Source: an uncultured delta proteobacterium
Lineage (GTDB): Bacteria; Myxococcota_A; Polyangia; Polyangiales; Polyangiaceae
Direction: 5' to 3'
Assembly: GCA_963716725.1 (NCBI GenBank)
Contig: CAVQUB010000015.1
Location: 32,001-96,000 of the forward strand
Length of the DNA: 64,000 nt
Every line of letters starts with the position of its first letter. The first letter of the stretch is position 1. Under the pieces are notes generated by a model. It saw only the letters and a list, made by a program, of their open reading frames with translations. It did not search any database and had not been told where the DNA came from. Both the position numbers and the translations under genes were made by a program. This document shows, one piece after another, positions 1 through 64,000 of this stretch.

Positions 1-1
1 C

Positions 2-1200
<1,199 letters not shown>

Positions 1201-1204
<4 letters not shown>

Positions 1205-2925
1205 CCGATCCGCTCGTGGCGCTCGCGCCCGTATTGCGAAGCGCCATCGAAAGGGCTTTCGGTGCTGAGCTCGCGGACACCGATCCGGTGCTGCGCTCGT
1301 CCCAACACGCTGACTTTCAGGCGAACCTGGCGCTGCCCCTGGGCAAGCGGCTGGGCCGGCCACCGCGGGAAGTGGCGGCGGCGCTGGTCGCCGAGATCCC
1401 AACCAGCGATCTAGTGACCAAGACCGAAATCGCAGGGCCAGGGTTCATCAACCTCCACGTCGGCAGCGCCTGGCTGTCGCGGGCCCTCGCCGACGTCGGG
1501 CGAGGCAGCCTGGGTCTGGAGGCGACGACGAGCGTCGAGAACGTCGCCATCGACTACTCGTCGCCCAACGTCGCCAAGGAGATGCACGTCGGTCACCTGC
1601 GCTCGACCATCATCGGCGACGCCCTGGCTCGAGTGCTCGAGGCCCAAGGGCACCGCGTGGTGCGGCAAAATCACCTGGGGGATTGGGGCACGCCCTTCGG
1701 TATGCTGATCGAGCACCTGGTGGATGGCGGCGCCGAGAGCGCCGAGCACTCGGTGCGGGACTTGAATGCGTTCTACCAGGCGGCGCGCAAGAAGTTCGAC
1801 GACGATCCGAGCTTCGCCGATCGCGCGCGTCGACGGGTCGTGCTCTTGCAGGGCGGCGACGCTGACACGCTGTCGCTGTGGAAGAAGCTGGTCGAAGCCT
1901 CGAAGTCGTACTTCGCCAACGTGTACGCGCTGCTCGGGATCAGCCTCGGCGACGCCGACGTCGCGGGCGAGAGCCTGTACAACCCGATGCTCGCCGGGGT
2001 GGTGAAGGACCTTCGCGCCAAGGGCCTCGCGGTGGACAGCGACGGCGCCGTCTGTGTGTTTCCGCCGGGGTTCTCCGGTCGAGACGGCGAGCCGCTGCCG
2101 CTCATCATCCAGAAGCAAGACGGCGGCTATGGCTACGCGACCACCGATCTGGCGGCGGTGCGCTACCGCGTGGAGAAGCTGGGCGCTTCGCGCATCGTCT
2201 ACGTGGTTGGATCGCCGCAGGCCCAGCACCTCGCCATGGTCTTCGAGGCTGCGAAGCTCGCGGGATGGCTCCCGCCAGCGACTCGAGCCGAGCACGTGGC
2301 CTTCGGATCGGTGCTCGGAGCCGACAAGAAGATGCTCAAGACGCGCGCCGGGCAGACCACCCGGCTCATCGATCTGCTCGACGAAGCCGTCAGCCGCGCG
2401 CGCGCCATCGTCGCGGAGAAGAACCCGGGCCTCGAAGCGAGCGAGCAGGAGGCCATTGCTCGCGCCGTCGGTATCGGCGCCGTGAAATATGCGGATCTCT
2501 CCAGCGACCGCATCAAAGATTACGTCTTCGACTGGGATCGCATGCTGGCCTTCGAGGGCAACACGGCGCCCTACTTGCAGTACGCCCACGCGCGCATTCG
2601 CTCGATCTTTCGCAAGGGTGAGGCCGCGGTGCCGGCTCCCGACTCCATTGTCGTGGTCGCGCCTGCCGAGCGCGCGCTGGCGCTCCGACTGCTCGCCTTC
2701 CCCAGCGTGGTGGCCGACGTCGCGGCGACCCTGCACCCGCACAAGCTGTGCGGCTACCTGTTCGAGCTCGCGTCGGCCTTCAGCACGTTTTACGAGAGCT
2801 GTCCGGTGTTGAAAGCCAACACGCCGGCCGAGCGGGACTCGCGGCTGGCGCTCTCGGATCTCACCGCCCGCGTCATCGAGCGCGGCCTCGGCCTGCTGGG
2901 CATCGAAGCGCCCGCCCGCATGTGA
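1201..2925 (+). CDS. argS: Arginine--tRNA ligase
   Basis: [23 protein letters not shown] (HIGH-like), KMLKTR and [14 protein letters not shown]; the GTG start overlaps the fumarase stop. Confidence 0.97.
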
Positions 2926-2937
2926 GCGCGCTGGGGC

Positions 2938-3357
2938 TCACGCGGCGATGGGCGGGCGATCCAGGTTGGCCACCCGCTTCGGTGGCGGCTCGCGCAGCAC
3001 GTAGAGCGCCACGTAGAGCGGCAAGGCGAAGGGGCCGGCGAACAAGAAGCCTGCGAGCCACACGGCGACCGCCCACCCCGGCAAGCGCGGGTCGCGGGTG
3101 GCGTGAACGGCGAGCAGCACCGTCAGGGCCAGCTCGAGCAAGGCAATGCTGACGACGACCACGCCAAACGCGATCCAGTGCTCGGCGCCGAAGGGACCGT
3201 CGAGCAGGCCACCGACCGGATCCGGTGGGGCGCGCAGCCCCCGAGTCCGGAGGTCATGGCTGATCAGCTCGTAGCTGACGTAGCACCCGAGCACGACCGC
3301 AGCGACGATGGGTGTCACAGCGGCGCAGCCGAGGCCGAGTTTGGTGGGGGTCTTCAC
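2938..3357 (-). CDS. Small membrane protein (about 3 TM), hypothetical
   Basis: 139-aa ORF with three hydrophobic segments that fills the gap between neighbouring genes. Confidence 0.7.
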   Translation of the reverse strand: MKTPTKLGLGCAAVTPIVAAVVLGCYVSYELISHDLRTRGLRAPPDPVGGLLDGPFGAEHWIAFGVVVVSIALLELALTVLLAVHATRDPRLPGWAVAVWLAGFLFAGPFALPLYVALYVLREPPPKRVANLDRPPIAA

Positions 3358-3450
3358 GCGAGCGGGGACATGCTAAGGCGAAACGCCCGCGCAACAACTG
3401 CGGATCGTCCCCCGTTGTCGGGGCCCAGATCACGAGTTAGCGTTTCTCGC

Positions 3451-5583
3451 ATGGACGCCCTTTGGCAGCGGGTGCTCGATCGACAACCCAGCGCTGTGGT
3501 CGGGGCCATGGCGGAGGAGCCGGCGCACGACCCACCGCTGGTAGTGATCCGCGTGGACTGCAAGGCGCACGCCGCCCCCCTGGGGGCGCTCTCCGAGCTG
3601 CGGGAGCGCGCCTGCCAAATCGCCGAGCCCTCATCGACGGCGCTGCTGGATCAGGCGGCGCAACGCGTCTGGACCGGGCTCCGGCGGCGGTTGTTGGGCG
3701 ACATGCCCGACCGAGATCCCGGCGCCGCGGTCGTCGAGGCTCTCAACCACCTGTGCGCGGAGGACACCCGCCCCATCGCCGTGGTGCTCGAGCGCGCCGA
3801 GGACCTCGATGCGGCGTCGGCTCTCGCGTTGGGCCATGTGCTCGAACGCCCCGGGTGGCTCCAGATCCCCGTCGTGCTGCACTTTCACGGCCCCGTCGCC
3901 GACGGGCAGGGTCAGCGCTTGCTCGATCTTCTCCGGCGGCACTACGGCGACGACTCCATCCTGGTGGGGGACGCGGCGGAGCTGGGGGCCAGCGTCCCAC
4001 CCCAGCGCGTCGAGCTGCCGGCCGACGTGAGACGCGTGATCCGTGCTGCGGCGGTGATCGGCCCGAGCTTCGAGGTCCCGCTGGTCGCGGCCCTGCTCGC
4101 AGAGCCCGAGTTCGACGTGCTCTACGCGTTGCAGATCGCCAAGGACCTCGGCGTTCCGCTGAGCGACGCGGGCGGCGGTCAGATGCAGCTCTCCGAGGCC
4201 TTCACCGAGGCCGAGCGCCGAGCGCTCTTGCCGTCGCTGTCGAGCGCCTGGCACAAGCGTCTCGCGCGGCTGCTCGCCGAGCGCGTGCGCTCGCGGCGCA
4301 GTGAGGCGTCGCCTCCATCGGCGAACCGATCGGCGGAGACTCGGTCGGAGGTTCCACCGCCACAGACCACTCCGCCTCCGCCCATGCCCCGCCCTTCGGC
4401 GCCACCGCCTTCGATGTCGGCCCAGCGCGCGCGCCCGGGACGCGCAGCGCGCCACGCCGAGGCGGCTGGCGACGTGGATCTGGCGGCGGAACAGTACGTC
4501 GCAGCCTCGCACCGCGCGGCCGAGGAAGGCGCGCACCAGCACGCGGTGGATCTGTCAAACCGGGCGCTGGAGTTGCTCGGCCGGACGGCGGTCACCTCCA
4601 AGCGGCGACTGCTCCGCGTGATGGCGCTCCTGGCGCAGGCTCGCGTGAAGTGGCGAGCGCAAGTCGAGGGCGAAGCGAGCGGGCTTTCCGATGCCCTCGA
4701 GCTCCTGGGAGAGTGCGGCGCGCGCCTCCTGCCCACCGATCCGGTGGAGTTGCGGGCGGAGGTCGCGGCGCTCTCCGCCGCGGTGCACTACGACATCGGC
4801 GACGCCGCCTCCCTCGACAAGGCGCTCGCGGAGCTGGGCGAGGCCAGCCACGCCTTGCTCGAGGCGGGCAAGCCCCTGGATGCCGCGCGCTTGCTCAACG
4901 ACGAAGCCGCCGTCTGGGTTCGCGCGGGCGATCCAGTGCGTGCTCATCACTTGTTGAAGAAGTCGCGGGAGATCTTCGCCGAGCGCGCGGAGGCCGATCC
5001 GGCCGCGCGCTTCGAGCTGGCCGAGACGGAACATCTGCTCGGGAGACTCGTGCTGCACGCGCCGCCCCGGCCAGGCCACGAGCGAGACGCCCTAGAGGTG
5101 GGCATCGAGCATGCGTCCCGCGCGGTGCCGGTGTTCCAAGCGCTCGACAAGCCGACGGAGTTGGGTCGGGTCTGGGAGACCCTGGGGCGCCTCGAGATGG
5201 CGGTGGGTCGCCCGCGCGAGGCCATCGATCACCTGGCCGCAGCCGCCGAGTTGCAGCAGCGCATCTTGGACGTGATCGGCTTGGCGCGCACCAGCGCGGC
5301 CCTCGCCGACATCGCCCGCGACGGCGGGGACTACGAACGCGCCATCGTGTTGCTCGGCGGATCCATCGAGCTGAACCTCGACAAAGGCTCGCCCCTCGGC
5401 CTGGCCTTCAATCGTCGCACGCTCGGGACGCTGCTCCGGCAGCTCTCGAGTTCCGAGCGTCGCGATCTGCACGACGAACTGTCGCGAGTGGCCCAGCGGC
5501 TCGAAGTAGCCGAGGGCGCCATTGGCCGTATCGATCTGCCCGAAGAGGCGCTCGGCATGCGCCACAGCCAGCGGCCCAAGTAG
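3451..5583 (+). CDS. TPR-repeat protein with a degenerate STAND/AAA-like N-terminal region
   Basis: Helical A/L/E-rich repeats at the C-terminus; IAVVLERAEDLD resembles a decayed Walker B and RAAAVIGPSFE resembles STAND winged-helix segments; no Walker A seen. Confidence 0.65.
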   Translation: MDALWQRVLDRQPSAVVGAMAEEPAHDPPLVVIRVDCKAHAAPLGALSELRERACQIAEPSSTALLDQAAQRVWTGLRRRLLGDMPDRDPGAAVVEALNHLCAEDTRPIAVVLERAEDLDAASALALGHVLERPGWLQIPVVLHFHGPVADGQGQRLLDLLRRHYGDDSILVGDAAELGASVPPQRVELPADVRRVIRAAAVIGPSFEVPLVAALLAEPEFDVLYALQIAKDLGVPLSDAGGGQMQLSEAFTEAERRALLPSLSSAWHKRLARLLAERVRSRRSEASPPSANRSAETRSEVPPPQTTPPPPMPRPSAPPPSMSAQRARPGRAARHAEAAGDVDLAAEQYVAASHRAAEEGAHQHAVDLSNRALELLGRTAVTSKRRLLRVMALLAQARVKWRAQVEGEASGLSDALELLGECGARLLPTDPVELRAEVAALSAAVHYDIGDAASLDKALAELGEASHALLEAGKPLDAARLLNDEAAVWVRAGDPVRAHHLLKKSREIFAERAEADPAARFELAETEHLLGRLVLHAPPRPGHERDALEVGIEHASRAVPVFQALDKPTELGRVWETLGRLEMAVGRPREAIDHLAAAAELQQRILDVIGLARTSAALADIARDGGDYERAIVLLGGSIELNLDKGSPLGLAFNRRTLGTLLRQLSSSERRDLHDELSRVAQRLEVAEGAIGRIDLPEEALGMRHSQRPK

Positions 5584-5593
5584 TCGCGCTGGC

Positions 5594-6283
5594 ATGATCC
5601 CAATCCTGTATCGAGACGACTCGCTCCTAGTCGTGAACAAACCTGCGGGCCTGTTGACGCACCGCAGCCACCTCGCGCCGGACACGGACGTGGCGATGAT
5701 GCGCGCGCGAGACACCATCGGCGCCCACGTGTGGCCGCTGCATCGCCTCGACCGCGGTACCAGCGGTGCGCTCGCCTTCGGCCTCGACGAGGACGCCGCA
5801 CGGGAATGGCAACGGCAGATCGAGGCGGCCACGATCCACAAGGTCTACGTCGCGCTGGTGCGCGGCGTGGCCCCGGAGGCCATCGTGGTAGATCACCCCG
5901 TGCCACGCAGCGAAGGTGGCGAGCGGGTCCCGGCGCTCACGGCGTTCAAGCGCCTGTGGGCGGGCGAGCACGTCTCGCTCATGGAGGCGCGGCCGACCAC
6001 CGGCAGGTTTCACCAGATCCGGCGCCACCTCTCGCACCTCCGGCACCCCATCGCCTGCGACTCGAACTACGGGACGGGCTGGTTCAACCGGAAGATCCGC
6101 GCGACGACCCCCCTCGCTCGACTGGGTCTTCACGCGCTTTGTCTCAGCTTTTCTCGGCCGGAAGGCGTCCGCGCGGTCCGGGCGCCGCTGGCCGACGACC
6201 TCGCCGGCGCGCTGCGGATGCTCGGCGTGCCGGACGAGCTGGTGAGCGAGCTCGAGGCGGGTGGGTGTAGCATCGGCGCATGA
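5594..6283 (+). CDS. RluA/TruC-family RNA pseudouridine synthase
   Basis: VNKPAGL, catalytic HRLDRGTSG, TGRFHQIRRHL, LHA. Confidence 0.93.
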   Translation: MIPILYRDDSLLVVNKPAGLLTHRSHLAPDTDVAMMRARDTIGAHVWPLHRLDRGTSGALAFGLDEDAAREWQRQIEAATIHKVYVALVRGVAPEAIVVDHPVPRSEGGERVPALTAFKRLWAGEHVSLMEARPTTGRFHQIRRHLSHLRHPIACDSNYGTGWFNRKIRATTPLARLGLHALCLSFSRPEGVRAVRAPLADDLAGALRMLGVPDELVSELEAGGCSIGA

Positions 6284-7677
6284 GCGCGACTCGTTGGGCG
6301 GGACTCGGGCTGGCGGTCGCAATCGGACTCGCAACGTCGTCGTGCGGCGATGACGGTGACGGTGGCGGATCGTCCTCGACGGGAGGCACGGGCGCCGGGG
6401 GTGCCGGTGGGTCGGGCGGCAACGTGACGACCGGCGGCGCTGCGGGAGCCGGCGGTACGTCGACCGGAGGCGGCGGAGCGGGTGGCGCCAGCGGAGCGGG
6501 CGGTGCCGGCGGCAGCGGCGGAGGCGTGAGTTGTCTCGCGGGAGCGTTCCTGGCGGGCATCGGCAAGTCGAAGGTGTTGGTCGGCGCTGCGATGGAGGAC
6601 GACATCGCCAAGGCGGCGCCCTTCGATCTGCGCTACCAATACCTCGCCGGGGGCATCGCCGACGGTGCGGGGCCGTGCTCCAAGTGCGACACCGGTTGCA
6701 CGGTCGGCGGGACGAGTTGCGCAAACAGCGGCCCCGGTTGCGGGTGGTGGGGGTGTTGGCAGTACGACCAGGATCCGCCGGGCGCCTTCGTGCGCGGCTT
6801 TGTGGGCAAGGTGAAGGCGGACAAGCAGATCCCGATGATCACCTATTACGTGCTGCTTCAGGCCAGCGGAGTCGCCGAGGGCGCTGCCGAGGTGACCAAG
6901 GCGAACGACGCCAGCTTCATGGCGCGTTACTACGCGGACTTTCGCTTCGTGACGCAGCAGGTGGGGACCGACGTCGCGCTGCTGCACATCGAGCCCGACT
7001 TCTGGGGCTACGCCCAGCAGATCAACGACGACGCTACCAAGATCCCGGCGGCGGTCGCCAGCGCGAATCCGACCGACTGTGCCGCGTTGCCCGACACCAT
7101 CGCGGGCATGGGTCAGTGCATGATCGCGATGAGCAAGAAGTACGCGCCGAACGCCAAGGTCAGCCTGCATGCGTCGGGCTGGGCGACGAAATTCGACGTG
7201 CTCTTGAACAAGGACTCGGGCTTCGACGTGGCCGGGCACGCGGCCAAGCTCGGCAAGTTCATTGCGGCGGCGGGGCCCAACGCGGACTTCGTTACGGTCG
7301 ACGCCTCCGACCGCGACGCCGCCTGGTATGAGTCGCAGGGCCAAAACCGCTGGTGGGACGCGACCAACGCGACGCTGCCCAACTTCCACCAAGCCTTCGT
7401 ATGGGCCAAGGCGCTGGCTGAGAGCGCGAAGAAGCCCGTGCTCTGGTGGCAGCTGCCGGTCGGCAACATGAGCCTCACCAACAAGACCGATCAGTGGAAG
7501 GACAACCGCGTCGACTACTTGATGACCCACATGAACGAGGTCGCCGCGGCGCACGGTCTCGGGGTCGCGTTCGGATCGGGCATGGGCGGGCAGACCACCC
7601 CGAGCACCGACGGCGGAAACCTGGTGAGCAAAGTGAAGGCCCACGCCAGCGGCGGGGGGCAGGCCGCGTGCCCCTGA
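6280..7677 (+). CDS. Lipoprotein with Gly-rich linker and putative glycoside-hydrolase-like domain
   Basis: Signal peptide ending ATSSC, Gly/Ser/Thr linker, then an aromatic-rich alpha/beta domain with LLHIEPDFWGY and PVLWWQ. Confidence 0.7.
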   Translation: MSATRWAGLGLAVAIGLATSSCGDDGDGGGSSSTGGTGAGGAGGSGGNVTTGGAAGAGGTSTGGGGAGGASGAGGAGGSGGGVSCLAGAFLAGIGKSKVLVGAAMEDDIAKAAPFDLRYQYLAGGIADGAGPCSKCDTGCTVGGTSCANSGPGCGWWGCWQYDQDPPGAFVRGFVGKVKADKQIPMITYYVLLQASGVAEGAAEVTKANDASFMARYYADFRFVTQQVGTDVALLHIEPDFWGYAQQINDDATKIPAAVASANPTDCAALPDTIAGMGQCMIAMSKKYAPNAKVSLHASGWATKFDVLLNKDSGFDVAGHAAKLGKFIAAAGPNADFVTVDASDRDAAWYESQGQNRWWDATNATLPNFHQAFVWAKALAESAKKPVLWWQLPVGNMSLTNKTDQWKDNRVDYLMTHMNEVAAAHGLGVAFGSGMGGQTTPSTDGGNLVSKVKAHASGGGQAACP

Positions 7678-7681
7678 GGGC

Positions 7682-8506
7682 TCAGGGGCAGTCCCACTTC
7701 GGCCCACTGTTATAGCGGCAGCGACAGTACGAGTTGCCGTAGACGCACACCGAACTGTACGCCGCGCACTGCGAGTCGTCGGCGGGCTTCGGCGTGGGGC
7801 AAGCGGCGCAATACCACTTGTCGTCGTAGTCCCTGCAACCGCAGACGGTGCTGGCGTACTTGCACACCAGGTTGCCGTTGTTGCACGCCACGCCGTTGCC
7901 TGGGGGCGATCCGGGACAGGTGCCGCACTTCCACGAGCCCCCCCAGCAGGAGCACTGGTTCGAACCGTATTTGCATCCCGTCACCGGCGTCGTGCAGCTG
8001 CCCGAGGGCTGGGCCACGGGGCACGCACTCACGCCCGTGCCGCCGCTGCCGCCGCTGGTGGTCCCGCCGCTGCCGCCGCTGGTGGTCCCGCCGCTGCCGC
8101 CGCTGGTGGTCCCGCCGCTGCCGCCGCTGGTGGTCCCGCCGCTGCCGCCGCTGGTGGTCCCGCCGCTGCCGCCGCTGGTGGTCCCGCCGCTGCCGCCGCT
8201 GGTGGTCCCGCCCGCACCTGCTGCCCCGCCGCTGCCGCCGCTGGTGGTCCCGCCCGCACCTGCTGCCCCGCCGCCGGTGGCCCCGCTGCTGCCGCCGGCG
8301 TCAGCTCCCGCGCTGCCGCCCGTTCCCGAGGTCCCGCCACTCCCCGACGCTCCGCCGGAGGCCCAGGCGCTGCCCGAGCCGGACGTGCCACCGCTCGTCG
8401 CTCCTCCGGAGCCGCCCGTCGCCGCGGAGCTGAGCTCGCCTTCGCCCGTCAGCCCGCAGGCGAAGGCGCCGATGAGTGCGAGTCCAGTGAGCCATACGCC
8501 TCGCAT
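7682..8506 (-). CDS. Gly-rich lipoprotein with three Cys-rich repeats
   Basis: Lipobox-like GAFAC, GGTTSGGS repeats, then three CP..C..CxY..CxC..WxC modules. Confidence 0.8.
   Translation of the reverse strand: MRGVWLTGLALIGAFACGLTGEGELSSAATGGSGGATSGGTSGSGSAWASGGASGSGGTSGTGGSAGADAGGSSGATGGGAAGAGGTTSGGSGGAAGAGGTTSGGSGGTTSGGSGGTTSGGSGGTTSGGSGGTTSGGSGGTTSGGSGGTTSGGSGGTGVSACPVAQPSGSCTTPVTGCKYGSNQCSCWGGSWKCGTCPGSPPGNGVACNNGNLVCKYASTVCGCRDYDDKWYCAACPTPKPADDSQCAAYSSVCVYGNSYCRCRYNSGPKWDCP
8040..8207. repeat. Coding tandem repeat, 24 bp x7
   Basis: Unit ccgccgctgccgccgctggtggtc encodes GGTTSGGS on the minus strand. Confidence 0.95.
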
Positions 8507-8526
8507 GACTTCCCAGCTTACACCAT

Positions 8527-9375
8527 CTAGTCCGTCGGCGCGTCAGCGCAGCAGCGGAATCCGGTCTCGGGTCCATGGTACCAGGCGTCGTGTTTCGTTT
8601 GCGCGGCGCGGCAGTGGTTCCGGCTCGGCTGCCAGTACGCGCCCTTCATCGCTGGCTCGGTGGGGCCTAGCCCGCGTGGATCGCGCGCGACCATCTCTTC
8701 GACGTTGCCCGCCATGTCGCGCACTCCGAAGGGGCTCACGCAGCGCGGGTGTGAGCCCGGCGGGACGCGGTGGTCGATCAGCTTGCCCTCCGGCGTCACC
8801 AGATCGCGTCGATCCGCGTTGCAGGCGCTGGCATCGCGACTGAGGCCATAGGGGTAGGGGAGCATCTCAGGGCCCTCGCAGGCGAAATTCCACTCGCTCT
8901 CGCGGCACACCCGCTTGCCCTCCGCGGCGCATTGCTTCTCGGCCATGCGCAGGCTCACGTGGTTGTCCGGCAGCGTCTCGCCCTGCTTCACGTGCTCGTC
9001 GCGGTCGATGCAGAAGCGCATTGGCCGCCGCTGGGATGACAGGCACTTCGAAGGCGCATATTCGGCGCAGCGGAAGCCGCTGAAGCGGCCCTTCTTCCCG
9101 TCCAGATCACGCACACACCTCTGCTCGACCTTGGGGCAGTAGTCGCCCACGGCGAGCACCATGCCGGTCGGGCAGGTCGCGGCCGGCGCGGTCGCGGGCG
9201 CTTCGGCCAACTGGGTCATCAGGCCGGGAGCCGGGGTCGTGGGCGTGGGATCCGCAGGAGGCTCGGCGGGGGCCGGCGCGGTCGAGCGAACACCGAGCCC
9301 GACGTTCGCCAGGGCGAGCGCGAGGAGAGACACGACGGCGGACCAGGGCGCCAGGGTCCGAAGCAGACTGAGCAT
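8527..9375 (-). CDS. Secreted SUMF1/FGE-sulfatase-domain protein
   Basis: Hydrophobic N-terminus; FCIDRDE, GKRVCRESEWNFACEG, DMAGNVEE and GFRCC. Confidence 0.88.
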   Translation of the reverse strand: MLSLLRTLAPWSAVVSLLALALANVGLGVRSTAPAPAEPPADPTPTTPAPGLMTQLAEAPATAPAATCPTGMVLAVGDYCPKVEQRCVRDLDGKKGRFSGFRCAEYAPSKCLSSQRRPMRFCIDRDEHVKQGETLPDNHVSLRMAEKQCAAEGKRVCRESEWNFACEGPEMLPYPYGLSRDASACNADRRDLVTPEGKLIDHRVPPGSHPRCVSPFGVRDMAGNVEEMVARDPRGLGPTEPAMKGAYWQPSRNHCRAAQTKHDAWYHGPETGFRCCADAPTD

Positions 9376-9585
9376 CGAGCTCGGTTCCCTTTCAAACGGC
9401 GTTCCAGGCCAGGGTAACACGACAAATGCCCGAAACCACTCGGTCGGCGATTTCTGCGTGCGCCAACCTGGCAGCAGGGGGTGCGGTCCGCTGCCCTCAG
9501 GTCGCGGGGTGCGGCCCACATTGCTCGGACAAACTGGGTCCGACCCGGGCGGCCTGGGATGGCGGGGCCGTGATATGCCGCCTCG

Positions 9586-10854
9586 GTGACGCCGATCAAG
9601 ATCGTCCACGCCGCCGATCTGCACCTCGACAGTCCGCTCAGCGGTCTCGAGCGGTACGAAGGCGCGCCGGTGCATCGGATCCGTGGCGCGACGCGGGCGG
9701 CCCTGGTCAACCTGGTGGAGCTCGCGCTCGATGAAGCGGCTTCGCTCGTGCTGCTGGCGGGCGACCTCTTCGACGACGACTGGAAGGACTACTCGACGGC
9801 GCTGTTCTTCCGGGCGCAGATGCGGCGCCTCGCGGACGCGCAAGTGAACGTGGTGTGGCTGCGCGGCAACCACGACGCCGCGAGTCAGCTCCAGAAGCAC
9901 CTCGACTTGCCCAAGACCGTGGTCGAACTCCCGTACAAGCAGGCCGACAGCAAGATCTTCGAGCAGCTCGGGGTCGTGGTCCACGGTCAGGGTTTCGCCA
10001 CCCGTTCCGTCGTCGACAACCTCGCGCTGTCCTATCCGGAGCCGCTTTCGGGCATGCTCAACATCGGCCTCTTGCACACCAGCGTCACCGGTCGCGAAGG
10101 GCACGCGCCCTATGCTCCCTGCGTGCTGTCGGACTTGGTGAACAAGGGCTACGACTATTGGGCGCTCGGTCACGTGCACCAGCGAGAGGTGCTCTGCGAG
10201 GACCCCTGGGTGGTGTTCCCCGGCAACATGCAGGGGCGCCACGTGCGCGAGCCTGGGGCCAAGGGGGCGACGCTGATCGAAGTTGTGGACGGCCGCATCA
10301 CCTCCGTCGAGCACCGCGCGCTCGACGTGGTGCGCTTCGGGATTTGCCGCGTCGACGCCAGCGCCGCGCGCAGCATGGACCAGGTGTTGGGCTCGGTGCG
10401 TGACGCGCTCAGGGCCGAGGTCTCGGCTGCGGAAGGTAGACTCGTGGCGTCGCGAATCGTGATCGAGGGCGCGACGGAATCCCACGGGGAGCTGGCGCGG
10501 GATCCAGAGCGCTTCGTCGCCGAGATCCGCGCTTCGGCCAGCGAGATCGGCGGCGACGATCTGTGGATCGAAAAGATCTGCCTGCTCACCCGGGACGTGA
10601 TCGATCTCGGCCACGTTCGCCTGCGCGATGACGCGATCGGACAGGTCTTCCGGGGGCTCTCCAGCCTGCGCGAGAGTGACGCGGGGAGGGTCGAGCTGGC
10701 GGCTGAACTGGCGACGCTCGGGAGCAAGCTGCCGCCGCCGCTCAGGAGCGGGCCTCTGGCGCTGGGCTGGGAAGCGTCGGCGGGCCTCGATGCGCTGCTC
10801 GACGACGTCGAACAGCTGTTGCTCTCCCGCCTGGCTCACGCGGGTGAGCCGTGA
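9586..10854 (+). CDS. YhaO/SbcD(Mre11)-like DNA repair exonuclease
   Basis: Metallophosphoesterase motifs HAADLHLD, AGDLFD, GNHD, LHTS and LGHVH, plus FPGNMQGR. Confidence 0.93.
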   Translation: MTPIKIVHAADLHLDSPLSGLERYEGAPVHRIRGATRAALVNLVELALDEAASLVLLAGDLFDDDWKDYSTALFFRAQMRRLADAQVNVVWLRGNHDAASQLQKHLDLPKTVVELPYKQADSKIFEQLGVVVHGQGFATRSVVDNLALSYPEPLSGMLNIGLLHTSVTGREGHAPYAPCVLSDLVNKGYDYWALGHVHQREVLCEDPWVVFPGNMQGRHVREPGAKGATLIEVVDGRITSVEHRALDVVRFGICRVDASAARSMDQVLGSVRDALRAEVSAAEGRLVASRIVIEGATESHGELARDPERFVAEIRASASEIGGDDLWIEKICLLTRDVIDLGHVRLRDDAIGQVFRGLSSLRESDAGRVELAAELATLGSKLPPPLRSGPLALGWEASAGLDALLDDVEQLLLSRLAHAGEP

Positions 10855-13800
10855 GGTTGCTCGAGCTCGGGCTCCTGCGTTTTGGCGGATTCACCGACCA
10901 CACGCTGGATCTCTCGGCGCCCGGGCTCCACCTCGTGTTCGGCAGAAACGAGGCGGGCAAGAGCACCGCGCTTCGCGGCATCACCTCGCTCCTGTACGGC
11001 TTCCCGCACGGGCGCGCCGACGCCTACCTGCACGACGAGGTCTTGCTCTCGGGTCGCGTGCGAGCCGAGGACGGCGCCGAGCTGTCGTTTCAGCGGCGGA
11101 AGGGCCGCAAGAACACCTTGCTCTCATCCAGCGGCGAGCCCATCGACGAGACCGGCTTGTCGCGCTTGCTCGGCGGTGTGAGCCGGAGCGTCTTCGAGAC
11201 GACCTTCGGTCTCGACCACGAGCGCTTGCGTCGGGGCGGCCAAGATCTCGCGCTGGGGGGCGGCGAAGTGGGGCAGAGCCTGTTCGATGCGGGCATCGGC
11301 GGCGGTAGCGTCAAACGGGTGCTCGATGAGTTGGCCGCGGAGGCCGAGCGGCTGTTCACTCCGCGCTCGCGCACCCGTGGGATCAACGAGGCCCTGCGCG
11401 AGTACGCGGACCAGGTGAAGGTCGTGCGCGCCGAGTCCACGCGTCCGGAGGCCTGGGCTCAACAGAAGCAGGCCCTCGAGTTGGCGAGTGTCGAGCTCGG
11501 CGAGATCAACGTGCGTCGAGCAGACCACAAGCGGCAGCTCGCGGCAGCGCAAGAGCTGGTGAAGGTGCTGCCGCTGCTAGCGCGACGTGAGGCAGCCCAG
11601 CGCGAGCTCGCGGACGTCGCGACCGCGCGGCTGCTCCCGGACGACGCCGAGTCGCGCCGCACCGCGGTCGAGCGCGAACTCGATTCGACGGAGCACGACC
11701 TTCGGGAGGTCGACAGGCAGATCGCGGGGTTCGATGGGGAGCTGATCGAGGCTGTCGTGTCCGACCAGCTGCTCTCGCTCGACGAAGCGGGGGCCGACGC
11801 GCTGCAGGCACGCCTCGGGAAGTATCGAGGCGACCGCGCCGACTTGGGAAAGCGCAGGGGGGAGCTGATCGCCTCGGAGGCTTCCGTCCGCCGACGCCTC
11901 CAGTCCCTCGGGCGCGGCTCGGACGCAGAGGCGCGATCGCTCGTCCCCCAGCGCGCAGAGGTGGCTCGCGTCAAGGCCCTCGCGCGCGAGCGGGCCCGAC
12001 TCGAGGCCGAGCTCGAAGCAGGGAACGAACGCGTGGCCGAAGCGGGCCTCGCGGTGGCCGAGCAGGAGGCGGCGGCGGTCGCGGCTCCCTCCGAGCTGTC
12101 CGATCTGGGCGGTAAGCCCGGGCTTCTCGAGCAGGATCTGCCGGGCATCGCGACCGTCGACGAGTTTTCCCGTTGCTTCGTGCGCCTGGAGCGGGAGCGT
12201 GACAAGTGGGCCGAGCGAAAGGCCGCGATCGAGAGCGACGCGGCTCAGGCGCGCGCCGAACTCTCGGAGCTCCAGCTGGCCGGCGAGGTTCCCACCGAAG
12301 CCGAGCTGCGCAGCGTGCGTGCGGAACGCGAGATCGCTCTCGCGTCGCTGAGGCAGGCCGTCCACGCGGGCGACGCTGGCGTCGCGGACGAGTTTGCGAA
12401 GCTCGAGCGACTGCAGCGCGCGGCGGACGAGGTAGCGGACAGGTTGCGGCGCGAGGCCGAGCGAGTGGCGCGCTTCGCCGCCAGCGAGGCCAAGCGCATC
12501 AAGGCAGCGGAGGGCATGGAGTCGCTCGGCGAAAAGCACGCGGCTCTCGACGCCGAGCGAGCCGCGGCCGAAGCGCAGTGGCGGGCGCTCTGGGCCGGAG
12601 TCGAAATCCCAGATCCGTTCGCCCGCCGAGATGCGCGGCCTGGTCGATGGCTGGCTCAAGGCTCGCGAGCGCCGTCGCGAGAGCCTGGTCTTGCTGGCTC
12701 GCTCGCGCGCAAAGCACGCGGCGGCGGTCGATGCTCGGACCGAACAAGAGCGCGCGCTCGACGCTTGGCGGGCGCGCTGGGCGGAAGCGGTCTCGTGTTT
12801 GGGCCTCGGCGGCGACGCGGTGCCCGAAGAGGCAGATGAGATGCAGACCGCGCTCGGAGAGCTGGCCTCCGAGCTCGACGTCTGCGAGGGACTTCGTCAC
12901 CGCGTCCGCGGAATGGACCAAGACTGCGAGAGCTTCGAGCGCGACGTCGTCGATCTGACCCGGCGGCACCTGCCGGAAGCCGGGGTCTCTGCTGGCGAGG
13001 GAGTCGAAGCCGTCGCCACGATGCTGATCCAGCGCAGCCGGGCGAACCGCGCGGCTCTGAACAAGCGCGAAGACCTCGAGGCGCGCCGTGCTGCTGCGGT
13101 GGATCGTGCGAGTGAGCTTCGAGCGAGGAGCGAGATCCTCGAAGGCGAAGTCGCGGGGCTGATGCGCGCAGCGGGGGTCTCGGAGCGCGCCGAGTTGCCC
13201 GCCGCGGAGGCTGCGTCGACCAAACGTCGCCGAGCGGAGGCCGATCTGAAGCAGATCGATGCAGAGCTGCGCGAGGCCTGCGGCACGGCGAGCGTCGAGG
13301 CGGTGCGTGATCGAGCGCGGGACGTGAGCCTACCCGATGCGCGCGCGCTCGTCGCGGAGCTCGAAGACGCGCTCCACGAGATCGATGGCGCGCGGGACGG
13401 CGTGCGTGACCGTGTGCAGGCGCTCAGCTCGGCCTCGAGCGGTACGACGACCGGCAGAGCGCCGCCGATGCGCAGGTCGAAGTCGAAGCGCTCTTGGCTC
13501 GGATCCGCAGCGATGCCGAACGCTGGGCGCGGGTTCGGGTAGCGTGGCGCGTACTGCACGGGGAGGTCGAACGTTATCGGGCGACCCACCAGGCTCCGCT
13601 CCTCGAGCGCACGAATCAGCTTTTCCCGCGCCTGACCGAGGGCCGGTATCGACAACTCGCCGTGGATCACGACGCCGAGCCCCCGGTGCTCGAGGCGGTC
13701 ACGGCCGACGGCGCCCGTGTTCCCATCGCGCTCCTCAGCGAGGGCACTCGGGATCAGCTCTATTTGGCCCTGCGCCTCGCGAGCCTGGAGCACTACTCCA

Positions 13801-14042
13801 CCGCCAGCGAGCCGCTGCCGCTGTGCCTGGACGACGTGCTGATCAACTTCGACGATCCGCGCTCGCGGGCTGCACTGGGCGTGCTCTCGGAGGTGACCTC
13901 GCGCGTCCAGGTGCTGCTCTTCACCCACCACGAGCATGTGGTCGCGGCGGCCAGGGACGTGCTTTCTGCGGGCAGCGTGACGGTGCACGAGCTTGGGCGC
14001 CGGGAGCCCGTGCCGGAACCGACCCGGGCGCAGCCAGCCTGA
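10851..14042 (+). CDS. YhaN-like (AAA_27, SbcC/Rad50-like) coiled-coil ATPase; two frameshifts (about 12620 and 13430)
   Basis: Walker A GRNEAGKST, long coiled coil, then signature LSEGTRDQLYLALRLA, Walker B LCLDDVLINFDD and FTHH, spread over three ORFs; coupled to the yhaO-like gene. Confidence 0.9.
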
Positions 14043-14154
14043 GATCCGCCCTGTCAGGTGCCGGCAGAGTGCGTCGCCGGCAAGTGCGTCGTGCCCAGCG
14101 CCAGCGCCTGCCCAGCCAACTGACCGGTTGGCGCTGCGCCTTGCAGTGCGCCGG

Positions 14155-14472
14155 CTACGGCACACCGCTCTGGTAGAGCTTGCGCACGTGCTCGACGGCG
14201 GTGTTGAAGCGCAAGCGAAACTGTTGAGTGAAGGCGCCGGCCTCGTAGAGCTTGTGGGACGACTGCCAATCGGCTTCGTCGACCGCGATCTCGGAGTGGT
14301 GCGGCAGCGCGCCAAGCTCGGGCCGCACGAAGCGCGAGGGCAGCTGGCTCAGGGACTCGGCCAGCTTGGAAGTGACGCTCCCCATCCGGTCCCGCGATCC
14401 CTGGGCGTAGCGACCCGAGAGCACGCGCCCGTTCCAGGTCTCGATGGCCGCCGCCGCGGCCTGAACCTTCAC
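14155..14472 (-). CDS. Hypothetical protein (105 aa)
   Basis: GTG start overlaps the stop of the pentapeptide-repeat gene; normal amino-acid composition. Confidence 0.55.
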   Translation of the reverse strand: MKVQAAAAAIETWNGRVLSGRYAQGSRDRMGSVTSKLAESLSQLPSRFVRPELGALPHHSEIAVDEADWQSSHKLYEAGAFTQQFRLRFNTAVEHVRKLYQSGVP

Positions 14473-15245
14473 TCCATGCGCTGGGTGCCCGAGCCGGCCG
14501 CGGCGCGCGCGGCGTCGATCAACTCATCGATCTTGAAGCCGTTGATCTCGAGACCGGTCACCTCGGCGGACCGGATGGACACCTTCGAGAGGTTGACGTT
14601 GGCGAGCTTCGCGCCGGAGAGGTTGGCGTTGTCGATAGTGCATCCCGACAGGTCGACGTCCATCAACCTGCAACCGGTGAGATTGGCGTCGGTGAGCGTG
14701 GCGCCCGAAGCGTCCACGTCTTCGAAGATGGCTCGCGCAAAGGAGACGTCGGCGAGGGTCGCCTCGGAGCAATCGCAGTTCTTCAGCGTCGCGGAAGCGA
14801 GCTTGGCGTCCGAGAGCGTTGCGCGGGAGAGATCCACGTTGCTCAGCCGAGCGTCGGAGAGGTTGGCGTCGTCGAGCCCGAGCCGCCTGCCGTCGAGGTC
14901 CTCGATTGTGGCGTCCGCGAGCTTGGCGTCGGTCAAGCGCAGGTCGGTGGCGTCGATGTCCCGCACTTCGGCGTGGGAGAGGTTTGCGTCGGAGAGGCTC
15001 AGCGACGACAGATCCACGTTCGCGAGGCGACTTGCTTTGATGTCGATGTCGTCGGCATCGAGGCCGATCAGGGTGGTGTTCTTCAGGCGCAAGCGCGAGA
15101 GTGAGCCGCCTTCGAAGCGCGCGCCGTCGAGCTTGCAGTCTTTGAATCGCGCCTGCGTGAGGTTGGCGTCTTCAAAGCGCGCGCCTTCGAGATCGCTGGC
15201 GTCGAAGCGCGGCGCGCCGGGCGGAACGGTGGACTCAGCTGCCAT
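14469..15245 (-). CDS. Pentapeptide-repeat protein
   Basis: Near-continuous A(D/N/K)LSx-type pentapeptides over more than 200 aa. Confidence 0.92.
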   Translation of the reverse strand: MAAESTVPPGAPRFDASDLEGARFEDANLTQARFKDCKLDGARFEGGSLSRLRLKNTTLIGLDADDIDIKASRLANVDLSSLSLSDANLSHAEVRDIDATDLRLTDAKLADATIEDLDGRRLGLDDANLSDARLSNVDLSRATLSDAKLASATLKNCDCSEATLADVSFARAIFEDVDASGATLTDANLTGCRLMDVDLSGCTIDNANLSGAKLANVNLSKVSIRSAEVTGLEINGFKIDELIDAARAAAGSGTQRME

Positions 15246-15363
15246 GCGTCACCGGTCCGAGCTTTTCACGACAGGGCGCCTGGCGTCCAATCTCGCCGCA
15301 GCCGCCGCGCTTTCGTCGTGCGGACGGGCGACGGGGTTGCGACACGGGATGACGTCAGGTGTT

Positions 15364-16620
15364 TCAGTCGAAGCGACGTCGGAGGCAGGCCGCGGCGGCG
15401 AGCGCTGCGAGGGACCAATGCCCGCCGCGCTCGAGCGGTCGTCCGGCCCCTCGGCACGCGCAGCCGCCCTCGACGTCGTCGCCCCCCGTCGCCGCACGCG
15501 TTGCGCCTGCGCCGCCGGACGAGGGATTGCCGCCTCCGCCCACCGAGGGCGCGCCGCCGCCGCCGGTCGGGCTGGACGCGCCCGCCCCGGCGTTGCCCGT
15601 CCCGGCGGTTCCGGCGCTGCCGCCGCCTCCGCTCGCGGGCTCGGCGACCACGAGGTCGATCTGCAAGGTCGCGCCAAACGCGCCCTTGCCGGCGCGGTCC
15701 ATCCGAAAATCACCCGCGTAGGTGCCGGGCGTCGTGGGAGCGACGAAGGCCACGGCCCAGGTCTTCTGGGCCTTGGGCGCGACGCTCTCGCTGGCGCCGA
15801 GGGCTGCCGGGAATGCGCCGCCGAGGCTGTCTCCGTTCACGTGCGCGAGGGAGTAGCCACCGGCCGTGCTCCAGGTGGTGTTGCCGGTGTTCTCGATCAC
15901 CCAGGTCTTCTGGAAGCTCGCGCCGGGTGCGACGCTGATGCTGCCGGTCGGCGCCTCGCTGCTCTGCGTGTCGTCATCGACTTCGACCGGGGCCGGGTTC
16001 TCGCACTTGTCATCCGGCAGGCCCTTGTAGGTGCCTTGGCTGAGCCAGAAGCTCGTGGGGCCTCCGCACGGACCGGAGAAGGGATCGTCCGAAGTGCCGC
16101 TCGCGTAGCGGACCTCGAAGTGCAAGTGCGGCCCGGTCGAGTTGCCGCTCGAGCCGACCTTGCCCAGGTGCTGCCCGCACTTCACGGTCGCATTGAGGGA
16201 CACCGTGAGGGAGCCCTTCATCATGTGGCCGTAGGTGGTGGTCTTGCCGTCCGCGTGCTCGAGCCGAACGTAGTTGCCGAAGCCGCTGCCGCAACCGCAG
16301 GTTCCCGTCGAGCACTTGTCGTCGCAGCCGTCGTTGACGAACACGACCTTGCCGTCCGCCGCCGCCACGATCCAGCGACTCCCGGCGTCCATCACCGGCC
16401 AGCTCCCGATCCCGAAATCGCTGCCTTTGTGGCCGCCGTAGGTGGTGGTGCCGCAGTTCCAGTCTTTGAGCCCGGCGCCGCTGTCGAGATCGCGGTAGGC
16501 CGACGGGTAGGGCTGGGTGCCGGAGCTCGGGAGCTCGATGGGGAAGCGATACTTCTGCGCGTGCGCGGCGCTGCTGATGAGCAGCGCGCCTGCGGCGACG
16601 ATGATTGCGAGGGCCTTCAC
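15364..16620 (-). CDS. M23 metallopeptidase with NBR1-like Ig domain and MYXO-CTERM sorting tail
   Basis: Signal peptide, HKGSD (HxxxD), GNYV, STGPHLHFE (HxH), FQKTWVIENTGNTTW, and C-terminal GGCAC...hydrophobic...RRR. Confidence 0.88.
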   Translation of the reverse strand: MKALAIIVAAGALLISSAAHAQKYRFPIELPSSGTQPYPSAYRDLDSGAGLKDWNCGTTTYGGHKGSDFGIGSWPVMDAGSRWIVAAADGKVVFVNDGCDDKCSTGTCGCGSGFGNYVRLEHADGKTTTYGHMMKGSLTVSLNATVKCGQHLGKVGSSGNSTGPHLHFEVRYASGTSDDPFSGPCGGPTSFWLSQGTYKGLPDDKCENPAPVEVDDDTQSSEAPTGSISVAPGASFQKTWVIENTGNTTWSTAGGYSLAHVNGDSLGGAFPAALGASESVAPKAQKTWAVAFVAPTTPGTYAGDFRMDRAGKGAFGATLQIDLVVAEPASGGGGSAGTAGTGNAGAGASSPTGGGGAPSVGGGGNPSSGGAGATRAATGGDDVEGGCACRGAGRPLERGGHWSLAALAAAACLRRRFD

Positions 16621-17162
16621 GGCTCGGCCTCGACTTCGGCCTTGCCCGTGCTGAAGTCGACGCTCCAGCGCCGGCCGCTGCCGTCGTCGTAGGAGAGTGC
16701 CGAGGCGCTGATGCGCACGTCGCGCGCCGGCGGCGGGACGAAACCCGACCAGGGCTTGCCCGCGACGAGGCCGCGGTTCGTGATCTGAACCACGAGACCC
16801 GAGCTTGGCTCGACGATCCACAGCGACGCTACGGTGGTGCGACCCGAGACGAACGCCACGCGGCCGTCGGGCAGGGCCACGGGCATTTCATCGGGACCCT
16901 GGGCCGGTGCGAGGGGCGTGGCCGCGCCGGAGGCTTCCACCAACCAGAGATCGCTCTCGCCCGGCTCGTCGGTGGCCCGGGCCTCGACGCGGCGCCCTCC
17001 CGAGAGCAGGGCCGGGGGTCCGATCACGCCGGCGCCGAGCAGATCGCTCTCGGCTCGCAGCACGATGGGCGCGGCGCGTTGGTCCAGCACCTGGGGCGGG
17101 CCGTCGTCCGAGCTGCACGCGAAGGCGAGGCTCAAAAGCAACAGCCAGCTCACGCGACGCAT
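16617..17162 (-). CDS. Lipoprotein with TolB/PD40-like repeats
   Basis: Lipobox LAFAC; SDLWLV...PDGRVAFVSGR...SLWIV pattern; stop overlaps the M23 start. Confidence 0.7.
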   Translation of the reverse strand: MRRVSWLLLLSLAFACSSDDGPPQVLDQRAAPIVLRAESDLLGAGVIGPPALLSGGRRVEARATDEPGESDLWLVEASGAATPLAPAQGPDEMPVALPDGRVAFVSGRTTVASLWIVEPSSGLVVQITNRGLVAGKPWSGFVPPPARDVRISASALSYDDGSGRRWSVDFSTGKAEVEAEP

Positions 17163-17226
17163 TGCTGGCAGCATAGCGCGCCTGCGCCGCCCGGTCACTC
17201 GGTGCTGCTATGCTGCCGCGCCCATC

Positions 17227-18829
17227 GTGACGCTCCCGGAAGAAATCAGCATCGAGCTCGGCCTGGACGACGCCGACGACGCGGAGGCGCTGCGCGTTGT
17301 CGTCGCGCGTGCGCTCGGCGTTGGCCTCGGGTCATTGCCCGAGCTCGTGGTGCGCAAGCGCTCGCTCGACGCGCGCAAAGGGCGAGTGCGATTCCACGTG
17401 CTGGTGGGCATTGGGGCCCCGCCCGAGAGCCCTCTCGGCGAGCCCTCACCGCGAGAGGTCGCGCTGCCCGCGCGCGTCGTCATCGTCGGCGACGGTCCCG
17501 CGGGCATGTTTGCGGCCTATGCGCTCGCGCGCCGCGGGATCGCCTCGGTGCGTGCTCGACCGAGGCAAGCCCGTGCAGCCTCGGCGTCGCGACCTCAAGG
17601 TGCTCAATCAACAGGGCCTGGTCGACTCGGACAGCAACTACTGCTTCGGCGAGGGCGGCGCCGGCACCTACAGCGACGGCAAGCTCTACACGCGCTCGCA
17701 CAAGCGCGGCAACGTGCGGGACGTGATCGAGGTCTTGGCGCTGCACGGCGCGCCGAGCTGCGATCCTGGTCGACGCTCGACCCGCACATCGGCTCGAATC
17801 TGCTTGCCGCAAGTGGTCACGGCGATCCGCGAGCATCTGGAGAGCGTGGGCGTCGAGTTCCGCTTCGGCGCTCGGGTCACCGAGCTCGTGGTCGACGCCG
17901 GGGGGCCGTCGCCAGATCGCCGGCGTGCGCCTGGCGGACGGCAGCGAGATCGGCGCGAGCGTGGTCGTGCTGGCCACGGGTCACTCGGCGCGCGACGTCT
18001 TCGACATGCTGGTGCGCGCGGGGGTGTCCGCTCGAGCCCAAGCCCTTCGCGCTCGGGCGTGCGCATCGAGCACCCGCAGCCGCTCATGAACCGGATCCAG
18101 TACGGGAGTGCGGCGGGACACCCCAAGCTGCCCGCCGCGGCCTATCGCTTGGTTGCCGAGGTCGAGGCGCGCGGCGTGTTCTCGTTCTGCATGTGCCCGG
18201 GCGGCTGGGTCGTGCCGGCGAGCACCGAGGTGGACGGTCTGGTGGTCAACGGCATGAGCCTGTCGCGTCGCGACTCGCCCTTCGCGAACTCGGGCCTGGT
18301 GGTCGCCGTCGAGCTCGAGGACTTGGCTGGAGCCGGGCTCACGGGACCGCTCGCCGGAGTCGAGTTGCAGCGGCGCGTCGAACGCGAAGCGCTGAGCGCC
18401 GGCGGCGGGGCGCTGGTCGCGCCCGGGACGCGCGCCACTGATTTCGTTGCCGGAAGAGCCTCGAGCACCCTGCCCAAGTCGAGCTACGTGCCCGGGCTCG
18501 CCGCCGGCGACGTCGCATCGGTGCTCGACATTGCGGGGATCCCCATCGCCGATCGCCTACGTAGGGCCCTCCGGGAGTTCGACCGGCGGATGCGCGGCTA
18601 CCTGAGCGAAGAGGCGGTGCTGATCGGCGTCGAGTCGCGCACCAGCTGCCCGGTGCGAGTACCGCGTCACCCGGAGACCCTCGAGTCCATGGACCTCGGC
18701 GGACTCTATCCGGCCGGGGAGGGCGCCGGCTTCGCCGGCGGCATCGTCAGCGCCGCGGTCGATGGGCTGCGCATCGGGGAGCAGATCGCCCGGCGCTTCG
18801 AGCTCAGTTCGCCGCGCGCGTCAGGGTGA
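17227..18829 (+). CDS. Uncharacterised FAD-dependent oxidoreductase; several frameshifts
   Basis: VIVGDGPAG, FGEGGAGTYSDGKL, LATGHSARD, FCMCPGG and YPAGEGAGFAGGIVSAA, split across frames. Confidence 0.88.
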
Positions 18830-19988
18830 GCAGGGTGATCTCGGCGGGCGCGCCGAGCCGCATGGGCGGGCCCCAGTACCCGGTGCCGTTGCTGACGTAG
18901 ACCAGCGCGCGGCCGAAGCGGTGCAGCCCGCTGACGACCGGCTGTTGCAGGCGCACGAAGATGCTCCAGGGGAAGATTTGGCCCCCGTGAGTGTGGCCCG
19001 AGAGCTGCAGCCCGACGCCCAGGCGATCAGCTTCGAAGATCTGTCGCGGCTGGTGGGCCAGGAGCAAGAGTTCTCGACTCGGGTCGCGGCCCTCCAGGGC
19101 GCGAGCGAGATCAGCGCCGTGCCCGCGGCCGAATCGATGTGCCGAGTAGTCGTCGACGCCGGCCAGGTCGAAGCTCTCGTCTCCCAGGCCGATCGGGACG
19201 CGTTCGTTGCGCAGCACGCGGATGCCCAGCCGCCCGAGCTCGGCACACCAGTCTTCTGCGCCGGCGTAGTACTCGTGGTTGCCGGTCACGAAGTACACGC
19301 CGTACTTGGCGCGCAGCTGCGCCAGTGGTGCCACGTGCTGCCGAAGCTGATCGACCGAGCCGTCGACCAAGTCCCCGGTGATGGCGATGACGTCCGGCTC
19401 GAGCGCGTTGGTCTCCCGCACGACGCGCTCGATGAACCCGCGCTGGATGGTGGCGCCCACGTGCAGGTCGGTCAGCTGCGCGACGGTGGTGCCGCTCATG
19501 GCTTCCGGCAGCCGGCCGAGCGGCGTCGTCACCCGCTTGACGACCAGCTCGGTGAGACCCGAACGAGCGGCGACGGTGCTGGCGCCGCCGGCGATCAGGG
19601 CCACGCCGACCCCCAACATCCGACTCACGGTCAAGCGGCGCTCGGGATCTTCGGGGGCGCTGTCCACCAAGAAGCGACCGACCAACCCCAGACCGAGGCG
19701 GCTCACATCCACCACGGCGAGCAGCATCACGATGATGAACAAGAGGCCCATCCAGCCGAAGGTCGTGAGCAGCACCGGCCGCATGTTCTCGAAGCGATGG
19801 CTGCGCGCGAGGGTGAACGTGACGGGGATGGTCAAGAAGAGGGCGAGAACGACGGCGCTCAATGCGCGGTGCCAGATCATCGGCAGCGCCAGATCGCGCA
19901 CCAGCCGCGCCCAGACGTAGTAGTGCAGGCTGCCGGCCAGAGTCAGGACAACGGCGAAGAACAAGAAGAAGGACAGGGCTCGCGGCAC
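18804..19988 (-). CDS. Membrane-anchored YkuE-like metallophosphoesterase
   Basis: N-terminal TM helices; TDLH, TGDLVD, GNHE, LAHQP and SGHTHGGQ. Confidence 0.92.
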   Translation of the reverse strand: MPRALSFFLFFAVVLTLAGSLHYYVWARLVRDLALPMIWHRALSAVVLALFLTIPVTFTLARSHRFENMRPVLLTTFGWMGLLFIIVMLLAVVDVSRLGLGLVGRFLVDSAPEDPERRLTVSRMLGVGVALIAGGASTVAARSGLTELVVKRVTTPLGRLPEAMSGTTVAQLTDLHVGATIQRGFIERVVRETNALEPDVIAITGDLVDGSVDQLRQHVAPLAQLRAKYGVYFVTGNHEYYAGAEDWCAELGRLGIRVLRNERVPIGLGDESFDLAGVDDYSAHRFGRGHGADLARALEGRDPSRELLLLAHQPRQIFEADRLGVGLQLSGHTHGGQIFPWSIFVRLQQPVVSGLHRFGRALVYVSNGTGYWGPPMRLGAPAEITLLTLTRAAN

Positions 19989-20194
19989 TCGGAGTGTTCT
20001 TAGGCACGAAGCACGAGCCTGGCCAGCCCTGACCCGCGAATGACCGACCGATCGCGGCGGGTCATACTGGGGAATGCGCCCCCTGGCCTGCGCCATCACA
20101 GCCCCGACGCTGGTCGCGGCGCTCGGCTGCGGTCCCGCCGAGCGCTCCGCGGTTCGGGAGCCGCCACGCCGCCTCGGGCCCCGTAGCGGAGTTC

Positions 20195-21490
20195 TCACGC
20201 GGTCATGATCAGCGGGCTCTGCTTTCGGCGCGTCAGGGTCCACGTCGGTGGTGCGCCGGGCGTCGCAGTGTCCGCCAACCACAGCCGATACGAGCCGTCC
20301 TCGGCGATGAGTCGCACCTGCTCCGTCTTCACGCCGTCTTTCATCGTTGATCCGGGCTGCCTGAGTTCTGCCGACTCCAAGTGCGCGAGACGAGCCTGCT
20401 CCAGCGGAGCGCCGCTGGCTCGAACGTCCCACAGCGAGTGCTTCCAGCGCTTGCCGCTGTGGTCCACGTGGCCCATCAGCTCCAGGCTGCGGTGGTTGGT
20501 TCCGAAGAAAGACAGTACACGCCGCGTGGTCCCTGACGCACCGAGGAGCAGTTGAGCGCTCACCTTCATCGGCGTACCGCCGACGGTGACGTCGCTCTCG
20601 AGCGTGAGGCAGTCGATGGGCTCGACGTTCGGGAGCTTCCGCGTCGAGGCGAGCAGCACGCCGAGCAACGCCAGGACCCACAGCGCCGGAGGCAGCACCC
20701 AGAGCACCGGGACCGTCACCTGCAGCACCATCCCGAACACGGGCACGAAGAGCAAGAGCCCGACCGGGAGCATGGCGCCGAACATCGCCGCCTTCTCGGC
20801 GATGGCGACCCGCCCGGCGAGTGAGCGGCCGAAGCCCTGGCTCGTACGGCGCAGCGCTCGATCGAGGTCGAGCTCGCGCTTCTGGTAGTGCTCACCCACG
20901 ACCAAGTTGTCGGTGCTGCAGTAGTTGCAGCGCCTGAGCGAGGTGCCGTCCGGAAGCGCGGCGGCGCAGGCCCGGCAGCGCGGCGGCGCTCCAGCCTGGG
21001 CGGGCGCGAGCGGCAACGCCGCGAGACCCATCGACCGCAGCCAGTACAGCGAGAGGGCGAAGAAGAAGATGGAGAGTGGCAGCCCGGAAGCGACTGAGAG
21101 CAGCATCCACCAGTTGGCTGCGAGGTCGTTGTTCCCGGCTTCGCCAGCGAAGAACTCCAAGAACGGAACGTCGTGATCGAGGCCGAGGCCGAGCGCGGGT
21201 CCGCCGAAGAGCACCCACATGGTGATCCAGATCACCAGCGACGTGCCTTGAACGCTGGTGACCGCATCGACCCACTTGCCCGTGAGGTGGCGCTGCTGCG
21301 CGCTGCGTTCGTCGAGGCGCGCGCGTAGCGTCGCCAGCCGCGCGCCGAGCTCCGGCGTCAGCGGCTCGGTCGAGTTGCAGTACCGGCAGGTGGGCAAGGG
21401 GCCGGCGAGGGTGAGGGGAACTTCGCCCCCGCAGCTGCGGCAGTTTCCGACCAAGGACTGGCTGGCGTGTTGGGCGCTCATCTGGGTCAC
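20195..21490 (-). CDS. Membrane protein with two zinc-ribbon modules
   Basis: CxxC...CxYC occurs twice, each followed by a pair of TM helices. Confidence 0.75.
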   Translation of the reverse strand: MTQMSAQHASQSLVGNCRSCGGEVPLTLAGPLPTCRYCNSTEPLTPELGARLATLRARLDERSAQQRHLTGKWVDAVTSVQGTSLVIWITMWVLFGGPALGLGLDHDVPFLEFFAGEAGNNDLAANWWMLLSVASGLPLSIFFFALSLYWLRSMGLAALPLAPAQAGAPPRCRACAAALPDGTSLRRCNYCSTDNLVVGEHYQKRELDLDRALRRTSQGFGRSLAGRVAIAEKAAMFGAMLPVGLLLFVPVFGMVLQVTVPVLWVLPPALWVLALLGVLLASTRKLPNVEPIDCLTLESDVTVGGTPMKVSAQLLLGASGTTRRVLSFFGTNHRSLELMGHVDHSGKRWKHSLWDVRASGAPLEQARLAHLESAELRQPGSTMKDGVKTEQVRLIAEDGSYRLWLADTATPGAPPTWTLTRRKQSPLIMTA

Positions 21491-21571
21491 GGATGGGACC
21501 GAGCATCTTGCCAGATCTCGATGGGTTCGAGCGGTGACATCCGTCAGTGCGGGCGCGGCGAGGCCGCCGCG

Positions 21572-21865
21572 TCACCACCGCTCGGCGCTGCCCGCCGGCA
21601 GGAAGGGCCGATCCCGCTGCGAGTGGCGGGCGGTGCCCACTGAAAAACTGAAGCGCTCCGGCGAGAGATCGATCACCGCCATGGGCCTCTGTTCTCGCCC
21701 CACCACGATCACGTCCTTCAGCACGTGCACGCGGGAGCCGCGCTCTTGGGCCGTGCGAGCGTGATCGAGCTTGGCAGCACGGCGCCGGGGAGTGGCCGGC
21801 GGCGCTGCCGAAGCCACGCCAATACCCAGGGCAAAAGCCAAAAGAAACCATCGAATGTTCATCAT
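21572..21865 (-). CDS. Small secreted hypothetical protein
   Basis: SD-like gaaggga upstream; signal peptide RWFLLAFALGIGVASA. Confidence 0.7.
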   Translation of the reverse strand: MMNIRWFLLAFALGIGVASAAPPATPRRRAAKLDHARTAQERGSRVHVLKDVIVVGREQRPMAVIDLSPERFSFSVGTARHSQRDRPFLPAGSAERW

Positions 21866-21909
21866 CGACTCCCTTCGAAGATTGATGCACGCGACCCCGG
21901 GATCGGATC

Positions 21910-22548
21910 TCACTTTCGAGGGGAGCGCAGCTTCTCTTGCAGGTCTCGGGCTTCGCCCCTGCTGTCTCCGCTCGGGAACCGAAGCAGGTGCTCATCGAGC
22001 ATGCGCAGGGCGCGCGCGCGATCGTTCCTCGCTTCGGCCCGAATGCGCCGCATCGACTCCGCCTCCATCAGCGTGGCTGCGGTCCCGATCCGAACGTCGC
22101 CCAAACTCCGACTCGGTGCCGGCGGTCGCACCACGCCCTCGACAGTCACCTCCGGCGCGGTCGTCGCCGGGGCGGCGGAGGCGCGGGGTCGCGCCGAGAC
22201 CCCTGCGGGCGCGGCCACCGCGGCCACCGATTGCCCCGATGGGGGCTGGTGCTTCGGCGCCGTGAGCTCGGTGCCTACCCAGGTCGCGGCGGTTCCGAGC
22301 ACGACACCCGCGCCGATCCACTTGACGAAGAGCAGCGTGAGACCCGAGCTGAGTTTGCCGCCCGCGCCTCCCGCGCCCGCCACACCCGCTCCGACCGACG
22401 CAGCGGACGCGGCGAGCGCGAGCTCGAGCACCCGCGCCCGGGCTCTCTCGCGGGCCTCCGGGGTCGGCTGTTCGTCGGAGCCCGATAGGAGCAACTCCCG
22501 CTCGAAGCCCGACCCGAATCTATCGACTAGGCGCTTGGGATCAACCAC
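21910..22548 (-). CDS. Putative membrane anti-sigma factor
   Basis: Overlaps the ECF sigma stop; one TM helix, Pro/Ala linker and a C-terminal TPR-like helix pair (ALRMLDEHLLRFPSG). Confidence 0.7.
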   Translation of the reverse strand: MVDPKRLVDRFGSGFERELLLSGSDEQPTPEARERARARVLELALAASAASVGAGVAGAGGAGGKLSSGLTLLFVKWIGAGVVLGTAATWVGTELTAPKHQPPSGQSVAAVAAPAGVSARPRASAAPATTAPEVTVEGVVRPPAPSRSLGDVRIGTAATLMEAESMRRIRAEARNDRARALRMLDEHLLRFPSGDSRGEARDLQEKLRSPRK

Positions 22549-23141
22549 GCGAACCTCGCTTTCTCGCGGCGACCGCCCGCACGAATCGGGCTCGCGCCCG
22601 GCGCAATCGCGAGGCGGTGGTGCCTCGGGGGATGTCTAGAAGCTCTGCAATCTCGGTCAACGTCATGCCTTCGATTCTCGAAGAGCACGAACACACTCCG
22701 CTCGTCTTGGTCCAGATCGCCGAGCGCGTCGTCGAGCAGCGCGAGGCGTTGCCGCTGGTCGAGGGCCTGCTCGGGCGAGGTCGATGCGCTGAGCCGCGAT
22801 TCGTCGAGGGGCACGTGGCGCGCCGAACTGCTCGCCTGACGCCGGTGGTGCGACTTGGCGACGCGCAGGGCGGTGCCGTAGAGGTAGCTCTGCTCGGACC
22901 CAGCCTCGATCTCGTGAATGCGCCGCGCAGCCACCATGAAGACCTCTTGGGCGGCGTCGTCCGCGGCATCCGCCGAGACTCCCAGGCGCCGTAGCAAGCG
23001 CCAAATTGGGTCGAACCCGTCGCGCATCATGCGTGACAGGCGCTCCACTTCGGCGGGGGCAGCGGACTTGGCCATGGGCGCGTCGTTCTCGAGGGTGCCC
23101 GAGGAGACGGCTCCTGTCCTGGTCAATGCGACGGCGGTCAT
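22541..23141 (-). CDS. ECF sigma-70 factor; one frameshift near 22678
   Basis: Region 2 IWRLLRRLG...DDAAQEVF; region 4 EGMTLTEIAELLDIPRGTTASRLRRAR lies in the next frame. Confidence 0.9.
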
Positions 23142-23254
23142 GGCCTGTATCGCGTTGATGCTCCGAGGCCAGCGGCCGGATCACGAAATCGTCACCGACC
23201 GGGCCGGCGCCGGCCGCCCAACCCCCGCGCCGAGCGCCGTGTTACGGTCCGGGC

Positions 23255-25982
<2,728 letters not shown>

Positions 25983-26188
25983 GGCTCAGCGCGCGCGCGT
26001 GGGCGACCTGGGCGCTCGGCAATTCGGTCTGCACCAGCTCGGAGTAGTGATCGGCGTCCAGCAGGAGCTTGACGCTCGCCTGCCGCGTTTCACCGGTCGT
26101 GCGAGTCAGCGGTCGCTTGGCCATGATCGGCGGTACAGGGTGGCATGATGCTTGGGCCGGCGCTCGAACCGATCTAGGCTCGCGCGCC

Positions 26189-27088
26189 TTGCTTCGCGTC
26201 CACGCTGCGCTCGTGTTGGTGCAGATCCTGTTCGGTCTGTGGCCCGTGGCCGGAAGCGCGGTGATGCAGCACATGAGCCCGGCGGCGCTGATCGGCTTCC
26301 GCCTGATGCTCGGCGCCCCGCTCTTGGCCCTGGCCGCCGGCCTGCCCTGGCAGCGCCCGCCCGCGGCCGGGGATCTCGCGCGGCTGGCGCTGCTCGGCGC
26401 CCTCGGCATCAGCGCAAATCAGCTCTTGTTCGCCGAGGGGCTGTACCGCGCCGGACCCATCAACGCCTCGCTCTCGATCCTGCTGATGCCCGCCCTCACC
26501 CTGTTGATCACCGCGGCGCTGGGCATCGAGCGGCCACGCGCCGGTCGGCTCGTCGGCGTCGCGCTCTCCTTCGCCGGAGCGGCGCTGCTGCTTCGGATCG
26601 ATCGCTTCGATCTCGGCGACCGTACCACGGTCGGCAACCTGATGTTGCTCGGGAACATCAGCGCGTACTCGATCTACATCGTCGCCGCGCGGCCGATGCT
26701 GGCCCGGCTCGGCTCGCTGCGGACCATGGCGTGGGTGTTCGTCTTTGGTGCCCTCGAGGCGGCGCCGCTGACGGTCCTCGACATGACGCGCGTGCGCTGG
26801 CTGGAGCTGCCGGCCGGTACGCATGCGTCTCTGGTGTTCATTCTGCTCGGCGCCACCATCGCCACCTATCTGCTCAACGCCTACGCCCTGCGGCGGGTCG
26901 AGAGCAGCACGGTCGCGGTCTACGTCTACGTGCAGCCGGTCATCGCGGTGATTGCGGCCTGGGTTTGGCTCCATCAGGCGCCAACGGCCCGGACGCTGGT
27001 GGCCGGTCTGGTGATCGTCGCGGGGGTCGCGCTGTCGAGCGATTTGGCCTCCGCGCTGCGCAAGAGTAGCGCTTCAGGCGAGGCGTAG
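26189..27088 (+). CDS. DMT/EamA-family transporter
   Basis: About 10 TM in two repeats, YVQPVIA motif; start uncertain (TTG 26189 or ATG 26123). Confidence 0.88.
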   Translation: MLRVHAALVLVQILFGLWPVAGSAVMQHMSPAALIGFRLMLGAPLLALAAGLPWQRPPAAGDLARLALLGALGISANQLLFAEGLYRAGPINASLSILLMPALTLLITAALGIERPRAGRLVGVALSFAGAALLLRIDRFDLGDRTTVGNLMLLGNISAYSIYIVAARPMLARLGSLRTMAWVFVFGALEAAPLTVLDMTRVRWLELPAGTHASLVFILLGATIATYLLNAYALRRVESSTVAVYVYVQPVIAVIAAWVWLHQAPTARTLVAGLVIVAGVALSSDLASALRKSSASGEA

Positions 27089-27108
27089 AGTCTGACATTA
27101 TCCGCCCC

Positions 27109-28428
<1,320 letters not shown>

Positions 28429-28442
28429 AGAGGGAGCGCCGG

Positions 28443-29150
28443 ATGGCCAAAGCATTCGAGACCTGGACGGTGTTGCCTCACGGCGACTGGAACGAGCACG
28501 CGGAGAACCTTCGCTCGGTCACCGGCGCGATCCCCGGCATGCCGCTCGAGCGGCGCATGACCGTGGTGAAGCGCGGCGATGGACGCTTGGTCGTCCACAA
28601 CCCGGTGGCGCTGGACGACGCGGGCATGGCGGCGCTCGAGGCCTGGGGAACGCCGGCGCTGCTGGTGGTGCCCAACGGCTACCACCGACTCGACGCGGCC
28701 AACTTCCGCCGACGGTATCCGGACGCTCGCGTGGTGTGCCCGCGGGGCGCGAAGAAGAAAGTGGAAGCCGTCGTTCCGGTGGACCTCGACTACGCGGTCG
28801 TGCCCGCGGACGACGCGGTGAGCTTTGAGCACCTCGACGGGGTGGGCGAGGCGGAGGGAGTGCTGACGGTGCGCTCCGCGGACGGCGTGACCCTGATCTT
28901 CAACGACGTGCTGTTCAACGTGGACAAGCTGCCCGGGTTCACCGGCTTCGTGATGGGGCTGATGGGGTCCACCGGCGGCCCGAAGGTCACCTTGGTCGGC
29001 CGCCTCCTCGTGGTGAAGAGCAAGGCGGCCCTGCGCGCCCACCTCGAACGCTTGGCCACCCCCGATCTCCGGCGCCTGATCCCCGGCCACGGGGCCGTGA
29101 TCGAGGCCGGGGCCCCCGAGGTCCTGCGCGGAGTGGCCGGCACCCTGTAG
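28443..29150 (+). CDS. Degenerate metallo-beta-lactamase-fold protein (DUF4336-like)
   Basis: RMTVV, VHNPV, VPNGYHRLD, LIFND and IPGHG. Confidence 0.75.
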   Translation: MAKAFETWTVLPHGDWNEHAENLRSVTGAIPGMPLERRMTVVKRGDGRLVVHNPVALDDAGMAALEAWGTPALLVVPNGYHRLDAANFRRRYPDARVVCPRGAKKKVEAVVPVDLDYAVVPADDAVSFEHLDGVGEAEGVLTVRSADGVTLIFNDVLFNVDKLPGFTGFVMGLMGSTGGPKVTLVGRLLVVKSKAALRAHLERLATPDLRRLIPGHGAVIEAGAPEVLRGVAGTL

Positions 29151-29218
29151 ATTTGGGGTTGCCGCAGCCGTGTGGTCAGTGGTAGTTATATATCCTACCT
29201 GAACGGGAGGCTCCAACC

Positions 29219-30907
29219 ATGTCGCTCCGCCGCCTTGCTTCGTTTGCCGCCGTGGTCCCTGCGTTGCTGTTGGCGTGCTCGTCGAGTGACGGAGGGTCGC
29301 CGGGCGGGGGAGAGGCGACCAACCCGTTCCTGGACGATCAGACGCCGTCGGGCAAGGCCGACACCGCGTACATGAACCCAGACGGCATCGAGGTCGAGGT
29401 CGACATCGAGGCCGACGTCGAGGCCCCCACCTATCGCCTGCTCGAGTCGCCGGCGTTCGTCGCGCAGTTTGCGACCACCTACCTGCGCGAGCGCAAGGAG
29501 TTCTACCTCGAGTCCCTCGCCGAGGACACGACCTCGAAGAACCGCGTCGAGTGGTTGGTGGACGGGAACTGGATCACCGCCGGCGAAGCGGCGAGCGCCG
29601 ACAAGACCAAGCTCAAGCGCTTCCGCATCAAGGGCGTGAACGCAGTGCTGCTCCACGAGGCGCGTCAGGGCGTGAGCCAGGGCACCGTGTTCGAGGCTGA
29701 GGTCCCAATCAAGCCCTTCTCGGTCATGAGCGAAGCCGGAGACAAATGCGCGACTTACGACTCGCACATGCCCCTCAGCCAGTCGGTGTACTGGTACCTC
29801 TGGAACCCGGAGAAGTCGGGCTGCGCGCTGCCCACCCAGCAGCTGAAGTTGACCGTGTCCAAGATGTTCGCGGAGTCTCACAAGACCTATCCCGAGTTCG
29901 ACCAACTCACCGCCGACGGCAAGGTCACCGCCGTGGTGCTGTTCGGACAGATCGGCGACGGCCCCATCGACGATTCGGAGACCGGCGTCCGTAACATGAA
30001 GACCATGGGCAACTGGCTGAAGCAGGGCGGCTACAGCGAGATCACTCCGGCGCCAGTGGGCCGGCGTTTCTCCAAGCGCCTCGGCCAGGTCGACTTCGAG
30101 ATCGACCTGTATTCGCCCACCGACTTCGCCGGGCTCTCGGATCACGCCAACTTCCCCAACTTCCAGAAGGCGCTCAGCGAGCACGAGATCATCGTCTACG
30201 ACGGACACAGCATGCTCGGTGCCAGCGATTTCTGGTCGAAGCCGACGTACCCGGACTTCTACCAGATCTACATTTACGGCGGCTGCCTCGGCTACGAGTA
30301 CTACGTGCGCCCGATCCTCGAGGGCAAGAAGGGCTGGGACAAGCTCGATCTGGTCTCGAGCGTGATCGAGGTCAGCGCCGACGCGAACGAGATCGCCGGA
30401 CCGGTGTTTGCCAAGATCGCCTGGGGGCTCGAGCACAACAACAACGTGACGTGGCGCGATCTCTTGCTCGCGGTGCGCAACCGCGTGGGTGACTCGACCT
30501 TCGGAGCGAGCGGCGTCCGCGACAACTGCTACTCCCCGCAGGGTTCGCTCTGCAGCGGCACGGGCGGCACGGGCGGTGCCGGTGGCAGCGGCGGTACGGG
30601 CGGCGCCGGTGGCAGCGGCGGTTCGGCCGGCGGCGGCGGTTCGGCCGGCGGCGGCGGTTCGGCCGGCGGCGGCGGTTCGGCCGGCGGCGGCGGTTCGGCT
30701 GGCGGCGGCGGTTCGGCCGGCGGCGGCGGTTCGGCCGGCGGCGGCGGTTCGGCCGGCGGCGGCGGCGCGCCTTCGAGCACCGGTTCGTGCCAGGGGCACT
30801 GCGGCCAGGCGACCCCGGCTCCAAACAGCACTCCGGCCTGCTACTGCGACTCGTCCTGCGCCGGCTTCGGCGACTGCTGCGGCGACTACCAAGCGAAGTG
30901 CGGCTGA
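29219..30907 (+). CDS. Lipoprotein with putative His-Cys (clan CD-like) domain, Gly linker and C-terminal somatomedin-B-like domain
   Basis: SD ggagg, lipobox LLAC, GKAD, IIVYDGHS...YIYGGC, and C-terminal SCQGHC...CYCDSSC..GDCC.DY..C. Confidence 0.8.
   Translation: MSLRRLASFAAVVPALLLACSSSDGGSPGGGEATNPFLDDQTPSGKADTAYMNPDGIEVEVDIEADVEAPTYRLLESPAFVAQFATTYLRERKEFYLESLAEDTTSKNRVEWLVDGNWITAGEAASADKTKLKRFRIKGVNAVLLHEARQGVSQGTVFEAEVPIKPFSVMSEAGDKCATYDSHMPLSQSVYWYLWNPEKSGCALPTQQLKLTVSKMFAESHKTYPEFDQLTADGKVTAVVLFGQIGDGPIDDSETGVRNMKTMGNWLKQGGYSEITPAPVGRRFSKRLGQVDFEIDLYSPTDFAGLSDHANFPNFQKALSEHEIIVYDGHSMLGASDFWSKPTYPDFYQIYIYGGCLGYEYYVRPILEGKKGWDKLDLVSSVIEVSADANEIAGPVFAKIAWGLEHNNNVTWRDLLLAVRNRVGDSTFGASGVRDNCYSPQGSLCSGTGGTGGAGGSGGTGGAGGSGGSAGGGGSAGGGGSAGGGGSAGGGGSAGGGGSAGGGGSAGGGGSAGGGGAPSSTGSCQGHCGQATPAPNSTPACYCDSSCAGFGDCCGDYQAKCG
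30620..30763. repeat. Coding tandem repeat, 18 bp x8
   Basis: Unit ggttcggccggcggcggc (GSAGGG), near perfect. Confidence 0.95.
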
Positions 30908-30970
30908 GCGGCGCCTGAAGAGTGGAAGAACGGCCCCAACTGTTTCGGAGTGAGGCCCGACCCCACGGGG

Positions 30971-31466
30971 ATGGCCCAGGAAGGGCGAAAGCTCGGAAGA
31001 TTTGGGGATGGGACGGACGAGGTGATCGGTGCGCTGATCGAGGTGCATCGGCATCTCGGTCCAGGGCTGATGGAATCCGCATACGAGGCCTGTCTGTCTG
31101 CCGAGCTGTCCGAACGACGGCTCAAGTTCGAGCGGCAGCGACCGCTACCAATCCGCTACAAAGGCGTGCACCTTGACTGCGCCTATCGCCTCGACCTGGT
31201 CGCTTCCAGATCATATCCTCCTGGAGCTCGAGGCGGTCGAGCGGCTGCTCCCGATTCACGAAGCGCAGGTCATCACCTATCTGCGCCTTTCGCAGTTGCG
31301 TGTCGGCCTGCTCGTCAACTTCAACGTGACCGCGCTCAGAAATGGCCTGCGGAGGCTCACGCCTGACCACCCCAAATCCTTCCGGTCTTCCGCCCTTCCT
31401 GTGAGAGCCCCAATGAGCGCGGGTCTCAGGGGCGAATCCACTCGAACTTCAGCCGCGCGGCACTAG
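30971..31466 (+). pseudogene. GxxExxY-family protein (PD-(D/E)xK nuclease-like), frameshifted near 31208
   Basis: VIGALIEVHRHLGPGLMESAYE and YRLDLV, then in the next frame ILLELEAVE...HEAQVITYL...GLLVNFN; the frameshift could also be an assembly error. Confidence 0.8.
30977..31401. mobile_element. Putative small element: imperfect inverted repeats (30977-31007 and 31370-31401) enclosing the GxxExxY core
   Basis: Left caggaagggcgaaagctcggaag-atttgggg versus reverse complement of right caggaagggcggaagaccggaaggatttgggg, 28 of 32 identical. The repeat is seen; mobility is inferred. Confidence 0.5.
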
Positions 31467-31624
31467 GCGAGCCACACGGCGGCATGAGCGAGAACACTGG
31501 CTGCAATCGTGGCGATGAGCTGGCGGCGCTGGGCCTGCGCTGACCCCGCTCAGCGCGCGCGCCGGTAACCGTCGCGTTCCTCCCAGACGAGCTCCGTGCC
31601 GGGACAGCGGAGCCCCCTGGCGCG

Positions 31625-31653
31625 AGCTTCGCTGACTTGCTATCAGTGAAGCT
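31625..31653. promoter_or_regulatory. Imperfect palindrome, candidate TetR operator
   Basis: agcttcgctga-N7-tcagtgaagct (10 of 11 paired) abuts the TetR start codon. Confidence 0.6.
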
Positions 31654-32287
31654 GTGTCAGTGAAGGTGCAGGGACCAAGGGCCCAAAAGAAGGCGGAAAC
31701 CAGGGAAGCACTCAAGGCTGCGGCCCGGCACTGCTTTGCCGAGGCGGGCTACGCGGCGACCCAGATCGGGGACATCACCCGGCAAGCCCGGGTCGCGCAC
31801 GGCACCTTCTACGTGCACTTCCAGACCAAGGAGCAGCTCACCGACGAGCTTCTGGTCGAGCACAACCGGGCCCTGGTCGAGCGCCTCGACGCGACCTGGC
31901 ACAAACACGCTTCCGAGCCTCCGCTCGATTCTGGCGCAGGCCGTGGCCGAGGCCTGTCTCGATCACTGGTCGCGCGAGCGCGAACTGCTCGCGGCGTTTG
32001 CGGAGCGACTCGGCGCAACTTCCGGGCCCGACACGCTTCGCGATGGCATCAGCCCGCCGGTCGCCGCCTTCTTGGCCCTGCGCCTGCGGGCCGTCGCGGG
32101 TGAGATCCCCGACGCCGAGCTGGTGACCCAGGCGCTGCTCGGCATGTGGATCCGGATCGGGCTGCGATACGTGTTCGGCCCCCGCATCCCGAAGAAGACC
32201 GCCGCGGCGCTCCTCGCGCGGCTCTCCCTGGGCGCGCTCGGAGCGGTCGTGCCCGCTCTCGCGCCGATCCAACGAAGTGAGAGGTGA
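31654..32287 (+). CDS. TetR/AcrR-family regulator; one frameshift near 31920
   Basis: HTH FAEAGYAATQIGDITRQARVAHGTFYVHFQTKE; the helical C-domain continues in ORF 31736..32287. Confidence 0.88.
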
Positions 32288-32290
32288 GCC

Positions 32291-32419
32291 ATGAACCAGG
32301 CCCAAATGATCGACGCCCACAGCCTGATCCGAGACCCGTGCGAACCGTGCAGAGCGTACCTGGCCAATGAGCCGCGCAGGCTGCCGGAGTTTTCGACCGG
32401 TGGGGCCTCGCGGCGCTGA
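32291..32419 (+). CDS. Possible 42-aa small ORF or 5' gene remnant
   Basis: SD-like gagaggtga, ATG 3 nt after the TetR stop; MNQAQMIDAHSLIRDPCEPC... Confidence 0.35.
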   Translation: MNQAQMIDAHSLIRDPCEPCRAYLANEPRRLPEFSTGGASRR

Positions 32420-32445
32420 TTTGGGACGATCTGGGCAGAGCCGGA

Positions 32446-33591
32446 TCATGGACCTGATCGAAGGTCTGCTCTCGGCGCCGCCAGTGGCCTCGGCGCGGTC
32501 GTGAGGCGATCGGCGATGCGACGGTGCACTGCCGGCATCGCGAGGGCGTCGAGGTCGCCCTTGCGTCGGAAACCGAAGGCAGCGCCGTCGGGCTTCGACC
32601 GGGTGGTGCAGCGGAATACGTCGAGGGTGATGCGATAGCGGGTGATGGAGTGCTTCAGGCTTCGCTCGAGCTCGTAGCTGAGCGCGCGCGTGCCGAGCGC
32701 GCGGGCCAACCCCGCTTCGGGGGCCTCGCCGGGACGGAGCTCCGCGTGCGGGAAGCACCACAGGCCTGGCCAGCGTGCTGCGTCTTCGGGGAGCTGCATC
32801 ACGAGGACTTGCCCGCGCTGCTCGACGATGGCCGCGACGCCGTGCACGCGGAGCGTCTGCGCCCGGGCGGCCGCCTCCGGCAGCTCGGTTTGACGGCTCG
32901 TCGCTCGGGCGACGCAGCGCGCCCGCCAGGGGCAGCGCTCGCAGCTCGGGCTCTTGGGCGTGCAGACCGTGGCGCCGAGCTCCATCAACGCCTGGTTGAA
33001 GTCGCCGGCCCGAGCGCCCGGGACCAAGCGTTCGGCGAGCCGCCAGAGCTCCGCCCGCAGCGGGTTCTTCTTGGGATCGCCCCCGAGCCCGAAGCGCCGG
33101 CAGAGCACCCGCTCGACGTTGCCGTCGACGATGGCCGCGCGCCGGCCGTGCGCGATGCTCGCGATGGCGCCGGCGGTGTAGGGCCCCACGCCCGGCAACG
33201 CGGCGAGCTCGGGGACGCTCGCCGGGATCTGCCCGGCGTGGCTCTCGACCACCACGCGCGCGGCAGCCAACAGGCTCTTCGCGCGCGAGTAGTAGCCGAG
33301 CCCCTGCCAGGCGTGCAGCACGTCGTCCGGATCCGCGCTCGCCAAGCGTTGCACGTCGGGAAAGCGTCGCATCCAGCGCTGGTAGTAAGGAATGGCGGTG
33401 GCGACCTGGGTCTGCTGGAGCATGACCTCGCTGACCCAGATCGCGTAGGGATCCCGGGTGCGTCGCCAGGGCAGGTCGCGCGCGTGTTTGGCGTACCAGC
33501 CGAGCAGGCCGCGCCTCAGTCCCGCGACCTCAGCGGATGAGAGCGAGGTTGGCTTGTCGGGTTTTGCGTCGTGCCAGTCGGTGTCGCTCAC
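32446..33591 (-). CDS. mutY: A/G-specific adenine glycosylase
   Basis: RDLPWR, WVSEVMLQQTQV, WQGLGYYSRA, HhH LPGVGPYTA, VDGNV, Fe-S CxxxxxxCxxCxxxxxC and a NUDIX-like C-terminus. Confidence 0.96.
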   Translation of the reverse strand: MSDTDWHDAKPDKPTSLSSAEVAGLRRGLLGWYAKHARDLPWRRTRDPYAIWVSEVMLQQTQVATAIPYYQRWMRRFPDVQRLASADPDDVLHAWQGLGYYSRAKSLLAAARVVVESHAGQIPASVPELAALPGVGPYTAGAIASIAHGRRAAIVDGNVERVLCRRFGLGGDPKKNPLRAELWRLAERLVPGARAGDFNQALMELGATVCTPKSPSCERCPWRARCVARATSRQTELPEAAARAQTLRVHGVAAIVEQRGQVLVMQLPEDAARWPGLWCFPHAELRPGEAPEAGLARALGTRALSYELERSLKHSITRYRITLDVFRCTTRSKPDGAAFGFRRKGDLDALAMPAVHRRIADRLTTAPRPLAAPRADLRSGP

Positions 33592-34421
33592 GTCGCGCGC
33601 TCTCGACAGCGCTCGAGTTCGACGGGATCGTGGGCCGAAAATACCCTCACCTCGTCGGAGTTCTCGCGCACCAGGGTGCGAAGGCGCATCTGATTTCTGA
33701 GGCGCGCCTGGCCGTCGATCTCGACGATGCGTTGGAACACGTCGAGCAAGGGCGGGCAGCGTCGACGATCCGGCGCCATCTCCAGCCGGTGGAAGTAGGC
33801 GTCGCCCGCGTGCAGCAGCCACCCGCTCTTGCTCTGCACCGCGACTCCGGAGTGCCCTCGCGTGTGGCCGTGCAGCGGGATCAGCAAGATCTCGGGTGGC
33901 AGCCCGTCGAGATCGCGGACGCACTCGAAGCCGAACCATGGCTCGCCCTTGGCTTGGTACACCGCCCAATTCGGACCGTGCGCGAAGTGGGCCTTCGCGT
34001 AGCGGGTCCGTTCGATGCGGGTCTTCGGGTGCAAGACCGCCTCCTTCTCCAGCGCGTGCACGTGCAGCGTCGCCTGGGGAAAGTCGACGATGCCGCCCGA
34101 GTGATCGAGATCGCAGTGAGTGAGTACGATGTGGCGGACGTCGTCGCGGGAGAAGCCCAAGCCCTCGACCTGGCAGAGCGCGGTCTCGGCGGGGTCGCGC
34201 ACCGGCTGCGCGAACAGGAGGAACTCGCGTCCGAGCGTGCGCTCTGGGCTCTCGACGTCGCGGGTGCCGAGCCCCGCATCCACCAACACGAGCCCCTCGG
34301 AGGTCTCGATCAGCAGGCAATGGCAGACGAGCTTGGTCGGCGCGAAGAGCGACCCAGAGCCGCTGAGCAGCCGGCCCCCGTAGGGACACATGGTGGCGCA
34401 GTTCAGGTGATGGACCTTCAT
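33588..34421 (-). CDS. Metallo-beta-lactamase-fold hydrolase
   Basis: THCDLDHSGG (HxxxDH), GHTRGH, AGDAY and SAHD; stop overlaps the mutY start. Confidence 0.9.
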   Translation of the reverse strand: MKVHHLNCATMCPYGGRLLSGSGSLFAPTKLVCHCLLIETSEGLVLVDAGLGTRDVESPERTLGREFLLFAQPVRDPAETALCQVEGLGFSRDDVRHIVLTHCDLDHSGGIVDFPQATLHVHALEKEAVLHPKTRIERTRYAKAHFAHGPNWAVYQAKGEPWFGFECVRDLDGLPPEILLIPLHGHTRGHSGVAVQSKSGWLLHAGDAYFHRLEMAPDRRRCPPLLDVFQRIVEIDGQARLRNQMRLRTLVRENSDEVRVFSAHDPVELERCRERAT

Positions 34422-34488
34422 GGTGACGACTCGGGTCGCCGTACCACCGGAGGCCGCCCATCGGCAATGGATGCGCCGAAGATTTCCC

Positions 34489-35508
34489 TCAGGGCTGCGT
34501 GCAGGAGGCGCTGTTCGAGACCACGACGTCGTCGATGTTCCAGCCGCCGCCGCTGTACGCGCTGCTCGATGCGACGCGGTAACAAAAGCGGACCTGGAAC
34601 GTCGAACTCTTGTAGCTGGACACGTCGAACTTCTGCTGCATCCAGCTGCTGTCGTCCACCTTGCCGGTGGATGGCGCGGAGTAGACCGTGCTCCAGGTCG
34701 AGCCGTTGCTCGAGACCTCGACCTTGCTGTAGACGTAGCTCGGGTAGTCCGAGTGCAGGTGTCGCCAGTACGACAGGTGCAGCGTCGATGCGCTGCCGGC
34801 GTTGATGGTCGGGCTCGTGATGCAGTAATCCGTGGTGCTGGTGGTGAGCGGATAGCAGCCGCCGAGCACGACGCCGGCGATCTTTCCGTCGCCACTGTGG
34901 TCCGTCGCAGGATCTTGGCCTCCGGATCCGCATGCGGTGGACGCCTTCGCGGTCCCGACTTCCCAGTTCGTGCCGAGCTGCCAGGCGCCGGTCCCGCTCG
35001 CAAAGGTCTCGCTGAAATAGTTGGTGCAGCCGCCGCCGCCGGAGCCTCCGCTGCCTCCCGTCGCGCCGGAGCCTCCGCTGCCTCCCGTCGCGCCGGAGCC
35101 TCCGCTGCCTCCCGTCGCGCCGGAGCCTCCGCTGCCTCCCGTCGCGCCGGAGCCTCCGCTGCCTCCCGTCGCGCCGGAGCCTCCGCTGCCTCCCGTCGCG
35201 CCGGAGCCTCCGCTGCCTCCCGTTGCGCCGCTGCCTCCCATCGCGCCGGAGCCGCCGCTGCCTCCCGAGCCGGCCGCGCCGCCGGCCCCGGCCGCGCCTC
35301 CGAACCCGCCGCCGGCCCCGGCCGCGCCCCCGGACCCGCCGCCGGCCCCGGAGCCCCCGCTGCCGCCGGACCCTCCAAAAGCCCCGGATCCCCCGGTGGC
35401 TCCACCGCCATCGGGCGCCCCGCCGCCGCCGCCGCCACCCGCGCCCCCGCAGGCGGCAATCAGTGCGATGGAAAACAACCCCAAACTCGAAACCGCGCGC
35501 GTGCTCAT
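34489..35508 (-). CDS. Gly-rich lipoprotein with C-terminal beta-jelly-roll (MAM/choice-of-anchor-J-like) domain
   Basis: Lipobox IAAC, long Gly linker, FSETF...ITSPTI...LSYW...VRF...GWNIDDVVV. Confidence 0.8.
   Translation of the reverse strand: MSTRAVSSLGLFSIALIAACGGAGGGGGGGAPDGGGATGGSGAFGGSGGSGGSGAGGGSGGAAGAGGGFGGAAGAGGAAGSGGSGGSGAMGGSGATGGSGGSGATGGSGGSGATGGSGGSGATGGSGGSGATGGSGGSGATGGSGGSGATGGSGGSGGGGCTNYFSETFASGTGAWQLGTNWEVGTAKASTACGSGGQDPATDHSGDGKIAGVVLGGCYPLTTSTTDYCITSPTINAGSASTLHLSYWRHLHSDYPSYVYSKVEVSSNGSTWSTVYSAPSTGKVDDSSWMQQKFDVSSYKSSTFQVRFCYRVASSSAYSGGGWNIDDVVVSNSASCTQP
35038..35226. repeat. Coding tandem repeat, 27 bp x7
   Basis: Unit gccggagcctccgctgcctcccgtcgc encodes ATGGSGGSG on the minus strand. 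Confidence 0.93.
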
Positions 35509-35596
35509 GGCGGCCATCATACGCCGGCTCCGGCCAAGGGCTTCCCGCCGTCCGTTGCTCTTCGTTCTTCCGGCCGGCCGCGCTAGGCTGCGGCCG

Positions 35597-36709
35597 ATGT
35601 CCGTTCCCACCGAAATCCCGCTCGAGTCCATCCGCACCGACGGATGGTTCGAGCGCATCGGGGAGAGCATCGGCAGCTTCCAGGCGCTCTGCGACATCAT
35701 CGGCGCTCGGTTCTTCGCGTTCGCGATGATCACGGGCGCGCGGATCACCGCGCTGACGGTCGATCGGCGCAATCCGGACAACACCCTCGTGGACTTCGTG
35801 GTCGGTGCGCCGGACGCGGAGGTGACCGACGCGGACACTCAGCGGCTGACCTTGGCCGACTTCCGGCGCAGGCTGGTGGCCGCTTTGGTGACCGAGGAGC
35901 CCATTGCGGCTCCCCCGACGCGACCGACCGACACCGAGGCCGTGCAGCTTCACGTCGGGGTGCGCTACCTGCTCTTGGCGCCGCTCTACGGCTACAGCCT
36001 CACCAAGCTGAGCATCGCGGACGGCGACTCGTTCGTGGACCTCTCCCACGATGGCATCGACGAGCGCTACGGCCTCGGGGAGCTGCGCGCGAGGATCCGG
36101 ACTCACGTTCGCGAAGAGCTCGACCGCATTCAGCGCGGGGGACGCAGCGCCATCGATCTCGGGCGCATCACCGAGGCGGAGGCCGCAGAGAAGCGCGGCG
36201 AGCCCCTGCGCGTGATCGAGCTTTTGGGCGCGTGGCCCGCGCCGCTGGCGATCTTCCTCAGGACCCCCGAGGGGCAGCTCCTGGCCCCCGACACCCGGGC
36301 GCTGATCGCTCGGGGCCTCGGCTACCTCGGCTCGGCATGCATCGTCTTGGGGGAGGTTCAAAAGGGCGAGGAGATCCTCCGTCTCGGTGTGCAATACGCG
36401 GGCGACGGACCCGCGGCCTCCGAGATCTACGCGCGCCTCGGCGAGTCCATGGTCCGCAGCGAGCGCCACGGCGAGGCCATCGGACCGCTCCGCCGCGCGA
36501 TGAACCTCGGGGCCGACGGTGCGCGGATTTGGCCGCTCTTGGCCCGAGCGCTCACCGAACGGGGCAGGTTCATGGCCGCCTATGGCGCGGTCCTCGAGGC
36601 CCGCGCGGCCGGGGCCGAGGGACCCACCCTCGATGCCAGCGTCGAGCGGATCAGGCGGGGTCTGGGACCCGGGTTCGACTCCTGGCAGAGCCTCGTCGGC
36701 GGCAATTGA
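35597..36709 (+). CDS. Hypothetical protein with C-terminal TPR repeats
   Basis: 371-aa ORF of normal composition with TPR-like helices (IYARLGE...AIGPLRRA). Confidence 0.75.
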   Translation: MSVPTEIPLESIRTDGWFERIGESIGSFQALCDIIGARFFAFAMITGARITALTVDRRNPDNTLVDFVVGAPDAEVTDADTQRLTLADFRRRLVAALVTEEPIAAPPTRPTDTEAVQLHVGVRYLLLAPLYGYSLTKLSIADGDSFVDLSHDGIDERYGLGELRARIRTHVREELDRIQRGGRSAIDLGRITEAEAAEKRGEPLRVIELLGAWPAPLAIFLRTPEGQLLAPDTRALIARGLGYLGSACIVLGEVQKGEEILRLGVQYAGDGPAASEIYARLGESMVRSERHGEAIGPLRRAMNLGADGARIWPLLARALTERGRFMAAYGAVLEARAAGAEGPTLDASVERIRRGLGPGFDSWQSLVGGN

Positions 36710-36863
36710 CAGCCGAAAACCCCCGCAGGACCAGCCCCACTGGGCCGCGAGCCTGGGGCTAGGCTGAGGGCCGATCACTGTGGTACACGCTCCGAGCGTT
36801 CATGCGGGATTTCCGCGGGTTACAACCGCCGAACCCCCACGAGCCGCTTGCACGGATTGAGAG

Positions 36864-37223
36864 ATGACCGAGCTCTACTTGCCGATGTTCATCATGTTCG
36901 CCATCGCCGCGGGGATCTGCGCGGTGATGTTCTTGGGCGGCCAGTACCTTGGGCCCAAGAACCCGACGGCCGAGAAGCTCCTGCCCTTCGAGTGCGGCAA
37001 CGACACTTCCGGGACGCGCGGGGTGAAGCTCAGCGTGAAATTCTACCTGACCGCGATCCTGTTCGTGGTCTTCGACATCGAAGCGGTGTTCATCTACCCC
37101 TGGGCGGTCTTGTTCAAGGGGCTCGGCTGGACCGGCTTCCTCACGATGCTCGCGTTCATCGTCGCGTTGCTCGTGGCACTGGCTTACTGCTGGAAGAAAG
37201 GCGCACTCGAATGGGAGAGCTGA
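36864..37223 (+). CDS. nuoA: NADH-quinone oxidoreductase subunit A
   Basis: PFECG, FYLTAILFVVFDIE and KKGALEW. Confidence 0.96.
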   Translation: MTELYLPMFIMFAIAAGICAVMFLGGQYLGPKNPTAEKLLPFECGNDTSGTRGVKLSVKFYLTAILFVVFDIEAVFIYPWAVLFKGLGWTGFLTMLAFIVALLVALAYCWKKGALEWES

Positions 37224-37793
37224 GGCAGCCGACGACTCAAGAAGTGCTCGAGACCGGGCAAGGACAGGGCTTCGCCACCACGAAGTTCGAGGATCTGCTG
37301 TCGTGGGCCCAGAAGTACTCGCTGTTCATGTACCCCTTTGTCACGGCCTGCTGCGGCATGGAGTTCATGTCCGTCTCGGGCCCGCGCTTCGATCACTCGC
37401 GCTTTGGAGCGGAGGTCCCCCGCTTCACACCTCGACAGAGCGACCTGCTCTGGGTGGTGGGCACCATCGTGCAGCGGCAAGCGCCGATCCTGAAGCGGAT
37501 TTACGAGCAGATGGCGGATCCGAAGTGGGTGCTCGCCTTCGGCACCTGCGCGTCGGTCGGCGGGTTTTACGACAACTACGCCTGCGTCGCGGGCATCGAC
37601 AAGATCATCCCCTGCGACGTGTACATCCCGGGCTGTCCTCCGCGTCCCGAAGCCGTGCATCGACGGGCTGATGTTGCTCCAGGACAAGATCCAGTCGGGT
37701 GATCGGCGACCGGGGATCGTGAAGCCTCGGCTCGATCCAGTGACCCGCCCCGACATGGGAGTGGTGCAGCTTCGTCACTCCAAGCACGGGTGA
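37211..37793 (+). CDS. nuoB: NADH-quinone oxidoreductase subunit B; frameshift at about 37658
   Basis: TACCGMEFM, PRQSD, GTCAS and IPGCPPRPE, then IDGLMLLQDKI in the next frame. Confidence 0.94.
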
Positions 37794-37831
37794 TCCCTTC
37801 GCCGCCGCCGGCATCATCTCAGGACCCTTCG

Positions 37832-38405
37832 ATGGCCAAAGCCCTGCTCCAGCTCATCAAGCTCGAATTTCCCGACGCCGTCCTCGAGACGCACTCGCAG
37901 CACGGAGACGATACACTCGTGGTGGACGCGGCCGCGTGGAAGCCCGTGGCGCACTTCTGTAAAGAACAGCTCGCCATGGAGATGTTGGTCGACCTGACCT
38001 GCGTGGACTTTCCGCACCGCGAGCCGCGCTTCGACGTCGTGGCGCACCTGCACTCCTTGTCCAAGGGTCAGCGCCTGCGCCTCAAGGCCCGGGTCGGGGA
38101 CGTCGAGGGCGAGCAGGCGGAGATCGACTCGCTCACGGAGCTGTGGGCGTCTGCCAATTGGGCCGAGCGCGAGGCTTGGGACATGTTCGGCGTGGTCTTC
38201 AAGGATCACCCCGATCTGCGACGGATCCTGACCTATCCGGAGTTCGTCGGGCACGCCACTGCGCAAGGACTATCCGGCCGATCGCATCCAGCCGCTGGTG
38301 CCCTACCGCGAGGTGGACAACGTCGAGAAGCTGCCGCCCTTCGATCACGACGAGGGCATGAGCTTCGGTCGTCAGAGCCATCTCTTCCCCGGGGGAGACG
38401 ACTGA
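37832..38405 (+). CDS. nuoC: NADH-quinone oxidoreductase subunit C; frameshift at about 38255
   Basis: DLTCVDF, WAEREAWDMFG, HPDLRRIL and GH/PLRKDYP. Confidence 0.94.
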
Positions 38406-39621
38406 TGGAACCTCTGGATCGAGACCTCGACGAGAGCGAGATCGAGCTCGCCGCCGAGCCCATGCTGATCAACGTCGGACCGTCGCATCCGGCCATGCAC
38501 GGCACCGTGCGAGTGGTGATGGAGCTGTCGGGTGAGACCATCGAGCGCTGCGACGTGCAGGTCGGCTACCTGCACCGCGGCTTCGAGAAAATGTGCGAGC
38601 GCGGCACCTGGACCCAGGTCTTCCCCTACGTCGACCGCTGCAACTACGTTTCGCCGATGTTCAACAACGTGGGCTTCTCGCTGGCCTGCGAGAAGATGCT
38701 CGGCATCGAGGTGCCCGAGCGCTGCCAGTGGTACCGCATGATCCTCGGTGAGCTGGCGCGCATCTCCGACCACCTGACCTGCGATGGCGCCATGGCCATG
38801 GAACTCGGCGCGTTCACCCCGTTCTTGTGGATGGTGAAGGCCCGCGAGATGGTTTGGGACATCATGGAGGAAGAGACCGGCGCGCGTCTCACCCACAGCT
38901 TCGGCCGCGTGGGCGGCATGGCGGCGCCGCCGACCCCGGGTTTCAAGGAGCACACCCGGGCCGTGGTGCAGCAGATCCGCCAAGTGGTCGACGAGGTGAA
39001 ACGCCTCTTGCTCGGCAACCGCATCTTCCTCGATCGGCTCGAGGGGGTCGGGGTGATCAGCGTCGAAGATGCGCTCTGCTCTGGGCTGGACCGGGCCGGC
39101 GCTGCGCGCCGCGGGCGTGGCCTACGACGTGCGCAAGGCGCACCCGTACCTCAAGTACGGCGAGGTTGACTTCGACGTGCCCGTGGGCAGCACCAGCGAC
39201 TGCTACGATCGCTTCATGGTCCGCATCGAGGAGATGCGAGCAGAGCGCGCGCATCATCGACCAGTGCCTCGAACGCATGCCCGACGAGGGCCCGATCAAC
39301 GTCGACGATCCGCGGGTCGTCCTGCCCCCGAAGGACGAGGTCTACTCGACCATCGAGGGCACCATCCGGCACTTCAAGATCGTGATGGAGGGCCTGAAGA
39401 TCCCGGCCGGCGAGGTGTACAGCTACACCGAAGGCGGCAACGGCGAGCTCGGCTTCTACCTGGTGAGCGACGGCAGCGGCACACCGTGGCGGGTCCGCAT
39501 CCGGCCACCGTGCTTCTACGTGACCGGCGGACTGGAACGGATCATCACTGGCCAGATGGTGGCCGACGTGGTGCCGTGCTTCGGGACCCTGAACATGATC
39601 GGCGGCGAGTGCGACCGCTAG
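38405..39621 (+). CDS. nuoD: NADH-quinone oxidoreductase subunit D; two frameshifts
   Basis: [30 protein letters not shown] and C-terminal GECDR. Confidence 0.95.
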
Positions 39622-39633
39622 CGATGACTGGGA

Positions 39634-41236
39634 ATGCCTACGTTCAAGCTCGACGGACAAGAAATCCCCTTCGAACAGGGGGAAACGCATCATCGCCGCG
39701 GCGCACCGCGCGGGAGTGGACATCCCCCACTACTGCTGGCACCCCGGGCTCAGCGTCGCGGCCAACTGTCGCATGTGCCTGGTGGAGGTCCTGCCACCGC
39801 CCGGTCGCAAGGCGCATGATGCTCGATGTCCTGGAGTGGGACGCCGACAAGCAAGACTACGTGCCCGCCAAGAAGCCCAAGCTCCAGCCCTCGTGCCAGC
39901 AGGCCGCCGGCGACGGCATGGAGGTGGCGAGCTCTTCCAGCGAGCACGTGGCCCAGGCGCGCAGCGCGGTGCAGGAGTTGCTGCTGCTCAATCACCCGGT
40001 CGACTGCCCGATCTGCGATCAGGCCGGCGAGTGCCGGCTGCAGGACTACTGGCTCGAGCATCAGGGCACCAAGAAGCGCATGCACCGACGAGATCGTGCA
40101 CAAGCCCAAGGGCGTCGTGTTCGGTCCCACCATCGTGTACGACGCCGAGCGCTGCATCGTCTGCACCCGCTGCGTCCGCTTCTGCGAGGAGGTAGCCAAG
40201 GATCCGGTGCTCGAGAAACGCGAGCGCGGCACACTCAACGAGATCGTCCTGGCGCCGGGTCGCGAGCTCGATCACGGCTACACTCTGATGACCGAGTACG
40301 TGTGCCCGGTCGGCGCGCTCACCGCTCGGGACTTCCGCTTCAAGGCGCGGGTCTGGTTCCTGCGCAGCGCGCCCGAGCGTCTGCACGGGCTGCGCCACGG
40401 GCTGCAACGCGTTCACGGACTTCGATCCCCGCGACAACACCGTGTATCGCTACCGCCCGCGGGAGAACATGGCGGTCAACCAGTACTGGATGTGTGACGA
40501 GGGCATGCTCGACTACCGGCGCGTCCACGAGCACCGCATCCTGGTCTCGCGGGTGCGCGGCAAGAAGACGTCGTTCTCGGACGCAGTGGAGAAGGCCGCG
40601 GCGGTGCTGACTGGAGTCGATCCCGATCGCCTCGGGGTCGTGCTCTCGGCCCAACACAGCAACGAGGACAACTTCGCGCTCTTACGCCTGCTACGGGACT
40701 ACCTGGGCACGGGTCACATCTATCTGAGCGGGCGGGCCGAGGGGCTCGGCGATTCGGTGCTCAAACACGCGGACAAGAACCCGAACACGGCTGGAGTGAC
40801 GGCGCTCTGTACGAGCTCCCCGCCCAAGTCGTTCGCGGAGATGGCCAAGGACATCGTCGACGGTCGCATCACCCACGTGGTTGCGCTCGGCTCGTATTCA
40901 TCCGATGCCACCAGGACCGACGCGCTGTCGAAGCTTCAGGGTCTGGTGACGTTCGCGACGCGGGAAGGCCCAATGGCCAAGCACGCGACCGTGGTGCTGC
41001 CGGTCTCGAGCTGGGCAGAGTGCGACGGGACCTTCGTCAACGCCAAGGGCATGGCGCAGGAGAGCGAGAAGGCCATCGCTCCGCGCGGCGACAGCCTGCC
41101 GGCGTGGAGGCTCGTGGCCGTGCTGGCGAAGGCGCTCGGGCTTCCCATGGCCTGGACCAAGCTCGCTCAGGTTAGAAAAGCCATGGCGCCCGAAGCGGGC
41201 GCGACCGTGGCGCAATCGACGGGAGCTGAGGCATGA
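39634..41236 (+). CDS. nuoG: NADH-quinone oxidoreductase subunit G (short form); about four frameshifts
   Basis: IPHYCWH...[52 protein letters not shown] and LPxxxWAExxGTFVN. Confidence 0.9.
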
Positions 41237-43011
41237 CCTGGGAAGTGATCGCTTTGGCGGCCGGCAAGGCCCTGTTCATGGTGATGTTCGGCATGAACCT
41301 GGCCGTGATCATGACCTGGGCCGATCGGCGCCAGGGCGCCATGATCAACGATCGCGTCGGACCGAACCGCGCGGTGGCGTGGCTGCCCAGGCGTGTTGCC
41401 CAGGGCATGGTGCTCGTTCCCGCTCTGATCATCGCGGCCGCGGTGGTCGGCTGGGTCTTCACTCACAAGGTCGAGGGCGCCGCGCGCCTCGGGCGCGCGC
41501 TGCTGTTCAGTCAGCTGGCAGTGTTCGCGCTCTGGGCGACCTTGCTCGCCATCGGCGGAAGCGTCGCTCGCCGCGGCGTCACCAACAGCTTCGATCGCTG
41601 GGTCGCGACCATCGGTGATCCGCGGAACTTCCTCTGGCTCGGCCTCGGCGCCCACGGCGTCACGCTCATCGCCGCGGTGCTGCTTCGCGGAACGGGCCTG
41701 GGGCGCAGCTTGCGCGAGGTAGCCTACGGCGCCGGGCCAGCCGTGTTCGCCGCGGCGGTGTTCGGAGCCGGTCTGTACGCCGCCTACTCCTTCGAGAAGG
41801 TCGATCGGGTCGGGCTGCGGCTCTTTGGCCTGCTCCACCCGGCTGCGGACGGGCTGAAGACGATCTGGAAAGAGGACTTCGTCCCGCCGAACGCCGACAA
41901 GTTCCTGCACGGCCTGGCGCCCATCGTCTCGTTCTTCCCGGCGTTGGTGGTGATGGCGGTGGTGCCCTTCGGCGATACGCTCTGCTTCGGCAGCAAGGCC
42001 GGCCGCATCGACCTGACCCAGATCAGCCGAGTCGTCCCCCGCGAGGGGCTCTGCACCGACGGCGCGGTTCAGCTGCAGGTGCTCGACGTGAACGTCGGTC
42101 TGCTCTACTTCTTTGCGATCGCCGGCACCGGCATCGTCGGCGCCGCGCTGGCGGGGTGGGCGAGCGACAACAAGTACAGCCTGCTCGGTGGCCTGCGCGC
42201 CGCCAGCCAGATGGTCTCCTATGAGGTCACGCTGGGCCTGACTTTGGTCGGCGTGATGATGGTCTACGGCACGCTGCGCATCGACGAGATGGTGCGCTGG
42301 CAGGCCGCGAACACCTGGGGCATCTTCGTGCAGCCGCTGGCGTTCATCCTGTTTTTCACCGCCTCCGTGGCCGAAGCCAAGCGCATCCCCTTCGATCTGC
42401 CAGAGGGCGAGAGCGAGCTCGTCGCCGGGTATTTCACTGAGTACTCGGGCATGAAGTTCGCGATGTTCTACTTCTCCGAGTACGTCGCGGTGGTCGCATC
42501 GAGCGTGCTCTTGACCGTGCTCTTCCTGGGCGGCTGGCACCTGCCGTTCATGGACCGCTCGGGCTTGCACATTCAAATCGGCGACACGGTGCTCCTGCAC
42601 CAGACCCTGGCTCACGTCGCGGTGATCGTGCTCGGGGTGCTGGCCTTCATCGGAAAGGTCGTCGCGCTCTGCTGGCTGCAACTCATGATCCGCTGGACCC
42701 TGCCGCGCTTCCGCTACGACCAGCTCATGCGGCTCAGCTGGCGCAAGCTCCTGCCGGCTTCGCTCTTGAACATCCTGGTGACCGGGCTCCTGATCCTGCT
42801 CGTCGCGGGCGCCAGCACCAACGTGCAAGCGGGCCTGAAGATCGCAGCCGACGTCACCCAGTTGGTGGTCCTGGTCGCGGGGCTCTCGTTGGCGGTTTGG
42901 TTCGTGTCGTTCGTGACCAGCCCGGTGAAGAAGAAGCGCATCCTGGCTTCAACCGCCGCGCAGTTTGCGGCTCACCTGGGCGGTACGCGCACCGCCCGCA
43001 TGGGAGCTTGA
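41233..43011 (+). CDS. nuoH: NADH-quinone oxidoreductase subunit H, enlarged (592 aa)
   Basis: DRVGPN, ADGLKTIWKE, NKYSLLGGLRAASQMVSYE, RIPFDLPEGESELVAGYFTEYSG and LPRFRYDQLM. Confidence 0.95.
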   Translation: MTWEVIALAAGKALFMVMFGMNLAVIMTWADRRQGAMINDRVGPNRAVAWLPRRVAQGMVLVPALIIAAAVVGWVFTHKVEGAARLGRALLFSQLAVFALWATLLAIGGSVARRGVTNSFDRWVATIGDPRNFLWLGLGAHGVTLIAAVLLRGTGLGRSLREVAYGAGPAVFAAAVFGAGLYAAYSFEKVDRVGLRLFGLLHPAADGLKTIWKEDFVPPNADKFLHGLAPIVSFFPALVVMAVVPFGDTLCFGSKAGRIDLTQISRVVPREGLCTDGAVQLQVLDVNVGLLYFFAIAGTGIVGAALAGWASDNKYSLLGGLRAASQMVSYEVTLGLTLVGVMMVYGTLRIDEMVRWQAANTWGIFVQPLAFILFFTASVAEAKRIPFDLPEGESELVAGYFTEYSGMKFAMFYFSEYVAVVASSVLLTVLFLGGWHLPFMDRSGLHIQIGDTVLLHQTLAHVAVIVLGVLAFIGKVVALCWLQLMIRWTLPRFRYDQLMRLSWRKLLPASLLNILVTGLLILLVAGASTNVQAGLKIAADVTQLVVLVAGLSLAVWFVSFVTSPVKKKRILASTAAQFAAHLGGTRTARMGA

Positions 43012-43021
43012 GGAAGACAGC

Positions 43022-43681
43022 ATGGCCATTTTGCCCAACGCCCCCCTCGGACCCAATAGGGTCGCCGGCAAGGCCATCCCAAGGCCGAATCGCAACCTCG
43101 CGGTGCAGTCGTACGTCCCGGAGATCGTCAAGGGTCTGGGAATCACCATGAAGCACTTCTTCGTCAACACGAAGGAGGTGGCCCTCGGCCAGCGCAACGA
43201 TCCCGTGCTCGAGTCCATCGACGACGGCATCAACTGCATCAGCTACCCCGAGCAGAAGCGGCCGTACCCGGCCCGCTTTCGCGGGCTGCACCGCCTGACT
43301 CATCGCGCCGACGGCTCGCCGCGTTGCGTCGCGTGCTTGTGCTGTTCGACTGCGTGTCCAGCGCAGTGCATCCACATCGAAGCGGGGGAGTATCCCGAGG
43401 GCGATCCGCGACGCGGCTACGAGCGCTATCCCAAGCGCTTCGTGATCGACGAGCTGCGCTGCGTCTTCTGCGGCTTTTGCGTCGAGGCCTGCCCCTGCGA
43501 CGCGATCCGCATGGACACCGGCATGCACGCGGCGCCCTACGATTCCCGTGATCAGTTCATCTTCGAGCGGGAGCGGTTGATGTCGTTCCCCGGCCGCGAC
43601 GGGACCTTCGAGACCGCAAACCCACGCAAAGAGCCGGGCGATCCGGGCCACCCCGGCGTCGATCGCGAAAAGGGCCACTGA
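43022..43681 (+). CDS. nuoI: NADH-quinone oxidoreductase subunit I
   Basis: YPEQKR..RFRG and two CxxCxxCxxxCP motifs; SD gagga. Confidence 0.95.
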   Translation: MAILPNAPLGPNRVAGKAIPRPNRNLAVQSYVPEIVKGLGITMKHFFVNTKEVALGQRNDPVLESIDDGINCISYPEQKRPYPARFRGLHRLTHRADGSPRCVACLCCSTACPAQCIHIEAGEYPEGDPRRGYERYPKRFVIDELRCVFCGFCVEACPCDAIRMDTGMHAAPYDSRDQFIFERERLMSFPGRDGTFETANPRKEPGDPGHPGVDREKGH

Positions 43682-43766
43682 CCTGAGCCCGCCGACGCCC
43701 GGCGCTCAGGTGCGGCGGGTGCCCCTGGCAGTGCATCGCTTCGCAGTTTTGGTACTCTGAGCGGCG

Positions 43767-45023
43767 GTGCGCACGAGATCTGCCTGGGCCCTCTGCGCCG
43801 CGGCTGCGGTTGCCTACGCGTGCGCCGCCTTCGACGGCGCCGAGGCCCTGGTCGAAGCTCCCGATGGCGGGGCGGGGGCGGGCGACGCCAGCACCGAAGG
43901 CATCGCCGGGGGCGCCGGATTTCCCAGCGGCGGCGGTGGCGTGCCGAGCGGCGGTGGCGTGCCGAGCGGCGGCGGAGCGCCGAGCGGCGGTGGCGTGCCG
44001 AGTGGCGGCGGCGTGCCGAGCGGCGGCGGCGTGCCGAGTGGCGGCGGCGTGCCGAGCGGCGGCGGCGTGCCGAGCGGCGGTGGCGTGCCGAGCGGCGGTG
44101 GCGTGCCGAGCGGCGGCGGCGTGCCGAGCGGCGGCGGCGTGCCGAGCGGCGGCGGCGGCAGCGGTGGCACGACGCCCCAGTGCGCCAGCGACGCGACTTG
44201 CAGCGACGGCAACTGGTGCAACGGCGACGAGAAGTGCCAGAGCGGGAGCTGCGTCAGCGGATCGGCGCCGGGCAGCTTCCCCCAGTGTTCAGCGGTCTGC
44301 CCCCCGAACTACTACGCGAGCTCCGTGTCCTGTTCGTCGCTCTGCGGCCCACCGAGCGGTCCGCGCGCCAACTGCAGCCCCGGCTGCGGCTCGTCCTTCA
44401 ATGCCTGCGGGGGCTGCCCCAGCGGCTACTACCAGAGCGGCGCGTCGTGCAGCACGAGCTGCGCGAGCTGCGGCACCTCGAGCGGCCAGCGCTACTCGTG
44501 CAATCAGATTGGCGGCTCGTCGTTCAACGCCTGCGACGGCTGTCCGAGCGGGTATCACCCGTCGAGCAAAGCGTGCAGCACGAGCTGTGCGAGCTGCGGC
44601 ACCTCGAGCGGCCAGCGCTACACCTGCGGCCAAGTGAGCGGATCGAGCTTCAACTCCTGCGCTCCGTGCCCGGCCGGGTACCACCCTTCGAGCAAAGCGT
44701 GCAGCACGAGCTGTGCGAGCTGCGGCACCTCGAGCGGCCAGCGCTACACCTGCGATCAGACGGGCGGATCGAGCTTCAATTCCTGCGCTCCGTGCCCGGC
44801 TGGGTACTACGTGTCGAGCCAGGCGTGCAGCACGAGCTGCGCGAGCTGCGGCACGTCGAGCGGTCAGCGCTACACCTGCAACCAATTCCCGACCGGAGGC
44901 AGCTTCAACGCATGCGGCAGTTCGTGCCCCACGGGTTTTCACGTCACCTCGCAGACGAACAGTACGAGCTGCGCGAGCTGCGGCACCTCGAGCGGCACGC
45001 GGGTGACCTGCGCGCCGAATTGA
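43767..45023 (+). CDS. Secreted or lipoprotein with VPSGGG linker and Cys-rich tandem repeats
   Basis: Signal ending AYAC, about 12 VPSGGG units, a CxDGNWCNGxExC module and five SFN.C..CP.GY...STSCASCGTSSG.R..C repeats. Confidence 0.82.
   Translation: MRTRSAWALCAAAAVAYACAAFDGAEALVEAPDGGAGAGDASTEGIAGGAGFPSGGGGVPSGGGVPSGGGAPSGGGVPSGGGVPSGGGVPSGGGVPSGGGVPSGGGVPSGGGVPSGGGVPSGGGVPSGGGGSGGTTPQCASDATCSDGNWCNGDEKCQSGSCVSGSAPGSFPQCSAVCPPNYYASSVSCSSLCGPPSGPRANCSPGCGSSFNACGGCPSGYYQSGASCSTSCASCGTSSGQRYSCNQIGGSSFNACDGCPSGYHPSSKACSTSCASCGTSSGQRYTCGQVSGSSFNSCAPCPAGYHPSSKACSTSCASCGTSSGQRYTCDQTGGSSFNSCAPCPAGYYVSSQACSTSCASCGTSSGQRYTCNQFPTGGSFNACGSSCPTGFHVTSQTNSTSCASCGTSSGTRVTCAPN
43941..44156. repeat. Coding tandem repeat, 18 bp x about 12
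   Basis: Unit gtgccgagyggcggyggc. Confidence 0.9.
44394..45012. repeat. Coding tandem repeat, about 126 bp x5
   Basis: The core agcacgagctgygcgagctgcggcacctcgagcggc recurs at about 126-bp spacing. Confidence 0.9.
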
Positions 45024-45026
45024 CGA

Positions 45027-45977
45027 TCACTTGTCGACGCTGGAGTCCCAGCAGCAGCGGAAGCCGATCCCTGGGAGCTGGCTGCTTCGGTCAACGGTCT
45101 TGGACGCTGCGCAGGGTACGGCGCTGCCGGCTTGGAGCGCGGAGCCACCGCGCGTGCCGCAGTCGCTGGTGGCAGATTGCGGGTTTGCGCAGGAATCCTC
45201 CCACTCCGCGACGTTGCCGAGCATGTCCGTCAGGCCGGGGTACAAGAAGCTCTCGCATCCGGCGCCACCGCTCAGCGTCGAGCCGACCGCCGCCACCGGC
45301 GGGGCATCGACGCAGCGTCCTCCCTCGTGGGACGAGCCGTAGAAGTAGGTCTCCTCTGCCTTCGGACCCGCGCAGGCCGAATACCACTGATTCGTCGAAG
45401 CGTCCGGCGGGCCTGCCGCGCCTCCGCTGATCTTCCCGCACAGACGCTTGCCCGCCCATTTGCAGTAGGCGTAGGCGCCGCACCAATCGACGCAGCGCAC
45501 GGGGTAGTTCTGGTCGACTCCGGACCCGAAGCTCGGGCAGCCACCCGTGGTATCCGGGGCGTAGTCGAGCACGCCCTGGCAGGCCGAGAGTCCCGTGAGA
45601 TTGGTGCCTGCGTCGCCGGGATCGGCGAGGAAATTTTGGTAATCGTGGTTGGTGACCTCCGTGGCGTCGATGCAGAAGTTCGAGCCAACCGCGATCAGGG
45701 CAGGTCCTTTCTTGCCCGTCGGACAGAGGATGCCCCCGTCGGCCGAGGTCCCGCCGCTGCCTCCGCTGCCGCCGCCGTCGCTCGTTCCCCCGGTGCTCGT
45801 GCCTCCGCTGCCGCCGCCGTCGCTCGTTCCACCGGTGCTCGCGCCTCCAGTGCTCGTTCCACCGGTGCTCGTTCCGCCGGTGCCGCCGCTCGCGGGCCCT
45901 TCGTTGGTGGTCGACGACGAACAGGCGCCAAACGAAAGGGTCGAGCCGAGGACCAGGGAGAGGATCAGGCGTCGCAC
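45027..45977 (-). CDS. SUMF1/FGE-sulfatase-domain lipoprotein
   Basis: Lipobox FGAC; FCIDATEVTN, PVRCVDW, GKRLC, DMLGNVAEW and GFRCC. Confidence 0.88.
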   Translation of the reverse strand: MRRLILSLVLGSTLSFGACSSSTTNEGPASGGTGGTSTGGTSTGGASTGGTSDGGGSGGTSTGGTSDGGGSGGSGGTSADGGILCPTGKKGPALIAVGSNFCIDATEVTNHDYQNFLADPGDAGTNLTGLSACQGVLDYAPDTTGGCPSFGSGVDQNYPVRCVDWCGAYAYCKWAGKRLCGKISGGAAGPPDASTNQWYSACAGPKAEETYFYGSSHEGGRCVDAPPVAAVGSTLSGGAGCESFLYPGLTDMLGNVAEWEDSCANPQSATSDCGTRGGSALQAGSAVPCAASKTVDRSSQLPGIGFRCCWDSSVDK

Positions 45978-46064
45978 GGCAGTGGATCCTAGCAGTTTCA
46001 GCCCACACCCGCGAAATCCAGGCGTTTTCCCAGCGGGCCCGTCGTGCTACCCGACCGGCGCGAG

Positions 46065-47492
46065 ATGCTCGATCGCTGGGAACCCGTCATCGGACTCGAG
46101 GTCCACGCCCAGCTCCTGACGGAGACGAAGCTGTTCTGCGGCTGCGCGATGCGCTTCGGCGAGGAGCCGAACCGAAACGTGTGTCCCGTCTGCTTGGGTT
46201 TGCCGGGCGCGCTGCCCGTGCTCAACCGTCGGGCGGTCGAGCTGGCCGTGCGCGCGGCGTCGGCCCTCGACTGCACGGTGCACGAGCGCAGCGTCTTCGA
46301 GCGCAAGAACTACTTCTACCCGGATCTGCCCAAGGGGTACCAGCTGAGCCAGTACGCGGCGCCCCTCGCGACCCGCGGACACCTGGATGTCGAGCTGGAC
46401 GGCGTCCTGAAGCGAGCGGGCATCACCCGGGTGCACATGGAAGAGGACGCCGGCAAGAACGTGCACGGCGTGGGGGGTGACTCGCTGGTCGATCTGAATC
46501 GCGCCGGGACGCCCTTGATCGAGATCGTGGGCGATCCGGATCTCGGCAGCGCCGCCGAAGCATCGGCCTACCTCCGCGCCCTGCGCGACGTGTTGATCTT
46601 CATCCGCGTGAACGACGGAAACCTGGAGGAGGGTAGCTTTCGCTGCGACGCGAACGTCTCGGTGCGTCGGGTGGGGGAGTCGCAACTGGGGACGCGGACC
46701 GAGATCAAGAACGTCAACAGCTTTCGCTTCGTGCAGCGAGCCATCGAGCTCGAGATCAGTCGGCAGGTTGCGATCCTCGAGAGCGGCGGGCGCATCGTGC
46801 AGGAGACTCGCGGCTTCGATCACGAGGCAGGTCGCACCTATTCGCTGCGCTCGAAAGGAGATGCGCACGACTACCGCTACTTCCCAGATCCGGATCTGCC
46901 GCCCTTGTTCGTGGACGCCGCCCTCCGCACCCAAACACTGCCGGAGCTGCCGGCGGCGAAGCGCCTGCGCTACCAGGCCCTGGGACTTCCGACCCAGGCG
47001 GCCCAGACCCTGACAAGTCACCCGGAAATCGCGCGCTTCTTCGAGGACACCTCGAGTCGCTATCCGGACGCGGTGAAGGCCGCGAACTTCATCCAGACCG
47101 AGGTGCTCCGGGACGCGAAGCTCCGGGGCCTCCGCGCGAGCTTCAGCGTCACGCCCGAGCAAGTCGCGGAGCTGCTTGCGCTGACTGACGCCGGCAAGAT
47201 CAGCGGCAAGCAGGCCAAGGAGGTCCTGGCCGTCATGATCGAGAGCGGCAGCATGCCGAGCGCCATCGTGGCCGAGCGCGGCCTGGCGGTGGTCTCCGAC
47301 GAGAGCCAGCTGTTGCCGATCTGCCAGCGGCTGATCGCGGATCACCCCAAGCAGGTCGAGCAGGTGCGTCAGGGCAAGAAGGGCATGATCGGATTCTTCG
47401 TCGGGCAGGTCATGAAACAGACCGGCGGCGCCGCGGATCCCAAGCTGGTCAACGCCCTGCTCGAGAAGCTGATGGCCGAGGAGAAGAGCTGA
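46065..47492 (+). CDS. gatB: Asp-tRNA(Asn)/Glu-tRNA(Gln) amidotransferase subunit B
   Basis: [49 protein letters not shown] and FFVGQVMK. Confidence 0.97.
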
Positions 47493-48533
47493 TGCCCGTC
47501 CCGCATGCCGAACCCCTGTCTGGCGCGAGCTACTCCGCCGTCGAGCTCTGCCCTGACAACGACGCCGTGCTGATGCTCGATCAGCGCCGTCTGCCGGGCG
47601 AGGAGATCTACGAGCGGCTCACGACCTCGTCCGAGGTGGCGCGGGGGATCACCGACATGGTGGTCCGCGGCGCTCCGGCCATCGGCGTCGCGGCGGCGTA
47701 TGGCATGGTGCTTGCGGCCCGGAGGTCCGCGAGCATCGACGAGCTGCGCGCGTTGGCGGGCGAGCTCCGGCGGGCGCGCCCCACTGCGGTGAACCTGATG
47801 TGGGCCGTGGATCGCATGCTGGCCCTGGCGGAGCTTGGCGCCGACGCCACCGCGCTGGCGGCCGAAGCCCGGGCCATCCATCGAGACGACGTCGCCGCGT
47901 GTCGACGCATGGGCGCGCTGGGAGCCGAGCGCGTGCCCGACGGCGCGACCATCCTCACGCACTGCAACGCCGGAGCGCTCGCCACCGGCGGCTTTGGCTC
48001 GGCCCTCGGCGTGATCCGCGCCGCGGTCGAGGCGGGCAAGAGCGTGCGCGTGCTCGCCGACGAGACCCGGCCCTACCTCCAGGGCCTGCGGCTCACGGCG
48101 TGGGAGCTCCATCAGGACGACATCCCGGTGGAGATCCTGACTGACGGGATGGCTGGCTGGTTCTTCTCCAAAGGCGCCATCGATCTGGTGGTGGTCGGCT
48201 CGGACCGCATCGCGAGGAACGGCGACGTCGCCAACAAGATCGGGACGTACTCGGTGGCCTGCCTCGCCCGCCTACACGATCGCCCCTTCTACGTGGCGGC
48301 GCCGTGGTCCACCGTCGATCTCGAGCTGCCCGACCGGCGACGAGATCCCGATCGAAGAGCGCAGCATCACGGAGATCACGCACTTCGGCGGTCGTCGCAT
48401 CGCGCCCGAGGGCGTTGGCGCAAGGAACCCCGGCTTCGACGTCACGCCGGCGCGACTGGTCAGCGCCATCTTCACCGAGCGCGGCGTGATCGATCCGGTG
48501 GGCGAGGTCGGCGTGGCGGCGCTCGCCCGCTGA
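47492..48533 (+). CDS. mtnA: S-methyl-5-thioribose-1-phosphate isomerase; frameshift at about 48332
   Basis: [41 protein letters not shown] and NKIGTY, then IPIEER...NPGFDVTP...TERG in the next frame. Confidence 0.95.
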
Positions 48534-48613
48534 GAGGTCGGCGCTCGCTGCTCAGCCCGCGCCCCGAGGCCCCGAATTGCGAGGGCTGGCGGCTTGATGT
48601 ATCAGGTGGAGGC

Positions 48614-49291
48614 ATGCCGCCTCGCGCCGCCTTCGTGACCCTGCCCGCGTTGATCGGGCTCGGGGTGCTGTTCGCCGCGGGCTGTGAGCCCAAGCGATCC
48701 GCCGACGGACAGAGGGCGTCAGCCTCCCCGTCCTCGCTTGCGGCCCCGTCGGCCAGCGCGGTCGCGAAGTCGCCCTTCCCACCGGAGGCGCGGCGCGACT
48801 CGCCTCCGAAGGCCATCGCGGAGAGTGCGCTCGCTTTGGGTCGGGTGGCTCCGCCGCTCGCTGGGCTGCCGTCAACAGCGGGAACTTGGAGCCGCGCTTC
48901 GAAAGTGACGGCGCTGGTCTTTTACCGGGGTCACTGGTGACCCTACTGTCGCCGGCAGCTCGGGGAGCTGCAGAGTCAACGCGGAGAGTTCGAGAAGCGC
49001 GGCGCTGAGTTGGTCGCGCTCAGCGTGGATCCGGTCGACGTCAGCAAGGAGCTGGCGGAGCGGGAGAAGCTCTCTCTGACGCTGCTCTCCGATCCGGACC
49101 GCAGAGTGATCAAGGCATTCGGGCTCGACGATCCGGGCAACGAGGTCTCATGGCCCGCGGTGTACGTGATCGGCGCCGACGGAACCGTGGTCTATCGTGC
49201 GTTTCTCGAGTCGTACAAACAACGCCCTGCCGTGGCCGAGATCCTGGCCGCCGTCGATCGTGCGGCGCCGAGCGAAGGCGGCCCACGCTGA
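48614..49291 (+). CDS. Selenocysteine-containing AhpC/TSA (peroxiredoxin-like) redoxin lipoprotein; Sec codon TGA at 48938-48940
   Basis: SD ggagg and lipobox FAAGC; the frame reads [22 protein letters not shown] and continues with VALSVD, LLSDPD and [10 protein letters not shown]. Confidence 0.88.
48955..48971 (+). promoter_or_regulatory. Putative bacterial SECIS hairpin
   Basis: GCAGCTC-GGG-GAGCTGC is a perfect 7-bp stem with a G loop starting 22 nt after the UGA. Confidence 0.75.
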
Positions 49292-49308
49292 ACGCGCAGC
49301 CATGAGCT

Positions 49309-50451
49309 TCAGCGCGTCGGGGGCGGGCGGCAGCTGAAGCCATTTTCCAGCGACAGCGACTCGACAGCACCGGCCGGTCTTTCGGCCGTCGCGCCTTCGC
49401 GAGGCACCCACACTCGCGCGTCGGCCCAGCGCAGGTCGAGCTCGCGCCAGGCTGCCATGTCGCCGATCTCGACGTGCACCGTCCTGTTGAGAGCGTGTCG
49501 CAGCACGCCAATGACCTCTCCCCAGGGCTCGCTGTACAGGCACGCGCCGCGCGGGAAAGTCAGGGTCTCCTCGGGTGGATTCTTGCGGGCACCGTAGCCG
49601 AAGCCGCCACTGCCCCAACCCATCGATTGGGGTTGGGATAGCGCGGACTTGGGCACGAACCCCCGCACCGACAGCGTCGACGAGCCGTAGGCGATCTCCA
49701 CGAACCAAGCCGCGCTCTTCGCCACGGTCCCGACTCGCACCTGGGGTGGCGCAGTGTCGACGAGCTTTCCGAGCGCGGATCCCCCGGGGCGCTCGAGCAC
49801 ATTCGAGAGGGGCGCCAATACCCACTCCTCGGTTCCCGGCGCTTCGGGGATTGGAGAGGGCAAGTAGGCGTGGCCGATCGCGCTGATGGGCAGCCAGCCG
49901 ACGGCCTCGAAGGTGCGGTCGCTGGCGGAGACCCGAGCCAAGTCACCCTTGTCGTTCAGGCGTTGGAGGAAAGCGCCGGGACCCACGCGCACGCGCTCGT
50001 TCGGCCCTGCTTTGACCGGTTGGCGCGTGAGCGGCGTCACGCGGAGCGGGGTCGGCCAGAGCTTGGTGTTCTCGGTCCAGAGCAAGACCCGCAGTGAAGG
50101 GTCGTCGAAGATGATGCGGGTGCGTCCTGGGGACTGGTCCACGACCACTCGAGGGGGCGCGCGGCCGAGCCCGGCGTACGGGAGCGCGCGTTCGACGAAG
50201 CGGGCCTCGAAGCCGTCGCGGAGCAGCGCTGCGGCAGGCGGAACGTTCGATGCAGGTGCGCGGTCGGCCGCGCTCGCGTCAACCACCGTCGCCGACGCTG
50301 ACGCCGCGATTGACGACGCGGTTGCCACCGTCGGCTCCGGTCGGGGGGCGGTTGGCCCGGGAGCGGCGGTCCCGCAGGCCCACAGACCCGAGCTGGACGC
50401 GACGAGAGCCGAGACCACGGCCCGCCAGCTCGCAGCGCGAGTTTGCAGCAT
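49309..50451 (-). CDS. Hypothetical exported protein or lipoprotein with beta-rich (SH3-like) repeats
   Basis: LWAC lipobox-like motif, Pro/Ala linker, and recurring V.G(W/F)(L/V)P units. Confidence 0.65.
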   Translation of the reverse strand: MLQTRAASWRAVVSALVASSSGLWACGTAAPGPTAPRPEPTVATASSIAASASATVVDASAADRAPASNVPPAAALLRDGFEARFVERALPYAGLGRAPPRVVVDQSPGRTRIIFDDPSLRVLLWTENTKLWPTPLRVTPLTRQPVKAGPNERVRVGPGAFLQRLNDKGDLARVSASDRTFEAVGWLPISAIGHAYLPSPIPEAPGTEEWVLAPLSNVLERPGGSALGKLVDTAPPQVRVGTVAKSAAWFVEIAYGSSTLSVRGFVPKSALSQPQSMGWGSGGFGYGARKNPPEETLTFPRGACLYSEPWGEVIGVLRHALNRTVHVEIGDMAAWRELDLRWADARVWVPREGATAERPAGAVESLSLENGFSCRPPPTR

Positions 50452-50554
50452 GCGCGTCACCCTAGCTCATCTTGCGCGGGTCCGAGCCGAGACAGCGACG
50501 CCACGGTCGTGGTCCTCGACACCCTACCGATTGCCAAGCTATCTTCGAAAGTGG

Positions 50555-52396
50555 ATGCTCAGGCTTCTTCGCCTCGTCGGGTTGCTCGTCGTCGGCGTTC
50601 CGCCGCTGTGGCTCGGGGGAGCTTGTTCGTTGCTGTCGGATCTGACACTCTACGGGACGACACCGGCGGCGCCGCAGACTCTGGGAGCAGCGACAGCGGC
50701 ACGAACGACGGTGGCGGGTGCAAGCCGAAGACCTGGCAGCGCGCTGGGTGCGCTGTGCGGAGAAGCGCTGGATGGTTGTGGCGGCAAGCTCAGCTGCGGC
50801 GAGTGCCCCGGCGGGCTGTTCTGCGGCGGAGCCGGGCCCAACAAATGCGGGCAGACGCCCTGCCTCTCCAAGAGCTGCCAAGACTTGTCCGCCGAGTGCG
50901 GCCTCGCGTCGGATGGATGTGGCAAGGTGCAAGAGTGCGGTGGCTGCACCTCCCCGCAGACCTGCGGGGGCAGTGGGACGGCCAACGTCTGCGGCTGCAC
51001 GCCTGTCGCCTGCGAGAGCGTCAAGGCCAACTGCGGCGAACTCTCGGACGGCTGCGGGGTCAAGCTGAACTGTGGGACCTGTCAGCCGCCAAACACCTGC
51101 GGCGGCGGGGGCCCGGCCAACCACTGCGGTTGCACGCCGAAGTCCTGCTCTAGCCTCGGCGCGAACTGCGGCAAGCTGCCCGACGGTTGTGGCGGGCTCG
51201 TCGACTGCGGCAGCTGTCCGACCGGCGAACTCTGCGGCGGAGGCGGCGCCAACAAGTGCGGGACGGCGCCCTGCCAAGGGAAGAGCTGCGCGGATCAGGG
51301 CAAGAACTGCGGTCAGATCTCGGACGGCTGCGGCAAGACGCTGAGCTGCGGGTCTTGCTCGGGATCGCAGCTCTGCGGCGGCTCCGGGAGCGCGAACGTT
51401 TGCGGGTGCACGCCCACGACCTGTGCTGCTGAAGGCAAGAACTGCGGTGACATCAGCGACAAATGCGGTGGATCCCTGAGTTGCGGCGGGTGCAGCCCTC
51501 CCAATAGCTGCGGAGGCGGCGGAGCTCCCAATGTCTGCGGTTGTTCCCCGCAGAGCTGCAACTCGCAGGGCAAGGACTGCGGCACTATCAACAATGGCTG
51601 CGGTGGTACGGTCAACTGCGGCGCCTGCAGCGCCCCGCAGAGCTGCGGGGGAGGCGGGACCCCGAACGTATGCGGGTGCTCGGCGACCACTTGCGCGGCT
51701 CAGGGCTACGCGTGCGGAAGTATCGGCAACGGTTGCGGTGGAACGCTCAACTGCGGCAGCTGCGGAGCGAACCAGCAGTGCGTCGGAGGCAGCTGTCAGA
51801 CCACCTGTCACAGCTGTGCTTCCCTGGGTAAGAATTGCGGGACAGTCTCGGATGGCTGCTCCGGTGTGCTGGACTGCGGCAACTGCCAAGGCCCGGAATG
51901 GTGCGGCGGCGGCGGTTCCGCCAATGTCTGCGGTTGTTCCGCGCCGAGCTGCGCGGGCAAGTGCGGCGTCATCCCGAACCCCTGCGGCGGCAGCGTGAAC
52001 TGCGGTAGCTGCCCGGGCGGGCAGAGCTGTTACAACGGCTCGTGTTGCGCGCCGACCAGCTGCGGCGCTCAGGGCAAGAACTGCGGCACCATTGCCGACG
52101 GCTGCGGCGGCCAGCTCAACTGCGGCACCTGCTACGGCAATCAGGGCTGCTCGTACACCAACACCTGCGGTTTCGCTGGGCTCGGCGCCTGCGATGGCTG
52201 CCCTCCGACCTGGGACACCGTGTTTGTCGAGTCCTGCGCGTCCGGCTGCACCAGCGGACAGGAATCGCTCTGCGTCCAAGCAGGATACGACTCCTGGGCT
52301 GGCTGCGGCAGTTGCCCTGGCGGATACCACGAGGCCGCCTCGAGCTACGCGCCCTGCAGTTGCGGTGGGTACGCGGTGCTCTGCTTGCGGGACTGA
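50555..52396 (+). CDS. Cys-rich repeat surface protein; probably two compensating frameshifts near 50650-50740
   Basis: About ten C.P..C...G.NCG...DGCGG...CG.C modules; a natural linker (DSGSSDSGTNDGGGCKPKT) appears in another frame. Confidence 0.85.
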   Translation: MLRLLRLVGLLVVGVPPLWLGGACSLLSDLTLYGTTPAAPQTLGAATAARTTVAGASRRPGSALGALCGEALDGCGGKLSCGECPGGLFCGGAGPNKCGQTPCLSKSCQDLSAECGLASDGCGKVQECGGCTSPQTCGGSGTANVCGCTPVACESVKANCGELSDGCGVKLNCGTCQPPNTCGGGGPANHCGCTPKSCSSLGANCGKLPDGCGGLVDCGSCPTGELCGGGGANKCGTAPCQGKSCADQGKNCGQISDGCGKTLSCGSCSGSQLCGGSGSANVCGCTPTTCAAEGKNCGDISDKCGGSLSCGGCSPPNSCGGGGAPNVCGCSPQSCNSQGKDCGTINNGCGGTVNCGACSAPQSCGGGGTPNVCGCSATTCAAQGYACGSIGNGCGGTLNCGSCGANQQCVGGSCQTTCHSCASLGKNCGTVSDGCSGVLDCGNCQGPEWCGGGGSANVCGCSAPSCAGKCGVIPNPCGGSVNCGSCPGGQSCYNGSCCAPTSCGAQGKNCGTIADGCGGQLNCGTCYGNQGCSYTNTCGFAGLGACDGCPPTWDTVFVESCASGCTSGQESLCVQAGYDSWAGCGSCPGGYHEAASSYAPCSCGGYAVLCLRD

Positions 52397-52431
52397 GCGG
52401 CCGCGCGGGCCGCGCCTGGCTCCCGGCTGCT

Positions 52432-54039
52432 TCAGCGCAGGGCAGGTTCCGAGGGCCGAGGCTCTGGCGAGTCGCTGCGGATCGCCTCCACGGTGCGCGC
52501 CAGCGTTGGATCCGCGTCGTCGATGGGGCGGCGACGGAGCTCGACTCCGCGGGTCTGCCACCAGTTCCGAGCTTGCTCCTCGCTCCAGGGTTCGACGGCA
52601 CACGCGGCCAGCGCCTCGCGGAACGCCGCCGCGCTCGCCGGCCGATCCGCGGGCGTCTTGGCGAGCCCTTGCATGATGACCGCCTCCAACGCCGGCGGGA
52701 CCGGTCGCCCCACCCGCTGATGAACTGGAACGGGCGTGGTGTGCAGGTGGTCTGCGCAGACCTCCAGCACGGACTTGCCCTCGAACACGTGCTTGCCGGT
52801 CAGCATGAAGTAGCCGACGGCGGCCACCGCGTAGATGTCGCTGCGAGGTTCGGCGCCATCCGCCCTCGCGATGCACTCGGGCGCCATGTAGAGCGGCGTA
52901 CCCGTGAGTTCGTTGGACTGGGACTCGGTCGTACCCAATTCGGCCGCAAGGGCCTTGACCAAGCCGAAGTCCAAGACCTTGACGTGGTCGTAGGCGGCGG
53001 TGTGTCCGATGACCATGATGTTTGCCGGCTTGATGTCGCGGTGGACGAGTCCGAGACTGTGGGCTTCGTCCAGAGATGCGCAAACCTGCGACAAGAGCCA
53101 GATGGCGCGACCGGCCGGCAGTGGACCCTCGTGCTCGACCAGCTCGTCGACGGTCAGCCCGTCGAGGTATTCCATCGCGTAGTAGAAGACCCCGTCGGGC
53201 GCGCGACCGTAGTCGAAGATCGCGACCGTGTTCGGGTGTTGCAGGCGCGCAGTCGCGACGACTTCGCGCTCGAAGCGGCGCACCGACTGGGCGTCGATCC
53301 GGTCTGGAGGCAGCAGCTTGAGCGCGGTCTCGCGGCGCAGCATGCCGTGGGTCGCGCGGTACACGACGCCCATGCCGCCCTCGCCGATCTTCGCGCCCAG
53401 GGTGTATTGGCCTAGCTTCCGCGCTTCGTGCACCTCCCGGCGCAGTCCGTAGATGATCCGCGAGGCCACGGTGGCTGTCGCGAGCAACGAGCCGAGCCAC
53501 ATGACGAGGCTGATCAGCTGATACTCGAGGGGCCAATCCGCGGGACCCGCCTGGCGGACCGGCCAGCTGGGATGAAGCCCAGAGGCGAGGAAGACGACCA
53601 CCGCCGACGAGCCCGCGATCACTCCGAGGCTGAGCGTGCGCCGAGCCGTACTGGGCACGAGCACGGCTCGCAGGACGGCGGCGGTGCCCGTGGTGAGAAC
53701 GAGGTTGAACACCGCGACGGTTCGGATCGGGAAGAGCGAGCTGTTCAGGTGCAAGAGCAGCGAGAGCCCGAGGATGCCTGCCGAATCGAAGGTCTCGAGG
53801 GTCCCATGGCGCAGCGGCTTGCCGCGCAAGACGAGCCAGATGCCGCCTGTGATCAGGGTGGCGACGAAGTGAAACCAGCGGGATGGGGAGCGAAGCTCGG
53901 CGAGCAGAGTTCCGGTCAAGAGCCCGCGCACGCCGACGACCCCGACCAGGAACGCCAGGCACAGCAGGAAGCCGATCCAGTGCATCAGCGCCAGGCGCCT
54001 TTGCAGGAAATTGCGAGTGCTCTCCGAGGTCGAGGTCAC
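52432..54039 (-). CDS. Membrane Hanks-type Ser/Thr protein kinase
   Basis: About 6 N-terminal TM helices; GEGGMGVVY, ALK, HRDIKPAN, DFG and GTPLYMAPE. Confidence 0.95.
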   Translation of the reverse strand: MTSTSESTRNFLQRRLALMHWIGFLLCLAFLVGVVGVRGLLTGTLLAELRSPSRWFHFVATLITGGIWLVLRGKPLRHGTLETFDSAGILGLSLLLHLNSSLFPIRTVAVFNLVLTTGTAAVLRAVLVPSTARRTLSLGVIAGSSAVVVFLASGLHPSWPVRQAGPADWPLEYQLISLVMWLGSLLATATVASRIIYGLRREVHEARKLGQYTLGAKIGEGGMGVVYRATHGMLRRETALKLLPPDRIDAQSVRRFEREVVATARLQHPNTVAIFDYGRAPDGVFYYAMEYLDGLTVDELVEHEGPLPAGRAIWLLSQVCASLDEAHSLGLVHRDIKPANIMVIGHTAAYDHVKVLDFGLVKALAAELGTTESQSNELTGTPLYMAPECIARADGAEPRSDIYAVAAVGYFMLTGKHVFEGKSVLEVCADHLHTTPVPVHQRVGRPVPPALEAVIMQGLAKTPADRPASAAAFREALAACAVEPWSEEQARNWWQTRGVELRRRPIDDADPTLARTVEAIRSDSPEPRPSEPALR

Positions 54040-54116
54040 CCTCGTGGATCAGCACGGAGGCGGCGCGGCGGAAATGACTTCAGCCAAGGGAGCGCTTCGC
54101 GTGGGGCTTCCCGGCT

Positions 54117-57100
54117 CTAGCGCACGCTGACCCGCACGGGCCCGGTCTTGGCCCGCGCTTCGGGCTCGTAATAGGCATAGGCAACCGACGCCGGCGCCAG
54201 CGCACTGACCCGCGTCGTTGCCCGCAGCCCGAAGGCGAAGCGCCTGGATGAGGCCGCCGGGAGACGATCCAGGTACACGATCACCGCGCTCGGCTCGAGG
54301 GAGTAGCGGTGCAGCCTGCCGTCCCTCACCAGCCGGTCGAGATCGCTCGTTTCCACGTCGAAGCCCGGCGGAACGCCGATCTCGAGAGTCGGCATGTTCA
54401 TGGCGTCGTTGCGCTTCCAGCCCAACTCCACCCGACACTCCAGCCTTTGGCCGACGGCCACGCTGGCGGAGGAGTAGGCGACCCGGAGGGAGAGCGCGTC
54501 GCTCTCGCCGGCGCGCCCCTTTCCGGCCCACGGAAGATGATGAACGGAAGCGAGCTGGTAGGAAATGTCGGCGCCCGCTTTGCCATCGAGCTCCACCAGG
54601 TTTTCACCGGGGCGGACGTTTTCGGTCAATTCGAGAACCTGATACACGTCGCGCTTGCCTTGCTTCAAACGGAGCTGCCCGGCATCAGCTCCGTTCACGC
54701 GCACCTTGACGAGTTGGTCCCCGCTCTCGACGCGCTTCGCCCCGTCGAGCAAGGCGCGCAGCGCCGCCACGGTGGCCCCAGAGCTGGCCCACGCACCCGC
54801 GCCATTGCGGCGCAAGAGCAGCCAGGCGTGCGCCTCGGCGCGCAGTTCGGGCTCTCGATCGAGCTTCGCGAAGAGGTGGGCGACGAGCGCGGTGACCTCG
54901 ACCCGGAGCGCTTCGCCGTAGCTGAACATCACGCCTTGGCGCTCGGACTTCCAATGGGCCCGCCCGTCTCCGCGCTCCACGAGGGTCGCCAGCCGCGCCG
55001 CGACCTTCGACGCGGCGTCGCGATGACCGCCGCTCCACAGCGCGTTGCCGAAGAGCGCGAGATCGTAGGCATCTGTCGCGGCCTCTTGGCCCTCCAGTAT
55101 GGCCAGCGCACGCTCGAGGCCCTCGCCTTTGGCTCCCGACTCCGCGAGCGCCCATGCCACGTAGGCCGTGGTGGCCAGCGCGCTCGAAGGGGACGCCGAT
55201 CGGGTGGGGCTGGGGGAGGGCCAGCTCCCGTCGTCACGCTGGCTCGCCAGCAAGAACCGTCGGGTTCGTTCGATGAGCTGTGGGTCCACCGGTCGCACCT
55301 TGGACATGTCGGACAGTCCGACCAACCCGTAAGCGCTGAGGGTCACGTCGCCGCTTTCCGTACCAAACCAGCTGAACCCGCCGCTCGGGACCTCGAAGGT
55401 GAGCAGGCGTTGGTACCCGTCGTCGATGAAGGCGCGGGCCTTCGCTTCGATCTCGGGGCTCTGCAGCTTGGCTCGCCGGAGGAAGTCGAGCACGAGCACG
55501 TTCGGGTAGGTCGCCGACGAGGTCTGCTCGAAGCAGCCATGGGGTCGTTGAAGCACTCCGTCGAGGGACTCCGACAGTTGGCTGAGCACACCGCCGTACA
55601 CCTTCAGCCTGACCTGGGTGCCGCCGGCGACGGCGTTTGGGGGCACCGTCAGCGCGAGGCGAGTGGCCTGGCTCAGCGTGCCGCTCGCGATCTGCTCTAC
55701 CGGTTGCCCATCGGGCTTGACGCTGATCTTCTTCTCGACGGCGTCCGCGAGGGAGGTCCCCGAAGCGTGAACGCGCACAATGCGCTCACCGGCGCTCGCG
55801 GCGCGCACGGCGAAAGGCACGCCGCGCACGGCACCGGGACCGAGTTCGAGGCTGAGTTCGCTTTTGCCGGTGACGGCGAAGCCCTCGGCATCGAGGCGAA
55901 GCTTCACCGTCTGAGCTCGATCGGCGTAGTTGAAAACCGTCACGGGTAGTGCGATTTCGTCACCCTGGGTCAAGACGGCGGGCGCGCTCAGGTCGACGAA
56001 GAAATCCTGTCTCACCACGAGGGGCAGCGTGACGCTGCCCAGATTGCCGGCCTCGGTCACGGCGGAGATCCCGAGCCGGTAGGTGGCGATGGCGTCCGCC
56101 AGCGGCAGATCGATCTGCGCCCTGCCGCTGCCGTCGGTCACCAACTCCGGAACCCACGCCAGCGTTTCGGGGAAATAGCTGCGCACCCGAGTGGCCTGGA
56201 TGAACTTGGGGTTGTCCGCTGGGCCGCTCACCGCGTGGCGCCCGCCGCCGGGGCTGCTGGAGCCCTCTTCGCCCTTGGCCCGCACGCCGATTCCGCCTTC
56301 CCGCTGGGCAGAGGCGTCGCGGATGTTGCCGTAGTGCTCGCCCTCCTGATGGATCTGGCGTGCGTCTTCACGGATCACCAGCCCCAAGGCGACGAGCGTC
56401 ACGGGCAGACCAAACAGTGCCGATCGGCTGGCAAAGACCCAGGCAAAGTGACGGGGAGTGCCCATGAACAGCGCCGCCTGCCGCGCCACGCTCAGCGCGC
56501 CGAGAGCGACTTGCCACAGGGCCAGGACTCCGAGACACAGCTCGGGGAATCGCCCAGGCTCGCGGAACCAGCCTGCGGTCCAGAGTCCGTCCGAACCGAG
56601 GACTGCCGCGGCCGCGAGGTGCGCAAACAAGAATCCCACCGGTAGAAACCAGAGCACGCGCGCGAGGGCGGGTTGCGCTTGGCCGACATACGAGCGCGCG
56701 ACTCGACGCAGGGTGAACCATTGCCACCCGGTCGCTCCGAGGGCGCAGGCCATGAAGATCAGAGCGGAGGTCCACTCGGCGTTCAGCCTCCCGAGGGTCG
56801 GTCGCGGATAGAGACTGCGGGAGATGCCCAGTGCAAACACGGGGAGCAGGGCTCCGGCGCCCAGCGCCACCAAAGCGTGGGCGGTGACCGCGAGCCAGGC
56901 GTCGTGATCGAGGGAACCCACACCGACGACTTCGGGCGCGCGCGTGCGGCGCACTCCGTAGGCGATGAAGCCGAGCAAGAACGCAGCGCCAATACCGAGC
57001 GAGGTGACGGCAGCCACGCCCCCCAACCCGTGTGCGCGTCGCTGGGCTTGCCTGGCCACGCGCTCCACCTTCCATTCCACCCTGCGTGGAGTCGAGGTCG

Positions 57101-59012
57101 CGAACGCCTTGGAGAGCGCCGCTAGCGCGACGGCTTTGACGTCCTTCGGCGTCTCGCCGGTGTCGAGAACTCCGGGCTCCTCGGGCGAGACGCGAAGGGT
57201 GTCGACGAAGCCAACTGAGCGCCCGTAGCCCCGGCGACCGATTTGGAAATAGCGGCGCTCCAGATCCGGCCTGAGGTCGGCTAACGCGAAGAAAGCCTCG
57301 TCCACCGCCGACACCGCGAGGGTGGCGCTCACCGGCTCACCGCTCGCCGTTCGCACCGCAAATTCGAGCTTTGCGCTGGTCGCGGGGGCGTAGGCGGCTC
57401 GGTCCAGCTTGGCCTCGATGTTCAGATCTGCCCCGGCGATCAGCGCGACGCGACCGCCCTCGAGCAACTCTCCGCGGCCGAATGCCAGCGCTTCGATCTG
57501 GACTAGCCCGCGGGCCGTCGCGGGGACGTCGAGCGAGGTGACCGCCACGCCGCCCTGGAGGCGCCCCTGGGACGTGGCGAGCGGTCGGCCGTTTCGCCAG
57601 AGCCCCACCACGACGTCCGCGTCGTGCTCCGGTGCCGCGAGGACCGTCACTGTCGCGCGCTGTCCCGCGCGGAGCTCCGGGCCTTCCGTTCGAACCAGGA
57701 GCTGCGCGGGGTCTCGCTGAGACTGCGGGTTCCTGAGCACGAAACTGTCTCCGCGGGCCCCCTTCCAGTCGGTGGTCGAAAACACCCACTCGGGTGTCCC
57801 GAGGCTGAAACGCAGGGGGATCGTGGCGATACCGAGCTGGTTCGTCGTTACGGACTTGCCACCGGGTTCGACGGTGACCTCGCTGCTCACCGGCCGCCCG
57901 GCGCTGTCGCTGGTCACCACGAATATGTCGTTGTCCACCCCGGACACCCAATCGCCGTTCTCCGGCAACGCCTCGACACGCACGCTGCGCGCGTCTTCGG
58001 CGACGTGCGCCTTGCCCTCCAGCACCATCCCGTCGTGCGTTACGCGGGCCGAGAGGGGTCCCCGCGCGCGCTTGGGGAGCTCGAAATCGAGCTTGCCCCG
58101 CGCGTCGGTCTTGCCTCGGAGAAGCGCCGGCGAATCCGGGCTGCCCAGGTGCAGGGTCACGTCGGCCCCCACCAGTGGCGCGCCGAACGACCAGGTCGCC
58201 GCCACCGTGCCGCGGGGAGCCGTCGGCTCGCCCTCGGGCATCGGCTCCAACTCGATGGCGACCTTCGCCTTGGGTAGCGCGTAGCGCTTGACCTCGACGG
58301 TGCGTTGTTCGAGCACGCGATCACCGCTGGCCTTGATCACGTAGGCTCCGAGCTTGACCTCGCTTGCGAGCGCGAAGCTGGCGTGGGCGACGCCATGGGC
58401 GGATCGCCCCACGCTCTGGCGGAACACCGTCGCTCCCGATGGCTCGGCCACTTCAAAAGTAATTTGACCGCCGCCGACGGGACGATCGTCGCCGCCCAGC
58501 GTCAGCGTGCGAAAGCGCAACGTCTGACCCGGTTGGTACCAGGGCTTGTCGGTCGAAAGGAACGTGGCGGCCAGCGAGTCTTCCGAAAAGTAGAGCTCGA
58601 CCCGGGTGCCTTCGCCGCGATCCGGCAGCCATGCGACGATCTGCCTCGAGCCTTCCGCGAACTCGGTGGGGAGCTTCGCTTCTGCGAGCCACTGACCGCT
58701 GGCGTCGGTTCGACCCTCCGAGAGCGGCCGCTCCGCCTTGCCTACGGCGAAGAGCAGTTGGACGCGCTCATTCGCAAGCCCGGATCTGGTCGTGAGATCG
58801 CGAGCATGGATCCGGAGGTGGACCTTCCCTCCCGGAAACCCCGTCGCGGCGCCATCCACTGCGAGAACGGGCACGACACCCGGCTCGCCGCGGAGTGGAC
58901 CGCGCAGCGCAGCGAAGAACCACGCGCCGAGGGCGACGAGGCCGACCGCAGCCAGACCCCAAAACCGGCTATCCAACCACGGCAGGTCCCGCTCCACCGG
59001 ACGTGGCCCCAT
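54117..59012 (-). CDS. Alpha-2-macroglobulin-family protein with an internal multi-TM insertion
   Basis: TDKPWYQPGQ, SAVDEA, VRSYFPETLAW, thioester GCFEQ, GYQRLL and C-terminal AYAYYEP. Confidence 0.92.
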   Translation of the reverse strand: MGPRPVERDLPWLDSRFWGLAAVGLVALGAWFFAALRGPLRGEPGVVPVLAVDGAATGFPGGKVHLRIHARDLTTRSGLANERVQLLFAVGKAERPLSEGRTDASGQWLAEAKLPTEFAEGSRQIVAWLPDRGEGTRVELYFSEDSLAATFLSTDKPWYQPGQTLRFRTLTLGGDDRPVGGGQITFEVAEPSGATVFRQSVGRSAHGVAHASFALASEVKLGAYVIKASGDRVLEQRTVEVKRYALPKAKVAIELEPMPEGEPTAPRGTVAATWSFGAPLVGADVTLHLGSPDSPALLRGKTDARGKLDFELPKRARGPLSARVTHDGMVLEGKAHVAEDARSVRVEALPENGDWVSGVDNDIFVVTSDSAGRPVSSEVTVEPGGKSVTTNQLGIATIPLRFSLGTPEWVFSTTDWKGARGDSFVLRNPQSQRDPAQLLVRTEGPELRAGQRATVTVLAAPEHDADVVVGLWRNGRPLATSQGRLQGGVAVTSLDVPATARGLVQIEALAFGRGELLEGGRVALIAGADLNIEAKLDRAAYAPATSAKLEFAVRTASGEPVSATLAVSAVDEAFFALADLRPDLERRYFQIGRRGYGRSVGFVDTLRVSPEEPGVLDTGETPKDVKAVALAALSKAFATSTPRRVEWKVERVARQAQRRAHGLGGVAAVTSLGIGAAFLLGFIAYGVRRTRAPEVVGVGSLDHDAWLAVTAHALVALGAGALLPVFALGISRSLYPRPTLGRLNAEWTSALIFMACALGATGWQWFTLRRVARSYVGQAQPALARVLWFLPVGFLFAHLAAAAVLGSDGLWTAGWFREPGRFPELCLGVLALWQVALGALSVARQAALFMGTPRHFAWVFASRSALFGLPVTLVALGLVIREDARQIHQEGEHYGNIRDASAQREGGIGVRAKGEEGSSSPGGGRHAVSGPADNPKFIQATRVRSYFPETLAWVPELVTDGSGRAQIDLPLADAIATYRLGISAVTEAGNLGSVTLPLVVRQDFFVDLSAPAVLTQGDEIALPVTVFNYADRAQTVKLRLDAEGFAVTGKSELSLELGPGAVRGVPFAVRAASAGERIVRVHASGTSLADAVEKKISVKPDGQPVEQIASGTLSQATRLALTVPPNAVAGGTQVRLKVYGGVLSQLSESLDGVLQRPHGCFEQTSSATYPNVLVLDFLRRAKLQSPEIEAKARAFIDDGYQRLLTFEVPSGGFSWFGTESGDVTLSAYGLVGLSDMSKVRPVDPQLIERTRRFLLASQRDDGSWPSPSPTRSASPSSALATTAYVAWALAESGAKGEGLERALAILEGQEAATDAYDLALFGNALWSGGHRDAASKVAARLATLVERGDGRAHWKSERQGVMFSYGEALRVEVTALVAHLFAKLDREPELRAEAHAWLLLRRNGAGAWASSGATVAALRALLDGAKRVESGDQLVKVRVNGADAGQLRLKQGKRDVYQVLELTENVRPGENLVELDGKAGADISYQLASVHHLPWAGKGRAGESDALSLRVAYSSASVAVGQRLECRVELGWKRNDAMNMPTLEIGVPPGFDVETSDLDRLVRDGRLHRYSLEPSAVIVYLDRLPAASSRRFAFGLRATTRVSALAPASVAYAYYEPEARAKTGPVRVSVR

Positions 59013-59195
59013 GACCCGGCATCATGCACGCGGCGGGACGTTGCGAGCAACAGGTCCAGCGGGAGTTCGGGTAGGTTGGATGCTTGGCACGAGGCCCCCG
59101 GACGCGAGGGGGCGTGCTGGATGTCGTGGGCGTATGCGTGGGCTACTTGACCGATGCCGAGGCGTGAGAAAGGCTTCTGCGCGGGTGAGGTGACC

Positions 59196-60119
59196 ATGGA
59201 CCCTTGGAAGCTCGTCTCGTGTGCGGTGGTGTTGGCCGGGTTCGGCATTGCGGCTTGCAGCGGCGCCAACGACTCCGGCGGCGGCGGGGGCAGTGGCGGC
59301 GGCGGCGGCAGTGGCGGCACCAGCGGCGGCGGGGGCAGCGGCGGTCTCGCCCTGGGCGGCAGCGGCGGCGGCATCAACATCGATGGCGGTGCGGGCTCGG
59401 GCGACGGCTCCGCCGGAGCGTGCAACCAAGCCGTCGACATCGTGTTCTCGATGGACGTATCGACCAGCATGGGCGCGTTCTTGAACAAGCTCGCGGATGA
59501 GATCGAGAGCGTGGACAAGGCGGTCAAAGCCCTGAACCTGACGGTCGAGCCGCACTACGGCCTGGTGGTGTTCGTGGACGATACGCTGTTCGCAAACTCG
59601 TCGAAGCCCTACGCCGACGTCACGATCCTGAAGAGCGACTTCAAATCGTGGGCGAGCTTCACCTCGAGCAACAACCAGACCTCCGGGGGCAACCAGAACA
59701 CGACATGGCCCGAGAACAGCATCGACTCGCTGCATCGAGCGGCCAAAGAGTTTGCGTGGCGGCCCAAGGCCTCGACCCTGAGGCTCGTCATCCACACCAC
59801 CGACGACACCTTCGTGCAAGGGCCCACGACCCACAACGGCGTACAGATCCTGCACAACTACGCGGACAGCGTGAAGGCGTTGCAGGAGGAGCAGGTGAGG
59901 GTCTTCGGCTTCGCGTCCAAGCTCGGCGGGCCGCTCGAGGGCGACGACGTGAGCGCGGGCTGGTTTTCGCCGGTCGCCGGCAGCGCCACGATCCCCGACG
60001 CCACCGGCGGCGGGATCTACCAACTCGACGACGTGATGTCGGGCAAGGTGTCACTCTCGGATGCGATCCCGGCGGCGGTGAAAGACACCCAGTGCAAGCC
60101 GTACCCGACGCCGAAGTGA
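59196..60119 (+). CDS. vWA-domain lipoprotein
   Basis: Lipobox IAAC, Gly linker, MIDAS DIVFSMDVSTSM and LVIHTTDD. Confidence 0.85.
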   Translation: MDPWKLVSCAVVLAGFGIAACSGANDSGGGGGSGGGGGSGGTSGGGGSGGLALGGSGGGINIDGGAGSGDGSAGACNQAVDIVFSMDVSTSMGAFLNKLADEIESVDKAVKALNLTVEPHYGLVVFVDDTLFANSSKPYADVTILKSDFKSWASFTSSNNQTSGGNQNTTWPENSIDSLHRAAKEFAWRPKASTLRLVIHTTDDTFVQGPTTHNGVQILHNYADSVKALQEEQVRVFGFASKLGGPLEGDDVSAGWFSPVAGSATIPDATGGGIYQLDDVMSGKVSLSDAIPAAVKDTQCKPYPTPK

Positions 60120-60158
60120 GCGCTCGCCTGTGAGTTGGCGCTGAACTAGACTCGCGGC

Positions 60159-61469
60159 ATGCGCTTCGTCGTGCTCGCTGCTCTGGTCGTCGGCCTCTTC
60201 ATCGCGTGCTCGGCCAACAGCGGCGGCGACTCGAGTCCGGGCGGCGGCGGCGGCGCGGGGGTTGGCGGCAGCGGCGGCAGCGGCGGCAGCGGCGGCAGCG
60301 GGATCAACCTGGACTCGAGCTTCGACGGTGACGAACCGCCGCCGGCGGTCGCGACGCTGATCGGAACCGTGCTGGCTCCCGAGGGCACGATCCCGATTTC
60401 GGGCGCGCTCGTGTACCTGACCAAGAGCGCGCCCAAGCCGATCCCCGCCGGCCTGTACTGCGACAAGTGCGTCAAGCTCGACTACGGCACGCCGCACACC
60501 TTCACGGCTGCCGACGGTGGATTCCATCTGGGCGTGCCCGCCACGGGCAGCTACCAGCTCGTCGTGCAGAAGGGTCAGTTCCAGCGCGTGCGCCCGATCG
60601 AGGTGACGGCTGGCAACGTCTCGGTGCCGCTCTCGTCCACCCTCTTGCCTGCCAAGACCGACGGTGCGCAGGGCGACACCATCCCAAAAATGGCCATTGT
60701 CCAGGGAACCTGGGACGCGATCGACATCTCGTTGGCTCGGCTCGGACTCGGCAGCATCGGTCCGACCGGCCCCTTTGGCATGTTGCAGGTCGACCGAGCC
60801 ACCGCCCCCTACGACTACTACGACGGAGGGCCCGGTTCGAAGGGTGGGCACGACTCGATCTTGAAGAACTGGTCCACGCTCTCGCAGTATCACATCGTGT
60901 TTTTGCCCTGCTCTTGGAGCGACGCGACGGTATGCGACACGAACTCGCCGGCCCTCGACCCGACGGTGCAGAAGAACCTCAGGGACTTCGTCGCGCAGGG
61001 CGGCAAGCTCTACACCACGGACTACTCCTACGAGTTCGTGCGGCAGGTCTTTCCGGGCTACGTGGACTGGAAGGATCAATCATCCGCGCTCGGCTCGGCC
61101 TGCCTCTCGGGATCCTGGGACGCGCCGGCCAGCTCGCCAGATCCGGGCCTCACGGCCTGGCTGGCGACGCAGGGCATCACGGCCTTCGAGGTGAAAGAGA
61201 ACTGGACCGCGATTTCCGGGGTGAAGGCCGGGAACACCACCGATCCCGACGGCAAGCCGATCCAGGTGACGCCGAAGGTCTGGGTCGACGCCAACACCCA
61301 ATGGGGAAAGCTGCCGGCCACCATCAGCTTCGAGCAAGCCTGCGGGCGCGTGCTCTTCAGCAGCTACCACACCGAGGGTTCGTCCTCGACGATGCTGCCG
61401 CAGGAGCGCGCGCTGCTCTACATCTTGCTCGAGGTCGCCGTGTGCGTCGCTCCGGCCCAGGTGAACTAG
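60159..61469 (+). CDS. Lipoprotein with carboxypeptidase-regulatory-like domain
   Basis: Lipobox FIAC; GTVLAP..PISGALVY, KGQFQR, FV..GGKLY.TD and GRVLFSSYH. Confidence 0.75.
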   Translation: MRFVVLAALVVGLFIACSANSGGDSSPGGGGGAGVGGSGGSGGSGGSGINLDSSFDGDEPPPAVATLIGTVLAPEGTIPISGALVYLTKSAPKPIPAGLYCDKCVKLDYGTPHTFTAADGGFHLGVPATGSYQLVVQKGQFQRVRPIEVTAGNVSVPLSSTLLPAKTDGAQGDTIPKMAIVQGTWDAIDISLARLGLGSIGPTGPFGMLQVDRATAPYDYYDGGPGSKGGHDSILKNWSTLSQYHIVFLPCSWSDATVCDTNSPALDPTVQKNLRDFVAQGGKLYTTDYSYEFVRQVFPGYVDWKDQSSALGSACLSGSWDAPASSPDPGLTAWLATQGITAFEVKENWTAISGVKAGNTTDPDGKPIQVTPKVWVDANTQWGKLPATISFEQACGRVLFSSYHTEGSSSTMLPQERALLYILLEVAVCVAPAQVN

Positions 61470-61509
61470 CGTGCGCCGACCGCTTTCAGCCTGCTAGATT
61501 GCCGCCGGC

Positions 61510-62511
61510 GTGAGCATCAGCGACGACGACAGCCGGGTCCCACTCGTGGGGCTCCGCGATCCGAAGCCCGCGTGGCTGAAGGTCAAGGCGCCGAGCGGCG
61601 AGCGCTACACTTCGCTCAAGCAGACGTTTCGGAGTCTCGAGCTCAACACGGTGTGCGAAGAGGCACGCTGCCCCAACGTCGGCGAGTGTTGGGGCTCCGG
61701 AACCGCGACCGTGATGATCCTCGGCCACACCTGCACCCGGGGATGCCGCTTCTGCGCGGTGACCACGGGCAACCCCCGGGGCGCCGTCGATCCGCGGGAA
61801 CCCGAGCACGTCGGTCGCGCGCTGGCGAGCATTGGTCTGCGCTACGTGGTGCTCACCATGGTCGATCGCGACGATCTGCTGGACGGCGGCGCAGCGCACG
61901 TTGGCGACACCGTTCGCTCGCTTCGTCGGCACCAGCCCGAGCTCCTGGTCGAGGCGCTGGTCGGAGACTTTGGCGGACGAACCCGCGACATCGATGTCGT
62001 GCTCGCCGCCACGCCCGACGTGTTCGCGCACAACATCGAGGTCGTTCGTCGCTTGACGCCATCGATTCGCGATCAACGCTGCGACTACGACCGTTCGCTC
62101 GAGGTGCTCCGGCATGCGAAGGAGCGCGCTCCCGAGCGATTCGTGAAGAGCTCGATCATGGTCGGCATCGGCGAGGGCGACGACGAGGTGGAGCGAACCC
62201 TGACAGACCTGCGTGCCGCCGGCGTCGACGTGGTCACGCTCGGCCAGTACCTCCGCCCGACGCCGAAACACGCGCCGGTCCACCGCTACGTGGAGCCGAG
62301 GCGTTTCGAGGCGTGGGCCGAGCTGGGACGAGAGCTGGGTTTCGCGCACGTGGCCTCGGGGCCTCTGGTGCGTTCGAGCTACCACGCCGCCGAGGCCTTC
62401 ATTTCGGCCCTAGTTCGGCCCTCCGCTCCCGCTCCGCAGGCGTCTTCGGGCGCCTCACCCGCGGGGTTCGTGCCGGCCGGGCGCCTCAGGCGTCGGACCG
62501 CTGACGGCTGA
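61510..62511 (+). CDS. lipA: Lipoyl synthase
   Basis: KPAWLK, TVCEEARCPNVGECW, CTRGCRFC, GQYLRP and VRSSY. Confidence 0.97.
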   Translation: MSISDDDSRVPLVGLRDPKPAWLKVKAPSGERYTSLKQTFRSLELNTVCEEARCPNVGECWGSGTATVMILGHTCTRGCRFCAVTTGNPRGAVDPREPEHVGRALASIGLRYVVLTMVDRDDLLDGGAAHVGDTVRSLRRHQPELLVEALVGDFGGRTRDIDVVLAATPDVFAHNIEVVRRLTPSIRDQRCDYDRSLEVLRHAKERAPERFVKSSIMVGIGEGDDEVERTLTDLRAAGVDVVTLGQYLRPTPKHAPVHRYVEPRRFEAWAELGRELGFAHVASGPLVRSSYHAAEAFISALVRPSAPAPQASSGASPAGFVPAGRLRRRTADG

Positions 62512-62540
62512 GCGGGTTTCGGCTAGGCTCCCGCCCGACA

Positions 62541-63104
62541 ATGACCGACGAAAGCCTGCTCGGACGGGTCGCAATCAAGCTCAGCGAGCCCCCCTCCTAC
62601 GCCGAGGCCGGGCAGAAGGGATCCATCCTCACGGTGGCGGCCGCCTCCTTCGGCAGCAAGCCCACCGAAGACGAGAGCACGCAGCCGACGGGCTTCGACC
62701 CCGAGGCCGCGGCGCTCTTCGAGGCGGTGGTCGAGAGCGCGTACCTGGTCGCAAACTCCGACGGTCACTTCGACGAGACCGAGCGCGCTGCTTTCGAGCA
62801 CGTCGTGGTGACAGCGTGTCAGGGCGCAGTCGTAGACGGTCAGATCCATGCGCTGATCGAGGACCTCGCGGATCTGCTCGGCGAGGACGGTGTCGACAAG
62901 CGCGTCGAGATGGTGGCGAAGAGCATCTCCAGAGCCGATCACCAGCAAGAAGTCCTGCGCGTAGCGGCCTTGCTCGCGCACGTGTCGGGCGGCGTGAGCG
63001 ACGAGGAGCGCGAGTTGCTCTCGAAGCTGCAGCGAGCCTTCGGTCTCGATGAGAGCGCGCTTGCCCGCGCGCTCGCGGAAGCCGAGAGCGCCGTCGCCCC
63101 TTGA
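62541..63104 (+). CDS. TerB-family protein
   Basis: AYLVANSDGHFDETER and a second, degenerate VSGGVSDEER motif. Confidence 0.8.
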   Translation: MTDESLLGRVAIKLSEPPSYAEAGQKGSILTVAAASFGSKPTEDESTQPTGFDPEAAALFEAVVESAYLVANSDGHFDETERAAFEHVVVTACQGAVVDGQIHALIEDLADLLGEDGVDKRVEMVAKSISRADHQQEVLRVAALLAHVSGGVSDEERELLSKLQRAFGLDESALARALAEAESAVAP

Positions 63105-63910
63105 GCTCGGTAGTCCTGCGTCGCTTCTGCGAGCAATGCGCGGCCTATCGAGATCCTCAGGAGACGCGCAGAGTCGGTCCCGAGCGCTCGCCGATGGTCG
63201 TCTGCGGGACCTGCGGTGGCGCGCTCAGGACGGAAGAACAGCGCGTCGCCCAGCCCCTCCCACGTGCGCTCGTCCGAGCGCATCTCTACCCCTTCGCACC
63301 AGCGATCGCCGTGTCGATCGTGGTCACGGGGCTGGTGAGCGCATTCGCGGCCTACGTTCCTCTGATCGGCGCCCTCCTGTCCGCAACCATCGCTATCGGC
63401 TTCGTATTTCTGGTGCTGCGTGCGAGCGCCGAAGGGCGCGACGACCTGGCCATGGACACGGAGGTCGCCGAGAGCGCTGCGGACTGGTTTGCGCCGCTCA
63501 TCCGATACCTGCTGACCTGGCTCGTCTCCTTCGCTGCCGCCGGATTTGCGCTGTTGTTGCTCGGTTGGCCGACAGGTGCGTTGCCGGCGGCGGTGCTCGG
63601 GATCCTGGGACTCGTGTACTTCCCCGCCGGCATCATCGTCGCGGCACACGGCGGTGGCTGTCTCGGGCCGCTGAACCCAGTGCCGGGCGTGCAACTCATC
63701 GCCCGCATTCCGGGGGCCTACTTCATGACCCTCGCGTTTCTCGTGCTCACGCTCGCACTGGGGTACGGCGTGGTGGCGGTGGCGCAGCGACTGTTCGGCG
63801 GCATCCCGTTCTTGGGACCGGCGCTGGTGCGCGTGCTCGGGCTCGTCGCGCCGGTGATCATGGCTCGCCAACTCGGCATCCTGGTGCACGAACATCGCGA
63901 GCTGCTCTGA
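63101..63910 (+). CDS. Membrane protein with N-terminal zinc ribbon
   Basis: CEQC...CGTC then about 6 TM helices; start overlaps the TerB stop. Confidence 0.75.
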   Translation: MSSVVLRRFCEQCAAYRDPQETRRVGPERSPMVVCGTCGGALRTEEQRVAQPLPRALVRAHLYPFAPAIAVSIVVTGLVSAFAAYVPLIGALLSATIAIGFVFLVLRASAEGRDDLAMDTEVAESAADWFAPLIRYLLTWLVSFAAAGFALLLLGWPTGALPAAVLGILGLVYFPAGIIVAAHGGGCLGPLNPVPGVQLIARIPGAYFMTLAFLVLTLALGYGVVAVAQRLFGGIPFLGPALVRVLGLVAPVIMARQLGILVHEHRELL

Positions 63911-64000
63911 GGTGACGCGACGCGTTGGCCATTTGTCCAAGAATTCCCCCGGACCCGGCGCACCCCGAAGCGGGCTTGGGCCAATCGGCTCCATGGACTA

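Follow-up and report, generated by a model that had tools for sequence, protein, structure and literature searches.

The TGA triplet at positions 48938-48940 of the window (the whole stretch of 64,000 nucleotides analysed here, from an uncultured Polyangiaceae bacterium) almost certainly encodes a selenocysteine (Sec) residue, within the active site of a redox lipoprotein predicted to be exported. We consider it very probable that the locus is a single intact selenoprotein gene, in which Sec109 would be decoded with the assistance of a hairpin and whose product would act as a selenol/thiol-disulfide oxidoreductase of the cell envelope. The features on which this proposal is based are collected in Table 1.

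Table 1. Features of the selenoprotein gene, with positions in the window and the basis of each assignment.
Feature	Position	Strand	Basis
Whole selenoprotein gene, precursor lipoprotein with AhpC/TSA-fold redoxin domain	48614..49291	+	Frame, Pfam across the TGA, homology through the TGA in relatives
Signal peptide with lipobox-like end, residues 1-24, ...LFAAG-C24	48614..48685	+	Frame; relatives by eye
Conserved linker motif PPEARR(D/N)SPP, residues 55-65, between lipobox and redoxin domain	48776..48808	+	Close Sec forms; model
AhpC/TSA (peroxiredoxin-fold) domain, residues 97-194	48902..49195	+	Pfam, AF2 model, Foldseek
UGA read as selenocysteine, U109	48938..48940	+	Sec/Cys column; same TGA in X1 and X2 contigs
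Redox motif U109-P-Y-C112 (UxxC)	48938..48949	+	Alignment, model
Putative SECIS hairpin, 7-bp stem and GGG loop, in codons for R-QLGEL-Q	48955..48971	+	Folding, published rules, covariation
True stop codon TGA	49289..49291	+	Frame reading

A reading frame running through an in-frame TGA

The frame opened by the ATG at 48614 comprises 225 codons and a terminal TGA, and yields, when the internal TGA is read as U, a protein of 225 residues that includes FYRGHW-U-PYC. In the list of open reading frames it is interrupted, with one ORF ending at 48940 and a 93-residue ORF with a TTG start spanning 49010-49291. The original prediction held that a redoxin fold continues beyond this split and, in fact, the AhpC-TSA Pfam match (PF00578) extends across U109 with an E-value of 7.2e-26 and 91 bits (cut-off 26), while PF08534 also matches the redoxin domain (E 6.8e-15). 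It further held that standard gene callers would miss the gene, which is what we observed: in public protein sets the gene is present solely as halves of 108 and 93 residues, and the gene of one relative is likewise split in the NCBI annotation, into a 'hypothetical protein' and a 'peroxiredoxin family protein'.

Homologues align a cysteine with the TGA, the pairing that the original prediction had called for. In the column of U109 we identified a TGA in 52 checked loci and a cysteine in 76 loci and 27 database proteins; the TGA-bearing loci belong mostly to the same class, with Polyangiaceae and Myxococcales MAGs as the named relatives. A motif scan of 58 loci (L021-L078) retrieved a TGA at W-U-P-x-C in 29 and a cysteine in 10, the motif being unmatched in the remaining 19, and further copies from 8 genomes carried the TGA at the Sec column in 20 of 20 cases. 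Among 74 named loci there were 66 with Cys, 3 with TGA and 5 unmatched, and all 27 database homologues in alignment A2 have Cys at this position. Of the matches, 49 Sec forms were covered by the column check; the genome search gave about 140 matches in all. In these 49 loci the flanking frame is open, no frameshift was seen, and the downstream frame reaches a stop codon or, in L161 and L164, the end of the locus; homology extends through the TGA in the relatives. In a quick-search tree (81 sequences, 152 columns) Sec and Cys forms are intermixed, with a minimum of 7 changes between them, only 2 of which are forced by well-supported branches. The redoxin domain is too short to order these conversions, and we therefore make no claim on the direction of change. 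Up to 4 verified Sec copies are present per genome in the class.

A different decoding of the UGA, by near-cognate read-through with Trp or Cys or by a reassigned code, or the expression of the two halves as separate proteins, is highly improbable. Nothing specific speaks for it apart from the existence of the downstream 93-residue ORF with its TTG start, which would be left without active site and signal peptide, and both halves are needed for the Pfam domain and for the modelled fold. Moreover, the column aligns with Cys and not with Trp or Gly, and the gene and several of its relatives themselves end in TGA, which means that TGA is a stop codon in these genomes. A pseudogene, created by a nonsense mutation in an ordinary CxxC redoxin gene and with nothing functional past residue 108, would be compatible with the halting of ORF callers at the TGA and with the presence of only two halves in public sets, but we regard it as exceedingly improbable: a nonsense mutation is not expected to recur at one column or to keep its downstream half, whereas the TGA is found in the 52 checked loci of many genera with open and conserved downstream frames, is followed by a conserved hairpin with compensatory changes, and occurs in a genome with Sec machinery.

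We also considered whether the TGA could stand for a TGC or TGT through a sequencing or assembly error, a point on which the original prediction had declared itself vulnerable (a different base at 48940). The X1 (48248-49300) and X2 (48640-49300) contigs, which are assembled contigs and not raw reads, come from runs of two studies, one of which may derive from the source sample, and are identical at the TGA; the X7 and X10 contigs do not extend over it. Base 48322 is missing in the X1, X2 and X10 contigs, and its deletion restores the frame of the upstream mtnA gene. This apparent single-base error, about 600 nt upstream of the TGA, indicates that the accuracy of the assembly is imperfect and is the one observation in favour of such an error. 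Against it stand the agreement of the two contigs and the TGA found in this column in 51 further loci, all of other genomes, and we give this explanation practically no credence.

The downstream hairpin and the Sec machinery

In the proposed mechanism, SelB carrying Sec-tRNA(Sec) would bind the mRNA hairpin while the ribosome is at the UGA, Sec would be inserted as residue 109, and translation would continue to the terminal stop codon. The SECIS-like G-loop hairpin was found as it had been described, with a perfect 7-bp stem that starts 14 nt past the UGA and a loop that starts 21 nt past it, and with a folding energy of -10.1 kcal/mol when folded alone. The rules for bSECIS elements given in a published figure legend are a loop of 3-9 nt, a stem of 4-16 bp, G at the first two loop positions, a spacing of 16-37 nt and an MFE no higher than -7.5 kcal/mol (PMC13188914, Fig 2 legend), and the hairpin, with its 3-nt GGG loop, lies within all of these limits.

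Such a hairpin is uncommon behind a TGA: of the 1232 such triplets that the window contains on either strand and in any frame, only 15 precede a perfect hairpin with at least 7 bp and with fitting SECIS loop and spacing. The local folding energy, however, does not stand out from that of shuffled sequences (z 0.01 and z 0.60), and an Rfam scan of 48600-49300 (E up to 10) returned no family, only chance-level matches to miRNA, CRISPR-DR and lncRNA models, none of which came near its gathering score. The weight of evidence for a SECIS element lies in conservation rather than in the single sequence. Across 29 Sec forms, 93.1% of the cells in the stem columns are paired, a fraction that falls to 15-59% once the partner columns are shifted. 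Three stem pairs are altered on both sides (11 cells), and the covariation score of the stem was matched by none of 500 shuffles. Codon choice suits the pairing as well: CTC encodes the first Leu in 24 of the 29 forms, CTG or TTG encodes the second in 27, and each of the four CAA codons stands opposite a TTG. In Cys forms the paired fraction at the same columns is 63%, and two of these forms (L060 and L068) retain the hairpin. The codons that hold the hairpin specify QLG(E/Q)L, a conserved peptide, and some of the conservation could therefore reflect the protein.

The search of the genome for selA, selB, selC and selD recovered all four, as the reading of UGA as Sec had led the original prediction to expect. 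The tRNA-Sec (selC) scored 70.3 bits (cut-off 47) and was called SeC with anticodon tca by ARAGORN, and the profile scores were 467 bits for selA, 281 bits for selB and 302 bits for selD. The selD gene is itself Sec-containing (it reads GGG-U-ARK), and its hairpin, with 8 bp and a GUC loop 27 nt after the selD UGA, resembles that of the redoxin gene. Within the class, selA was found in 78 of the 83 genomes that have a redoxin match. Two of the five match-bearing genomes without selA (G144 and G333) carry verified Cys forms; in G221, G293 and G303 (completeness 86, 96 and 88%, respectively) selA was not found despite a match that contains a TGA, though not necessarily at the Sec column.

The active site and the predicted envelope location

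The mature part of the protein is predicted to adopt a peroxiredoxin fold with a thioredoxin-like U109-x-x-C112 motif at the start of a helix, which begins at residue 110 in the AF2 model (mean pLDDT 88.1). The best Foldseek matches of the model are Bcp4 (3hjp_A, E 4.8e-14, TM by target 0.86), AhpE and Prx6, and the best PDB sequence match is Bcp 2cx3 (E 1.6e-11). R105 and C112 are present in all of 81 aligned sequences, and position 109 is always U or C. C112 aligns with the peroxidatic cysteine, U109 with the Ser/Thr of PxxxT/SxxC, the peroxiredoxin motif (Ser in Bcp 2cx3), and Pro181 with the catalytic arginine of 2cx3. Where peroxiredoxins have PxxxT/SxxC, the gene product reads R105-x-x-x-U109-x-x-C112, with R105 at the position of the proline, and where they have the catalytic arginine before the strand ...FxID, the family consensus is xPAVxV. 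The catalytic Pro, Thr and Arg of peroxiredoxins are thus replaced, which points to a thioredoxin-style chemistry, as judged from the aligned residues. The reaction would most likely begin with the selenolate attacking as nucleophile and pass through a Sec109-Cys112 selenenylsulfide, which a thiol reductant of the envelope would then reduce again; peroxide is a possible substrate.

The enzyme might, on the other hand, be a true peroxidase that acts on envelope peroxides through Sec109, or through Cys112 at the peroxidatic position, with UxxC serving only as a resolving couple. The peroxiredoxin fold with its structural and sequence matches, the occupation of the peroxidatic position by C112 and the name 'peroxiredoxin' given by sources to Cys homologues are in line with such an activity; those names were, however, assigned automatically, the three catalytic residues are changed to Arg105, Sec109 and Pro181, and the W-[C/U]-P-x-C at the helix start, present throughout the family, is a motif of the thioredoxin type. 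We regard a peroxidase as unlikely, although far from negligible. It differs from our preferred explanation, a selenol/thiol-disulfide oxidoreductase, in function alone, and leaves the selenoprotein assignment unchanged.

The product bears a predicted signal peptide with a lipobox-like end at Cys24 (48683-48685), so that export, lipid modification and anchoring in the cell envelope are probable. Lipoboxes follow the pattern [LVI..][ASTG][GAS]-C. The FAAGC lipoprotein signal of the original prediction is present, and 27 of 29 Sec-form relatives show, as judged by eye, a hydrophobic segment closed by [GAS(D)]-C at the matching place. The linker motif between lipobox and redoxin domain recurs in close Sec forms (L022, L051-L059, L061 and L062), and its block is modelled with a pLDDT of 89-96.

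In the window the gene is surrounded by gatB, mtnA and a gene for a 383-residue protein with no Pfam match. We analysed with Pfam 115 flanking open frames of 29 Sec-form loci (the two longest per side, within about 1.5 kb), and found no recurring neighbour family outside the near-identical loci L065, L066 and L077 (Peptidase_S49 and RCC1). A pyridine-nucleotide disulfide oxidoreductase is encoded upstream in one of the 29 loci (L061), no cytochrome-maturation or DsbD/CcdA gene is adjacent to the redoxin gene, and no conserved neighbour in these 29 loci points to a partner or substrate.

Relation to known redoxins and implications

AhpC/TSA-type redoxins with UxxC have been catalogued as a bacterial selenoprotein family since 2005-2008 (PMC1794560, PMC2398784, PMC13188914). 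In Table 1 of PMC13188914, Prx-like thiol:disulfide oxidoreductase selenoproteins (PF00578, UxxC or UxxU) are 'predicted with high confidence'; the same family is listed in PMC1794560, PMC2398784 and PMC5029168, and appears as 'Prx-like 1' in the GOS survey. By its features, rather than by comparison with a reference sequence, the redoxin gene described here is a member of this family. It has in common with Prx-like 1 the PF00578 domain, a UxxC whose Sec takes the place of the first Cys in CxxC, abundant CxxC homologues, a putative bSECIS directly downstream, occurrence in the former Deltaproteobacteria and a host with selA, selB, selC and selD. It differs, in a comparison made with the family description only, in being a predicted lipoprotein with a PPEARR(D/N)SPP linker, and as many as 4 verified Sec copies were found here in one genome, whereas the table of the 2016 survey gives 32 genes in 28 organisms for the Prx-like family (PMC5029168).

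The BCP/PrxQ, AhpE and Prx6 peroxiredoxins (3hjp, 2cx3, 5c04 and 2v2g) share the fold (TM by target 0.86-0.89) and likewise have a cysteine at the peroxidatic position, but they differ in the three catalytic residues discussed above, and the motif of the redoxin is a thioredoxin-like W-U-P-x-C. With the TlpA/ResA/CcmG proteins it would share export and membrane anchoring, a motif of the W-C-x-x-C type and a conserved proline before the motif-facing strand, which we take to be the cis-Pro. The sequence similarity to ResA is weak (PDB 3c71, E 9.7e-6; NF002854, 33.1 bits against a cut-off of 170), Thioredoxin_8 (PF13905) reaches 23.3 against 27, and the structures closest to the model are peroxiredoxins and not TlpA/ResA. 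SelL-related proteins (NF040769) and eukaryotic SelL are also Prx-like and carry their redox pair at the corresponding position. All NCBIfam models stayed below their cut-offs, and the best, SelL_rel_redox (NF040769), gave 48.7 bits against 120 over residues 96-173 only, which makes the redoxin a non-member. The RxxxUxxC-plus-Pro active site may mark a subclass apart from both peroxiredoxins and TlpA-type reductases.

The gene does not change what is known of Sec decoding or of this enzyme class. Its main value is for annotation, since it and dozens of its relatives sit in databases as two unrelated fragments, so that the size of the selenoproteome and the envelope redox capacity are undercounted in the class. 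The covarying hairpin of the 29 aligned Sec forms, with 20 more that were fetched, also constitutes a clean set of putative SECIS elements from high-GC genomes, suited to the training of predictors. A literature search retrieved no paper on selenoproteins of Myxococcota or Polyangia (for Polyangia, among the matches listed), and the gene would add an exported, lipid-anchored selenoenzyme to this bacterial group, to which the occurrence of up to 4 Sec paralogues per genome is a modest addition. One of the paralogue clades ends in a C-terminal tail rich in Cys, and another apparently lacks a signal peptide. We tentatively suggest, as a possibility that still falls short of being likely, that exported lipoproteins of the Sec-redoxin type have undergone a lineage-specific radiation in Polyangia, into several distinct paralogue clades, with a SECIS embedded in the conserved QLG(E/Q)L codons and a distinct RxxxUxxC-plus-Pro subclass of enzymes. 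If this is true, selenium would be routine in the envelope redox chemistry of these soil and wastewater bacteria.

A redoxin reading frame interrupted by one TGA

The redoxin gene forms one frame, whose sole interruption is an in-frame TGA (see the table of features), and a mechanical ORF list breaks it there, giving one ORF that runs to 48940 and a second of 93 aa with a TTG start (49010-49291). With the TGA read as selenocysteine (Sec, U109), the product has 225 residues and is matched by Pfam AhpC-TSA on residues 97-194 (E 7.2e-26) and by Redoxin (E 6.8e-15). Since the AhpC-TSA match runs over the TGA, a single domain spans the stop and each half falls short of a whole domain, in agreement with the original prediction, which had described a gene split at this TGA with the AhpC/TSA fold continuing beyond it.

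Contigs of four public sequencing runs, from four studies, were compared with window positions 48200-49300. The X1 contig (48248-49300) and the X2 contig (48640-49300) do not differ from the window at the TGA, and the X7 and X10 contigs do not extend over it. One of the matching runs is possibly the source sample, so these contigs provide at least one independent confirmation of the TGA, not two. A sequence error at the TGA was rejected, given that the X1 and X2 contigs agree with the window at the site. One base at 48322, within the upstream mtnA gene, is missing from the X1, X2 and X10 contigs, and its removal fuses both mtnA halves; the probable cause is an assembly error of one base (an insertion) or a strain difference, and the redoxin gene is unaffected.

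Gene callers do miss the full gene, as had been anticipated, and public annotation uniformly splits it at the TGA. The protein collection holds it solely as a 108-aa N-terminal and a 93-aa C-terminal half, and in a Myxococcales MAG, on a contig of 599,095 bases, NCBI calls the 105-aa half 'hypothetical protein' and the 103-aa half 'peroxiredoxin family protein'. For another relative, the N-terminal half is in the database as a protein of 142 aa, with its start called 36 residues before the aligned Met and its end exactly at ...FYRGHW.

Coordinates of the features discussed (window positions unless a locus or contig is named)
Feature	Location	Strand	Remarks
mtnA (IF-2B/MtnA family)	47492-48534	+	upstream of redoxin gene; Pfam IF-2B split over two frames
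Redoxin gene	48614-49291	+	start ATG 48614; stop TGA 49289-49291
Linker motif PPEARR(D/N)SPP	48776-48808		between lipobox and redoxin domain; shared by closer relatives, loci L022, L051-L059, L061, L062
In-frame TGA (U109)	48938-48940	+	UxxC motif with C112
Hairpin	48955-48971		perfect 7-bp stem, GGG loop
836-aa frame	49886-52396	+	many Cys-rich repeats of ~45 residues; hydrophobic N-terminal segment
selA, selB and tRNA-Sec cluster	G000:C32:262008-273859		within 12 kb on one contig of the genome under study
In-frame TGA of selD	L017:1531-1533 (G000:C6)		GGG-U-ARK near N-terminus
Sec form in a MAG labelled Chloroflexota	L088:6135		VFYRGDW-U-PYC
Hairpin in Cys form L060	L060:1696-1746		W-C-G-F-C
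Hairpin in Cys form L068	L068:1705-1755		W-C-G-F-C

Selenocysteine/cysteine pairing and the SECIS hairpin

Relatives were searched in six frames, reading through stops. Among the 61 relatives searched, 25 genomes match at E 1e-8 or better, and one TGA lies inside every one of the top five foreign matches (73-38% identity). In a sample of 301 genomes of the class Polyangia, 83 match at E 1e-15 or better, and the majority of the ~140 matches are flagged by the search with one TGA, a flag that is insufficient alone: locus L071 is flagged '1 TGA' and yet has Cys at the U109 column. The column was checked by script, which found, for the 58 loci L021-L078, the pattern W-U-[P/T]-x-C with the TGA exactly at the column in 29 (Sec forms) and Cys in 10 (Cys forms); the remaining 19, more distant, do not match the motif pattern. 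All 20 extra copies taken from eight multi-match genomes have the TGA at the column, and up to four verified Sec copies occur per genome (G347 and G243). When named genome records were scanned, with a tilt to Cys forms because one search pattern ended in the Cys codon, 74 loci were returned, with TGA at the column in 3, Cys in 66 (65 CxxC and one CxxS) and no match in 5. The nearest of these (71-72% identity) are MAGs labelled Polyangiaceae and Myxococcales, two of which carry the TGA; the third TGA locus, in a MAG labelled Chloroflexota, lies beyond the class of the window. The full-length database homologues inspected have W-C-P-x-C (best 46% identity, source name 'peroxiredoxin'), and in an alignment of 81 sequences no columns are invariant except R105, 109 (always U or C) and C112. 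The Cys/Sec pairing looked for at the TGA is present among the homologues.

The perfect 7-bp G-loop hairpin originally described after the TGA was recovered as part of the minimum-free-energy fold. In the consensus model given by a 2026 review, bacterial SECIS elements have an upper stem of 4-16 bp, an apical loop of 3-9 nt whose first two positions include a G (mostly GG or GU), a UGA-to-loop spacing of 16-37 nt, and a folding energy of -7.5 kcal/mol or lower (PMC13188914). The redoxin hairpin agrees with all of these, having a 3-nt GGG loop, 7 bp, a spacing of 21 nt and -10.1 kcal/mol. In folding energy the region does not surpass dinucleotide shuffles (z 0.01 and z 0.60 in two runs), an Rfam scan of the redoxin region gave chance-level matches alone, and 15 of the 1232 TGA triplets of the window (1.2%) are followed by a perfect hairpin of at least 7 bp that satisfies the SECIS loop and spacing rules by script. 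Taken alone, the TGA and hairpin sequence is only suggestive, and it is the comparative evidence that is decisive.

In an alignment of the 29 Sec forms starting one codon 5' of the TGA, 93.1% of helix cells hold standard pairs; shifting the 3' partners by 1-3 columns lowers this share to 15-59%. Both-sided changes occur in three of the seven stem pairs (11 cells), and none of 500 shuffles matched the observed covariation score or paired share. The closing G-C changes to C-G in five sequences and to U-A in one, CAA...TTG replaces CAG...CTG in four, and CTG...CAG replaces CTC...GAG in three; further Sec copies have AUA...GAU and UGG...CUG variants that retain pairing. The hairpin follows the bacterial SECIS consensus and covaries, in support of its proposed identity. 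Because the stem lies inside the codons of a conserved QLG(E/Q)L peptide, protein-level constraint adds to its conservation; of the 29 Sec forms, 24 use CTC for the first Leu and 27 use CTG or TTG for the second, a choice that fits the hairpin structure. At the hairpin columns of Cys forms, 63% of cells still pair. Two Cys forms, L060 and L068, still have a full hairpin of 6-7 bp where the SECIS lies in Sec forms, which may be left over from a Sec codon that has since changed to Cys.

Selenocysteine machinery

The genome under study (7.9 Mb, 35 contigs, 84% complete) contains all four of the genes whose presence the original prediction had made a point to check: tRNA-Sec, or selC (70.3 bits, gathering score 47; called SeC with anticodon tca by ARAGORN), selA (467 bits, cut-off 268), selB (281 bits, cut-off 242) and selD (302 bits, cut-off 125). 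selB adjoins the tRNA-Sec gene, the two being divergent neighbours with ~280 nt between them. selD has an in-frame TGA and is itself a selenoprotein gene, with U at what we take to be the catalytic Cys/Sec position of SelD, and its UGA is followed by a hairpin of 8 bp whose GUC loop lies 27 nt downstream, a design shared with the redoxin SECIS. In the class sample selA occurs in 173 of 301 genomes, and in 78 of the 83 with a redoxin match. Two of the five without selA (G144 and G333) hold verified Cys forms; in the other three (G221, G293 and G303; 86-96% completeness) the match is TGA-flagged by the search only. Frame, pairing, hairpin and machinery are all in line with the selenoprotein interpretation first proposed, and the redoxin gene is very probably a genuine selenoprotein gene.

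Protein architecture, putative chemistry and family

By eye, the N-terminus up to Cys24 resembles the lipoprotein signal that had been proposed, Cys24 lying in what we presume to be a lipobox. At the matching place, 27 of 29 Sec forms, and also the Cys forms, show a hydrophobic segment followed by a small residue and Cys. L025 has an uncleaved-looking anchor and L078 has no Cys, and in L024 an odd Asp stands at -1. An AlphaFold model based on the alignment of 81 sequences (mean pLDDT 88.1, pTM 0.76) places the linker with high confidence against the redoxin domain and begins a helix at residue 110, immediately after U109.

The Foldseek matches listed against the PDB are peroxiredoxins throughout (Bcp4 3hjp_A, E 4.8e-14, TM 0.86 by target; AhpE, 0.88-0.89; Prx6). 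In a HMMER alignment with Bcp 2cx3, C112 falls on the peroxidatic Cys, U109 on the Ser of F-S-P-V-C and Pro181 on the catalytic Arg position, and the invariant Arg105, seven residues before C112, presumably takes the place of the Pro in the peroxiredoxin PxxxTxxC motif. On this alignment the peroxiredoxin active site is not retained, and R-x-x-x-U-x-x-C together with a Pro that is conserved ahead of the facing strand, presumably the thioredoxin-fold cis-Pro, resembles thioredoxin-type oxidoreductases more than peroxidases. For a genuine selenoprotein, peroxide reduction as the main chemistry, to which the peroxiredoxin fold might point, is rather unlikely, and thiol-disulfide exchange is the favoured reading.

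From the observed frame, pairing, hairpin, machinery, fold and conserved residues we infer a mechanism in which SelB and Sec-tRNA(Sec) would bind the hairpin and Sec would be inserted at codon 109; the precursor would be exported and lipidated at Cys24, the U109 selenolate, at the helix N-terminus, would attack its substrate (a disulfide, sulfenate or peroxide), C112 would resolve the adduct to a selenenylsulfide, and an envelope reductant would regenerate the enzyme. The 115 flanking frames of the 29 Sec-form loci, looked at for a partner, have no family in common. The 836-aa frame in the window has the repeat unit ...C-G-x-x-x-D-G-C-G-G-x-L-x-C-G-x-C..., and the flank of the relative L051 has DUF4215 and Dicty_CTDC repeat matches.

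A Prx-like thiol:disulfide oxidoreductase family is described with 8 sequences in a 2006 bacterial survey (Geobacter, Syntrophus and Desulfotalea; PMC1794560), as 'Prx-like 1, pfam00578, UxxC' with 225 sequences and 2,740 Cys homologues in an ocean survey (PMC2398784), with 32 genes in 28 organisms in a 2016 survey (PMC5029168) and as PF00578, UxxC/UxxU, 'predicted with high confidence', in the 2026 review (PMC13188914). The redoxin gene has all four family features that were compared: the PF00578 domain, the UxxC motif, the SECIS downstream of the UGA and the selA-selD genes in its genome. It is no member of the SelL-related family of NCBIfam (48.7 bits, cut-off 120) or of ResA-type families. 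UxxC with PF00578 is a catalogued selenoprotein family, and mechanism and family are already established. Among the titles listed, our literature search found no work on selenoproteins of Myxococcota/Polyangia; supplementary tables of the surveys may list such genes.

Six loci (L155, L157, L160, L168, L170 and L172) form a separate Sec paralogue clade with the motif W-U-P-A-C-N, and L155 and L157 also have a C-terminal tail rich in Cys (...CCPGSCTDKICE...). The Sec-form frame of L161 and L164 stays open up to the limit of the sequence retrieved (324 and 321 aa), so a C-terminal extension may be present in both; no obvious signal peptide is seen in L162 and L165, whose products may be cytoplasmic. 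The several Sec paralogues per genome in the class, in distinct clades, go slightly beyond the existing catalogue, and the uniform splitting of these genes in public annotation is a second point slightly past it.
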